A stretch of 64,000 nucleotides of DNA, from positions 5,210,001 through 5,274,000 of the forward strand of contig NW_024704742.1 of the NCBI RefSeq assembly GCF_018977255.1, read 5' to 3'. How positions within the stretch are numbered: position 1 is the first letter of the stretch; the number at the start of each line of letters is the position of its first letter. Position numbers and translations under genes: made by a program. The stretch comes from Callorhinchus milii (lineage: Eukaryota). The notes under the pieces were generated by a model, which was given only the letters and a program-made list of their open reading frames with translations, did not search any database and was not told the DNA's origin. Below, piece by piece: positions 1 to 64,000 of the stretch.

Positions 1-669
1 ACAATTTCAAAACACATTGCAGCGTTGTTAATTTAATTGAGAAAACTACAATTTTGACTGCTGCAGGTTCTGCAAAACCATTAGAGGGCTTCGGGGTCAA
101 ATGAGCCGCAAAGACAAGAAGGCAAAAACTATACAAAGAGATGGGGGGGACATTTCATAACCAGTCTAAAAGTTCTCAACTGCCTGAAGAATTAAACATC
201 AGGAATGACAATCTCGTTTTGCTTCTGTTGATTATGATTCTGTTGATACGAAATGTAAGTTTTTTTTGCTTGCCATTCGGTCCATGGTTGATTTGTGACT
301 CTCTTTCCCTGATACAGTCAGATTTTGTCCAGGTGACTGACAGTACAGTGACATGATATGTCAGTTCATGCTCAAGTGTCATTCTACATTTGTGCGCACA
401 GCAAGGTTGTCTAAGATGACTTCATATTGGCTTGTTATATATATATATATGATGTATACTATATATAATGTTTATGTGTGTAACATTTAAAATAAAATAA
501 TGCTTGTTTTTTTATATAAACTGTTTATATATGTTGCTTCCATTTTCCAAATACCAATGAGGAATCAGAATATGTGACATTGATTAATTTTACCATTTGC
601 AGCAAACTTAGCTGATTTTGCCGTGAAGTGATGTTCATACCTGTAATCTGGACACACCTGTAATGGGTG

Positions 670-982
670 TAATAATAATAATCCTTTGCATTTGATATAG
701 CGCTTTTTACGTCTTCTAGACGTCTCAAAGCGCTTCACAAAATAAATACACTGTACAATATATGTATATTTGTGGGCAAAATGCGGCAGCCAATTGCGCA
801 CAGCAACGTCCCACAAACAGTCGTGGATTGAAGTGATCAATTTATTATTGTTTTTTTCTTGAGGGATTATTATCAGGCGTGTTGGAGTAAGGAAACTTGC
901 CCAAGGTTTCGCCCTGCCGGGAATCGAACACAGGTCTATCGCTTGCGAGGTGAGTGCTCTAGCCACTGAGCTACAGGACTCC
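670..982 (-). mobile_element. tRNA-derived SINE (Deu-domain body, L2-type tail), short variant
   Basis: Head GGAGTCCTGTAGCTCAGTGG..GTTCGATTCC (A and B boxes), core gctgtgcgcaattggctgccgc, tail (ATT)n. Confidence 0.9.
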
Positions 983-1724
983 ACAAATGTAAACTAATTA
1001 ATGGGCATCAGGAATTGTTGGCAGAACAGACTGGGAGACTGACAGTGGAAAAAGGCCTCTAGTCGTTGAATTATTCATCTACGAAAAGATGTCTCCTGTC
1101 ACGCGTTATTTTTGTTATCTCTGAGTTGAATCCCTAGGGCAGTGTTTGTGTAGGAAGATTGGTATTTCATCTGAACTATGACATTTTATGGAAAGCAGAG
1201 CAACAGAGCTGATTACAAATGATAGTAATTTTATATGGCATTTTTTTTGATGAACCTTGACTTTATATATCAGTTGGCTTTCGAGTTTTATAATATCTTC
1301 TGTGCAATATTTTCCTGCTTAACCTCTCATGCTGAATGATTTTAATAAGATAGTTTGGAAAGTGTTCATGCAGAATTATGTACACATCAGCGCAGAAAGA
1401 ACGCGTCGTTAATTCAAGTCCTATGTATTTCAACCAAGATACATATCGCTCTGTTCGGCTTTCACTCGAAAAATGTTTACATGCGCAATAAATAGTGATA
1501 TCAATAATTAAAATGTTTTTTTATAATTCAAGAGTTTTTATTTCGAGGCAGTGGGATTGATGTGGAAAGTATTAAGAAGCTAGAGTGCAACTGAAACTTG
1601 GCTGGGGATGACAGGGCATGGCTTAATCGTGGGCACTTGTATCTCTGAGTCAGAAGATCGTGGGTTGAAGTCCCGCATCAGAACTTTGAGCTCATAGTCC
1701 AGGCCAGGGATGATTCAACACTCT

Positions 1725-1950
1725 AGCGCAATTGTTAGACGATGTCCCAAGGCATTGAGCAGTAAGGGATCCACACCCGAGCTGGTGGTTGGGATCAGAA
1801 GGGCTGGAAGGGTAGGGGTAGGAGAGTGACATAAGGCACGGTCGAAGAGGAGGGTCTTGAGACGGGTCTTGAAGGAGGCAAGGGAGGGGGCGAGGCGGAG
1901 GGACTGCGGGATGGAGTTCCACAGAGTGGGGGGGAAGAGAGGCTGAAGGC
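1725..1950 (-). mobile_element. L2 3' fragment
   Basis: Reverse complement matches the L2 end (tggaactccatcccgcagtccctccgcctcgccccctccc..ttcaagacccgtctcaagacc). Confidence 0.8.
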
Positions 1951-3419
1951 ATATTTCACTCTACAGTGATTCTTGTGGAGTGCTTTGAGTCATTTTGGCA
2001 ATGTGATAATATGTTATATCAAATGTAAGGCTCATTATTATTGCTAAACACCTTGCTTACATTGCATCGATTGTACAGAAACATATGAATGTACAGACCA
2101 CCATGCTCCAACTGTCAGCCCCAAAGCAAAACAAAAACATTTCTTGTACAACATCTCTTGTAACCCTCGATCTACATTATCCATATCTCTGAGCATTCAA
2201 AAGTACCGTGACCACCTCATTCTTTTCTCCTGTAATATGCTTCACGAGAACTAGAGCTTCAGGGCTGGAGTTATCCTTCTCATTTCGCTCTGCTAAATGC
2301 AATGTCATTAACCATAACAGACTCGCAGCAAATGCAGAGGGAGCTTTAATAAAGACTTCCAAATTATCTTTCTGATTCCATTTAGTGTTAAGAAGTGACA
2401 CAGTTGCTAAGATGGTGTGAACCAGTGAGAAAATGTCAGAGTTGAAAAATCCCAATCTTTAGCCCAGGCGGTGCTGTAGTTAAGGCTTGTTCGCTGCTGC
2501 AATTAGGTCGGAATGGAGCCAGGAGGGTTTTGTTAAGGCGGGGCGGTGGGGGGGGGGGGGGAATTGGCCACAACATGGCAAGGGCAAATGGGGGAAACTC
2601 ATGACATTAAACATGTACACTTGTTTCATTTCCAACCCAATAAATTGGGGAAAGAGATGAAAAGTTGACTTACTTTATATAAAGGGGCAGGTTGGAAAAA
2701 GTCGGAGCTGTGGCAAAAGCGTAATGGCCCCCCCTTCCTTCCTTCTGTGCTGAAAATTTCTGTTGCCATGTGTCGTTCTTGAACGTTGTGCCTAAAGCAA
2801 AGCATCAGCTGTACAGAAGCCAAAGCAAACAAAACATGGTTTAGGCAGCAAAAGCTAACAGGGATATCAAATAGCAGATGCTTGACTGTAAATATGTAAA
2901 TGTATGCAATATCCGATTACAGAGCTCATTGGAAGAACTGGCTTCTGCAGCCCTCTGGAACCTGACTCCCTGTCTACCTTGGCTGCTCTCTCCTTTTGTT
3001 GGCTCCTTAAGTTATGGAATATCTAATAATGAAGCACCCTTGTTCCCTCCTTCATTAATTACTATCACACAGATACAATACCAAACAGTCATTGACAAAT
3101 TGTTGTCTCCAAACCTTAACTTTTCTTACCAGATCTTACGGAAAGCAGCTTCAGAATTAAAGCAGCTTCAAAATGATACGCCTTCAAGAGTTTGCCAAAT
3201 TCTGTGTGTTCTGAAACGCCACAGAGAGGAAATCGAGTTCCAGGAGGACTTTCTCTCCAAAAGTGGAAGAACCGTCAAATACAAACAATTACATAATCAT
3301 CTGGAATAAGAACATAAGAATTGCTAGGTGAAAGAAGGACAAGGTCCATCCAGTTTGCCTTCCACCATCCTGGCAGTCGCATGACATGCCGTGTCTCAAA
3401 CTATATATTGTAATCATTA

Positions 3420-3741
3420 TAATAATAATAATAATCCTTGCATTTGATATAGCGCTTTTCACGTCGGGAGGACGTCCCAAAGCGCTTCACAGAATATACT
3501 GTAAAGTGAATTGACTGTATATTTGTGGGCGAACGCGGCAGTCAATTGCGCACAGCAGTGTCCCACAAACAGTCGTAGATTGAAAATGACCAATTTATTA
3601 TTGTTTTTTTGTTTTGGAGGGATTATTATTAGGCTCTGTGTGGAGTAAGGAAACTTGCCCAAGGTTTCGCCCTCTGCCTGGAATTGAACTCAGGTTTCTC
3701 ACTTGCAAAGCGAGTGCTCTAACCACTGAGCTACAGGACTC
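3420..3741 (-). mobile_element. tRNA-derived SINE, young short subfamily
   Basis: Nearly identical to 45071-45394. Confidence 0.92.
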
Positions 3742-3785
3742 ATTGATTCTTTGTTGCTTGATTCAAGGCACTTGTACCCTGCTTA

Positions 3786-3841
3786 GTTGTTTCGATCAGC
3801 AAGGTATCTGAGACTCGGAAACCCATCGCCATGATTAAGAA
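3786..3841 (-). mobile_element. 3'-terminal stub of the same unclassified element
   Basis: tcagcaaggtatctg..cggaaacccatcgccatgattaaga matches tcagccaggtgtctg..cggaaacccatcaccgtgattaaga at 16821-16868. Confidence 0.65.
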
Positions 3842-3929
3842 TTCGCACACAGCAATATCCCACAAACAGACCTAAAATGAATGATTGAATACAGTGCAAG
3901 CCACTTTACCTGGTTAAAACCAAGTGGCT

Positions 3930-4250
3930 AGAGTTGGGCTGTCAATCAATGAGGGGTTGGAGGAACGGGGCAGAAACAAGGGAGGGGAATGGGCGGGTCA
4001 AATCACGATTGATTGACAGCTGGAGCCACTTGTGGGTGGAGCCCATCCATTCACAAGAGGCTCCAAGGCCGTCAATCACTTCGGAGCCGGCACTAATTGG
4101 TCCGTTTCCCCATTCAATGGGAGCGGCAATTGGGAGGGAGGAGGTGCTGCGGCAGGAAGAGGTCACGGAACTTCGGTTAACCTCGGATGCTGCTTAAGCC
4201 GGACAAAATGGCCGGCTTCGATGTGACCGACGTAACCGGCTTCCGCTGTA
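3930..4250. promoter_or_regulatory. Orphan promoter/enhancer-like island
   Basis: TGATTGAC(A/G)G decamers at 3939-3948(-), 4010-4019(+) and 4069-4078(-); GC box GGGCGG at 3991; two ATTGG; a YY1-like CAAAATGGC; locally raised CpG. Confidence 0.5.
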
Positions 4251-5772
4251 TATATTGTTGGCCAGGAAGCTGGGACATTATATTCAAGTAATTCAATGGC
4301 TTCTTTGACGTCCAGTGCAACAGGCAGATAGGGCCTCGGTTTATCATCTCATCCAAAGGACAGGCCCCCCCTCTGAACAATGCAGAACACCCTCAACAAT
4401 GTACTGTTTGTCAGACCATGAGCTCAAAATCCTGATGCGGGGCCCAGAACCCACAGCTTTTGAGAGTGCTCCCAATACAACTAATCTGACATCTATCTTC
4501 AGTTTCTTCTCATCTCCCCAATTTCTTTTGCCCTAAAGTGGCTCACTTGTCAAACCAAATCAGCAGGTTCAGGTTTTATCCCCACAACAGATTTTGAGCG
4601 TACAGTTAGCCCGATGTTTCAGTGCAATACTGGGGTAGAGCTGCTTTTCCTGTACCCTCCTTTGGATGAGATGGTAAACTGAGATACATTCAGGTGGATG
4701 TCTATTTCAAAGAACTTGCGGAGGTTTTTCAGTACCCCGGGAAATACTCTTCCCTCATCAATATTCATTCAAGGTTTGAACGTAATCGTTCATCTCGTGT
4801 AGGAATTTGCTGGCGGGTTTCCCTATAAGACAACAGTGCAAACACTTCAAAGTAATTAATTCTGTAAAATGTTTTCTAATGTGGAAAAGTAGCATATCAA
4901 GGGCTGGTATTCTATTTTATTAGATTAACACTTTGGCCTTAGGCCTTAATAAAATATCAGGTTTAACTATATAATGATTACGAGAGCTCAGGATTCATCC
5001 ACTACCAACTTACTAATGAGTTCTGCTATAATGCTAAACATTAAATCTAGCACAGCATACGCTCTATTACTCTGCCACACATTAATTGTATGAAATTGCT
5101 TGTACTTTCAGAAATCCCTGGTGCACCCACCTGATATTCTTGGATATTAAAATACTCTTACGATTATGATAAATATAAATACACTGTTACATAATATTTT
5201 ATCTACAGAAGGTTATTAGGAGCTTTAATGGATTTTTTTTTACTGACTGTCAACGTAAATACCAGTTTATTTTTTAGTCAGGTCGATTTCATCTTTTGGC
5301 ACTTGTTTTATACATACATAAGCTGCATTCGCCTGTTCAAGTGGATATTAATGATCCCTATTACAAAAAGGGAACGGAGTTTCTTCTGCTGTCCTGGTCA
5401 ACAATCCCCCAAATAAAATAGGTCATTCACTTCATGGCTGTTTGTCAATGCAAATTGGCTACCGTGTGTGTTGTCCTACAAATACCCGGTCACTATGCTT
5501 AACACTTAATCTCGTGAAGTTGCTTTGAGACCTTCACTATATCAATTGGAAGGTTTATTATTATGTGAGTAGAAAATGGAAGTGGAACTGGGAAATTGAG
5601 CTCGGAAATGGAACGTCTTGGGTATTCAGTATCAGATTCAAGCACTCCCAAACTAGGTACTGCATGGTTAGGAAAAGTTTACTTTGCTCTGCTCCAAAAA
5701 ATGAAATATTTCTCACCATGAACTGCTAAAAATAGTGGGTTGGGGGTTGCTCAGTGGAAATTAATGGAAATC

Positions 5773-6050
5773 AACAACAACAACAACAAATGACACTTGT
5801 ATATCACATTTCACATCAGAAAGATGACAATCAGGGTTTTTTGGACCCGAGCTGGGAGTTGGGGTCAGGAGGGTGGGGGAGGGCAATGGTTGGAGGCGGG
5901 ACAGTGGCCGAAGGCCGGAGGCAAGAGAGGGGGTGAGGCGGAGGGATTGCGGGATAGAGTTCCAGAGTGTGCGGGCAGAGATGCTGAATGCCCGACCGCC
6001 AATGGTGGGGCGGGAAGTGCGGTGGGGACTTGTCTGCCAAGCGGAGGGAG
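5773..6050 (-). mobile_element. L2 3' fragment
   Basis: RPTIGGRAFSISARTLWNSIPQSLRL on the - strand; (CAA)n tail. Confidence 0.85.
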
Positions 6051-7330
6051 CGGAAATCAGACACTTTTCTATTTCAGGTGACATCTTTAAATACGATTAA
6101 CTTTTTTTATTGATCAGAACAAACTATTTGGGGATTTTTCCAATCCAATTGCAATGATTATTATACAGAACGACGGCACTAAAGAAAGCTCACTCGTCTT
6201 CAGAGATATGTCTGAGCTGCTGTTTTGTAATGAACTATACAGCAATGATAGCCGATTATCAATGCCACTCACAACACTGATACCAACAAAACACACACTG
6301 GCAGATGTCTCTCGGCAACAATGAGTGCAACAGAATATACTGTTCAACTTAGTGTCTAGACCTTAATATCGACTTATCTGCTCCTGTACCCACTTATGTT
6401 CTTCCTCCTATCACAATGTATAGATTCAGGTTTACACTCAAACACAGAGCCTACTAAATATTGCACAATATTGTAAGAATATGGAATAGATTGTTTTAGA
6501 AGTCCATATATACAGTGTGAATCAAGACTTTCAAGGTTAAACAGGCGGGCGGGCAGGCAAACAGATGTAATGGCGAAACAAGCTGAATGGTCTACTTCTC
6601 TTATTGCTAAATTCAGGCCAGTTTTGTTTTGTTAACCTACACTCGCTCAGAAGTGGAATGACACCGGGTGAACTGATTTTGCTATGAACCTTTAAAACTA
6701 TCTGAAAGAAGACACTTTTATCCCGTACATCTGTGCTGATTTGAACCCATGTCCCAGGAGTAATGATCATACAGTACAACAATGGTTTTGAGGTATTCTG
6801 AATAGCAACACAAAGAAATGTTCAATGTGAATTTTAACAATGCATATCTATAATTTTATCACAATGTAATCCTGTTGAGAAACTTTTAGTTATGCTTTCA
6901 GAGGTACAGTCAGGATTTATATCACTATTACAACATATGATGTCTCTCTACCTTGGGACCTGCACACATGTTTATTTTAAACACAAAATGGTCCAGGCAG
7001 GCTCTGGGCAATAAATCATTAAACAATTCCTTTAAATGATTTGTAGGTGGATTTGAATCTGGTCTCTGATCACTGGTCCCTTCCAAAGTTCTTAGTTGGC
7101 AAAGGAACCTTAAAGCATTTCTGTCAGCAACTGAGCTAAGCCTGAAAGTAGCAGGATTTAACATACTGCAGATGCATAGGCCATTTCTGTATGCCCTATG
7201 TCAGTGAGAAACATAAGGAGAAATAGTGCTCAGAATGAAGAACATGCTAGCAGTTGATGCCAATAGTTTCTGGTGTAAGAGCATGCAGGAAGCTAAGGGG
7301 AAGAGCTGATGCAGGCAGACAGCTTGGATG

Positions 7331-7560
7331 TAATAATAATAATCCTTGCATTTGATATATCACGTCTTCAAGACGTCTCAAAGCGCTTCACAGAGTATAC
7401 TGTAAAGTGAATTGACTGTATATTTTGTGGGCGAAATGTGGCAGCCAATTGCGCACAGCAGCGTCCCACAAACGGTCGTGGATTGAGTGACCCAATTATT
7501 TTTATTTATTTTGAAGGAATTAGTACCCCTGGAAAATCGATCTGCAATCGACTAACAACC
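7331..7560 (-). mobile_element. tRNA-derived SINE, 5'-truncated long variant
   Basis: Core and tail of the family. Confidence 0.85.
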
Positions 7561-8602
7561 AGGTAATATAAGCAGAAACTGAGAAAAAATGTACTGGAGA
7601 ATAAGTCAGCCGTAAAGCAGTGACAGGTTTGTTTCTTTGGTGCATTTGTCTGAAGAAAATATTGTGTGCTGGTGTTTTTTTTATTTTGCACAATGCAGAA
7701 AAACAAAAGTTAGAGGTGGGAGGAAGTCAGTCAGTCTTGAATGGAATGTCACATTTTTGTGAACAATGAACACGTCAATATATCAACAAGCAAAAATATT
7801 GACCAAGAAAGCCAAAAAGGAAATAGCTCATATATTGGCTTAAAAACATAATTGGACAATTCAAGCTAAAGTAATTGGCAAGGATAATACCAATTCTGTG
7901 TCAAAATGTGTTGCCGGTTCATATAAAGCACAGCTGCGTGGTGTGTTGTCTCGTTCATAATGTAAAAACATCCGTCAGCAAAATATAAGCATTCTTGAAG
8001 CCCTTAACTTTCGTGTCGAGAATTGCTGTGATTTCAAGTAAATGATTTGAAAGTTCGTGCCCCTCTGACTTCGGCGTCAGTCTTATAATACAAATATACA
8101 GCTTCATTAATGCTTCAAAGTCTAATAAATGTCAACTGTTTCTTGTATCTTCTCAGATATGTTCACCGTATATAGCATGGAATTGCTTTCAAAGTTTCTG
8201 GAATGGTGCATTTTGGATGGAGAAGGCAATGTGTTGGCCTATGAGAATGACAGTGAGACTTCTTTACCCAAAGCTTCCAAAGAGTCCGAAAAGAGGTGGT
8301 TGTGGTGCATAACCTCGGAGGAAATAGTCTGAAGGCTCTACCCCAGGAGACAAGGGCACACACAAGACAAAGAGAAAACTCTCAACATTGGGAGGACATC
8401 TCAAAGTGCTTCACACAGCTGGAACTGGGTGGTCAATGTCTCAGTTGAAAAGACAGATAACTTTGAAGGAAGGAGGTGGCAAAATGGAGATATTCAGGGA
8501 CAAAGTTCCAAAGAGAGCAGAATAGCTGAAGGCTCATCGGGACCATTGTTGTGTTGTTCTCTTTGGAAAAGAGGAGATGTTGAGGTGATCGAATTGATTT
8601 TT

Positions 8603-8997
8603 GAGTTCCCCAGCGTAGTGGATAGTGCGCTAGTGAGAGTACCTGGGTTCGATTCCCAGTGGGGGGGGGGGGGAGATGGGTGGTGGGGGCGAAAACCTAT
8701 GCAAGTGTTCTTGCTCCACACACCTTTGTTTACCAGCCTTAAGTAGGAACCCGGTTGTTAGTCGATCGGTGGATCGCTTTTCTAACGTAATAATCCCTTC
8801 AAAATAATAACAAGTAACCAATAATAATAATTTGGTCACTCAATCCACTGCTTGTGGGATTCTGTTGTGTGCAATTGGCTGCCGCGTTTCGCCCACAAAA
8901 TATGCAATCAATTCACTTTACAGTATAGTCTGTGAAGCGCTTTGAGACGTCTTGAAGACATGATAAGGCGCTGTATCAAATGCAAGGGTTATTATAT
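8603..8997 (+). mobile_element. tRNA-derived SINE, long variant
   Basis: Degenerate head, middle segment aagtaggaacccggttgttagtcgat, core and tail. Confidence 0.85.
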
Positions 8998-10354
8998 ATC
9001 ATCCTTTTCCATTTATTTTCATCGGTGGTGGACAGATAAGCAATGAAGCTCATTGACGGTTTGCTGTGAAGGCAGTTAGACAGGAAATGAGAAGTGCTCA
9101 GGCATTGCTGAACAGAGACTATTAAAGCTGTTTCTGAGATGGGTTTTGCCTGCGAGTCTCTTCATCCCAGCACACCTGTAAGTTTACAACTAAAGTAATG
9201 GGAGGTGACTGTTGGTTAACCAGATTCACTCCCACGGATCTGAATAGCTTCTGCTCTTCTGAAGCTCAGTGGTTTCACGCCCCATTTTATTCCAGTCTGC
9301 AATCTGCATCTAAGAGGAAATGTTCCTTTAGCGTTACATGAGTCATTCCTCAGGCTGCAGAGATACATTTCAGTTAAGTAATGATATCAATGATGTGCTG
9401 CATAATTTCGCCTTGGCAGAAAGAATTGTATTTTGCAGTAGAGCTGTCACTGTTGCGCTAATGCAAAAATATAGCTCATCCTATTAGAACATGTGACCAG
9501 TGCTCCCCTGTGAACTTATTCCAGTTAAACAGCAATAATACAGTTCCCAGGTTTGATTCTTAGTCTGTGCGATCAACGCAACTAAAAATACCCTTGAAAG
9601 AATTAAATGTAAGATTGGTCCTTAATTGCCTACCATCAAATAGCTGTTATGTTCCTCATGCCTATGATGTAGATCAGATGCAATTAAACCTAACAGAGGA
9701 AGATAGAAGAGAAAGCAAGGGCAGAGACGAAAAAAAGCAATCTATGAATAAACCATGGTTTACTTGTGTAAATCCATCTTCTGAGGTTGTCTGTTGGGAT
9801 TTACATTCAGATTAAATGTATCCTTAAATGCAATTGCTCGATATTCATTTGACTTTGCCAAACAAATTACTAGCTATTGTCAGATTTCCTTCACATTACA
9901 TTAGTGTCATGCTGTATTTCTTTTTCTTGGGGATCCTTGTAAACTGTGTTTGTTTTAATTATGTATAAAATGCATTTTATCCCCATTCTTTTACGTTCTT
10001 CTACCTTTCCAGTAAGATATTTATGCGGTATCATATCAGCTCAGGTTAACGTTAATGCTTTTCCTTTGTCAAGGATTTAACCAGTTGTTAGTTGTTGACT
10101 GAAACATCGATTTGACAAAGGTAAAGAGTTACAGCTAATCTGATCTGATGTCATAGTTTCCCATGTTTGGTGTAGAAACGTAAATCCACAAAATAGTTAT
10201 TTTCACTTGTTAAAGCTTTTTTTTCCTAGTGTAATTTCACTTCCGTCCTCCCCGTATTGCATTGGGTAGAATTCCGTTGGCATTGGTTGCCTCAATGCCT
10301 ATTCCAAGTGATAATTCTTCAAGTATTAGCCCAGGCATTGAAAGTCGGCGATGT

Positions 10355-10735
10355 CATCCGCAGACACTGGATAGACTTCCAGCTGCAACTCCCAGTCCGC
10401 CAGTGTTCTGTCAGCTTGTCTGACAGACATCAAGACCTGGATGTGCGCAAACTTCCTGCAGCTGAAACATTGTCAAGACAAAGCCGTACTCTTTGGCTCC
10501 CGTCAATGCCTTTTGTCCTGCAGTTCAGACCTCCGCGCCCTACCCAATCTCTCCCTAAGACTCACCAAATCCGTGCGCAACTTAGGCTTTCCTCCACCTC
10601 CGCCACATCTGTACCTCACTACAGAAACTGCTGAGACCCTCGTCCACGCCTTCGGCAACTCCCGCCTTGACTACTCAAACGCCCTCCTCGCTGGACTCCC
10701 CGCTCCACTATTCGCAGAATTCAACTCTCTTTATG
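10355..10735 (+). mobile_element. L2 ORF2 fragment
   Basis: AETLVHAFGNSRLDYSNALLAGLP, an L2 RT C-terminal motif. Confidence 0.8.
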
Positions 10736-12109
10736 CTTCCTCTTGCTGATACTCCACCTCACATCCTTTGGATGAAACGTTCAACAGAGGTCCTGTCTGC
10801 CTGTTCAAACAGACTTCAAGGATCGGGACTATTCAAATACATTGGCGTAAATTGGCTTCTGCATTAGCCCACAAAACATGCAATCATCCCACTTGTAATT
10901 CATTGCCACAGATCTATCCTCTTCTAATTGCAGTCCTACAAGCTTTGATATGTCTCGACGATGTGATAAGGCACTACATCATATGCAAGGATTATTATTA
11001 CTATTACTCTCAACTCTTTCTTTTTCTGTTTTTGTCCCTTGCTTCTTTCTTTTTCGGTCTCGTTCTCTTTCCTGAAGAGTTTTACTTTGTGTTTCATAGG
11101 GTGCCAGTACTTTTAAGGACAATGATGATTCCCCTCTAGTCACGTGTTGTGGTTTGCTTTTATAAAGCAGATTCACTGCTTGCCAATTCTTTTGATGTCT
11201 TTACTATGTTTCCTCCGAGCAGCCCTATCCCTTTGGGTTTGGGACATGGCATTGATTGTATATCCAGTTAAAACAGTGAAAGAGCCTGCAGTGAGAAAGA
11301 CTGCCTCGTACTTAACCAGTCAGCCATTTATGCACCTTCCATCTCAACGGGAAGAGGGTAATAGATCTGGAGCAATGAACTACAAGGGAGAAATCCAATG
11401 AAGCAGTTCTGAGGTATGTCATAAACTGTGAATATTAATTACAGGATTTGTGATGCCAACTGAGAGGTAATAAAAATGAGAAACACATGGAAGCTGAAGA
11501 CATGTTTCACTTATATAATACCTTTCACGTAGGATGACCATCTCAAAATATATCACAATGACAATGAGAATCACCAAGCTCAACATATTACTATAAAGGC
11601 ACAGTCAAAAGAATATATGTTTTACTCTGTGTCGTAGAACACTGGTTTCTATATCCCAACTATCTGCATGCCCATCTCTTCACATCAGGATCCAATACAG
11701 AAGTCAAGTCAATAATTTTGTTTACTTGCACACGAGATATCTTGGATCATGATTTTAATGGGGGAAGATTGAAGTGGCAATGTGAAGTGGAGAAATCTGA
11801 TCCAGATAAGAACGAGATTAGACAGAAAGATACTGGCATATACAGTATATACAGACGTACGAACATGCAGAGATCCTTTATCTGAACTGTTTTCAAATCT
11901 GTAATGGGGAAGGTCCCAATTACCGAAGTTCAAATCTTGCTGCCTGCTGTAGTGTATTTTAATTGTGTCATTGGGCTCACAATTAGTTGAAATCCGATTG
12001 TGAAACCTGACCCTCTAAAACTCAAATGAAACTAGAGAAAGAAAGATGTGCACTTTTATAAGCTAAAACATCCCCACTAAAGGCTTTAGTTATTTGGAGG
12101 CAAATTGGT

Positions 12110-12670
12110 AGTGGTGTTGGATACATCCTAGAAATTAATGGAAATTTATTCTCCACTTCAGAGCAGTGGGAGAGATTCACAGCAAAAGCATAAGTTAATA
12201 TTGAGCCAATTAATTCTCTCAATTCTCTCAAAAGGGCACTTGAAAAATATCTAGTTGGGAATGGAATAGGAGCAGAGAAGATTGAGGGGTGATATGACAG
12301 AGGTGATTAAAATAATAGTGAAAAGCCCTTTCCATTGACGGTGGTCCAAGAACAAGATGGGAATGAATTCAAGATTCTTGACAAGGGGAGTGAAAGGAGG
12401 GGCTCGGAAGTACTTCTCCCAGTGTGTCAGGACAAGGAATGATTTGCCAGGGCAGGGGTTAATGCAAAATTGTTGTGGAATTTCTAAAAACATTGGACAA
12501 ACTCATGGAGAGGAAGGTACTGGAAGCTGAGAAAAAAGAGCAGGGGATTGAGATGAAAATATATGGAAAGCTTCTCAGGAAAGCAAACATCAGTACAAAA
12601 CAATGAGCTGAATTGCCTCCTACTGGGTTGATCATTTCTGTGACTCTGTAGCTCTATGGTCCTACGGATT
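12110..12670 (+). mobile_element. Degenerate CR1 3' fragment
   Basis: gagaagattgaggggtgatatgacagaggtgattaaaataat and a terminal gctgaattgcctcctact..ctatggtcctacg typical of CR1 ends. Confidence 0.65.
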
Positions 12671-14214
12671 GGAGATGAAGGGATAAGGAGAACCTGAGGT
12701 AATCTGTGAGGCACGACTGTGCTCCTGGAGCCTGGTTGGGGACTGAAAATGTTGTCTGTGGAGAGTGGAGAGCAAAAGGTGAATAACAGAGATGGATAGA
12801 AAAAATTGGACTTTACTGGAATAACTTTTGGGGATCAGACAGTATTTCGCCCTGGTAGATTCGATGGGTGGGGATGGAGTGAAGATGATCTATGGAGGGA
12901 ACGGTTATAGGCAAATGACCTTTTCTCATTCCATTCTCCCTCCTGCTCTTAAGCATACAACAGTGATTTCTGGTTGATTGATCCTTTCTGAACTGGTGCC
13001 AGTGCAAGCAAATTGCACCTGCAGGACTAGTTTTATAGAGTTGCGAGATGGACTTGTGCCAGTATGAAATCCTGATACCAGACATGAGGTTGTTTTCCAC
13101 ACAACCCCCAGCCCCCATTCTGCCTGTAACTCCTTAACTCCCTCTCCCAACCCCACGTATACTCTACCTGACATGACCTGTGGTGCACATTCATCGAAAG
13201 GAAATTGAAACTTATCGACTAAGAATCTAAACCTTTTACCAAAGAGTTTGATATTTATATTCGACTAATAGAAACAGTTTTTTTTTAAAAAAAAAACTTT
13301 TTTTTTGCCAGTCTCTCTTGGTTTATAAATGTCAGCAGTTATGAGTGCAGGGAAAACACCAAACCTTTGTGTGTTTTTTTAACCACCTCTGGGAGATTAT
13401 AAAAAGAGTGTGAAATAAAGCAGGTTGCCCTAAAAAAAGGAGCAATTGATATGATTTTTCTGTCAGTCAGGGAACCGTAAACAATACGAACTAGAAATAG
13501 TAGAAGCCATCTGTTTCCATGATAACCAGATCCCAGTCAGCAAAATAGTTTGGGAAGTGCGTAATTTGCATAACGTGTTATAATTCCAGTCTTAAACTGC
13601 ATTCATTTATTATTATTCTATTTGTTGTTGCATTTATTGATTTGGCAGCAAGCAAATAGCGAGCATGATAAAAACAACTGTGCTCACAGGATTTACTGGA
13701 TCGTGCCGTTAGTCTAGTGAATCGGTGGAACTGTGGTGCACATAAACATTTCTGACCTTCCATCTGTTCAGAAACCAGCTGGCCTTTATTAGCCAGCCTT
13801 TTTGTGCTTTCTTTTAAAGTACGGCACATTCCATCCTTTTTTTCCTCTCTCGTCCATCGCTGTTTTCCTTTGCACCTTTTATAGCCTCTGACCACTCTCT
13901 GTGTCTCTTATTGCTCAGTGTATTTCCGTGTTGTGTTTATTACCTCTGGCATGTTTTCTGTTTTGGAGAACCTCTATGTGTTCTTTTGAGTATGGTTGCA
14001 GTCGGCAAGTGTATTCTCCTTTCACACACAGCTTCAAAGATCCTTCTCTCAAATTTGAAGTACTAGTTCAGCTGTATAGCTGTTAGTAGCTTTTCTAAAT
14101 GAACATCAAAGGATCAGACAGACAACGGTAATAAATCCACATTCTCCCTGTTTTTAACGTCTGTATTTTCCTTCCCATTTGCAGTATTACACTATGGAGA
14201 CCACACCCATATAA

Positions 14215-14720
14215 CAATACAATACAAACTTAAATTGATGTAGCATCTTTCACGTCGGGAAGAAGTCCTAAATCTCTTAAAAGAATTGGGGGTGAAGGTG
14301 ACCGGAAAGAATGGGTCAAACAGTAAGCGTTGAGGTGGACTTTGAATGAGGTGAAGGAGGGAAAGAGTCAGACGGATTCTGGGATGGAGTGTCAGAGATT
14401 GGGGCCAGAATGGGTGAAGGCTCACTTGCGGACATCGGACAGATAAGCAGAGGACATGAACAGGCTGGTGCTTGCTGAGCGAATACAGAGGCCGAGTTGA
14501 TAGTGTTTGAGGAGGTCGCTGAGGTGAGGGGGGGTGCGGGTGCGGGTGTAAAACCATGGAGGGATTTAAAACTCAAAATGGGAATCTTGAACTCGATTCT
14601 CTGGGGAATGGGGAGCCAGTGGAGCCAGGCAAGGATTGGAGTGATAGGCTCACTGGGACTAGTCCAGGAAAAGACAGAGGGTTGCAGAGTTCTGGAGAGT
14701 TTACAGCTTGTGTAGGGAAG
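14215..14720 (-). mobile_element. Degenerate L2 3' fragment
   Basis: Degraded LHWLPIPQRIEFKI..FKSLHG motif on the - strand plus an L2-type tail. Confidence 0.75.
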
Positions 14721-14879
14721 AGCTGGGTAGTCTGGCTAGCAGAGGGTTGGTGTCCCATATCTTAGCAGGGTGGGATTCTGATTGTACGTGAAATGCATCT
14801 GTACACATTTTAAGAAAAAAACATTGAAAAAAGTCACTTATCACCCTTGAATTTTACCCCGGCTCAGATCTGACTGGGA

Positions 14880-15260
14880 TAATAATAATAATAATAATAA
14901 TAATAATCCATGCATTTGATATAGCGCCTTATCAGGTCTTTGAGACGTCTCAAAGCGCTTCACAGAATGTACCGTAAAGTGAATTGACTGTGTATTTTGC
15001 TGGTGAAATGCGGCAGCCAATTGCATACAGCAGTGTCCCACAAACAGGCGTGGATTGAGTGACCGATTTTTTTTAAAGGGATTATTACCCCCGGAAAAGC
15101 GATCTGCCAATAGGCTAACAAACGGGTTCCTACTTACTGCTAGGTAAACAGAAGCACGTGGAGTAAGGAAACATGCTCAATGTTTTGCCCTGCCAGGGAA
15201 TTGAACTCGGGTCTTCTCGCTTGCAAGGCGAGTGCTCTAACCACTAAGCTACAGGACTCC
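14880..15260 (-). mobile_element. tRNA-derived SINE, long variant, full length
   Basis: Complete head through (ATT)n tail. Confidence 0.9.
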
Positions 15261-16810
15261 ACAATGATATGATCCTCGAGCTTATAATGTTGGGAAGGAA
15301 TAACATTTTTTAAAAAAATATGGAGAAAGGAAGACAACAGGGATTTTTGACAGATTTCCCATTTGTTTGGAAAGAATCCTACCTCGTGATCACCTCTGAA
15401 TCACTCAAATTAAATTAAATTAAATGAATCAACATTAAGCTTGAACTGGGGGGTGGTTAAAAGAGTAGCGCCTTGGAACGTCCTCCCGATGTGAAAGGCG
15501 CTATATAAATGTCATTTTGCTGTTGTAGAAGGAAGATGAGCAAAGGTACAGTCAATAGGATTTTAAGGCAGGTTTTGAAAGCAGAGAGGGACATTTTGAG
15601 ATGGAAAGATTTAGCTAAAGAATTCCAGACAGTGTTTCAAAGCACTTCACAGGATGTGCTGTGGTGTGGCGTGACTGTGTGTATTTTCTGGGTAAACACA
15701 GCAGTCAATTTGCACAGAGCAATGTGCCAATGGTGTGCATATTTTTGGATGAGTTTCTCATCTGTTCCTGATATTCTTTTAAATAATCCTTCCATATACG
15801 TCCACCTAACAAATTGACTTCGTAGCTTTTCGGTCAAAGAGCAGATAACTGAGAACTTCTGTTCTTAATTGATGGCCTTGAAAAATCAGCATGTTGTCAA
15901 CTTTAATCATTTCAAACACTGCTGTATTGCTCCTGAAGGAATCTTCTATAACAGTTCCCGTTCGAGACCAGCAGCCAGGCTCGCATTTTTATTTCGTATA
16001 AATCCTTTTGGTTTTGCAGCTTGACCACCGTCACATTCAGGTCTCTGTGCTGCGCAAAGACCCTTGGCTTAGAAGCAATCAAGGAATCTGCTCCCACATA
16101 TGTGTCATGTCCCACTGTTACAGGCTGTACAAGATTGCTTCAGGGATTCACTCACAAATTCTTCCTCCTTTCATCCGTTTGGTTCCTTCTTCTTCCAACT
16201 CAGCCAAGATAAAGGAATTGGCCTGCAACCAATTGTAGTCAAACATGAGCACATATCCGACCACTCTGTAGGGTATCTTTACCTTTCCGGGCCAGGTAGC
16301 CAAAATCACTGAACACAGCCAACTGAGCTTAAAATGCTTTCATTCTATCCACAACCAAAGCTTGCAGCTCGTTTTCAACACAGTGTTCGATATAACTACT
16401 CATCAGGGAACTGACATTCCTCTTAGATCCAAGAATTCTTTTAAAAAAAAATGTAACTCAGTCTTTACTAAGCAATTGGTCTCTTTTAAGAACAGCACAA
16501 GGGAAAAACGGTTTCCAAATGTAAGAATTTTCCAAAATGGTCTTAAATTTTAAGACAATAATATTGAGGCTAGTACCACGATAAATGACAAGCCTCAGGA
16601 GGATAGGAATTTCAGTAGACAAACAGTGTTGGAGTGAAGGAATCTGGTTGTATTTACATCTTTTTGCACCAAAACAGTGTGATATGCTTGGTTTTGAGTG
16701 TTCTGAGTGTTGGGTCAAAATCTGATTGCCTGACCATAGCCAATCGTGGCTGCGACCTCAGGTTAATAAGCACAAGGGGAATGCTGAAAAGTGGGACATG
16801 TCAACTGTAT

Positions 16811-17557
16811 TTTGTTTTGGTCAGCCAGGTGTCTGTCACACGCGGAAACCCATCACCGTGATTAAGAGTATCCCAAACGAGCTGAGATTTCCATGCACCC
16901 CGCCGACACATGGAAATCCCAGAGGTAGATTGTTGGATTGGAACGCACATTCTCTCCCTGGAGGGACACATCTGGTTTGCCTAATTCTGGAAAGTATTAG
17001 GCAATGGTTGGGTAAGAGCCAAGGTTTGGGGACCCCAGACTGTGCATTGGGGTAACTGTTGGAGTCTAACCAGCTAAAACCGCACAGCTTGCCATTGATA
17101 TCTCTGTTTGGCAAGCTTTCCCGCTGCTTGTCCAGCTAGGACCACTCTACCCATTTGGGCTTTGACTCGCAGGGTTCACAGGAGCTGAGTGGGATGACTC
17201 TCTGTCCCCAGTGACTGGTCTGCCCTTCCGGTCCTGCCGATGAGCCAGGCTGGCTGAGCTGTCACCAGCATTGCCCTGGAATACTGCGGACTCGCCTGGC
17301 TCAGGAACCGGACTAGAGACCATCACAGAGGGCTGGCTCGATTCCAACGTTGCATTGCCAAGCATGTTACCTTGTGGGTTTGTTCAGCTATCTGGTGGGC
17401 ACCTGTCTTCAGCATGGTGGGAGGCAGCACCAGCTGCTTAATCCAAGTCCTCATGTGAGGGGCCTTGGCAAGTAGATGTGCCCCCTGTGAAGCCACCTCC
17501 ACCTTCAGGGTGATCAGCGACAGGTTAGTGTAGGCTGGAGCCCTCCCTCCCTCCCTG
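16811..17557 (-). mobile_element. Unclassified structured non-coding retroposed element, TSD-delimited insertion
   Basis: Flanked by the exact 14-bp direct repeat CATGTCAACTGTAT (16797-16810 and 17558-17571). A-rich 3' end on the - strand. Homologous to 48240-48753 and 3786-3841. Confidence 0.8.
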
Positions 17558-18984
17558 CATGTCAACTGTATGTTAGTTTCAACAGGAGAAGGAACTGCAA
17601 AAATGTTTGTTCAGGGATTGCCAAAGAAGCATCGCCACTCCCATCTTCCTGAAACAATCCACGGCAAATCATCATGGCGAGGGTCACAATGCTAATAATG
17701 CCCATAGCAATAATGATCTCCCCAAACGCATTAATATTTCCGGTTCTTTACCTTGGCTGGACACAGATATCGTAAACAGACCAACCCAAAAAAGGTACAA
17801 AAACTGCACAGGAATTTTCCACGATAATGCAATTTTGGATTCTGCTGTGAGATGCAATAAAAAAAAGTACATCCACACCACTCATAAGCATGGCCTTTCT
17901 ATGCTCTTTTAAGCCGGGTGATTACTTGGGGATTGAGTGAATCAAACTCAGGGTCAAGCCAATCCATCACGTCTGAAACATCTTGTTCAGTCCAGAGCTT
18001 ATCGCATGCACTGAGCAACATGAAGAATTTCAGACTCTTGAGTACAGGACCAGCACCCTCATGGGTTGTGCTGCTGCAACATTTTAGCTCCGTTTTCCGA
18101 CGTGAAGGGCGCTTACACAAGTGTCATTTGTTGCCGTTGTTCATTTCAGAGTTTGCTGGACGTGGGCTGTGCACCCAATCTGTGCGAGCAAAAATGTGGC
18201 CGCAGCCCAACCCGTGAGGATGTCGGTCTTGTATTTAGAGTCTAAAATTCTTCATGTTGCTCAGTGCAGTGACGTTGAGGTTAGCATTTCTTCCTGCCAC
18301 TGGAAGGAATGCAACAACAGTTGACGGAGGTTGAACAGCACTGACTTATTTGGGTGGGGGTGGGGGGGGTTATTAAAACACAAGAGGCAAGATTCGTTTC
18401 AGCATTCCAAGTGTGAACGGTGTGATTCAAAAAAAACACTTAATCGCTTAATTGATGCCGTTAGCCTGTTCAACCCGGAAAACTGTAATTTTCTCCTGCT
18501 CTTGAGGTTTCAAGTGATCCTCACAAATTCCCTGTGGAGCTGTCAGCACCAAGCTCAGACTGTGTCTGTCTGTAATTGGTGCTGTGGAATTATTGCACTA
18601 TGTGATCCATGCAAAATATGTACAGAGTTTGCAGTTACAGCGGCCTTTATAAGATTATCTCTGGTGGGGTTCGGGCGTATTCAATTCAGCTTCTGAATTA
18701 CACCAACGTATTACACCAACTATTACTGGTCTCCGCTGATGTCTGTGCTTGTTATGGGAGCATGTTTCTTCTCAGGGAGCGGCAAGTTTCACAGGGCACA
18801 AAGTATGTTCACCTTCGATTAAAATAATTAGGGAAAGGCATTTTGTGCACCCACTTCTGTCAGGTTTCTTCTCTCAAGGTGTGATTCTCCTCGGATTAGT
18901 CTATGCAGTTTTTGTCTTCTGCTTCTGACTGTGGGCAAACCCAGAACCTTCACTTTTATAGCAGGGAAAAAACAACAGATTACG

Positions 18985-19420
18985 TATGTATTGCGCCTTT
19001 CATGCCGAGAGGCGCTGGACAGTCAGGGATTTGGACCCGAGCAGGGGGTTGGGGTCAGGAGCGGTGGAGGGCAGGGAGCGTAGGGATAGGAGGGTGACCG
19101 AAGCTGCGGTCAAAGAAGAGGGTCTTGAGACGTGCCTTGAAGGAGGCAAGGGAGGGAGCGAGGCGAAGTTGACTGTGAGATGGAGTTCCAAAGGGTGGGG
19201 GCAGAGAGGCCCGACTGTCGATGGTGGGGCGGGCCGGGCGGGGGACGTGGAGCAGGCCAGAGCCTGCTGAGTGGAGGGAGCGGACATGTTGATATGGTGT
19301 TAACAGGTCACAGAGGTAGGAAGGAGCAAGGCCTTGGAGGGCTTTGAAGGCGAGGACAAGGATTTTGAACCCTATCCTCTGGGGGATGGGGAGCCAGCGT
19401 TGCTGGCCGAGAGTGGGGGT
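18985..19420 (-). mobile_element. L2 3' fragment
   Basis: Homologous to the reverse complement of 53814-54347. Confidence 0.8.
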
Positions 19421-19684
19421 ACAGGTTTGATTGCAACTGCTATGAACTGGACGTACAAAGAAACTATGTCGTTGCTTTGCTGGTCTGGTAATTTAGGATC
19501 AGTCAGTACACTTGAGGAAGCAGAACGTGTTCAATAGAAATTGTTGGGTGTAGTTCTTGTCTAATGTTAGGCTGAGCTGAACTCAAAGGGGTTGACAGTA
19601 CAAATGGCTTACAAAGAGAACTACCACCAGATTTACACTTTTATTGTTTAATATCAATGAATTTCACAGGCCTTTTGTGTGTCA

Positions 19685-20062
19685 GTCTGGCTCAGTTGGC
19701 AAATTCACACAGTCCAGGCTGACACTCCAATACGCGCTCTCAGGGAAGTTTGCATTGTTGGAGATGCCGTCCTTCAGATGAGACATTAAACTAAAACAGT
19801 TTCAGGTGGAAGTTAAATATCCTTTGGCACAAGTCATAAAGAGAAGGGAGTTTCCCCGGTGTCCTGATCAACAATCCTGCAAATAAAGTTGATCATTTGT
19901 TTCGTGGTTGTTTGTGGGACATTGCTGTCCACCACTGAACTGCTGTGTTTGCCTACAAACACACAGTCACTCGATTTCAGTCACAATCCAATACTGTGAA
20001 GTGCTTGGAGACATTCTCCTGACTAGAAAGACACTAAACCAAATACAAGGATTATTAATATT
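19685..20062 (+). mobile_element. Older Deu-domain SINE
   Basis: Same body motifs as 25490-25890. Confidence 0.7.
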
Positions 20063-20139
20063 ACTACAGCACGTTGTGTCTCGCTAGTAATCTATGAGCG
20101 AAGACAAGAGGAACTGGGCCTAATTTCATTGGTAAATCG

Positions 20140-20425
20140 TGTGTTAGTGTCCAGAGAGCATCAATTTAAGAGAGTTAACAAGGGAGTAAAGGTGAGATTT
20201 CGAGACACTATTTCACACAGAGATTTATAAGGATGTGGAATGCCTTGTTGGGTGCAATGGTGGTGTGGTGGCAGGATCCATAATAACTTTCAAGAGGCAA
20301 ATCTAAACAATTTACAAGGAAATGGGGAAGAGGTAGGTAAATGGGACTGAAAGGATTGCTCATTCAAAGAGCCAGCACAGACACAGTGGGTCGAATGGCC
20401 TTTTTCTGTGCTGTGAATTTCCATG
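20140..20425 (+). mobile_element. Degenerate CR1 3' fragment
   Basis: tatttcacacagag..gatgtggaatgcctt..gggtcgaatggcctttttctgtgctg. Confidence 0.65.
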
Positions 20426-21424
20426 GGTCCACTGTGTTTTTCTCAACGTGAGCCACGTAATCCTGCGTGCTCCCCTATAACCAGTCATATTGCTCTTTTA
20501 TCAAGCATCCAATTTAAAGGAGGATTTGGACTCTTCTTCAGTACAGCTCGTGTTAGAGAATTCCACATTCCCAGCACTCTCCGAGTAAAGACATTTATCT
20601 GTACCGAATTTGCAATCGTTTCAAATTAAAATCCATTTGCTCCCATAAATGATACAAATATTACTTGCGCACTAAAGCCCACACCTTGCTACATTAACAC
20701 GATTAACCAGCTACGAATTATAAGAAGCTGAATCATGTCGCTGGATGATGTAAACACTAGCTCAATGTCCAGCTTGTTTTGTGCTCCGAGTGTATAACAC
20801 AGTGCATTCGTCAGTGGTAATTTGTTGCTATCTGATGCATGCATTGCTTCAGGGAGAAAGTGCAGCTAAACCACTGAGGGAGAATGAATTTAGTGCAGAT
20901 CAATGGAACCAAATTGAATTCGATCTGCCGTATAAATGGAGTAAAAGGCAAAATGTATCCTGCAACTTTCTCCCAACTAATAACCCCTTCGCTTTAATAG
21001 TAATGGAGTGCTAATTTGGTTTTAATTGAACAATTTTTGATTCAGTTTTTCACATTTCATTCCATCACTATTCCATCTTGCATTTGTTTTTCGTGCAAAG
21101 TGTCCCAGTGGAACTAGCTAACAGGTAAAGGCCACTACACCGTGGAAACCTAGCCTATTACAGACCAGTGGTTTGGATAAAAGAAAATTAATGGAACAAC
21201 GCATAGTATCCACTGTTTCATTGGGTTTGGGGGAGGAAGGGGTGGAGGTGGGGGGGAGGGTTGGTGAGGAAGATACAATAGGTTCACGTGCCATTTCATC
21301 CTGAGTCAATAATGTATTGATGCATTCCGGTGAGATTTATATCATCGTGTCATGCGTATAGAAGTGAGTAAGGAGTCAGTCAGTCAGTTAGTGTTTCATC
21401 AGCTTCAACAGTTCACAAAAGAGC

Positions 21425-21670
21425 ACAACAACAACGACTTGCATTTGTATAGCGCCCTTCACGTGAGATAGCGCACGGAGTGCTTGACCCTGGCGGAGTC
21501 TGACAACGAGCCAGGGGGAGGGGAGGGGGGAGGTGACCGTAAGCACGATCAAAAAGGAAGGTCTTTTGGTGGGGTTTGAAGGTGGGGAGGGAGGGAGAGT
21601 TCTAAAATTTTGGGGCGTAATGGCTGAAGGCACGACCACTGATGGTGGAACAGAGGGGACAAGGGACAAA
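21425..21670 (-). mobile_element. L2 3' fragment
   Basis: (CAA)n tail, then cttgcatttgtatagcgcccttcacgtg and an L2-like purine-rich body. Confidence 0.7.
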
Positions 21671-21689
21671 GAGAAATTCGGATGAAGAA

Positions 21690-22290
21690 GCCCTTTAGTC
21701 CATTTTATCTCATCCTTCTAGAATATCCAAGCTCCAGTCCAGCCATCAAGCTATTTTTTAAATGAGTCCAGCGTTCTGGCCTCAACCACCTTTCCTGGCA
21801 ATCCATTCATTATCCTCTGCATAAAGAATTACTTCCCGGTGTCTGTCCTGAAATTGCCCTTTGCAACCCTAAAACCTGTGTCCTCTTGTGCTGTTGAATT
21901 GGTGCATCTAAAAGTATTGTTCTGGGTTTAGTTTCTCAATCCCATTTAAAACATTATATGTCTCTGTAAGATTTCCTCTGAGATATTTATTTTTAAGACT
22001 GAAGAAGCCTAATGGTCGCTCGTACCTCTAACGTTGGGGATCAGCCTGACTGCCCTCCTCTGCACTGCCTCGAGGGCCTGAGTAGCCCCTTTACGTTGCA
22101 ACAGTCAGAACTACATACAGCAGTCGAGGTGCAGCTTAACCAGAATTCCTTACAGATTGAATATGACTTCTGGAAAGCTTAACTCAACCGATTTGGCAAT
22201 ATAGCGCAGGATCCTATTTGCATTATTTATTATTGCTTCACTGTATTTTGACATGGTGAGCGATGAGTCGACCAACAACCAGTCTCTTAC
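21690..22290 (-). mobile_element. Degenerate CR1 fragment
   Basis: Reverse complement carries traces of the CR1 LVRPHLDYC..FW and TRGH motifs. Confidence 0.65.
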
Positions 22291-22346
22291 AGCTTTCCCC
22301 GATTTACCTGCCTTACACTGCGTTCTTGAAACTAGGTCAATAATCT

Positions 22347-22592
22347 AATAATAATCCTGGCACTTGATACAGCGCCTTAACATGTTGTGGAGACGTCTCA
22401 AAGCGCTTCAGAGAATATACTGTAAAGTGAATTGACCGTATATTTTATGGGTGAAACGCGGCGGCCAATTGCACACAGCAGCGTCCCCACAAACAGTTGT
22501 GGATTGAGTGACCGCATTTTTATCTTTTAAGGCGTTATTATCCTCGAAAAGTGATCCACCAATCGACTAACAGCCAGGTTCCTTTTTACTGT
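22347..22592 (-). mobile_element. tRNA-derived SINE, truncated long variant
   Basis: Core and tail; abuts an oppositely oriented L2 3' end (about 22600-22805). Confidence 0.8.
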
Positions 22593-24016
22593 TTTATGTT
22601 CCCTCCCCTATCCACCCCACCACTAGCTCCCTTCCCTCCCTTAAGGCCAGTCTCAAAACATACCTTTTTGACGATGCTTTCCCACCCCCCACCCCCCCGC
22701 CCCCCCTCCACCTGCTCCCACACCCAACTGGGGTGCCAAACTGGCATCGTTGAGCGCTTTGAGATGCTTTACTTACATGAACGGAGCTGTATAAATATAA
22801 ATTGTAAATTGCTTTCCTCGCCCAGAATTCTTGGGTGTCTCGGAATGACTAGAAAAAATTTACCTCTGTGTATCTTGTTGTGTGGATAAAAAAATAAAAT
22901 GTTGATCTTTCATTTAGTGTCAATGTTAACTGTAAAGAAGATGTCTCCCATTTTTCTCACTTACTCTAACGAAAGACATTCGTTTTTTTTGTCCTCTATA
23001 TGCCAGCCATCAATCATTGTTCATTAAATAACTGTTGCTTTTCTCTCAGTTCTCTTTTGAGACTTGTTCTGGTATGTGGATTATTGTGAAGTTGACACTC
23101 TTAAAAGGGGATTGTATCCGTAATGCCTGTTAAATAATGTGCACTGATAATGTGCCATGGTACTGGACATTGGCACATTCAGGGCTTATGTATTATACAC
23201 ACCCACCTGCCACAATACATGACAAGCCCAGATGTAATAAGCATTTTCAAAGTGTACACCTCGTAAAATAAAGGGAATTAAAATGCGAAATTACAACTGC
23301 TCTTACTAAGAATGAGAAGGAAAAGCAGCCAGACATTACAAGGGGCCAGAAGCTAAACCATTCCCTCCTGGCAAATGCAAATCTCATTGGAGGGACTTCT
23401 CTGTGTAAACAGATGTCAGGTAGCGAGCTGATAAAAAAGGATTACTGAAGCTGTTAAAATGCAGAGACACAAAGGCACACGTGCCTTTTGTATTGTTTGA
23501 GACTCACCATTAATACTTGACTAGATCTGGAAGGAGTCTTATGACAGGAAACGTGACCACTCAGTCTTACATACTCCAAGGACTGCAATGATTTCATGAA
23601 AGAACTGGCTCGGCTGTAGATAAAAAGGATTGTGGCAGAATAGCATGCACCACTGACTGTTTCAGGAAGTCTGAAGGGAGAATGCTGATGATGTGGGTAT
23701 AAAGAGTGAGTGCGACTGCAATCTGTTTCAAAGAGATTGCATTCATTTTTCTGGCTACAAGCACATGTGGGGACAAAACCGACACTGCAAATAAAGAGTC
23801 ACCACATTATTGTACAGACAATGACAGTAAGAACAACGACGGGGTTTTATTGGGACAGTACTACTTGCATTTAATATTGTGTCTAATCGCAGTGAAACAT
23901 TTCAAAACCCTTCACACAAACAAGTGTTTTTTTGAAGTACTTGTTATATAGGGACACACCATGATTAATCTGCGTTAGCAACCTCCCACAAACAGCAATG
24001 AGATGAATGACCAATG

Positions 24017-24339
24017 AATAATCATAATACTAATCCTTTCATTTGATATAGCGCTTTTCCCGTCTTCAAGACGTCTCGAAGCTCTTCACAGAATAACTGT
24101 AAAGTGAATTGACTGTATATTTTGTGGGCGAAATGCGGCAGCCAATTACGCACAGCAGTGTCCCCCACAAACAGTCATGGTTTGAATGACCAAATCATGT
24201 TTTTAATTTTATTTTTTTCTTGAAGGATTATTATCAGCCGTGTGGAGTAAAGAAACTTGCCCAAGGTTTCGCCTTGCCGGGAATCAAATCCAGGTCTCTC
24301 GCTTGCGAGGCGAGCGCTCTGACCACCGAACTACAGGAC
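24017..24339 (-). mobile_element. tRNA-derived SINE, short variant
   Basis: Head, core and tail present. Confidence 0.9.
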
Positions 24340-24801
24340 AATGGTTAGTTTTTGGTGAATTTTCTTTTGGATGAGTCAGGAACTATGACAGGGACACTGG
24401 GAGAACTCTACCTTTTCCAAATTCTACTGTTTCGATCACCCTGTAGTGAAGGTCCGTTCTTCAGATGAAACATTAAACCAAGGTCTCATCTGCCTGCTCA
24501 GGAGAATGTTAAAGGTTCCCATTCCACTTTTTGAAGAGAGTAGGAAGTATTTCCTGGTGTCCTGGCCACCAATCTCCCAATCACAATTACTCATTAATTT
24601 CATATTTTTTATAGAACATTGATATGCGTAAATTAGCTGCTGTACTCGTGTACGCGTACATAGTCCTTACAGTTTATAAAACAAACTTATGAAGCACCTT
24701 AAGCCATTCATGACATTAAAGTGGTATCTGATGTGTGAGGCTATCTCAAGCACAAAACTCCCGTGGTCTGTGAGCTGTCAAAGCCCAATCATTCACTGTA
24801 T

Positions 24802-25010
24802 TAATAATAATAATAATAATCCTTACATTTGATATAGCGCCTTATAATGTCGTTGAGACGTCTCAAGGTGCTTCACGGAATATACTGTAAAGTGACTGCA
24901 TATTTTATGGGCGGAACACGGCAGCCAATTGCACACGGCAGTATCCCACAAACAGTCGTGGATTGAGTAATCAAATTATTCTTTTTTTTGGAGGGATTAT
25001 TACTCCAAAG
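24802..25010 (-). mobile_element. tRNA-derived SINE, 5'-truncated
   Basis: Core and tail. Confidence 0.85.
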
Positions 25011-25489
25011 GTATTGAATTGAAGGTTTTGAAGTTTGGGGCAGGGGGTCATAGGAGAATCACACTAGCTCTGAAAAAAGCTGTCTGTTTAGTTCCATTCT
25101 TCTACCTTTCCCCCCCTTCCCTTTAATCCTCAACATCTTCTCATTTTAGTTTTTATTTATTTCTGTCTACTTTTTCTGCCGTAGTGTCTTTCTGTCACAA
25201 AGATAGCGGGAGAGTCCAGTCGTTGACTGTCTCCACAGCTCCAGAGTGCCAAAGCCAATTAGATGACAAGCAAACAACCTCCCTGGGATGAGACAGATGT
25301 CCCTGCTGATTTAACATCACTCAGAGATGAAGCTCTGTGTATGAGGCCCATTATCATGAGCTTGAATAAAAGTACCAGCGTGGGACTCACCATGTAAATC
25401 CAGCTCGTCAACTACAACCTCAACCCAACCAGGATACAAACGTGTCTTCATCTTAGACACGAATGTGACCAAATTTAATGACCTGAGCA

Positions 25490-25890
25490 GCCCATCTCAG
25501 TCGGCAGCACTCACAGCTCTGAGCCTGAAGGTTGTGGGCTCAAACCCTATGTTGGCAATTCACGCTCACTGTCCAGCCTGACACTCCAGTTCAGTGCTGA
25601 GGGAGCTCTGAATTGTTGGAAGTGCCTTCAACCGCAATGTTAAACCAAGGTCTTGTCTAACAGTCCAGGTGGACATTAAAGATCCCACGGCACTATACAA
25701 AAATAGAATGGAGTTTCTCTCAGTGTCCTGGCCAACAATCCCCCCAGCTAAAAAAAATGTTCGTTCACCTGTTTTGAAACATTGCTGTGCAAATTGGCTG
25801 CTGCTTTTGCCTGCAAACTCCGCAGTAAATCCTGTGCAACATTTCAACAATACGATAAGGCGCTATATCAAATGCAAGGATTTTTATTAT
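25490..25890 (+). mobile_element. Older Deu-domain SINE (SacSINE1/AmnSINE1-like)
   Basis: ctctgag..gaaggttgtggg..ctgacactccag..caggtggacattaaagatccca..gtgtcctggccaacaat..gctgtgcaaattggctgc. Related copies at about 4540-4900, 19685-20062, 29585-30005, 34020-34430(-), 47450-47740 and 51920-52110(-). Confidence 0.7.
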
Positions 25891-27310
25891 AATTTTGTGC
25901 TGTGGTTGCAGTTTGCAATCACTTATAAATGCAAACAAACAGGCCCCTTACCTACAACAGAATGCCAGGTGTCTTCTGAGATTAAGCGCTGCTGAAAAAA
26001 TACATTCCTGTTATGTCAGTTTTGCCTGGAGAGAAGCAGATGTACTGTGAATGCTTCTGAATCCAGTGAATGACTGTGACTGACTGATATAGGATAACAC
26101 GTAGGTTGGGGTTGAGGGTTGCTGAGTAGGCACAGTGACAATGACTGATCGGAGCCTGTTTGTGGATCCTATTCCTTTTCAATATGATAGTACCATGGAA
26201 ATTTACCAACAAAAAAGGACATTCAAAATGAAACAGAGAACTAGTACAAGCTGATGATTCAAGCCAGGACATCAATGGCTGGGAAAGGCTGAGAGCACAG
26301 GACAGTATGAGAGAAAATCAAGTCAAGCCAATATATTTCTATAAACACGGCACAAATATCTTTGGTCAACCTGGCCTTGGGTTTATTTATTCCGTGAAAG
26401 GAGAAGGAGCTGTGAAACATGCTTAGTATTTTTAAAGCTTTTATTTTAAATGTAATTGACATGCAAATAACAATAGATTAATGATAGACCGGATCTAATA
26501 TCATGAATACACCGTCTGCTCAAAACACTGTGGGCTTTATTGTAATGGTTTTCCTGCGTGTTTGTACACTGGCATATTTTGGTTCTATATCATGATGTAT
26601 TTATATATTCTATTCATTGGCTAGGTGCATGCTTCACTGATGACTAAGTGTTAAGAGATTCCGGAAACAGATTTATTATGAATGGAAATGAAGTACAATA
26701 AATTGTGTACTTATGGGGCTGGAAGATATAAGAGGCAAAACATCAGATTGTACCGGGTATGAGAATCTGGTTCACCAGAGGAGAGAGTTGTTCAAACTTT
26801 ATTTACAGAGGTGCTTGGAGAAATAAATATTTTTTGTGAATAATAATAATTCTCCTTCCATTTGATACAGCGCCTCATCGCGTCTTCGAGAGATGTCTCA
26901 AAGGTGCTTCACAGGATATACTGTAAAGTGAATTGACAAGAAAGTGAATAAAAGGAAGCCCCCAACGCTGGAGGGATTGGAGTTGTAGCTTACAGACCTG
27001 GAGCTCGCTGATTCGAATCACAACCCACGCTGAGTTCGCTTGTCAGCCAAGGCTGTGTGGAGAAGCTATATTGGCCCTGGTTCTTGCACCTGTTCCTTCT
27101 TCAGGGCCCTCTACTGTTTTATGTGAATGGCAGCTGGGTGCGGAGAGGTCAGGCTCGACTGTGACACCTCCTTCAGACAGGGACCCGCTGACACTCACTG
27201 GCCAAGGCTCACACATGAACACTGGCCACTTAAGGCCAGGTCAAGCAAGTCCAGTGGACCATGGAACCACACCCCAGCAAGAGGAACCCAGACCGGGAGC
27301 GGAGAGACAG

Positions 27311-27341
<31 letters not shown>

Positions 27342-27569
27342 CCTTGCATTTGACATAGCGATTTTCACGTCTTCTAGACGTCTCAGTAGAGAGGGAATTA
27401 GAAAAAGAATTGAACGCACACAAACCATTTGTTAAAATAAGGGAGTGAAGTCCAAACTTCCTTGAGAGACGCAAATACACATAAAACCAAAGTGTCGCGC
27501 ACCCTCGGGTCTATCATAAGCGATTGCTACAAATCACATTTATTTTCATTACGTCTTTATTCCCATGAT

Positions 27570-27864
27570 AGTCCTGCAGCTCAGTGGTTAGAGCACTCGC
27601 CTCACAAGCGAGAGACCTGGGCTTGATTCCCGGCAGGGCGAAACCTTGGCCAAGTTTCCTTACTCCACACTCTTGACAATAATCCCTCAAGAAAGAAACA
27701 ACAACAATCCACGACTGCTTGTGGGACGCTGCTGTGCGCAATTGTCTGCCGCGTTTCGCCCACAAATATGCAGTCAATTCACTTTACAGCATATTCCGTG
27801 CAGCGCTTTGTGACGTCAAGAAGACGTGAAAAGGCGCCTTATCAAATGCAAGGATTATTATTAT
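27570..27864 (+). mobile_element. tRNA-derived SINE, short variant
   Basis: Head, core and tail present. Confidence 0.9.
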
Positions 27865-27937
27865 GATAAAGATGTAAAGAAATGATTACTACGCTTAGTG
27901 TTCAGCTTGAAAAGGAGTCGTGTTTGAGGTAGTGCCC

Positions 27938-28570
27938 TGAGATCTCAGCTGGAGCAGCAGTTGGGTGGTGCTACAATTGGCTTCAGCACCTCAGAGACAG
28001 GCAGAGAGAAAAAAATTAACCAGAGTTTCTGCTCCTGATTGCTATTCAGTGACCCCCACGCTGGAAAATATATACGTGGAGTCCTGTAGCTCAGTGGTTG
28101 GAGCAATCGCCTCGTGAGACCTGGGTTCGATTCCCAGCAGGGCGAAATGTTGGGCAGGTTTCCTCATTCAACACGCCTCTGTTTATCTCGCAGTAAGTAG
28201 GAACCCGATTGTTAGTCGATTAGTGGATCACTTTTCTGGTGGTAATGTACCACCTCTTTTTAAAAAAAAATATTTTTTAAAAATGCGGTCACTCAATCCA
28301 CGACTGTTTGTGGGACGCTGCTCTGCGCAATTGGCTGCCACGTTTTGCCCACAAAATATAGTCAATTCAGTTCACAGTATATTCCGTGAAGCTCTTTGAG
28401 ACGTTTCGAAGACGTGATAAGGCGCTGTATCAAATGCAAAACATGCAAGGATTACTATGCGTGTGGACATCGGGTGATGACAGAGTTGAGCTGTTATTTC
28501 CCCCCCAACCTATTTCCCCCCCGTCAGTTTACACGTGAAAAGAATGATCATTGGACAAGATGAGAGGGTG
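27938..28570 (+). repeat. Ancient SINE-like interspersed repeat (third family), split by a young SINE
   Basis: gatctcagct..ctacaattggc.tcagc..aaaat..ccag..ctgatt..agtgacccc..gtgtggacatcggg. Related copies at about 26990-27290, 33730-33880, 44550-44720 and 46830-47110(-). Confidence 0.55.
28078..28457 (+). mobile_element. tRNA-derived SINE, long variant, nested in an older repeat
   Basis: Full length; interrupts 27938-28570. Confidence 0.9.
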
Positions 28571-29584
28571 ATCAGCACCCAAGGAACCGTATACTGCACT
28601 GTGAATTAACTCTTTCGGGCAAACAGCAGTGAACGTTGGAGGTGGGGGCGAAGAGGTAAGGGGGGAAGAGGGGAAACTGGCGCTTACAAGTTCTGATTCT
28701 GGGCTTGGCGAAAAGTGACAGGTGTACTGAGGAACGGCACAAGGGTATCAAGCGATAGGGCAATAAAAAAACACAGACGATGTTAAAAACATAAACTGCA
28801 ATCATTTGATTATCGCGGTAAAGACACATTGAGCTGAAGAACACTGTCTCCTTCGCTCTCCCCCTCTGTTGTGCCAAGTCCTGGGCTGTTCTGCAAGGTT
28901 ACTAAATAAGGAGCTTACAATAGCTGTGCTCACAGAGGCCAACAGAGGAAATCCTTCTCTCCTGGTGTCCGACGTAAAACTGCCGGCTGAATGAAAAACT
29001 TAAGTGACTTATGCAGAAGAGATTTCCCCGCGTTTCATTTAAGATCCTGGCAGATGAAGAAATAAATGACCGACTCCTTTGATTTAGGGATTTTTACCTT
29101 CTCCCCGCTGTTTGTCGGAGAAGATTAATTTGATTTTCTTTATTTTCTCATCGTGCAGGCTTGTCACAAAGATTAGTCTGCGGAGCAAACAGCGTTTGCT
29201 GGCAGATGGTTCTGCTGCTGCACTCAGCTGGAGTGTTTTGATGGCGATCCAAGTGGATTAATACAGAATAATGAGCATTTGTTCACCTGGTCCTCTACAG
29301 GTGTTGCAGCTCATCTTTGCACCTGAACATGATAATAATAATAATACTATTACTACTACTACTACTAATAATAATACTTGCATTTGATATAGCGCCTTGT
29401 CACGTCTTCGAGACATCTGAAAGCACTTCACTGATTATACTGCAAAGTGAGTTGACTACAGTTTGTGTGGCAAACTGACCCGGATCAAACTCCGCGGCCA
29501 CACCTCACCAGTTCTGGCCCAGGCCCCACCGGCTCCCCATCACCGCCTTAGTATACAATACTTTTGATTCCATGACAATAAATT

Positions 29585-30005
29585 TAGTCTGGCTGATTGG
29601 TAGCGCTCTCGCCTCTGAGTCAGAAGGTTGTGGGTTCCTGTTGTATTTGGAACTCACTGCCAAGGTGAACACACCAATGCAGTGCTCGGGCTATACGGCA
29701 TTGTCAGAGGTGCCGTCCTTTGGACCACACGTTATGCCTGTTCAGGTGGATGTTAAAGATCCCATGACATTACTTGAAAAGAGAAAGGAGTTTCTCCCAA
29801 GGTCCCGGCCAACAAAATCCCCTAAATAAAATTGGTCACTCGCTCCATGGCTGTTTGTGGGACGCTGCTGTGCGCAAATTGACTGCTACATTTGCCCACA
29901 AATACACACTCACTCCACTTTACAGTATATCCTGGAAAGCCCTTTGAGAAATCTCAATGACGCGAAAAGGCACTTTATCAAATGCAAGATTTATTATTAC
30001 TATAA
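29585..30005 (+). mobile_element. Older Deu-domain SINE (SacSINE1/AmnSINE1-like)
   Basis: tggtagcgctctcgcctctgagtcagaaggttgtgggttc head and the same body as 25490-25890. Confidence 0.75.
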
Positions 30006-30567
30006 TTATAAGCTTTTGACTTGTGAATATTTCGATTTTCATATGACTGCTGTGGGTTTGTGAAAATGTTCAAATCCTCATTAAAGGGCCTGGTCTTTGG
30101 TTTGAGCGTATCAACTCTTACCCAAACTGATCTTGTGATTTTGTGATGTGTAGCAGCGCTGTACATTGAGGGATCAGAAAGGGCTGAGGATTTGAAAACC
30201 TTTGAAACCTTGGGGAACATAATGAACTTTCATTTGAACTTGGGAAAAGTTACAGCATATGAGGAATGATGTAGTCACTCAGGTGAAATAATTGACATCA
30301 GCCAGTGACATTTGAATTGCTTCTGTACGTGACTTTATCAAGTCTGACACTGTCACACAGTCACTTTGCTCATCCCTTGGGCAAGCACCTTTCGCCCAAT
30401 GCTCTGACTTAAAATATTTTGCAAATGTTGAGTATATTGCACCAACAGGCAGATTTCTTACCCAGATGTTCCTAAGACTCGAGGATGCACTGTATTTAAC
30501 AACTAACATCTGTAAACTGCCTTTGGAACAGCATTGACATTATTTGAATGAGCTTTTCTTTATTAGA

Positions 30568-31210
30568 ACAACTTGCATTTATACAGCGCCCTTCACTGCG
30601 GGGTAGCGTGAGAGGATCTTGAAATCGATGCGTGGAGCCTGGCAAGGACTGGTGTGATGGGGGTACGGAGTTTTGAATTAATTGAATTTTGTGTATGGTT
30701 GAGCTGGGGAGACCAGCGAGGAGGGCGTTGGAATAGTCCAGACGGGAAGTGACGAAGGCCTGGACGAGGGTTTCAGCTGCTTTGGTTGGAGCCGATGGAA
30801 GCGGGCAATGTGATGGAGGTGGAAAAAAGCGGTCGTGGTCAGGGAACGGATGTGTGGTAGAAAGGAAAGCTGGAGAACGAACCTGACGCCTAAGTTTGCG
30901 CACGGTTTCGATGAGTCTGAGGGAGGTTGAGGAGTTCAGACCCACAGGAGAGACGGATGTGGGGTTTAAAGGACAGTTGAGAGCCATGATCCAAACAAGA
31001 CACCAAGGTTGCGCTCTGGTTTTGTGAGGTGGAATGTGCAGCCATGTTGGTTGATGTTGTCAGTGCCTGAAGTGAGAAGGTGCTGGCGGGAGCAATAATT
31101 AATGGGAGACCCGATGTCTTACAGGCAATCGATCAGAACAGTAGTGGTCATGGAATCAAGGGCGGAGGCAGAGGGATAGATAAATAGATAGAGTGGGTGT
31201 AATCTGCATA
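30568..31210 (-). mobile_element. Rearranged L2 ORF2/3' fragments
   Basis: AAETLVQAFVTSRLDYSNALLAGLPSSTIHKIQLIQNS on the - strand. Confidence 0.8.
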
Positions 31211-31239
31211 CTAACAAAGTTTCAGAGCTTGGATATATC

Positions 31240-32170
31240 AAGGGAGGGTTGATTGAGAAGGAAAATAAAACATCAGGATATATAATTAGTGGTATAAACT
31301 GTCAAGGGAGGTCAGTTTCAAATTGTACATGGCTTTGGTGATGCCACATCTAGACCACTACCTTTTGCTTTGCCTCCTTATCTTACAATACATATCTTAT
31401 AAAAGATATTAATTTATTGGAGGGAATTCAGCACGTGGTTATCAGATTAGTTTCTGAACCTAAAAGTCAGAGCTACGAGGAAAGACTGGCTATTTTAGAA
31501 CTTTCTTGTTAAACAGAGAAGACTGAGGAGGGACTTAAAATAATCCTTGCATTTGACATAGTGCCTTATCACTTCATTGGGACGTCTCAAAGCGCTTCAC
31601 AGAATATACTGTAAAGTTAATTGACTGTATATTTTGTGGGTAAACTTGGCAGCCAATTACACAGAGCAGTGTCCCACAAACAGTCATGGATTGAGTGACC
31701 AAATTATTATTCTTTTTTTTAAAGGGATTATTAACCCCGGAAAGCAATCTGCCAATCAACTACCAAACGGGGATCCTACTTACTGCTCGGTAAACAGAGG
31801 CGTGTGGAGTAAGGAAACTCACCTAAGGTTTCGCCCTTGATAGAGATATTTAAGATGGTGATGAGTTCGGAATATTTGGATTCAGATGTTTCCTATAGCG
31901 GGCAAAATTCAACAGGGGGTCATATCAGGAAATAAAAAGAGGACATTAAATGCACAAGACATTTTTTGGTAAAAGGGTGGTAGGCATGTGACACAAATTA
32001 GCAGCCCAGTTGGTGAAACAAGAAATTGCAAAGGGCTTCACAAAGGAATCAGACAAGTTCTGTTAACTAGAAGGATTCAAAGTTATTATATTTAGAGATA
32101 GTTGAACGAATTGTGTGAGAAATTGGATGAGTGGGCGAGATCAACAAATGGTCTTCTCAATGAAGTTCTT
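31240..32170 (+). mobile_element. Degenerate CR1 fragment split by a SINE (31540-31838)
   Basis: CR1 sequence gagaagactgaggagggacttaa resumes as gatagagatatttaagatg after the SINE. Confidence 0.65.
31540..31838 (-). mobile_element. tRNA-derived SINE, headless long variant, nested in CR1
   Basis: Middle, core and tail. Confidence 0.85.
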
Positions 32171-32694
32171 ACGATGATTCTATGTTGACGGAGAAAAGTT
32201 GAGTGTATGATAAGCAATGGAGGCAGTGACGATTGAAGGTTTAAAATGAATTCAGACTTGGCTTGAACAATGATGGATTTTGGCTGGATTGACCCAGACT
32301 GGAGCTGTTCCCTGATCATGAGCCAATCTCTGAATTCTAGCGTGACATTTCTATTTCCCACACCAGCCAGCCTCGCATCCTCTTTCTGCGACAATGCCAA
32401 TTCAATGCCGTATTAGGAAGAATATGTGTACTCCATCTTTCCAAGAAATTGAGTTGAGGCCAGCCAAATTCATGTCAAATAGAAGCCTTACAGCCAGCAG
32501 GAACAGAAGATCCTCACCTGAGCAAGAGTCCAGCCCAGCTCACAGCTTTGTGCTATCTGACACTGCAACATATTTTACATCTTAAAATGTTTGGTCCATT
32601 CATAGCAAACAGAATGTGCTTCAGATTTGTTCCGTTTGATAAGTACTATTGTCACCAAAAGCGATTTCTTTTTTCCTGATCCTATTCTTGTGCC

Positions 32695-33003
32695 CCGAAA
32701 TAAAACGTTTGGCAAGTTTTCTTACGCCACACGCCTGGTTACCCAGCAGTAAGTAGGATCCCGGTTGTTAGTCGATTGACAGATCGCTTTTTCGGGGATA
32801 ATAATCCCACCCCAAAAAAACACAATGATAATTTGGTCACTCAATCCTCGACTGTGTGTGGGACACTGCTGTGCGTAATTGGCTGCCAAGTTTTGCGCAG
32901 AAATATACAGTCAATTCACTTTACAGTATATTCTGTGAAGCACTTTGAGACGTTTAGAAGATGTGAAAAGCGCAATATCAAAGGCAAGGATTATTATATT
33001 ATT
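32695..33003 (+). mobile_element. tRNA-derived SINE, headless long variant
   Basis: Middle, core and tail. Confidence 0.85.
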
Positions 33004-33397
33004 GTTGTAATAACCAATTCATTTGGAGGATTGTTGGCATCATACTTGGAGAAAGGCCCTTCTCTTTTCTGAATAGCATGAAGAATAGGGATAATGTCTG
33101 AACTAATGGATGGCACCTTCAGTAATGCAGTGTTCCTCAAGTACAACCTTGACTGAAGCTCAAATCTCAAATGTGGAGCTTTAACCTTCTGACCCAGAGG
33201 TGAGAATGTTACTGACTGAACGAGACTGACGCTCTCAACCAGTACGAGCTGAAGAGAAAGCTCAGGAGTGCATTTCTGAAGTATGTACTTGGGAAATGCT
33301 GATGGACATGAAGGGAAATTGGTGAACGAGTTAATCAGTGTGAAACTGAACCAAATATCCCCCAAACGTTGCAGTCTACTGTGGTATGTGTTGATGT

Positions 33398-33724
33398 GGA
33401 GTCCTGTAGCTCAGTGGTTAGAGCACTCGCTTTGCAAGCGAGAGACCTGAGTTCAATTCCAGACAGGGCGAAACCTTGGGCAAGTTTCCTTACTCCACAC
33501 GCCTAATAATAATCCCTCCAAAAAAAACAAAAATAATAATAAATTGGTCATTTTCAATCTACGACTGTTTGTGGGACATTGCTGTGCGCAATTGGCTGCC
33601 GCGTTTGCCCACAAATATACAGTCAATTCACTTTACAGTGTGTTCTGTGAAGCGCTTTGGGACGTCCTCCCGACGTGAAAAGCGCTATATCAAATGCAAG
33701 GATTATTATTATTATTATTATTAT
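33398..33724 (+). mobile_element. tRNA-derived SINE, young short subfamily
   Basis: Full length with a long clean (ATT)n tail; tail reads gggacgtcctcccgacgtg. Confidence 0.92.
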
Positions 33725-34019
33725 GTACAAGATCTCAGCTAGGTGTCAGCCACTACAAATAGTCTCAGTACCTCTTTGTTAGGAAGGGGAGAAAATCAGC
33801 CATGTCTTAACTTCTGATTACTTTCCAGCGACCCCTGTTCATTAGTGTAGATTTGTGTATGTGGATATCAGGGGATAAATGCAAGGTATGCATATAGGAA
33901 AGAAGAATACGAGGCACGTATACTTCATGGATAGAATAGAACTTAGAATAGCTTGTAAATGCTCATTGTTTGGACTAGTTAAAACACGGCTATTTGTGTA
34001 AGGTATCCAGTGTCTGCAA

Positions 34020-34430
34020 ATAATAATAATAATCCTTGGTTTTGATAAAGCACCTTTCACGTAGGGAGACGGGCTCAATGATATATTGTGAATTGCAGTA
34101 TATTTTTGAAGGTGAACGTGGCAGCCAAATTAACGTACACCAATGTCCCACAAAGATCCATGAAGTGTCCGATCAATTTTATTTGGGGGATTATTGGCCA
34201 GGACACTTGGAGAAAATCCCTTCTTGTTGTTCAGTCACTCAATGGGATTGTTAATGTCCACCCGAACAGGTAGATGGAACCTTAGTTTAATGTCTCATCT
34301 GAGGGTTGGCACTTCTGACATTTTAGTTGACCACCACCACAGCTCTGGCGTGTCAGCCTAGACTATGTGAGTTTAAAGTCCGTCCATGTGGCTTGAACCC
34401 CATAACCTTCTGTCTTGGAGATGAGCATAC
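34020..34430 (-). mobile_element. Older Deu-domain SINE
   Basis: Reverse complement of the same family. Confidence 0.65.
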
Positions 34431-37400
34431 TAGAGTACAATACAGTTTGTTGGCAAAAGTCATCAGCGTCTTCAAGAAAAGGCAGGAAAAATTATGGGGG
34501 AGATGAAGGAAATAGTTATGCAATTACAATGTAAGATTCCACTAACTCCAAAACAATGACAGTTAAACATCACAGGGTCCTTAGGCTGCAAAATCAGAAA
34601 TGTCACCTGTCACTTGCATGTATCAGCCATCTCTAAGCAGGAGAAGCCTGACAGAAGCTGAATAACTGAACCCACAATAAGCAGAGTTCACAGAGTTTAC
34701 AATACACCAGAGGGAGTCACACATTCTCACTGTGCTTTGGCTTTGGGTGCAATGGCTGGATGTTTCCCTTTCTCTGAGTCTCCTTGTGCTATAGACCGCA
34801 ACAAAGAGCATTGGCCACAGGTCTCAGCCACAGCCTCTCTGGTTGTAAGTAAGGGGGGGGGGGTTGGGGAGGGGGGAAGAGAGGGATTTCACCCCTTGCT
34901 ATGGCCAATGGTTTGGTATCAATAACAGAGCAGATGGGATTAATATTCTAGGAAATAGAGGAAACAGGGGAATCTATGGCACTAGCACCTTAATGACATG
35001 CTTAACACCATCCGAGACCCAAAGCAGAAGACTTAATAACATATGATACCATTTTTGGCAAGAAAACCGCAATAAAATAAATGAAACTCAAAGCCACTGT
35101 CTAGCGTGGAATTGGTACAAATAGGTGTCGGAGTCAGATGATTATGGTTCAAGTCCAGTGTCAGGACTATTGAGTTCATAGTCTAGGCTGACATTCCAAC
35201 AGCGTTTGGGGAATGCTGCAGTAAAATCCCATGAAATGCTTTGAGACCCTTTGACAATGTGTTAACGCAGTAGATCAAATGCAAGGAATATTATTACACA
35301 GCCCACAAAACTCCCAGTCTTCATATTCATTTCGGGGTCAGTCGATCTCAGCTTGGGCTGTAGTGGACTTGACACAGTTGGCCTCAGTGTCCCCGGCTAA
35401 GGAGGAGACCGTAAAAATCGAGGAATGAATCGGAAAAAGTAGAATCCATTTCCTGGGAGAGCTGTGCTGCCATCTCGTGGATGTTTGTTAATGACGGTGG
35501 TCTGTTGAGGAACACAACACGCTTTAACCATTATTATGAAACGTTTTCAAAAGAAACTGCGGTTAGGGATATGGGATACAGAATCTGATTCTCGGTGGTG
35601 CTGTTCGATAATTAATAAGGTTTATTTTGCTAAACTGTACTTTATCAAAAGGATCTGGATTCTCTAGTGGAGCACACGCAGCCCTCTGAGGCCGTTGAAG
35701 TTGCTTTGTGGGCTATTGACTGGTACTGTTAATGGATTAATTTTGTGAAGGAGAGCGGGATTTGGGTGTCAGTGGTGTAATGTTGTTTGGCAATCCAGAC
35801 AATGTTAGTGACCCCGACTGCCACTGTGGCTGAGATCAGTTAACTCAGCACAGAGAATGGTTAATGCCCATCTCTGGCATTGCTGATGGTGGAGCTGAAT
35901 ATGGGGTTGAGCCAGGGCAGTGGTATGACCGACTGGCAGTGAACATGTAAAATTTAAACCTTTTCAGGTCGCAACCCAGCAATCTCCATCCTCTCCGGAG
36001 CACACACTGCGTACTTATGATCAATGCTTCCGACCTAACGCAGCATCAACTTCAATCTACTGCTCTCAGCCGTTTCCTTTTATCATATCGTTAAATAAAA
36101 GGACACGTTAAATCCTAATAGTATCGCTTTACAATACAATTTACATTTATATAGTGCCTTTCACGTCGGAAGGATGTCTCCGAAGTACTTACTTTAATAT
36201 AAAAACACAATTCAGCAAAAGTAGTTAGCAGAAATAAAGGATTGCCTTAAAGTGACGTGACAGCTCATTTTAATTATTACACACCTGGAGCTTTTTGCCA
36301 TTAACATTTTAGAGGTGTTATATAAAGTGCCACTGTGTATTAATAGCACGTACTCTGCAGTGTGTTTTATGTTCAGTTTTCATTCTCGTATTTCAAGTCG
36401 AAAAGAGTTGGTATTGTATCTGGCGGTTAAGAGAAAATAAATCAACTTTGCTGCAATTTATACTGTGGTTTTTGAATTAGAATTCAATTCGAATTATTGC
36501 TCCTTTAATGTAAATTATAGACAGGGTTCCATAAGCGTTGTAAAATAACTAAGTGCAGCAGATTGTTACAGCAAACTCCTGATAATAAGACTCTGGCTTA
36601 TATCATCACGTGGCTGATATCAACATTTTGTCGCTGCCAATATCCCAGCCGCTTCTCATGCAAAATGTGAATAAGAGACACCCCCCCACCCCTTTATTTC
36701 ATCACTCGCTTATAACACACAACAACAACTTGGATTTATATAGCGCCCTTCACATGAGGTATCGTCCTGGAGAGCTTATAAGTCGCATTCCATACATCCC
36801 AATGAGTGAAATATTGCACATCATCGGAATGAACCCACCTGCACCCCTCAGCCAGCAGCGCTGCGCTGTGCCAGGGCATCTCAGTGAACTCTCGTGCTGA
36901 GCGCCTCGTATCACAGGAAAATCTTGCCCTCGCCCTCAGCCAGCCACTCGGCGGCTGTTTTTGCCTGTTGCGGTAAGATCTCTGTCAGCAGAAATCTTAG
37001 GCTTTACCTTCTGTGAGATGAACAAAACCTCTTTACGGACACGTCCTGATAATAATACGCCTTGCATTTGATATAGGGTCTTATCACGTCTTCGAGACGT
37101 CTCAAAGCGCTTCCCGGAATGTACTGTAAAGTGTATTGACTGTATCTTTTGTGTGCGAAACGACGTGCAGAATTTCTCCCCGTACAGGTTTCTGAAGATC
37201 GTCGTCTAATAGCTGAAACAAGTATCGTGTTCTCCAGATGATAACGTGGCCAGTTTCACATTAGTCAACCAGAATTTGCCGGGGGTGATCTGATGAATAA
37301 ATTTGTTTAATAAAGCACACATTTCTTAATAAAGAAAAAGGGCTCATTTTATGAGCGCTCTGATTAAAGTGTACATGTAAATGAACTACTTAATAGATGA

Positions 37401-38803
37401 GCTGAGCACATCGGCAGCTGCCTGACTGTGTGCTTTCTTTAAGATTGACCTAACAAACATTATTATCGGACCTGTAATGATAATAACAGATGCACAGCCA
37501 TTTCTGTTTTGAGTAAATTGACAATTAACAAAAGGGCCAATAAGACGAGGGGCAGGAAGTACAAAAGGACACTGGGAGTGGGACAAAGTGTGTGTGTCTT
37601 TTTTTATATATATATACATACACAGTGGTGGATTACTGAGAGTTTGAATTGACAAATAAGGAAGCGACTAACAAAACCCTAAATCCACGACTGTTTGTGG
37701 GACGCTGCTGTGCGCAATTGGCTGCCGCGTTTCGCCCACAAAATATTACAGTCAACTCATTTTACAGTATATTCAGTGAAGTGCCTTGAAAGGTCTCGAA
37801 GACGTGATCAGGCTATATCAAATGCAAGGATTACACTATATATTATTACTTGGATCAAGTTATATTATGGTCCTAGCAGGTGGGATTTGATAGTATAAAG
37901 GGCTGTTCTGGGGAACAATCACAAACTTTTTTTCAAATTGTGCCCAGTTGCCAACAAAAATGCAGTTGCTGCACTTTAAAGGCAAGGGGATTCAAATATA
38001 TCCTGTGAAACACTTTGAGACATCATGCTCCTGTTGTGAAAGGAATGATACAATGCAAGGATTATTATTATTATTGATGACCGTGAGCATCTGTTGACCT
38101 GGTTTTCTGAGTGTTTGCAGATGCTAGCCTTCTGAAACATCATACATCAATGCAGAACTACATAATATAGAATAACTGTATTTCTCGGTCCACCCTACAC
38201 CCAACTAGCCTGTCATTAAAAACATATTCCAATTCATCTTTCTGGCTGTCCATCGCATTATTCTCGTCTTCTGTCTCAATCCTTTGCTTACAGTTATCCC
38301 ATTAGAAACAACTTGACTGATCATTGCTCTGTCCTTTTTATTTTGTTACTCAGTTTATTAACGAATTTTCTCTGTTCTCTTCTGTCTCCACAGCTTTTTC
38401 TTTAACCACAAGTATTTTGTGAGGCACCAACTTGAATGCCTTTTGAAACTCAAGATCAATAACATTGCCCTTTCTCACCCATTCTGTGATATCCTCAAAA
38501 TTGCCACTCCAGGGCAATGCTTTATCTCTCCTGCCATTTAAACTTTTCCAGAAAAAAAACATGCAAAGCAATTTGTTACTGTATAACCAGTATTTTTCGT
38601 GACCCATTTAATTTTGCTATGTTTGTGCTCAAGACATTTTTGCTGTGAAAAATAAATCATTGTAAACTTACCTTAACCTTAATGGGATAAACTAGGACAT
38701 CCCTTTAGCAATTGCACAAATATATAATAATCCTTGCATTTAATATAGCGCCTTATCATGTCTTCGAGACGTCTCAAAGCGCTTCACAGAATGTACTTCA
38801 CAG

Positions 38804-39120
38804 ATGGCTCCCTATCTCCGAACAGGTCAATTTAAAGATCCTCGCACTAGTTTTCAAATCTTTTCATGCCCTGGCACCTCCCTACCTCTCCGACCTGCTT
38901 ACCCCCTAACCCACAACCCGTTGCCTCCGCTCGACTGGCTCCAGCCTGCATGTCCCTCGTACCCTCCGTTCCACCTTTCGTGGCCGCACTTTCAGCCACT
39001 ACACCCCGAAACTCTGGAACACTCTTCCTCTATCCCTCCGCCTTACCCCTTCCTTCCCCATCTTCAGGTCACGCCTGAAGACCGTCCTATTCAACCATGC
39101 CTACAGTCACCTCCCCATGC
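38804..39120 (+). mobile_element. L2 ORF2 3' fragment
   Basis: WLPISEQVNLKILALVFKSFHALAPPYLSDLL. Confidence 0.8.
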
Positions 39121-40920
39121 CTATTGTCACCAACTAGAGTAGAGCACATATCAGGAGTTGGGATATTCACTCTTTTTGCTATTAACATGAAACTGTGCCA
39201 CTTATTAGCATCCGATGGAGGCTTAGAAATGGAACAAGCAGCAGCACGGTTATAATTATTTTAATACCAACTGAGCAAGCAGTTCAGTTTGAATAAGCAG
39301 CGATATTAATCATGGCTCATACACACAGTCCCTTGGCTGGTGTTGTGCTCCCAGCAGCAGTGGGAAAGGTACTTTTGCAAGAACTTTTGTATGAACCACA
39401 AACAACTTACTCACAGGCAATTGCATTTGAGATTCAAACCCACTGCTGCAACATTTTATGATCGTTGAAAGACCAGTGGATTATTTATCAAGATTCTACT
39501 ATAGTACTTTTGACTTTTAATGCTATCTACTGATGCTCTTGCTGTACTTCAGATCCACTGCATGGTATTAAAGCTGTAGATCCTACATGCTCACAGAAAC
39601 TAACGGTGAATAAAATTTATATTCAAAATCAAGCATGTGGAATCTACATATGTGTGGTGTTACATCATTCAGGGACTGGCTGGGATTACATGGCAGTTTT
39701 CATGGAAGAAAATTACCAGGTAATCAAGAAATCCGGAAGTCTGTGATGCTGACTGCGTTACTCAAACTCAATCTATCATGCACATTGTATGTACAGTTAG
39801 CAGAAGGGCATCTCATCAGTCTTGGATTTAAAGATATGGATAAAGTTTAATGAATGGTTATCATTTCTAGGATTAATGATTCTGTCTCGAATGTGACACC
39901 ATATCGACCATCTCACTCAATGAGCTTCAAGAATGGCTGTTGTGCAAAATGGAAATCTCAGTGAGCGAAGTAGTGTGGTGGTGGTGTGTGTCTGACTGTC
40001 TGTCTGTGTGTGCGTGTGTGTGGGGGGGGGTAGCGTGGGGTGGGGGCAGGTGTACACAAACACCGTGTCAGACATCGTGAAATGATTCATTTTGCGTATT
40101 TTCTAGTGAGGTATATTAATTAATGATCTATCGGGATAAGAAACCTCTAAGAAATATTTCAGAATTGCCCACCCCTGCCCCATCACCCTTTCTATTGCTA
40201 ATAATTCATGATTTGAGTTCAGACCACTCGGGCTGTCTGTGAATATCTCTGAAGATCCAAGAAGCTGTACGGCCTATGCCTTGAATGATTTGTTAGGTTA
40301 TTATAATTGCTTGATTTGATAGGGCCTTATTAGGTCATCAAAACATCTCAAAGCACTTCATGGGATTGTAGGTGAACGCCTACAATTTCAAAGAGCAACA
40401 ACAACAACAACAACAACTTGCACTTATAGAGCACCCTCTACCCGGGGTAGCATCTTGGAGCACTTAAATGACCGGGAATGGAGATGAAAGGTATGAAGTC
40501 AAACAGGGAAAACACAAAAAGAACAAAACAACAAGGGGTCGTCTGACAGAGGTCAGAGAGACAGAGACAGCTCGGTGGAGGAAAACCTGTCAGGAGTCTC
40601 TGAAAACCTGTCAAGACTAATTATATCCCGACACCTGTCAAAAATCTTGTGAGGTACAGATTATATATATAATTTCTTATCTTTAGTAATTTAAGAACAG
40701 TGCCATGGGATCTTTATTTTGGGTGATACCTAAATGGCTGATTACTGGACAGTGCTGAGTACAAGCGGTTTATTGTTTTTGTCTACAAATTGATTAAATT
40801 CCATAGTAAAATCCTGTGAAGTTGTTTGAGGCACTACAGGGCACTGTAACAAAAGGAGGGATTATCATAGTACTCTCAATCTTGTACTATTAACAAAAAG
40901 CCTGGATACCTCAAATATTA

Positions 40921-41450
40921 AGACCCCCCGAGCCTCCCCCAGACATCCCCGAGCCTCCCCCAGACCCTCTGAGCCTGCCCCAGACCCCCCAAGCCCAGGC
41001 CAGAGCCCCCGAGCCTCCCCCAGACCCCCTGATCCTCCCCCAGACCCTCACAGCCTCCCCCAGACCCCCCAAGCCTCCCCCAGACCCCCCCAAGCCTCCC
41101 CCAGAACCCCCCAAGCCTCCCCCAGAACCCCCCAAGCCTCCCCCAGAATCCCCAAGCCTCCCTCAGACACCCCCCAAGTCTGCCCCAGACCCCCCCAAGC
41201 CTCCCTCAGAGCCCCCCAAGCCTCCCGCAGACCCCCAAGCCTTCCCCAGACCCCCCCCCCCAAGCCTCCCCCAGACCCTCTGAGCCTCCCTCAGACCCCC
41301 CCCAAATCCTCCAAACCTCCCCCAGAACCCCCCGAGCCTACCCTAGACCCCCCGAACCCCCCGAGAACCCCCGAGCCCTCCCCCAGATCCGCCGAGCCAC
41401 CCCCAGAACACCCCCACCCCCCCCCGCCCCACCACCCCCGAGCCTCCCCC
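40921..41450. repeat. C-rich minisatellite, unit of about 20-22 bp (agacccccc(g/a)agcctccccc)
   Basis: Directly visible degenerate tandem array. Confidence 0.95.
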
Positions 41451-41699
41451 AATAGTAGCCCAACATGATGCGTTGCCTCCGATAGGGTAACAGAGTGGCC
41501 AACGCCGAGTGGGGCAGTGCTTTTGAAACCGTGTGTGAAAAAAAAAGGGTCCGTCTCGAAAGCGTTGGGGGAGGGGAGGTGTGGGGGAGGGGAGGTGTGG
41601 GGGTGGGGGGAGATGGGGGGAGATGGGGGAAGGGGGGAGAGAAACTAATAATATTTTTTTTAAAAAATCAAGTCAGTAGCCCAAACCCCCTTTCCTCAG

Positions 41700-42150
41700 G
41701 CACAGTTAACGGCAGAAACCCGCCCAATTGGGCGTGAGAGACCGCCCAATCTGCGCGCATGGAGTGGTGGTGGTGGTTGTCGTGGGACGAGGCGTGGTGG
41801 TGGACTCGCGCACGCGCATATCAAGCCCCCCCCCCCCACACAACTGCTGTGGGTGGGGCCGACTTGCGCACGCGCATATCGCACCTGCTGCGGCGGGGTG
41901 GGTGGGTGGGGCCGACTCGCGCATGCGCTGCGGCGGCGGCCGTCGTCATCGTCGAATCGCGCATGCGCACATCCTCCCTCCCCCCACCAGCTGCTGCTGC
42001 TGACGCCGCCGCCGCCGTCGTCGCTCCGGGAGAAGTCGCTGCGCAGGCGCAGTTGCGTCAGCTGCTCCACCCTCCGGAGCGCGTGCGGGCGGCCGTGTCG
42101 CCCCCTCACCGCCCCCCCCCACACACACCGGCTGTCTGTCTGTCTGTCGT
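41700..42150 (+). promoter_or_regulatory. CpG-island promoter, probably of COPRS, with CCAAT boxes and five NRF1-type motifs
   Basis: This is the most CpG-dense stretch in the window. CCAAT at 41724 and 41746. GCGCA(C/T/G)GCGC motifs at about 41808, 41866, 41919, 41959 and 42041. It lies 9 kb upstream of the COPRS exons. Confidence 0.75.
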
Positions 42151-42227
42151 AAAGTGTTCGTAAAGTTTTTGCTCACAGTTACTTTGCTTGAATTGGAGGT
42201 TCGGCCCTGTGGCGTTTGCTCTCAAGT

Positions 42228-42838
42228 CCCCCCTCCCCCCCCACCCACCCCCCCCCACACACACCAACCCCCCCCCCACCCATCCCAACACCAACCCCTC
42301 CATCCCCACCCCCCCCCACACACACACCACCTCCCCCCACCAACACCAACCCCCCCCCATACACACCCCATCCCCACAACCCCCACCCAACACCAACCCC
42401 CCCCATCCCAACTCCCCCCCCCACACACACACCATCCCTCCCCCACACCAACACCAAACCCCCCACCCCCACCCCATCCCAACACCCATCCCCCCCCCAC
42501 ACACACCCCATCCCCACAACCCCCACCCAACACCAACCCCCCCATCCCATCCCCCCCCCACACACACACCCCATCCCCACCCAACACCAACCCCTCCCCA
42601 TCCCAACCACCCCCCACACACACCCCATCCCCCACCCACCCACCAACTCACCCCCCCACACACACACCCCATCCCCCACCCAACACCAACCCCCCCCGAC
42701 ACACACCCCATCCCCACCACCCAACACCAACCCCCACCCTTCACACACATCCCCACAACCCCCACCCAACACCAACCCCACACACCCACCCCATCCCCCA
42801 CTCACCCCACACCAACCCTCCCACTCCCCCCAACCCCT
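42228..42838. repeat. C/A-rich degenerate tandem repeat (cccacccaacaccaacccc / cacacacaccccatcccc)
   Basis: Directly visible; the + strand is almost devoid of G. Confidence 0.95.
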
Positions 42839-42855
42839 TCTCTCCCACCACTGTA

Positions 42856-42934
42856 ATGATGGACAAACGGTCTACCAGTACTAGTAGTGGTTGTCTCGCT
42901 GCATCTCTACAAGAGACGAGCACGACCGTTCCGA
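42856..42934 (+). CDS. Possible upstream coding exon of COPRS (MMDKRSTSTSSGCLAASLQETSTTVP)
   Basis: ATG at 42856 and donor CCGA|gtaagg (phase 1) would join in frame to exon 51034 (A+GA=Arg). No upstream AG acceptor and no recognisable homology. Confidence 0.25.
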
Positions 42935-43164
42935 GTAAGGTAAAATAGCCAATGTACTGTTAACCCACATGTTGTTTTGAAAGATGGTTTGGGCTTAGCT
43001 GACACCGTGGACCAGGCTCAAGACTATTTTCTTGTCTATTGGGTGGGGGGGGGGGTGATCATTTCACCTCAGATATTGCTGGAGTGTTAACTGCTTTGAG
43101 TTTAAAAAACAAAACAATTAAGATTTAATTGTATTACCTGAGCTTTGGGTTCTTTGAGACGTCC

Positions 43165-43890
43165 TTTCCCTGCAAGACCCCTTCCAATCCGGTTACTCAC
43201 GATACTGGGACGGCACTGATCGAAGTCACCAATGGCATTCTCTCTTATCTATGTGACCAGGGCTTCCACTATTCGTCCTTCTTGATCTCTCTATCATCTT
43301 CGACACAGCTGACCATTCAATTGTTGTCCACCGCCTCTCCTCTCAGCTCCACCTTCATGGTGCTTTCCTTGTCAACGGCTCCAATTTGTATATATCACTG
43401 GCTTCTCCCCTCAGCCCTGCACCGGCAGATCATACCCAGTGTTTAGGTTTCTGCCTCCACCCTTGTTTCTAGGACCAGTTGATTATCAGACCGATTGCTT
43501 GTCAGACATCAAGTCCTGGATGAGAGTTAACTTTCTCCAGTTGAATACCTATATGTCACAGGATCTCCTGATTGACTGCCATTTGTGACCTAAAGCCTTA
43601 CCAACCTGCCACTCCTTCCTCTGAACAGACACTGGCTTCTCGCCCCCTGCTTGTCCACCAGACCAACAGAAGTTGGGCCTTCACTCTTTTCTGGAACTCC
43701 ATCCATCGCTGTGCCTCACCCTTTCTTTTGCCTCCTTCAATGTCGGTCTCAAGATCTTCCTCCTTGACTGTTCCTTCTGTCATCTTCCCACCTCCACCCT
43801 CTTGGCTTCCACCCCTTCTAAAACCAACTCCCAGCTCGAAGCAAACTCTCAACTGTCCAGCCCCTTGGGAACGGATGTCCTCCCAAGGAC
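43165..43890 (+). mobile_element. Degenerate L2 fragments
   Basis: Remnants of L2 RT motifs (TALIEVTN.IL; gacatcaagtcctggatg) and an L2-like 3' UTR. Confidence 0.65.
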
Positions 43891-45070
43891 AACCTGTACT
43901 CCAGGGAACTTGGCGAGATGAAAATGGGGATGTGTAAAGCACTAACAAGCAGTCAGTCAACACTAGAGTTATTGACAGTAAAAACAAGCAAATATAGTTG
44001 CTGTATTAAAGAAGGGTAGTTGGTTTGACTTTAATAATTGAAATTCTATTGGGATCAATTCTTAGAGGGAAAGTGTGAATATAACTTAATAAATGACTGT
44101 TAATGTAGATTCAGAAAGTGCAAGTCTAGCCTGCTCATACTTTTTGAAGATTGACAATTGTTAATAATTAATTATTAACGACTGCATTTTGATATAGTGC
44201 CTTATCGAATCATCAACTTTTCAAAGTGCTTTATAGGATTTTACTATAAAGTATAGACTGAATTTCTAGATGAATGTGGCAACCAATTTGCAGTGACCTA
44301 CAAACAGCCATGGAATAAATCACTGATTTTATCTGATGGATTGTTGGTCAGGACACTGTGAGAAACTCCCTTAGAATATTTATGCATATTACATAGAATT
44401 ATATGACACAGAAACAATACAAATCTACATGTATACAGTATCATGCCTTTCACGCAGGAGGGTGTCCCAAGGCTCTTAACAAATTAGCACTTTGACACGT
44501 CACAAAGACATGATAAGGCGCTACATCAAATGCAAGGTTTATGATTATTATTGGCACCTGAGCTGGGATTAATTGGAATTGCAGTGTTAATCAAAAACTT
44601 CGTCCATCGGGGTTACACTACCACAATAGGGCCACACTGTGCCATCCAGAATTCGAAGTTCACTGGGGGTCTGAGGCTAAGTGAATGTATGAACAGTCAG
44701 TGTATGGACATAGAGTGTTCTCCTGTTCTGCTTACGTCATTCGTATAGAAACTCACTGGACCAGGCTATTAGTTTATTGCAGAAACACGTCCTCTCCTAA
44801 TCCTTGTGCTTGATAACGAGTAACATTTATCACTGCCATTAATTCAGATAATTCTTGTACTTCCCGCCACAGATCTCAGTTAATGAAAATAATGGCTGCT
44901 CTCAAAGTGAAAAATTAAACATTAAATCAGTTTGCGAGAAAGGTGGAAAAATGTGGAGGCCACAGTTAGGTATGTAATACAAGACGCTACTCGGGTGAAG
45001 AATGCGATATAAATGTAAATTGTTGTTGTATCATTTGTAACCCAATTTTGGTTTGTTATGTGTTATGTGT

Positions 45071-45394
45071 GGAGTCCTGTAGCTCAGTGGTTAGAGCACT
45101 CGCTTTGCAAGTGAGAGACCTGAGTTCAATTCCAGGCAGAGGGCGAAACCTTGGGCAAGTTTCCTTACTCCACACAGAGCCTAATAATAATCCCTCCAAA
45201 ACAAAGCAATAATAAATTGGTCATTTTCAATCTACGACTGTTTGTGGGACATTGCTGTGCGCAATTGGCTGCCGCGTTCGCCCACAAATATACAGTCAAT
45301 TCACTTTACAGTCTATTCTGTGAAGCGCTTTGGGACGTCCTCCCGACGTGAAAAGCGCTATATCAAATGCAAGGATTATTATTATTATTATTAT
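45071..45394 (+). mobile_element. tRNA-derived SINE, young short subfamily
   Basis: Full length; shares diagnostic ggcagagggcg and cacacagagcc with 3420-3741. Confidence 0.92.
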
Positions 45395-45579
45395 GTTTGT
45401 ATGATTGTATTATGATTTCTGTCGGAGCTATACTCCATGGTTATCATTTAATTCCTCGTCTATTTCTACAAATTAAATTTATAAGCTTCTTTGGTAATGT
45501 TGGACAAGTAGAGCGTTTTTATACCCATCGTTTCTTCTTAAACGTTGTGTGTTCGATTTTTCTAATGATTACTTCATTA

Positions 45580-45893
45580 AGTCCGGTAGCTCAGTGGTTA
45601 GAGCACTCGTCTCGCAAGCGAGAGACCTGGGTTTGATTCCCGGCAAGGCGAAACCTTGGGCAAGTTTCCTTACTCCACACGCCTGATAATAATCCCTCAA
45701 GAAAAAAAGTAATAATTTGGTCCTTCATCCACGACTGTTTGTGTGGACGCTGCTATGTGCAATTGGCTGCCGCGTTTCGCCCACAAAATATATAGTCAAT
45801 TCACTTTACAGTATATTCTGTGAAGCGCTTTGCGACGTCTCGAAGACGTGAAAAGCGCTATATCAAATGCAAGGATTGTTATTATTATTATTA
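45580..45893 (+). mobile_element. tRNA-derived SINE, short variant
   Basis: Head, core and tail present. Confidence 0.9.
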
Positions 45894-45989
45894 ACATATG
45901 ATATATTCCTGCAATAAACTGTACTTCCATTCCCCAGTCTCCTCTGGCTAAAAAGGAAAATTCCACAGGCACTGGTTACCCACAAGGAT

Positions 45990-46815
45990 ACTTGGCAACT
46001 GGGCAGATGAAATTCAGTGTGGAGAAATGTAAAGTCCTTCACATGGGGACAAAAAATCCAGGAAGGGACTATTATTTGAACGGAAGGAAAATAATATGTA
46101 TGGAAAATTAAAAGGACCTGGGGCTCCTGTTTAACAAGAAATTGAATCTCTCGAAACAATGCTCTGTGGCAGTGAGTAAAGCAAACCAGATGTTGGGACG
46201 TATCAAAAGATCCAATAGCAAGCCGAAGCAGTGGCGTAATCCTGCCACTGTATAAATCATTGTTGAGGCCGTACTTAGAGTATTGTGTACTGTTCTGGTC
46301 GTCACAGTACAAAAAGGATATTGGAGAAATTGAGAGGAGACAGTGGAGGGCAATCAGAATGATTGAAGGAATGGAGGGACTGGACTATGAGAAGCAACTG
46401 AGTAAATTGGACAGGTTCACCTGGAAAAGAGAAGGTTGAGAGGCAATATGATTTTAAAGGGGTTAGACAATGTAGATCACGACAGGCTGTTTCAACTATC
46501 CCAGAATCATAAAACCAGAGGACATGGCCTGCGATTGAAGGGGAGGAAATTCAGAACGAATCTACGCAAACACTATTTCATTGAGGGAACAGTGAACCTG
46601 TGGAACAGGCTCTCTAGGGACACGGTTGAAGCAGGAAGTGTTGATTCATTCGAACACAGATTAGATCATTTTTCTTTTAGGAAATAGCATTATGGGATAT
46701 GGTACATAGGTAGTTCGGGGCATTTGTGCATGCGACCGCCGGGAAGGTCGGTGGAAGCCGAACTGGACGGTCCTTGGTCTTTTTTTCGTCTAGCGTTTCT
46801 TATGTTCTTATGTTA
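45990..46815 (+). mobile_element. CR1 LINE 3' fragment
   Basis: WQMKFSVEKCKVLHMG, LYKSLLRPYLEYCV.FWS and TRGHGLRL motifs; 3' end ttcttatgttcttatgtt. Confidence 0.9.
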
Positions 46816-48239
46816 TGTACAATCCGGTTACCTACCCTGGTAACTGTTGTTCATGTAGGACCGTGGGTAGTGAGCGTCGGCTGACCACTTGGTTATAGAG
46901 GCTGTTGCCTGACCTCTCTCCACCCAGTTGGCACACAACCAGAAGAGGGTGCAGAATAGACCAGGCAATCTAGCTGATTTTACCCTCCCTAACCCTGGGG
47001 ACACCAGGGTCAATTTAACCTCCCTCCTTACGCAGCCCCAATTGATCCCCAGGAAACTCAGCACCAACTTGGATTCAAACCGACAAGCTTCGGGTCCGTG
47101 AGCTGTAGCTCTGTGCGCGACACGTTCGCAGCTGATCTATACCACGTTTCCTCGTCGTGAGCTTCAGACAGAAGAGTCCAAGTTATACAGCTGACAGTAC
47201 AAAAAAACAGCTGTTACTGGCTTGTAACCCCCAATGTTTAGATGAAAATAATGCATAAGAAGCAGTTGCAATATGCTGGACCGCTGGTGCATGTTGTTAT
47301 GTAATTGGAGGCTTCCCCACAAGGCGGCAGTAGATTAATGCGTCTATTTGTCTGCATGAACCAGAACCTTGTAAGTTGAGGCTACGTGACTAATGGTGCA
47401 CACGTTGTGTATGTGGAGCAAGTTACATCATCTGGACTTTAATAAAGTGTCGGAGGTGCTGTCTTTCCAGTGAGGCCCCCGCGTGCATGTTCCTGTGAAC
47501 CTGACACTCATCGAAAAGAGAAGAGAGTTTCTTCCGACGTCTTGGCCAACAATTTCTCGAATAAAGTTAACCGTTCGCGCCACGGCTATCTGTAGGACGT
47601 TGCAGGGCCCAAATTGGCTGCCACGTTTGCCCGCAAAACACGCAGTCGCTCCACTTTATAATATATCCTCGTGAAGAGGTTGGCTCATCCGCCTGATACG
47701 AAAGGCACTGACTGCAGTGAGCGCAAGGGTTATTTTATTTTTTTCAATTATTATTAATGCTCACCAGAATTAGGTGAGCAGCGTGCACCCATCCTCCCGA
47801 AGTGAAAGGCGCTATACAATGCAATTTGTTTTTGTTGCACCCTTCCTTGAAATGCGCATTCCAGTCCAGACGCAGAAATGTCCATGTGTAGGTAAGCACA
47901 AAATGTGGAACTCTCAGTCTGACTTGGATACTCTTAAGCACAGTGATGGATTTCAGCACATCAAATACCTGAGGGGACAAAAGAAACAAAACAGAGGAAG
48001 TGTAAAGTCGTGCAGGGCCAACCGTGAAAACATATTTGTCACCATCATCTATAAATATTCCCCTTTTTTAGCCTTTAGAGTTCTCCTGTACGTTCTTCTT
48101 TCTGGTTGATCCTTAGCGATACCTGGATGCTGTGTTCTGTGACAGCAATAATAATAATAATCCTTGCATTTGATATTTGATAAACTTGTTGGATATCAAC
48201 TGAAGAACTAGGGAGTAACCTCTTTGGAACCGAAATAGC

Positions 48240-48753
48240 TCCAAGGTGACATGCTTGGATTTGTCAGAATCGCGCCAGCCCTCTGTGGCCGTCATGGCAA
48301 TTCAGTTCCTGATCCAGGCGAGTCCGCAGTATTGGACTTGGAAGGGCAGACCAGTCACTGGGGGCAGGGAATCCCCTCAGTCAGCTCCTGTTAACCTGCA
48401 AGCCAAAGCCCATAAAGTGTAGGGTGGTCCCAGCTAGAGAAGCAGTGGGAAAGCTTGCTCGACAGTGCTATTGAAGGCAAGCTACGCCGCAGTTTTAGCT
48501 GGTTAGACTCCAGCAGTTACCCCAATACACATTCTGGGATCACCAAGCCTCGTCAACCTGCGCCTAATACTTTCCGGATTTAGGTAAGCAAGATGCATCC
48601 TCAAGGAAGGGACATTTATTGGTATGTCATTCCATTAAGCATCTCTGAAATTACCATGTATTGGTGGGATACATGGAACTCTGTTTGGTTTGGATACCCT
48701 TAAGCAGGGTGATGTGTTTCTGCATGTGTCAAACACCTGGCTGATCAAAAAAT
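48240..48753 (+). mobile_element. Second, diverged copy of the unclassified structured element
   Basis: Shares blocks with the reverse complement of 16811-17375 (ccaggcgagtccgcagtatt, ggaagggcagaccagtcactgggg, gttttagctggttagactcca, acacctggctga) and ends in an A run. Confidence 0.8.
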
Positions 48754-48809
48754 ATTTCTAGTCCTCTGTCTTTAAGACTATTTTGCCTTCACATCTTGGT
48801 GGTAAAGTG

Positions 48810-49400
48810 TTAAACAGAGAACATTGTCATTCAGCCCATAAACCTTTACTCCACATGAACCAACTAATCTCACTCGCGAAACTTTCTATGTATTTCAATA
48901 TTCCTCTTTTTCAAACATCTGTCTAATGCCCTTTTAAAGTAACGATTCGTGGCAGAGAATTCCACATTCCAGTCATCGTCTGTGGGAAGATTTTTTTTTC
49001 TAGTGTCCCTTTTAATTCTGTTCATGATTATTTTCGTTTTGCACCCTCTCATTACTGACCTGCTAACCAATGGAAAATAATGTACTTACCGTAAGCTTTC
49101 ATAATCTTGACGATCGTGTCTCAGTCTTTCCAACTATAATGGGGAAAAAAAACCTCTCATATTATTTATCTAAAACTCCTTCCTCTTGTTAACTCCCTAG
49201 TGAATCTGCACTTAATTTTTTTCTATTGCTTTTATATCCCTATAATAGGGAGCCCAAGACTGGACAATATTCAGCTGTGGTCTAAATAAGGTCTTGTACA
49301 GGTTAAGTATTGCCTTGCTATTGTATTGTAGACTGCAGGCTTTTGTTTGCCTTTTCATGGCCTTCTCTACCGATGCTGTCATCTTTATTAACTCGTGTAT
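48810..49400 (-). mobile_element. Degenerate CR1 fragment
   Basis: ILNLYKTLFRPQL..VQSWAPYYRDIKAIEK on the - strand. Confidence 0.75.
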
Positions 49401-50699
49401 TAAACCATACGAGATGCTAGCTACCCCACTATATAAGGGCGCTATATAAATGCAAGCTGTTCCGAATCTGCAAAACAAGATTCCTTTGCTTTTCTACCCT
49501 ATTTAAAATCTACCATTTATTGTGTATTTCCTTTCCGTACTTGTACTGCTAAATACAGTATACTACAGGTGATTCACCTTTTTTTTGACACTGAACTGCT
49601 TTAGTCTCCAAGCCGTCCTCTCTTTTAGATTTCTGAAATCAAATGTTCAGGGCATTATCACTGATGCAAAGTGGAATAGCCTGGATTCCCAACCTTAAGA
49701 TGGCTCTTTACATCATCGGCAGCACTGAACAATTCTAAGTTGGAGTGCACTTCGAGATGCAATACATCTTGGATTCCAGTGTTCATGATAAATTCCTCAA
49801 GCTTAATTGCCATGGTTTATGATGCCAAACATTCAGTCTGGTGAAAGACCTTTTCACCCAGTATTTGAAGGAGAAAGTTTGGTTCCCTAATTTGTTTTAA
49901 CTATAAGCTTTCAAAAAAAGTCTGGTTATTTGTTTCAAATTGTGCGACCACAATAAATCTGTGTAGAATATAGTTTTCTGCAAGTACGAATCACTCCCTA
50001 AGCGTCAGCATGATTTACTTCAATACAGGAATAAAGCCAACATCAAATTAGTTTTTCTTATTTGGGGAGAATGAAGAAAGAGACCATATAAACCTATTTA
50101 AATAGACTTGTGCATCTATCTGTTGTATTATATATTGTTGAGCATGGATTTGAATCATACTCCTATGTGATTTAAGTTGTATTCTAGTTAAACAAGTATG
50201 GGGAGGAGTTGGAGAAATTTGAGTGACTAAGGCAGTGCATTTCTAGGAGACCATTCATTTTCTGCACATTGTCCACGAGGTCATTGAACAGTAAAGAGTC
50301 TGTAAAACATTTTCATTCTTCAGTTCCTTTGTGTACCCACGTAACCCGAGTGTGGAGAATTGTATGGATTGCACATTTCTATACAATAGTTTTTAATTTA
50401 TAGAGTTTCATTCTTCTGTCCTGATAGTACAAAATAATAAAGTAATAATAATAATCCTTGCATTTGACATAGCGCCTTATCACGTCTTCGAAACGTCTCA
50501 AAGCGCTTCACAGAATATTCTGTAAAGTGAATTGGCTGTATATTTTGTGAATTGACTGTATATTACATTTTAATCTACAAGGCAAGTCACGGGCATGTTG
50601 TGTGCTTTGACGGAATCTAGACTTTGACAGAAGTTTAATTAAAGCCGGTTCCTCCTTCGATGGATGGTGTGTTTTGAAGGATTTGGTTGACTAGGCTGT

Positions 50700-50920
50700 T
50701 GGGAAGGGTAGGCCCATGCCATTGAGAGTGTACAATCCTCATTCAGATTCCTAAGTTTCTGGTTAACGCTCAATCATGGCAGATTTGTGCTTATGTCCAT
50801 GGGGGAACTGAAATTACTGACATTTAACTTGGTTCCTACCAATGGACTATTATCTCCTCTTTCTGGGTTTTAACCGCAAGTCCCAGAGGTGAGAAGGACT
50901 GTGTTAACCCACGTGCGCAC
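50700..50920 (-). repeat. Possible LF-SINE-related degenerate element
   Basis: Minus-strand cttctcacctctgggac..ggttaaaacccag and cagttcccccatggaca resemble recalled LF-SINE head and body blocks; weak match. Confidence 0.3.
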
Positions 50921-51033
50921 TGTTATTGCAATAAAGGTTTGCAACAAAAAAAAAAGCTCCTGTGATAGTCATGGAATTCTTTCGTGATCAGTTCTGGGTC
51001 AAATTAATAGAACTCGTGGTTTTTGTTTTGCAG

Positions 51034-51300
51034 GACGTGCAAGGAAACTCGCCGAAGATCCTCTTTGTTTAGAATTGCAGAATCCGGAGGCGCTGAGCAG
51101 CACCTATGGTGCGGAAGACGTAGATAAGATGGAGAATGATGACGAAACAGATTTTGATAATTATTCAGACTGTGACATGAGTGACTCTGATTTCCTGCCG
51201 CTTGAGCCCAGACGGTCACCGCAGCTCTCCGAGTGCGGTCCTCAGCTGTTTACTGAGAAAGAGGACTGGGAGAAAGAAATTGACGAAGCTTATCCCTACG
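51034..51300 (+). CDS. COPRS: COPRS (coordinator of PRMT5 and differentiation stimulator) orthologue, penultimate coding exon
   Basis: Acceptor ttttgttttgcag|GA and donor TACG|gtaatg (phase 1). The frame is open across the exon: RARKLAEDPLCLELQNPEALSSTYGAEDVDKMENDDETDFDNYSDCDMSDSDFLPLEPRRSPQLSECGPQLFTEKEDWEKEIDEAYPY. The acidic region and EDWEKEI..AYPY resemble the recalled human COPRS EDWDSEL..NPY. A strong-context in-frame ATG (aagATGG) is at 51129. Confidence 0.85.
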
Positions 51301-52504
51301 GTAATGTTTAGGTATAGTAGTAATCACAAGAATCCTTGCATTTGGTACAGCGCCTTATCACGTTCGTCAAGACGTCACCAAGTGCTTCACAGAATATACT
51401 GTAAAGTGAATTGACTTTATATTTTGTGGGCAAAATGTACCAGTTTATACAGAATTGAAAGTGGGTCTATTTTCAAAACATTTTATTGAGCTTGGGCACT
51501 TTTTTTGAACACATGCACATACCGGCTGCATTGAAGTACGCATGCGCACTGTGGATTATTGATTCAATCGGATTTTATACGATTTATACAGTTTGTCTGA
51601 GACTCGGACTTTGCGTAAATCATCTTTAATGTTATGGTCCTGACTGATTTGACTTATGAGTTTTACAGTGTAACAGTTCTGTTCTAAATATTGGTGTCCA
51701 GCTTATTTGAAAATTGTACTTCTCATTCAATTTGATTTTTTTTTAGCTGCTGCAACAATTCAGACAAAATAACTGTTGCATTGGTTCAAATGTCTGTTGA
51801 AAACTTGTTTTCAAATTTGTTCGTGCATACTTTTCACTTTGTAAAACTTTCAGAGGATAACACACATGTAAAAATACTTTTAAAAAAACTGTACATTTAA
51901 AATAGAACTGATTTATCCACAATTTTTTTTGATAACAGTGTTTCTACATCAGGAAGATGTCTCAAGAGCTTCACAGGATACACTGTGTATCTTGTGGGTG
52001 AATATGGCAGCCAAATTGAACAAGGCAACCTCCCACAAACAGCCATGAAGTGAATGACCAGTTTTATTTGTGGGATTGTTGGCCAGGACACCCAGAACAA
52101 TTCCCTTCTCCAATGAAACAACATTGACCTTTCATGAGGGTGAAGGGCAAGCGATGTGGGTCAGGTTAACTGGCAACCCACGGTGACAACCTGGTATAAA
52201 TTAGATGCATATTTGCGAAGCTTATCTCAGATTTAACTAGGGTTTCATTTGAATTATGGATCTGTAAGAACTTGTGAGGTTAAATGTGCTGGACTCAGCT
52301 GCTCCCAATGCTGTGCTGTCGAAACATCTGTAGAGTTGGTGACATCTGTAGAGTTGGTGAAGGATGCGTGTCGGGACTTACAAACTCAGGTAGTTTTACC
52401 TCGTGGACTCCAGGAGATGCCAGAGATTTGTGAAGCTGTCCCAGGGAAGAAATGGAGGGCAAAGAGAGAAGCAGAAATAGACTGATTAGTAACAAATACA
52501 GATA

Positions 52505-52762
52505 CAACAACAACAACAAGATTCCATTTATAAAGCGCCTTTCACGTCAGGAGGACGTTCCAAGGCGCTGCACAGTTGGGTCATGACCCGAGCATTGGGG
52601 GGAAATGGTCAGGGTGAGGGGAGGGAGGGAGCGAGTTGGGGGGAAATGGTCAGGGTGAGGGGAGGGGAGGGAGGGAGCGAGGAGGGGGGAAATGGTCAGG
52701 GTGAGGGGAGGGAAGGGAGGGAGCGAGGAGGGGGAAGAGAAGAGAGTCGAGAGAGTCGAGAT
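52505..52762 (-). mobile_element. Young L2 3' UTR copy in the COPRS intron
   Basis: Near-identical reverse complement of 54149-54347, with a (CAA)n tail on the + strand. Confidence 0.9.
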
Positions 52763-53509
52763 AGGAAAGGATACTAAAGAGGAAGAGCTGAGAAACACCG
52801 CCAATAGGAGGTAGATTTGGGGTCAGATGCTATTTTGCCGAGTTATTACATTGTGCAGTCTGCACAGTATTAACCCAGTTAATGATGCCTGGCTTGTGGA
52901 GAAGTTCTCTTCAGATGAAACTGAGGTATCTGGCTTGAGGATGTCCAACTAACTTGCGTCCAACTAACTTGCATCCAACGTTGGTTTTAACTGAAGTAGA
53001 TGCCTTTCATCATGCCAGGAACATACGAATTTGCTGGCGAAAGAAGACCAAGGTCCATCTCGTTCGCCTTCCACCATCCTGGCAGTCGCTTGACATGTTG
53101 TGTCCAAAACTATATACTGTATCCCAAGATACAGTAAAGCCAAGACTTTTTTTGGGAGGAGTCATTTTTTTTTGAAAAAAAAACCCAAAATATGATTTAA
53201 AAACATTTACATATTCGTGTCTGTGTAAACTACTAATTCTGGTTCAGTTTTTACCTTGGCCATTTCTGAAATTTGCATTTGCACTTACTGGAAGGCATGT
53301 TCACACCCTCTCTCTCTCTTTCTCTCTCACAGAGACATGCACTCTCTCTCTCTCTTTCTCTCTATCTCTCCCTCCCCTGTGGAACGGAGGGGAACCTTGT
53401 CCTGAATTTACCTTTTTTTTAAAAAAAATGCATACACCCAACATTTTTTTATGGCTTGTAAGTCAAAAAAAAAATGCTGATTTCTTAACTGCTTTGTTTC
53501 CTTTTGCAG

Positions 53510-53679
53510 ATGAGGACGATTTAGAGATATTCTTCCGAGCAGGGTGTTCCCAAGTACAGCCCATTTTTCAAGATGAGAAGATTTACAACCCCAGCTGTGA
53601 TCACGCTCCCTCATTAACAACCGGTGTTATAGAAATCCCTTTAGTCCAGGGACAGTTCGAAGACGCTGATGAAAAGTAG
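53510..53679 (+). CDS. COPRS: COPRS orthologue, last coding exon
   Basis: Acceptor tttccttttgcag|AT is phase-compatible with the previous exon (G+AT=Asp). It encodes DEDDLEIFFRAGCSQVQPIFQDEKIYNPSCDHAPSLTTGVIEIPLVQGQFEDADEK-stop. IYNPSCDHAPSL and GQFEDAD match the recalled human COPRS IYDPSWHHPPPL and GQFDDAED. Confidence 0.9.
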
Positions 53680-53729
53680 AAGCCATTTATATTTTTGACA
53701 TTCATTTCTTGGATGTTTCATAGTGTTAT

Positions 53730-53735
53730 AATAAA
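53730..53735 (+). terminator. Candidate polyadenylation signal of COPRS
   Basis: AATAAA 51 nt after the stop codon, with T/GT-rich sequence further downstream. Confidence 0.5.
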
Positions 53736-53813
53736 ATGGACTTAATGTTTAAAGTCTGCTACTCACCTTTTTTGCTCTGTGGTTTGCCACGATGATCACT
53801 ATTTAGACTATTA

Positions 53814-54347
53814 CCCTCCTACCCTCGCTCGCCTCCACTGGCTCCCCATCCCCCAGAGGATCGAATTCAAGATCCTCATCCTCACCTACAAGGCCATTCA
53901 CGGCCTTGCTCCCTCCTACCTCTCCAACCTACTATCCCCCTACCTGCCTGCCCGTACCCTCCGTTCCTCTGGCTCCGGTCTGCTCCACGTCCCCCGCCCC
54001 AACCGCCCTACTATCGGTGGTCGGGCCTTCAGCCTCTCAGCCCCGAGGCTCTGGAACTCCATCCCCCAGTGCCTTCGCCTTGCTTCCTCCCTTTCCTCCT
54101 TCAAGGCCGGTCTCAAAACCTTTCTCTTTGACCGAGCCTTCAGCTCCCCTCTCGACTCTCTTCCTCCTCCTCGCTCCCTCCCTTCCCTCCCCTCACCCTG
54201 ACCATTTCCCCCTCCTCTCTCCCTCCCTTCCCTCCCCTCACCCTGACCATTTCCCCCTGCTCGGGTCATGACCCAACTGTGCAGCGCCTTGGGACGTCCT
54301 CCTGACGTGAAAGGCGCTCTATAAATGGAATCTTGTTGTTGTTGTTG
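53814..54347 (+). mobile_element. Young L2 LINE 3' end (5'-truncated)
   Basis: Uninterrupted L2 ORF2 C-terminus LHWLPIPQRIEFKILILTYKAIHGLAPSYL..GGRAFSLSAPRLWNSIP..SFKAGLKTFLF, then 3' UTR and a (TTG)n tail. Confidence 0.92.
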
Positions 54348-54704
54348 TGTTGTATTATGTTTAATCGTGATCTCTTTATAGAACCTAACTCCGACATTTC
54401 AGTTTTAATATTAAACTATAATGGCAGATTATAGAAACTATGCTGACGATGTGATATTCTGCAAAAGCAAGGTCTGAATTCACTAAACAGGAATGTACAA
54501 TTAAAGTTAATGTGAATGATGAATGTTAATAAAAATGTATATAATAATCATTACAATTGTATAGCGCCTTATCACGTCGAGACGATTCAGTGTGCTTGAC
54601 AGGATGTACCGTAAAGTGGATTGAGTGCATTTTGTGGGCAAAACACGGCAACCAGTTTGCCCACAGCAATGTCCCACAAATAGCTATGCCCCGTATCCCT
54701 TGAT

Positions 54705-55195
54705 ACCCCTACCTAATGCAATCTTAGTGGTTAAAGGAAGTGAGATGACCTGGGTTCAATACCCGGGCAGGGCGAAACGTTGGGCAAGTGTCCTTACTCC
54801 ACACGCCTATGTTTACCTAGCAGTAAGCAAGAACCCGGTTGTTGGCGGATCGCTTCTCCAAGGGTAATAATCCCTACAATTTTTAAAAACAGGAAATTCC
54901 TGTGTTTGGAATGAAATGCACAATCCTCACTCCACACCCCTCTGTTTATCTAGCGGTACGTAGGGACCCGGGTTGTTAGTCATTTAGCGGATCGCTTTCC
55001 GGGGATAACAATCCCTTCAAAAGACGAATAAATAAATAATTGGTCACTCAATCCACGACTGTTTGTGGGACGCTGCTGTGCGCAATTGGCTGCCACGTTT
55101 CGCCCACAAAATATACAGTCAATTCACTTTTCTGTGAAGTGCTTTGAGACATCTTGGAAGATCGTGATAAGGCACTACATCAAATGCACGGATTA
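54705..55195 (+). mobile_element. Two tandem partial long-variant SINEs
   Basis: Head and middle (about 54705-54880), then a second middle, core and tail (about 54925-55195). Confidence 0.8.
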
Positions 55196-55636
55196 AAACG
55201 ATTTATTTTATTATAAATTACCCTCACAAACAAACGTTGCTGGCACGGTTTATATTATTACATGTTTATTTACAGATCATCCCATTCTTTGATTGTGTGG
55301 TCTCTCGAAGACGTGATAAGGAGCTATAGCAAATGCAAGGATAGTTTTTGCTTTATTATTGCTGTTTACGGGGCATTGCTAGCGCAGGCTGCCAACCCAA
55401 CCATCTTCACTCTCATTTCTAATCAAGTATTTTGTAAGGTTCTTCGAGATGTTTTTGTTTCACGTGAAAGATGCCGCATCAACGCAAGTCACAGTAGCGT
55501 AACGCGATAGATCAGAGGTGCTGTGTTAAAACCAAACTGCTGGTGAGAAATGGTCTCAGCACTCACCACCAGGAGCTGTACAAGAGCCATTCAGGCTACT
55601 TTCCCCTGTCACAGACTGCTTTACTCCACTCGAGCA

Positions 55637-55638
<2 letters not shown>

Positions 55639-55667
<29 letters not shown>
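55639..55667. repeat. (CT)n microsatellite
   Basis: Directly visible. Confidence 0.95.
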
Positions 55668-55669
<2 letters not shown>

Positions 55670-55692
55670 GTGCAGCTGTTAAAATGAGTAAA

Positions 55693-55722
55693 GCTTCTCA
55701 GCCTTTTGGCTAAGATCAAGTG
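55693..55722 (+). pseudogene. U2 snRNA 5' fragment (about nt 4-33)
   Basis: GCTTCTCAGCCTTTTGGCTAAGATCAAGTG versus U2 GCTTCTCGGCCTTTTGGCTAAGATCAAGTG (29/30). Similarity stops abruptly before the branch-point recognition sequence is complete. Confidence 0.85.
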
Positions 55723-55940
55723 ATGTTTTAACTACTTGGTTATAGAAGTCGATCGATCCGGCGAAAGAGATCGTCTCGAGATGAACAACAATGACATCTC
55801 GCATTGATACAGCGCCCTTCGTCCGGGGTAGCCTCCCGGAGCGCTCGACAGTGGCGGAGTCTGACTCCGAGCCAGGTGGGAGAGAGGGGAGGCGGGAAGT
55901 GATCGTAAGCGCCATCAAAAACAACCCGCAGCTCCGTTAC

Positions 55941-56240
55941 TGATGATGATGATGATAATAATAATAATAATTCTTGCATTTGATATAGTTCTTCGTCAGG
56001 TCGTCGGGACGTCTCAAAGCGCTTCACAGGATATATTGTGAAGTGGATTGACTTGTGCTTTTTGTGGGCAAAACGGGGCACCCATTTGCGCTCAGCAGCG
56101 TCCCACAAACAGTCGCGGATTGATTGAGTGACCAAATTGTTGTTGTTATTTTTGGAGGGATTATTACCCCCAGAAAGGGATCCGCCAATTAACTAACAAC
56201 CGGGTTCCTACTGACTGCGAGATAAACAGGCGTGTGGAGT
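55941..56240 (-). mobile_element. tRNA-derived SINE, headless long variant
   Basis: Middle, core and (ATT)n/(ATC)n tail. Confidence 0.85.
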
Positions 56241-58445
56241 GGAAATGGCGTCTGTCTATCTTCTGGTGCTTTCAGGGTCGGGACTATGGTCATGTCATCG
56301 GTGCTCTTGATGTAATGTCAAGATACTGAGGCTGTGTAAATGGCGTATTTATGCGATTGGGACTAATTCAGAAAAGGAGGGAGGTTCCCCATCGTAGAAC
56401 CACAGGGGGAAAAATAACTCCTGTTGCAAGGCTATCATTTGTATTATTCTGTGCTCCTTAAAGAACCGCCCACATCTTAAATGGTTAAAATTAAACGCAT
56501 TTGAAGCTCATTGCCTTTAGCTGGGCAAAAGTGATGTGAAGGCAAACAAATAGGAGATACGTGGGAATATATTAATAATTATTAATACAGTAATAATAAA
56601 CCTTGCATTTGTTTAAGAGCCTTTTATGTTGGGAGGACATTTAAAACGCCTGACAGGATTTACTGCGTATTTTGTAGGCAAAGTGACAAGCGGAATCCAC
56701 AGCCTAAAATATATAAATACTCCCATTTAGCTATGCAGTCACAAGGTGTTCTTACAATGATAAACAGTTCAGCTGCCAACTTAAGTGGTTTCCTATGTGA
56801 TCTCACATGACCCGTGATCTCCGCTGGGACCGCCGCAGAACACCAGTTCTGAAAAGGCATATATTGTACTGTACAGCCCACAGCGCAGACACACCACTGG
56901 TCTGAGAGACTGCCTCTTTCAGGACTTAAAACGTAGAATCTGCGGGCATGAATTTCACTGGATTTGCAAACCAGAAGTTAACGCGATTAACACAAAAATT
57001 CTGGTTGCGAACGTTGAACATGGATCTGATCCGCTATTCGTTTTGATGTCAATCGGATTCAGAAATTTGATGGGCGCGAATCCTTTGCCAGGACTTTAAG
57101 CTCATGTTCTCGGCCAGAGTAGCCCAACCCATCAAACCAGGCACCTGGCATTTCTTTTTTCAATGTGATCTCACGGAGCGAAAAAATAGATCTGAACTTC
57201 CACGAATCCCTGCCAGAACCCCACGCTGTCCTTCTCACTGAGGCGTCGCTTTCAGTTCGCCAGCCGACCTCTCCAATCTTGCTTGCAACCAAAAAAAAAA
57301 AACAATCTCCGTAACAGAACGCTTGAGGGTAGGTTCTGCCCTATTCCCAAAGTTATATTCTTGGTTCAGGTGATATCATTGCATGTTGGTTGCCACCACT
57401 ACTCGAAATAGCTGGGTTTAAGCAGCAGGTGGAATGACCTTTGCAACAGATAGAATAACAGTTGGCTTCAGATGATGGTGGTGCGCGTGGTTTTGTGAGC
57501 ATCATATGAAGACACGAGACTGTTACACCATTGCAGCTGTTATTTTAATAGCGTGAGTGACCATGATATCATGAAAGGTTCTGAAGCTGTCCGCTGGCAT
57601 GGTTTTCAGGGAGAATGCTTGCTGACAAAATGGACTCCTAACAACAGCGAGAAGCAACTGCACTGAAGATATGACCCCGTGGTTAAGAGGGTAGAAAGAA
57701 TTAGAGAGATTGGACTGCGGTAACGTGTCCATCACAATCCCCAACCATCTCATCCATGCTCTTAGGGTTCCTGCTTCAGCGAACGAGGTCTGAAGACCCC
57801 ATCGTCCTAGTCTCATCACCTATGTCTTAAAATCTGAGATTTTTGTAGAACTTTGCAAAGTTCTTCAATTCAGTCTTAGTCCTTCCGAAAAACAAGATAC
57901 ATATTCAGTTGACTTTAATTCAACATGAAAGAATTTTCCAAAATATCACATGCTAAGTGTTTAAGGCAATGGTTTCAACGCCAAGAGAAATGTCAGGCCT
58001 GTGAGAGTAAACTGCAACCGGAGGCAGTGTTTTAGGTAGCATCACTGTCTAGAGTAAACTGATGCATTCAGAAGTGGTATACAAAGCTCTGATCCTAGTT
58101 TGAGGATGGACGTGCAGCTGAAACAGCTCTTGAGTTCCTTTCGTAATTCTAAATCAAAAATAATCCTTCCATTGGATTTACTGCGAAGTTCAGTGACTGT
58201 TTTGTAGGTGAACGTGACAGACATTTTGCACGCAGCAATGTTCCACGAAGTGAATGACCGAATCTATCTGGCCAAGTCACTTCTCCTTTAGAATTAAGGC
58301 CACTTCAATGTCCACCTGAACAGGTAGGTGGGATCTCAGTTTAACATCTAGATTTCCTGTTTGCTCGTCTAATGCGGTGTTGTTATTCTATTCAGTTCCA
58401 GGATTTACCGAAAGCAACAGAATCTTCCTCTTTGTTTGCTGTTGT

Positions 58446-58818
58446 GGAAACCTGTAGCCCAGTTGTTAGAGCACTCGCCTCGCAAGTGAGAGAACTGGGT
58501 TCGATTCCCGGGCAGGGCAAAATGTTGGGCGAGTTTCCTTACTCCGCACACCTCTGTTTATCTAGCAGTAAATAGGAACCCAATCCGTCAATTGGCGGAT
58601 CACTTTTCCGGGCGTAATAATACCTTCAAAATAATAATAATAATAATAAATTGGTCACTTCAATCCACCACTGTTTGTGGGACGCTGCTGTGCGCAATTG
58701 TCTGCCGCATTTCGCCCACAAAATATACAGTCAATTCACTTTACAGTATACTCTGTGAAGGGCTTTGAGACGTCTCGAAGACGTGATAAGGCGCTATATC
58801 AAATGCAAGGAATATTAT
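58446..58818 (+). mobile_element. tRNA-derived SINE, long variant
   Basis: Head, middle, core and tail. Confidence 0.9.
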
Positions 58819-59289
58819 CAGTATCATCTGGAGCTGTTCACAATGTGATACATTTTGATCTGATTTCTTACATATCTATCTCACTGATGCTGTCCGTGGA
58901 ATTACTGATCAGAAAACTGATGTGGGCCGCTGAAACAGATCGCTGGCCAATACATCTGCTTCTAATCTGCCAGAAACCCCAACAGCTAGCATTTCACATT
59001 GGACAGTGGGCCTCACAAGCAGCGAAGTGCTGATTGTGTTTTGGAAAACGTGGCTAGAAACTGGCATTTGAACTTCGACAATTCAAATTTCCACAGATGG
59101 GGGAAACCAAGAGAAATATGTATATTAAATGCCAAAGAAGCAGGAGAGGATCAATTTAAGCTATGATTTTAGTGTATTTTTCAAACCTCCGTTCATTTCT
59201 TTAAAGCTCAGGAGAAAAATCATACGCCAATTATCAACAAATTGCATTTACAGCAACTTGCATTCAATACAACGCACCTTGGAGCACTT

Positions 59290-59800
59290 CAAATTTATTT
59301 AGTGCCTTTCATGTTGGGAGACATCCCAAGGCTAGACAGTCGAGGGATTTCACTCGAGCTGGGGGTTGGATTTCGAGAGGGATGGGGGTCAAGGGAAGTT
59401 GGGATGGGAGGAGGGAAGAGGACCGAAGAGGAAGGTCTTGAGATGGACCTTGAAGGAGGCAAGGGAGTAGGAGAAGTGAAGAGAGAGCAGGGGCAGAAAG
59501 ACTGAAAGCCCGACTGCCTATGGTGGGATGAAGGACGTGAAGCTGGCCAGTGTCTGCCGAGCAGAGGGAGTGGGCAGGTTGGTAGGACTTTAAAAGGTCG
59601 CAGAAGTAGGTTGGGGCAAGATGATGAAGGGATTTAAAAGTGAAGGTGAAGATCTTGAACTCAATCCTCTGGAGGGTATGGAGGCAGTGGAGCTGGACAA
59701 GGATGGGGGTGATAGGGTCACAGAGCCTAGTGCAGGATAGGACATGAGCTGGAGAGTTCTAGATGGTCTGCCGCTTGCTAAGGGAAGAGTTGCAAAGTCC
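59290..59800 (-). mobile_element. L2 3' fragment
   Basis: Similar to the other minus-strand L2 ends (gaggaaggtcttgagatggaccttgaaggaggcaaggga). Confidence 0.75.
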
Positions 59801-60952
59801 GGTGAGCAGAGAGTTGGTGTTGTCTGGCCGAGACATGATAAGTGGACATCGTATGGAAGAACTTTTATTTTAGGTAAAATCCAACATTGTGATTTTTGTT
59901 TTAGGCACTGATTGTGTCCCAAAAATCTGTAACTCCTTTTCCTCACATAGTTTGATTCCTTCACGCACTATGGGGTGAAGTGTGATGTGATGATTATCAC
60001 TGTAATATTCTCACGTCATTGAAAATTCCACTCTTGTTGAGCCTAAATCAATATCTGCTGAACTCTCCCCTGACTTTTCAATGCAATCTGTTGGCTCGAA
60101 TAATATGCATTCAATTCACTTGTATACCCTTGTGAAGCACATGTGAGACGTCTCGAAGACGTGATAAGGCCCTATATCAAATGCAAGGATTATTATTCAA
60201 AACAGATGAACTTTTGCCCAAAATAGGGTGCCTGAAATATTTGACACTCTAAGGCAATTAGTCTGTCTGCTCATATCTGGATGATTAAGTAGTGAAAGCT
60301 GGATCTTGGTTTCTAAGAATGATTGCAGTGTGCCCAAGTAGTGAGATTCGCGTCTCATTCCTTTCATAGTTCACACATTTCATGCTGAGCTGTGTTGCTC
60401 ACTGGGAAGCTCACAGGAAGTTCTAGGCTCCTGCTATCCATCTCGTGTGGTCTCAAACCTGTGCTTATTAGATAACCAACGAGTAACTATGCTTGGAGAG
60501 AGGGAAGCAGGGTCTGCTTGGGGCTGAGCTGGCTCCAAGGTGTTTTGCAATGGAATTTCGGAATCGAATCGACCTTCTGCGGCTGTCTCAGCAGTCTGTT
60601 TCCTGAGCGAGTCAGTACTGATGTCGTACTCCAGGGCACAACTGATGACAGACCAGTCAGCGTATCAGTATGTGTTACGTCCCACGTTGTGGATGTTTTT
60701 TCTCAGTTGTTTGCCACTGGTGGAAGTAAAAGAAGACGGCTCCTTATTTTAACTTGAGAAGGATTTTAAAGTCAAGGTAAGGAAAGAGCTGAGTTGAGAA
60801 ATGAAACGTTTTCCCCAACTTCTGCCCATTCCAAGTGCCATTCCAAACCTGTCACCCGGAACTCCATTCTGCAGTCCCTCCGCCTCGCCCCCTCCCTTGC
60901 CTCCTTCAAGACCCATCTCAAGAACCATCTCTTCGACCGTGCCTTCGCTCAC

Positions 60953-61420
60953 CATGTTGGAAGGGAGAGGCTTTTAAGGACGAACATAGAAGGGAAAGGC
61001 AGGGCAAGGATGACAAAGGAGAAAATGGGGTACATTTTCCATTTTCTGCAGCTACAGCTCACATTTCCCTTCCTCCTCTTCTGTGACCATTATCACATCA
61101 TCTGGGACCCAGACACACCTTTCCTCTCACTGTTTTGTTCCAACCCCCCCTTTGTTTTGCATCATTAACATCTCTTTGACCCATCAATCCCTGTCCTCTA
61201 CCCCATTTTCTCCTTGGTCTTCTTTGCCCTGCCTCCCCCCCTCTCTCTGTTAGTCCTTAAAAGCCTCTCCCTCCCAACGTGCCCCAGTTCTGACGAAGGG
61301 TCGTGGACCCGAAATGTTGACTCACTTTCCTTTCTCCCTAGACGCTGCCTGACCTGCTGAGTGTCCCCAGCGACTTCTGTTTTTCTTGCAGATTTCCAGC
61401 AACTGCAGTATTTTGCATTT
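60953..61420 (+). mobile_element. Penelope-like element terminal (pLTR) fragment with inverted 5' arm
   Basis: Contains ctgacgaagggtc..gacccgaaa..gctgcctgacctgctgag, typical of fish and shark PLE-derived repeats. 60953-61032 is an inverted copy of 61199-61281. Confidence 0.7.
61286..61322 (+). ncRNA. Minimal type I hammerhead ribozyme motif
   Basis: AGTT-CTGACGA-A-GGGTC(GTG)GACCC-GAAA-TGTT-GACT: conserved CUGANGA and GAAA cores, a 5-bp stem II and stem I AGUU/GACU. Confidence 0.7.
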
Positions 61421-62663
61421 TGTCTAGAATCTCTAACGTTCAGCTGAAAAGTACTCAAGCGTGCCGAAACACTACCCACGTGAAGGGCATAATATCAATG
61501 CAAGTTGTTGTTGTTCAAACAGTAAGACTGGACCTTGGCCTAACATTTCATCCAAAGGACAGTCCTCCAATCATACAATGTCTGCCACAGTGGAATGTCT
61601 ACCTGGACTATGAGCTCCAGTCCTGGAATCCTCAACTCTCTGACCCACAGGTGATAACACCTCTTCTTATTGTGGCATGAATGATTCAATCTCTTATTTG
61701 CTATTATAGTTGCAAGTGCCTTCTCTGTACAGCTTGTACTGTATGAAAGATCTAATTGGGAGTATGTTTCTTGGATAATGTTTGCAGTTCTCAGGCAACA
61801 CGACCCGCAGTGTTTAATTGATGCAATTTGTTTAAGAGTTAGAACTGGTTGTGTTTTTCCCCTGCACCTTAGTAGTGGTCTGATTCCCTGTTAATGATTC
61901 TGGTGGAAGCCATTACCGACAGTCAATAATGTCAAGAAGTAGCTGGAAACTGGCAATAATTCTGCCACCATCACATTTATTACCCCCCCCACCCAAAAAA
62001 AAATGTTACTGCTGTTATTAAATCTGCCCAATTGCTAACACCCAATGCAACGACACTTTACAATGTTTCTGAGACACAGAAATAGTTTTCACACTTTAGT
62101 TCTCCTATTTTACAAGTGCCATGAAATTTCTCGTGGTCTGAGCCTTAAGAGCATTGCGTTTCAAATTTAAGAGAAATCTTCTAAGATTTAAGACGATGCA
62201 GAATTTTGGGAGCATCTTTAAATTCAGTTTTCGTTTGGAAGATGATTTGCTGCAACTCTTAAAAAAAGACTGTGGGAAAACTATCTTCCAAATTAGGGCT
62301 TAATTGGACACTTTTTCAAAATTCCCCATGAATGTAAATTTTTAAGACAACAGTCTCGAGGCTAACACCTTGAGAAACTTCGGGCTCTGGAAATCATGCA
62401 AATAAGACATTTTTCCAAGAGTTTAACACGTATCTGCCTACAACAACAACGTGCATTTTATTTGGCTTCATTTAGGGTGACATCTTGGCGAACATTACAG
62501 GGGGTGGGGGGTGAGATTTAAGAACAGGTAGAGAGGGGGATGAGGCCAGGAGAGGCAGAGGGGTAGCTCCGGGACACAAGGGGAGGGGCCTGCCTCGGTC
62601 AGGGGGGGAAGGGGCCTGCCTCTATAATGTCACCCCCTTCCCTCTCACGTCACCCCTGTTCCC

Positions 62664-62958
62664 TTTTTTTTGAAAATATATATTTATTTATAAATATAAT
62701 ATTTAGTCCAACAGAAATCCCAAACCAACACCACATCTTCTGTCCCAATTTCTGTTGCAGGCCCTCACCATCCCCTCGTTCTGCCAGAACACCCGGTTTC
62801 GGGAATGCCAAAGGGCCTCCGTTACCGAGTTTATGATCTTCCAGGCGCACTCGTTGTGGGTTTCGCTGTGAATGCCCGGGATGAGACCGAACAGCTCCGA
62901 GTGCCGTGACAGGGACGAACCGGGAGAGAATCCATTCCATCTTTTTCCCCCAAAATCC
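62664..62958 (-). mobile_element. Tx1-clade (L1 group) non-LTR retrotransposon 3' fragment
   Basis: Minus-strand translation with one frameshift: MEWILSRFVP../..LFGLIPGIHSETHNECAWKIINSVTEALWHSRNRVFWQ, like the C-terminus of Tx1 ORF2. Ends AATAAAtatatattttc(A)8. Confidence 0.75.
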
Positions 62959-63687
62959 TTCTGATTTCACAGTGTCTATCATTGCTCCATTTGTTTGGTT
63001 TATAATGGATGACAACCAACTGGGAATAATCAGCTATTTGACAACACAGTACATATAGAGTTCATCCGACATGAACAATTATTATTATTATTATTATTAT
63101 GACGTCCCAATCTGCCTAAGGTTTCCTGAAATGTAAATTCAGAAGTAGGGGAAGCTCCCCAGTACATGTCAGGATTGACTAATTGTTGGATAGCTTCCTA
63201 CCATGGTATTTGATATTATGCTCTCTCTCTAGTGTCTGACATGAAATGTGAGCCCACACCTGATCTAACTGAGTTTCCCCATCCCCTCCACCACCACCAC
63301 CAAGAAATCGGATGAAATGAGATCCTGCTTTATTTTTAGATTTACTTCCGAAGCCAATTGGACCATCTCTCTATTCCTGTATGTGTCAAGGAATGAACCT
63401 TGGAATAGTGTGCAGTTAATCTCCTCTGCCTCTAGAAATTCAAAGAGTGGAGATTTGAACATTTACTCTTGTGTTTTCCCAGGCATACCTCCAAGATATG
63501 TCTCAATTTTAAAACCATTACTAATTGTGTTTTGGCCAGAACCGAGGTCTCAGCCAGATGGTTGAAAAAGCAGAAAGTAGCCTTTTGTATGAAATCACAA
63601 AGCTGTGCAGCTCCTGCTGCTTTATGGAGATAATTTTTAGCACGAGGTAAGCAATAATTTTCACCACCAAGCTTTCGTGTTGACCAT

Positions 63688-63772
63688 TGCATGAGAAATA
63701 GGGATTTTTAGGGGCATTATGACTTGTGAAGATAAAACATAGCTGTCCCAAAAAACCCTAATTTTTCTTGCT
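63688..63772 (-). ncRNA. MIR365: mir-365 precursor (mir-365b/mir-365-2-like); mature 3p at 63698-63719
   Basis: The minus strand reads ACAGCAAGAAAAATTAGGGTTTTTTGGGACAGCTATGTTTTATCTTCACAAGTCA-TAATGCCCCTAAAAATCCCTAT-TTCTCATGC. The 3p arm is 21/22 identical to canonical miR-365-3p (UAAUGCCCCUAAAAAUCCUUAU), the arms pair, and the flanks resemble human MIR365B. Confidence 0.92.
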
Positions 63773-64000
63773 GTTGTTTAAGCACACGGGGCTTTCCAAG
63801 AAATTAAAGCTTTTCCAATACGAGAAATAGTAAATGCCTCCATCTGCATTGAGCGCCAGGAACCAGAGCTGAAAACTGTAATGAGCTCAATACACCCGGA
63901 ACTAATCAGCATTTTCTCCATAAGCTCCAGGGCTACACTAAACTTAGGATAACACAGCCTAGAGTGGGTTACATAAGAGCGACACATGAAACAGTTCAAA

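What the first reader, a model, noticed from the sequence alone, without database searches (positions are those of the whole stretch)
16797..17571. Unclassified 747-bp retroposed RNA with exact 14-bp TSD and structure conserved across diverged copies
Seen: the insert 16811-17557 (- strand) lies between exact repeats CATGTCAACTGTAT and ends in an A-rich tail. It has no tRNA, 5S or 7SL head, no recognisable RT ORF, and does not resemble the L2, CR1 or Deu-SINE families around it. In sense orientation it is packed with hairpins: AGCTTGCCA..TGGCAAGCT, GCCTAAT..ATTAGGC, GATTTCCATG..CATGGAAATC, CAGTATT..AATGCTG and AGCCA..TGGCT. A diverged second copy (48240-48753, +) keeps several of these stems, and a 3' stub lies at 3786-3841. 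Established: a long TSD, an A-tail and 5' truncation are hallmarks of target-primed reverse transcription. Inference: this is a non-autonomous retroelement built from a structured RNA (a LINE UTR-derived bipartite element, a captured ncRNA, or an IRES/ribozyme-like domain), possibly not yet described.
Basis: partly seen in the sequence, partly recalled or inferred. Interest (0 to 1): 0.8.

Follow-up and report, generated by a model that had tools for sequence, protein, structure and literature searches.

The report
Truncated LINE copy with hairpin-rich tail
The 747-base insert is an ordinary dead, shortened copy of a jumping gene (a LINE retrotransposon) that occurs in thousands of copies in this vertebrate genome; it is not a new kind of structured-RNA element.

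Summary
There is an exact 14-bp target-site duplication, a 9-nt A-rich tail, and three perfect hairpin stems of at least 9 bp (expected 0.14; 1 of 1000 shuffles reach 3). A second copy and a 56-nt stub are also present.

The interpretation does not hold. The 5' 175 nt of the insert encode 57 residues of the C-terminal part of a LINE ORF2 (E 2e-15 against a longer copy). Longer copies in the same genome carry a reverse transcriptase (Pfam RVT_1, 6e-13). The remaining 564 nt are that LINE's 3'UTR, which has at least 13,914 first-look matches genome-wide.

The window copy is 5'-truncated. It privately lacks an in-frame 81-nt piece and a piece of about 310 nt bounded by an AGCTGAA microhomology.

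The hairpins belong to the family consensus. Across 43 copies there is no covariation: 90.9% of cells are paired, against 90.9% in shuffles. Rfam finds nothing.

The LINE clade could not be named, because Dfam and Repbase are not available here.

One side observation is that most copies begin at the start of the 3'UTR, which hints at a discrete unit of about 620 nt.

Interest is low.

The parts
16797..16810 (.). Target-site duplication, the copy next to the element's 3' tail
   Evidence: Exact 14-mer present twice in the window; 0 of 100 shuffles gave 2 or more matches
16811..16819 (-). Short A-rich tail (AAAACAAAA in sense)
   Evidence: Read directly. Tails of 3-10 A, often with one C, are seen in most of the 43 aligned copies
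16811..17374 (-). 3'UTR of the LINE (564 nt including the tail)
   Evidence: Matches copies genome-wide at 82-86% identity, with 13,914 first-look candidates. It is 90.7% identical to the 43-copy consensus, the same as the family mean
16882..16922 (-). Hairpin: a 10-bp perfect core; in the family consensus about 15 bp with three G-U pairs in the sense strand
   Evidence: pair counts (helix 7, 91.7% of cells paired)
16977..17004 (-). Hairpin with a 9-bp perfect stem
   Evidence: helices 5 and 6
17086..17117 (-). Hairpin with a 9-bp perfect stem and a 14-nt loop
   Evidence: helices 3 and 4
17383..17389 (-). Deletion junction 2. AGCTGAA occurs once here but twice, about 310 nt apart, in longer copies. 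The missing piece holds the end of ORF2, its stop codon and the first 45 nt or so of the 3'UTR
   Evidence: Alignments with L036, L064, L065 and L016. DNA contigs of runs X3 and X4 bridge it without differences
17384..17556 (-). Remnant of the C-terminal part of ORF2 (57 codons, downstream of the RT domain)
   Evidence: BLASTP against the open frame of copy L064 gives E 2e-15. That frame aligns to residues 918-1066 of the APE+RT protein P0001 at E 2e-6. At DNA level it is 84-89% identical to 40 scored copies
17424..17425 (-). Deletion junction 1: an in-frame 81-nt piece (27 codons), present in all six aligned longer copies, is missing
   Evidence: None of the 40 scored relatives is contiguous across it
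17558..17571 (.). Target-site duplication, the copy at the truncated 5' end
   Evidence: A contig of run X4 bridges this junction
48240..48753 (+). Older, more decayed copy of the same 3'UTR, with an internal gap of about 50 nt
   Evidence: 75% identical to the insert, 83.3% to the consensus, 77-80% to genome copies
3786..3841 (-). 56-nt stub of the extreme 3' end of the same family
   Evidence: 82% identity to insert nt 691-746

Best explanation
The insert is a 5'-truncated, internally deleted, dead copy of an abundant LINE (a non-LTR retrotransposon of the type with an apurinic-like endonuclease plus reverse transcriptase).

Shown: in sense orientation it consists of 57 codons of the post-RT part of ORF2, then the LINE's hairpin-rich 3'UTR of about 570 nt, then a short A-rich tail, all between 14-bp target-site duplications.

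Inferred mechanism: the LINE's endonuclease nicked the target. Its reverse transcriptase primed on the nick from the 3' end of the LINE RNA and copied the 3'UTR and a little of ORF2 before stopping. A staggered second nick gave the 14-bp duplication.

The two internal gaps are 81 nt (in frame) and about 310 nt (between two AGCTGAA repeats). They arose either by template slippage of the reverse transcriptase or by later deletion.

The hairpins are features of the family's ancestral 3'UTR and were inherited by every copy. They may have served RNA recognition or stability in the active element, but nothing shows selection on them in the copies.
For: Retroposition hallmarks:
- Exact TSD and A-rich tail.
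- Four of 29 other copies also have flanking repeats of at least 9 nt placed exactly at the tail, against 0 of 29 in control windows.

LINE identity:
- Insert nt 6-133 and 134-174 match the end of ORF2 in longer copies, and nt 184-747 match their 3'UTR in the same order.
- The 57-aa frame aligns at E 2e-15.
- Copy L063 carries RT motifs, with Pfam RVT_1 at 6e-13.
- The best outside relatives are proteins of 1250-1560 aa with Exo_endo_phos plus RVT_1, 31-40% identical.

Copy-number bias towards the 3' end, measured as first-look candidates:
- 13,914 for the whole insert and 765 for its ORF2 part.
- With equal 200-nt queries: 1,818 for the ORF2 end, 6,165 for the UTR start and 4,087 for the UTR end.

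Age: 90.7% identity to the consensus, equal to the family mean.

Not an assembly artefact: independent DNA contigs bridge both insertion junctions and junction 2, and the flanks are at single-copy depth.
Against: - No copy with an intact ORF2 was found, and no endonuclease domain was shown in this genome's own copies. That domain comes only from outside relatives that are 31-40% identical.
- The LINE clade and family name are undetermined. Similarity to solved L1 ORF2p and R2 proteins is weak (E about 1e-4).
- The perfect 14-bp TSD is somewhat unexpected for a copy about 9% from its consensus. The TSD has no CpG, and the finding was picked because of it.
- Whether the two gaps arose during or after insertion cannot be told.
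- All copy samples are the best-scoring hits, not random samples.
Confidence: 0.9

Rival explanations
1. The family's real mobile unit is a discrete non-autonomous element of about 620 nt, made of the LINE's 3'UTR. The window copy is a chimera. Reverse transcription started on such a unit (or on the UTR), then jumped at the AGCTGAA microhomology onto ORF2 sequence of a LINE RNA.
For: - 25 of 29 best-scoring copies have their 5' ends within about 75 nt at the start of the 3'UTR; only 4 extend further.
- Three of the 4 TSD-delimited copies start within about 6 nt of each other.
- Candidate counts are flat across the UTR (6,165 and 4,087) but drop to 1,818 just upstream.
- Junction 2 has a 7-nt microhomology.
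Against: - The UTR head is contiguous with the end of ORF2 in long copies, so a slip within one LINE RNA, or a later deletion, explains junction 2 more simply.
- BLAST end points in the variable G-run are imprecise.
- The copies examined are top-scoring hits, and first-look counts are rough lower bounds.
- A hot spot where the reverse transcriptase stalls at the G-rich hairpin of the UTR head would give the same pattern.
Confidence: 0.06
2. One reading: a novel non-autonomous retroposon derived from a structured cellular or captured RNA (ncRNA, IRES-like or ribozyme-like), with its structure kept by selection.
For: - Hairpins exceed chance.
- The consensus UTR folds better than shuffles: sense z = -3.98, with 0 of 100 shuffles as good.
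- Several stems use G-U pairs that exist only in the sense strand.
- There is no pol III head.
Against: - There is an ORF2 remnant at the 5' end, and the body equals the 3'UTR of RT-bearing copies.
- No covariation: every measure equals its shuffled control. RNAalifold over the whole alignment gives -3.29 kcal/mol with a covariation term of -0.01.
- The antisense strand also beats shuffles (z = -3.35).
- No Rfam family matches at E <= 1.
Confidence: 0.02
3. A processed pseudogene of a host mRNA 3' end, or a hairpin-rich DNA transposon or MITE.
For: TSD and A-rich tail (for the pseudogene); inverted repeats (for the MITE).
Against: - There are thousands of dispersed copies at 75-86% identity.
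- There are no terminal inverted repeats; the inverted repeats are internal and local.
- TSD length varies from 9 to 14 nt among copies.
- ORF2 homology.
Confidence: 0.01

Closest known systems
5'-truncated insertions of endonuclease-bearing LINEs made by target-primed reverse transcription (textbook example: L1)
   Same: Variable-length TSD (14 bp here, 9-11 bp in other copies), A-rich 3' end, 5' truncation, copy number biased to the 3' end, and microhomology at an internal deletion.
   Different: The RT is only weakly similar to solved human L1 ORF2p (E about 1e-4 over 64 residues). The tail is very short (3-10 A, often AAAACA-like). The 3'UTR is long (about 600 nt) and hairpin-rich. The clade was not determined.
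'Stringent-type' LINEs whose ORF2 protein recognises a stem-loop in the 3' tail (zebrafish LINEs in PMC4176376; context in PMC5135761; for both I saw only the search listing and the start of the abstract)
   Same: Conserved hairpins in the 3'UTR, including a 5-bp stem directly before the tail in the consensus (helix 8, 91.4% of cells paired).
   Different: Recognition was not tested here, and no covariation was found. From recall, those LINEs end in short tandem repeats and not in oligo(A).
LINE-like repeat consensuses of the elephant shark survey genome (PMC1845163, section 'Repetitive Elements', passages read: three LINE-like and two SINE-like consensuses were deposited)
   Same: Earlier notes of this scan call this genome chimaera or elephant-shark-like. 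An abundant LINE family such as this one may be among those repeats, or in Repbase/Dfam.
   Different: The paper's major LINE is CR1-like and shares its 3' end with the major tRNA-derived SINE. Here none of the 11 tRNA-like hits in the window is followed by this LINE's tail. The deposited sequences could not be compared with these tools.
LINE-derived non-autonomous elements that keep only part of the parent, such as UTR-only or ORF-less derivatives (recalled, no call)
   Same: At family level most copies start at the head of the 3'UTR.
   Different: The window copy itself carries ORF2 sequence. A separate promoter or transcript for a UTR-only unit is not shown.

Membership tests
LINE (non-LTR retrotransposon), 5'-truncated copy | Flanking target-site duplication of variable length | tested here: met
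   14-bp exact TSD. TSDs of 9-11 nt in 4 of 29 other copies against 0 of 29 controls
LINE (non-LTR retrotransposon), 5'-truncated copy | Colinear homology to longer elements that encode a reverse transcriptase | tested here: met
   (order of the segments). RVT_1 at 6e-13 in L063. The 57-aa frame aligns at E 2e-15
LINE (non-LTR retrotransposon), 5'-truncated copy | Copy number biased to the 3' end | tested here: met
   First-look candidates: 1,818 (ORF2 end), 6,165 (UTR start) and 4,087 (UTR end) for equal 200-nt queries. These are rough lower bounds
LINE (non-LTR retrotransposon), 5'-truncated copy | Endonuclease domain (APE type) in the same element | tested here: inconclusive
   Seen only in outside relatives P0001-P0007 that are 31-40% identical. 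The upstream parts of this genome's copies (L063-L065) were too decayed or interrupted
L1 clade | RT groups with L1 in a phylogeny; ORF1 of the L1 type | not testable with these tools
   Only weak, equal similarity to solved L1 ORF2p and R2 (E about 5e-5 to 1e-4). No named reference set was available. Protein searches gave no clade names
SINE | Head derived from tRNA, 5S or 7SL, with a pol III promoter | tested here: not met
   No Rfam hit in 16790-17580 at gathering score or at E <= 1
Structured RNA family (Rfam) or structure under selection | Match to a covariance model, or compensatory changes across copies | tested here: not met
   (no match); 46 pairs and 43 copies; paired cells 90.9% against shuffled 90.9 +/- 0.2; covariation score 0.093 against 0.093; covariation term -0.01
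Stringent-type LINE with a 3' stem-loop recognised by its RT | The stem-loop near the tail is required for retrotransposition | not testable with these tools
   Hairpins exist in the consensus. Their function needs an assay
Processed pseudogene | Single or few copies derived from a host gene with introns | tested here: not met
   Thousands of dispersed matches

The most novel reading that the evidence does not exclude
The LINE family behind this copy spreads mainly as a discrete unit of about 620 nt consisting of its own 3'UTR. That unit is either a UTR-only non-autonomous derivative or a subgenomic transcript. Its sense-strand hairpins, which include G-U pairs, would be the module that the LINE's reverse transcriptase recognises. 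This would make it a 'stringent' recognition system in an element that ends in oligo(A). The RT's nearest relatives found here are unnamed proteins from metagenomic and Logan assemblies plus chytrid and brown-alga records, not the familiar vertebrate L1, L2 or CR1 groups.
Probability: 0.15. Interest if true: 0.4.

Novelty: already known. Interest (0 to 1): 0.1.

Why it matters
It matters little. The finding is an ordinary dead LINE fragment, and resolving it removes a false lead for a new class of structured-RNA retroposon.

It is also a useful caution. Hairpins shared by diverged repeat copies are inherited from the common ancestor and say nothing about selection unless compensatory changes are shown.

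The only points of modest interest are at family level:
- an abundant LINE with a long, hairpin-rich 3'UTR;
- a sharp pile-up of 5' ends at the start of the UTR;
- an RT clade that these tools could not name.

Tried and rejected
- **RNAalifold on the whole 641-column alignment** gave almost no consensus structure (-3.29 kcal/mol, 18 pairs) and did not even recover the local hairpins. I therefore tested the named hairpins directly.
- **RNA evidence:** no RNA holder was listed. Runs X1 and X2 are only guessed to be RNA, and they cover repeat words but not the unique flanks. This says nothing about expression.
- **Depth figures** are not copy numbers and were not used as such.
- **Naming the clade failed:**
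  - two protein searches gave mostly unnamed proteins from Logan, ENA and JGI, plus Batrachochytrium and Ectocarpus records;
  - the ESM Atlas gave only generic RVT_1 plus Exo_endo_phos clusters;
  - the PDB gave weak, equal hits to L1 ORF2p and R2;
  - Pfam found nothing on the short ORF2 pieces.
- **Earlier findings:** the look-up by sequence found nothing, and the look-up by words found nothing.
- **Splicing as the cause of the two gaps** was considered and rejected. The 81-nt piece does not begin with GT or end with AG at the observed junction, and the second gap is bounded by a direct repeat.
- **The tRNA-like SINEs of the window as partners of this LINE** was rejected. No tail match lies downstream of any of the 11 tRNA-like hits.
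The alignment therefore rests on loci L002-L064.
- **Dfam and Repbase** could not be searched.
- **Supplements and the GenBank repeat records named in PMC1845163** were not seen.
Full report
**Observation**

The motif CATGTCAACTGTAT occurs exactly twice in the 64-kb window, at 16797-16810 and 17558-17571. None of 100 shuffles gave two matches. Between the two lies a 747-bp insert whose sense strand is the minus strand. It ends in AAAACAAAA directly against the duplication.

- 16882-16895 with 16909-16922;
- 16977-16988 with 16993-17004;
- 17086-17094 with 17109-17117.

That is three perfect stems of at least 9 bp with loops of 10-14 nt. The mean in 1000 dinucleotide shuffles is 0.143, and one shuffle reached three.

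A second copy (48240-48753, +; 75% identity) and a 56-nt stub of the 3' end (3787-3840, -; 82%) are present. Rfam finds no family in the insert at gathering score or at E <= 1.

**What it is**

The window lies in an assembly of about 991 Mb. The window also contains a mir-365 precursor and many tRNA-like SINE heads, so this is a vertebrate genome. Earlier notes of this scan call it chimaera or elephant-shark-like; I did not test that.

Searching the genome with the insert gave two results:
- Insert nt 169/184-747 match a very abundant repeat: 13,914 first-look candidates, of which the 40 scored are 82-86% identical.
- Insert nt 6-133 match a rarer set: 765 candidates, 84-89% identical.

In longer copies (L036, L037, L041, L063, L064, L065 and others) the pieces lie in the same order but with extra sequence between them: nt 6-133, then 81 nt, then nt 134-174, then about 310 nt, then nt 184-747.

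Sense frame 2 of the insert reads 57 residues. These align to an open frame of copy L064 at E 2e-15, with a 26-residue gap where the 81 nt are missing. That frame in turn aligns to residues 918-1066 of protein P0001, just downstream of its RT domain, at E 2e-6.

Copy L063 carries a 204-residue open stretch with classic RT motifs, and Pfam RVT_1 scores 6e-13. Its best outside relatives are proteins of 1250-1560 residues with an Exo_endo_phos endonuclease domain and RVT_1, 31-40% identical.

The insert is therefore a LINE fragment: the tail end of ORF2 followed by the 3'UTR. In long copies the start of the 3'UTR is contiguous with the end of ORF2.

**The particular copy**

Its 5' end lies inside ORF2, directly against the TSD. 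That is a 5' truncation. It lacks two internal pieces:
- an in-frame 81-nt piece (junction at 17425|17424), which is present in all six aligned long copies;
- a piece of about 310 nt that held the last part of ORF2, the stop codon and the first 45 nt or so of the 3'UTR.

This second gap is bounded in long copies by two AGCTGA(A) repeats, of which the insert keeps one (17383-17389).

None of the 40 scored relatives is contiguous across junction 1. None of the 40 is contiguous across junction 2. The gaps are therefore private to this copy, and '747 bp' is not a family unit length.

Splicing does not explain them, because there is no GT..AG at the observed junctions. Either the reverse transcriptase slipped on its template or the pieces were deleted later. 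I cannot tell which.

DNA contigs of two runs bridge both insertion junctions and junction 2 without differences. The flanks are at single-copy depth, so this is not an assembly artefact. Those runs may come from the individual that was assembled.

The copy is 90.7% identical to the consensus of 43 aligned 3'UTR copies. That equals the mean of the other 41 (90.7%, range 81.8-93.6). The second window copy is older, at 83.3%.

**The hairpins**

I aligned 43 copies of the 3'UTR. They were chosen as follows:
- the two window copies;
- plus 41 of the 44 genome copies that covered at least 480 of 564 nt.

I dropped L040 and L041 for large internal deletions, and L060 because it looks like a duplicate of L058. 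All of these are best-scoring hits, not a random sample.

The hairpins are present in the family consensus. One of them is about 15 bp long with three G-U pairs that exist only in the sense strand.

The consensus folds better than shuffles:
- sense: MFE -239.7 kcal/mol, z = -3.98, 0 of 100 shuffles as good;
- antisense: z = -3.35, 0 of 100 shuffles as good.

The window copy alone gives z = -2.12, with 3 of 100 shuffles as good.

There is no covariation on the 46 pairs of six hairpins:

| Measure | Observed | Shuffled | Shuffles reaching the observed value |
|---|---|---|---|
| Cells paired | 90.9% | 90.9 +/- 0.2% | 213 of 500 |
| Pairs with changes on both sides | 7 | 5.7 | 165 of 500 |
| Covariation score | 0.093 | 0.093 | 240 of 500 |

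RNAalifold on the full alignment gives -3.29 kcal/mol with a covariation term of -0.01.

Much of the variation is CpG decay; the consensus has 16 CpG sites. The copies have therefore simply inherited the stems and are losing them at random. 'Structure conserved across diverged copies' reflects common descent.

Whether the stems mattered to the active element cannot be decided here. For LINEs of the 'stringent' type, the ORF2 protein is reported to recognise a stem-loop in the 3' tail (PMC4176376 and PMC5135761; I saw only the listings and the start of the abstracts).

**Family features**

Four of 29 other copies have exact flanking repeats of 9-11 nt placed at the tail, against 0 of 29 in control windows. 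Target-primed insertion is thus a property of the whole family.

With equal 200-nt queries, first-look candidates number 1,818 for the end of ORF2, 6,165 for the first 200 nt of the UTR and 4,087 for the last 200 nt. These counts are rough lower bounds.

Of the 29 best copies, 25 have their 5' ends within about 75 nt at the head of the UTR and only 4 extend further. Three of the four TSD-delimited copies start within about 6 nt of each other.

This points to one of two things:
- a stall site for the reverse transcriptase at the G-rich hairpin that opens the UTR; or
- a discrete UTR-only unit of about 620 nt.

I could not decide between them. BLAST end points in the G-run are imprecise, and further loci could not be fetched. 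The window copy itself, however, contains ORF2 sequence.

**Comparison with what is known**

It works like any endonuclease-bearing LINE. The clade stays open:
- Similarity to solved L1 ORF2p and R2 proteins is weak and equal (E about 5e-5 to 1e-4).
- The protein searches and the ESM Atlas returned no clade names.
- Dfam and Repbase are not available here.

The elephant-shark survey paper reports three LINE-like and two SINE-like consensus repeats. Its major LINE is CR1-like and shares its tail with the major tRNA-derived SINE (PMC1845163, section 'Repetitive Elements', passages read). The present LINE does not share its tail with the tRNA-like SINEs of this window. It may or may not be one of the other described repeats.

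**Verdict**

This is an ordinary 5'-truncated, internally deleted LINE copy.
- Confidence: 0.9
- Interest: 0.1

Noticed in passing
Family level: loci L002-L030, positions about 40-50 nt upstream of the match starts (start of the LINE 3'UTR): 5' ends of copies pile up at the head of the 3'UTR. Of 29 copies, 25 start within about 75 nt there, and three of the four TSD-delimited copies start within about 6 nt of each other. Candidate counts are flat across the UTR but drop about 3.4-fold just upstream. The cause is either a reverse-transcriptase stall site at a G-rich hairpin or a discrete UTR-only unit of about 620 nt.
   Followed up: partly
window 63688-63773 (-): mir-365 microRNA precursor (Rfam RF00659, 71.8 bits, E 2.3e-13).
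   Followed up: no
window 909-980, 3674-3736, 15187-15257, 24269-24340, 27570-27641, 28080-28145, 33400-33471, 45077-45139, 45580-45651, 58451-58517: Ten tRNA-like Rfam hits, probably heads of tRNA-derived SINEs. None is followed by the tail of the LINE studied here, so their partner LINE is a different family.
   Followed up: partly
window 47906-47957 (+) and 60541-60661 (+): Two further small fragments resemble the insert: nt 665-716 at 79%, and nt 194-309 at 69%. The first lies about 330 bp upstream of the second copy and may be another decayed piece of the family.
   Followed up: no
window 40001-44000: A GC-rich block (GC 0.55-0.56 against about 0.42 elsewhere) with strong negative GC skew (-0.48 at 42001-44000).
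   Followed up: no
L058 (G000:C3:56756403-56759714) and L060 (G000:C1:32429228-32432539): Two loci on different contigs give identical match coordinates, scores and identities in three searches. This suggests a segmental duplication that contains a copy of the LINE.
   Followed up: no
L065 3821-4240 (+): About 2 kb upstream of the LINE copy in this locus there is an open stretch with a zf-RVT match (Pfam PF13966, E 1.5e-06). It probably belongs to a different retroelement.
   Followed up: no
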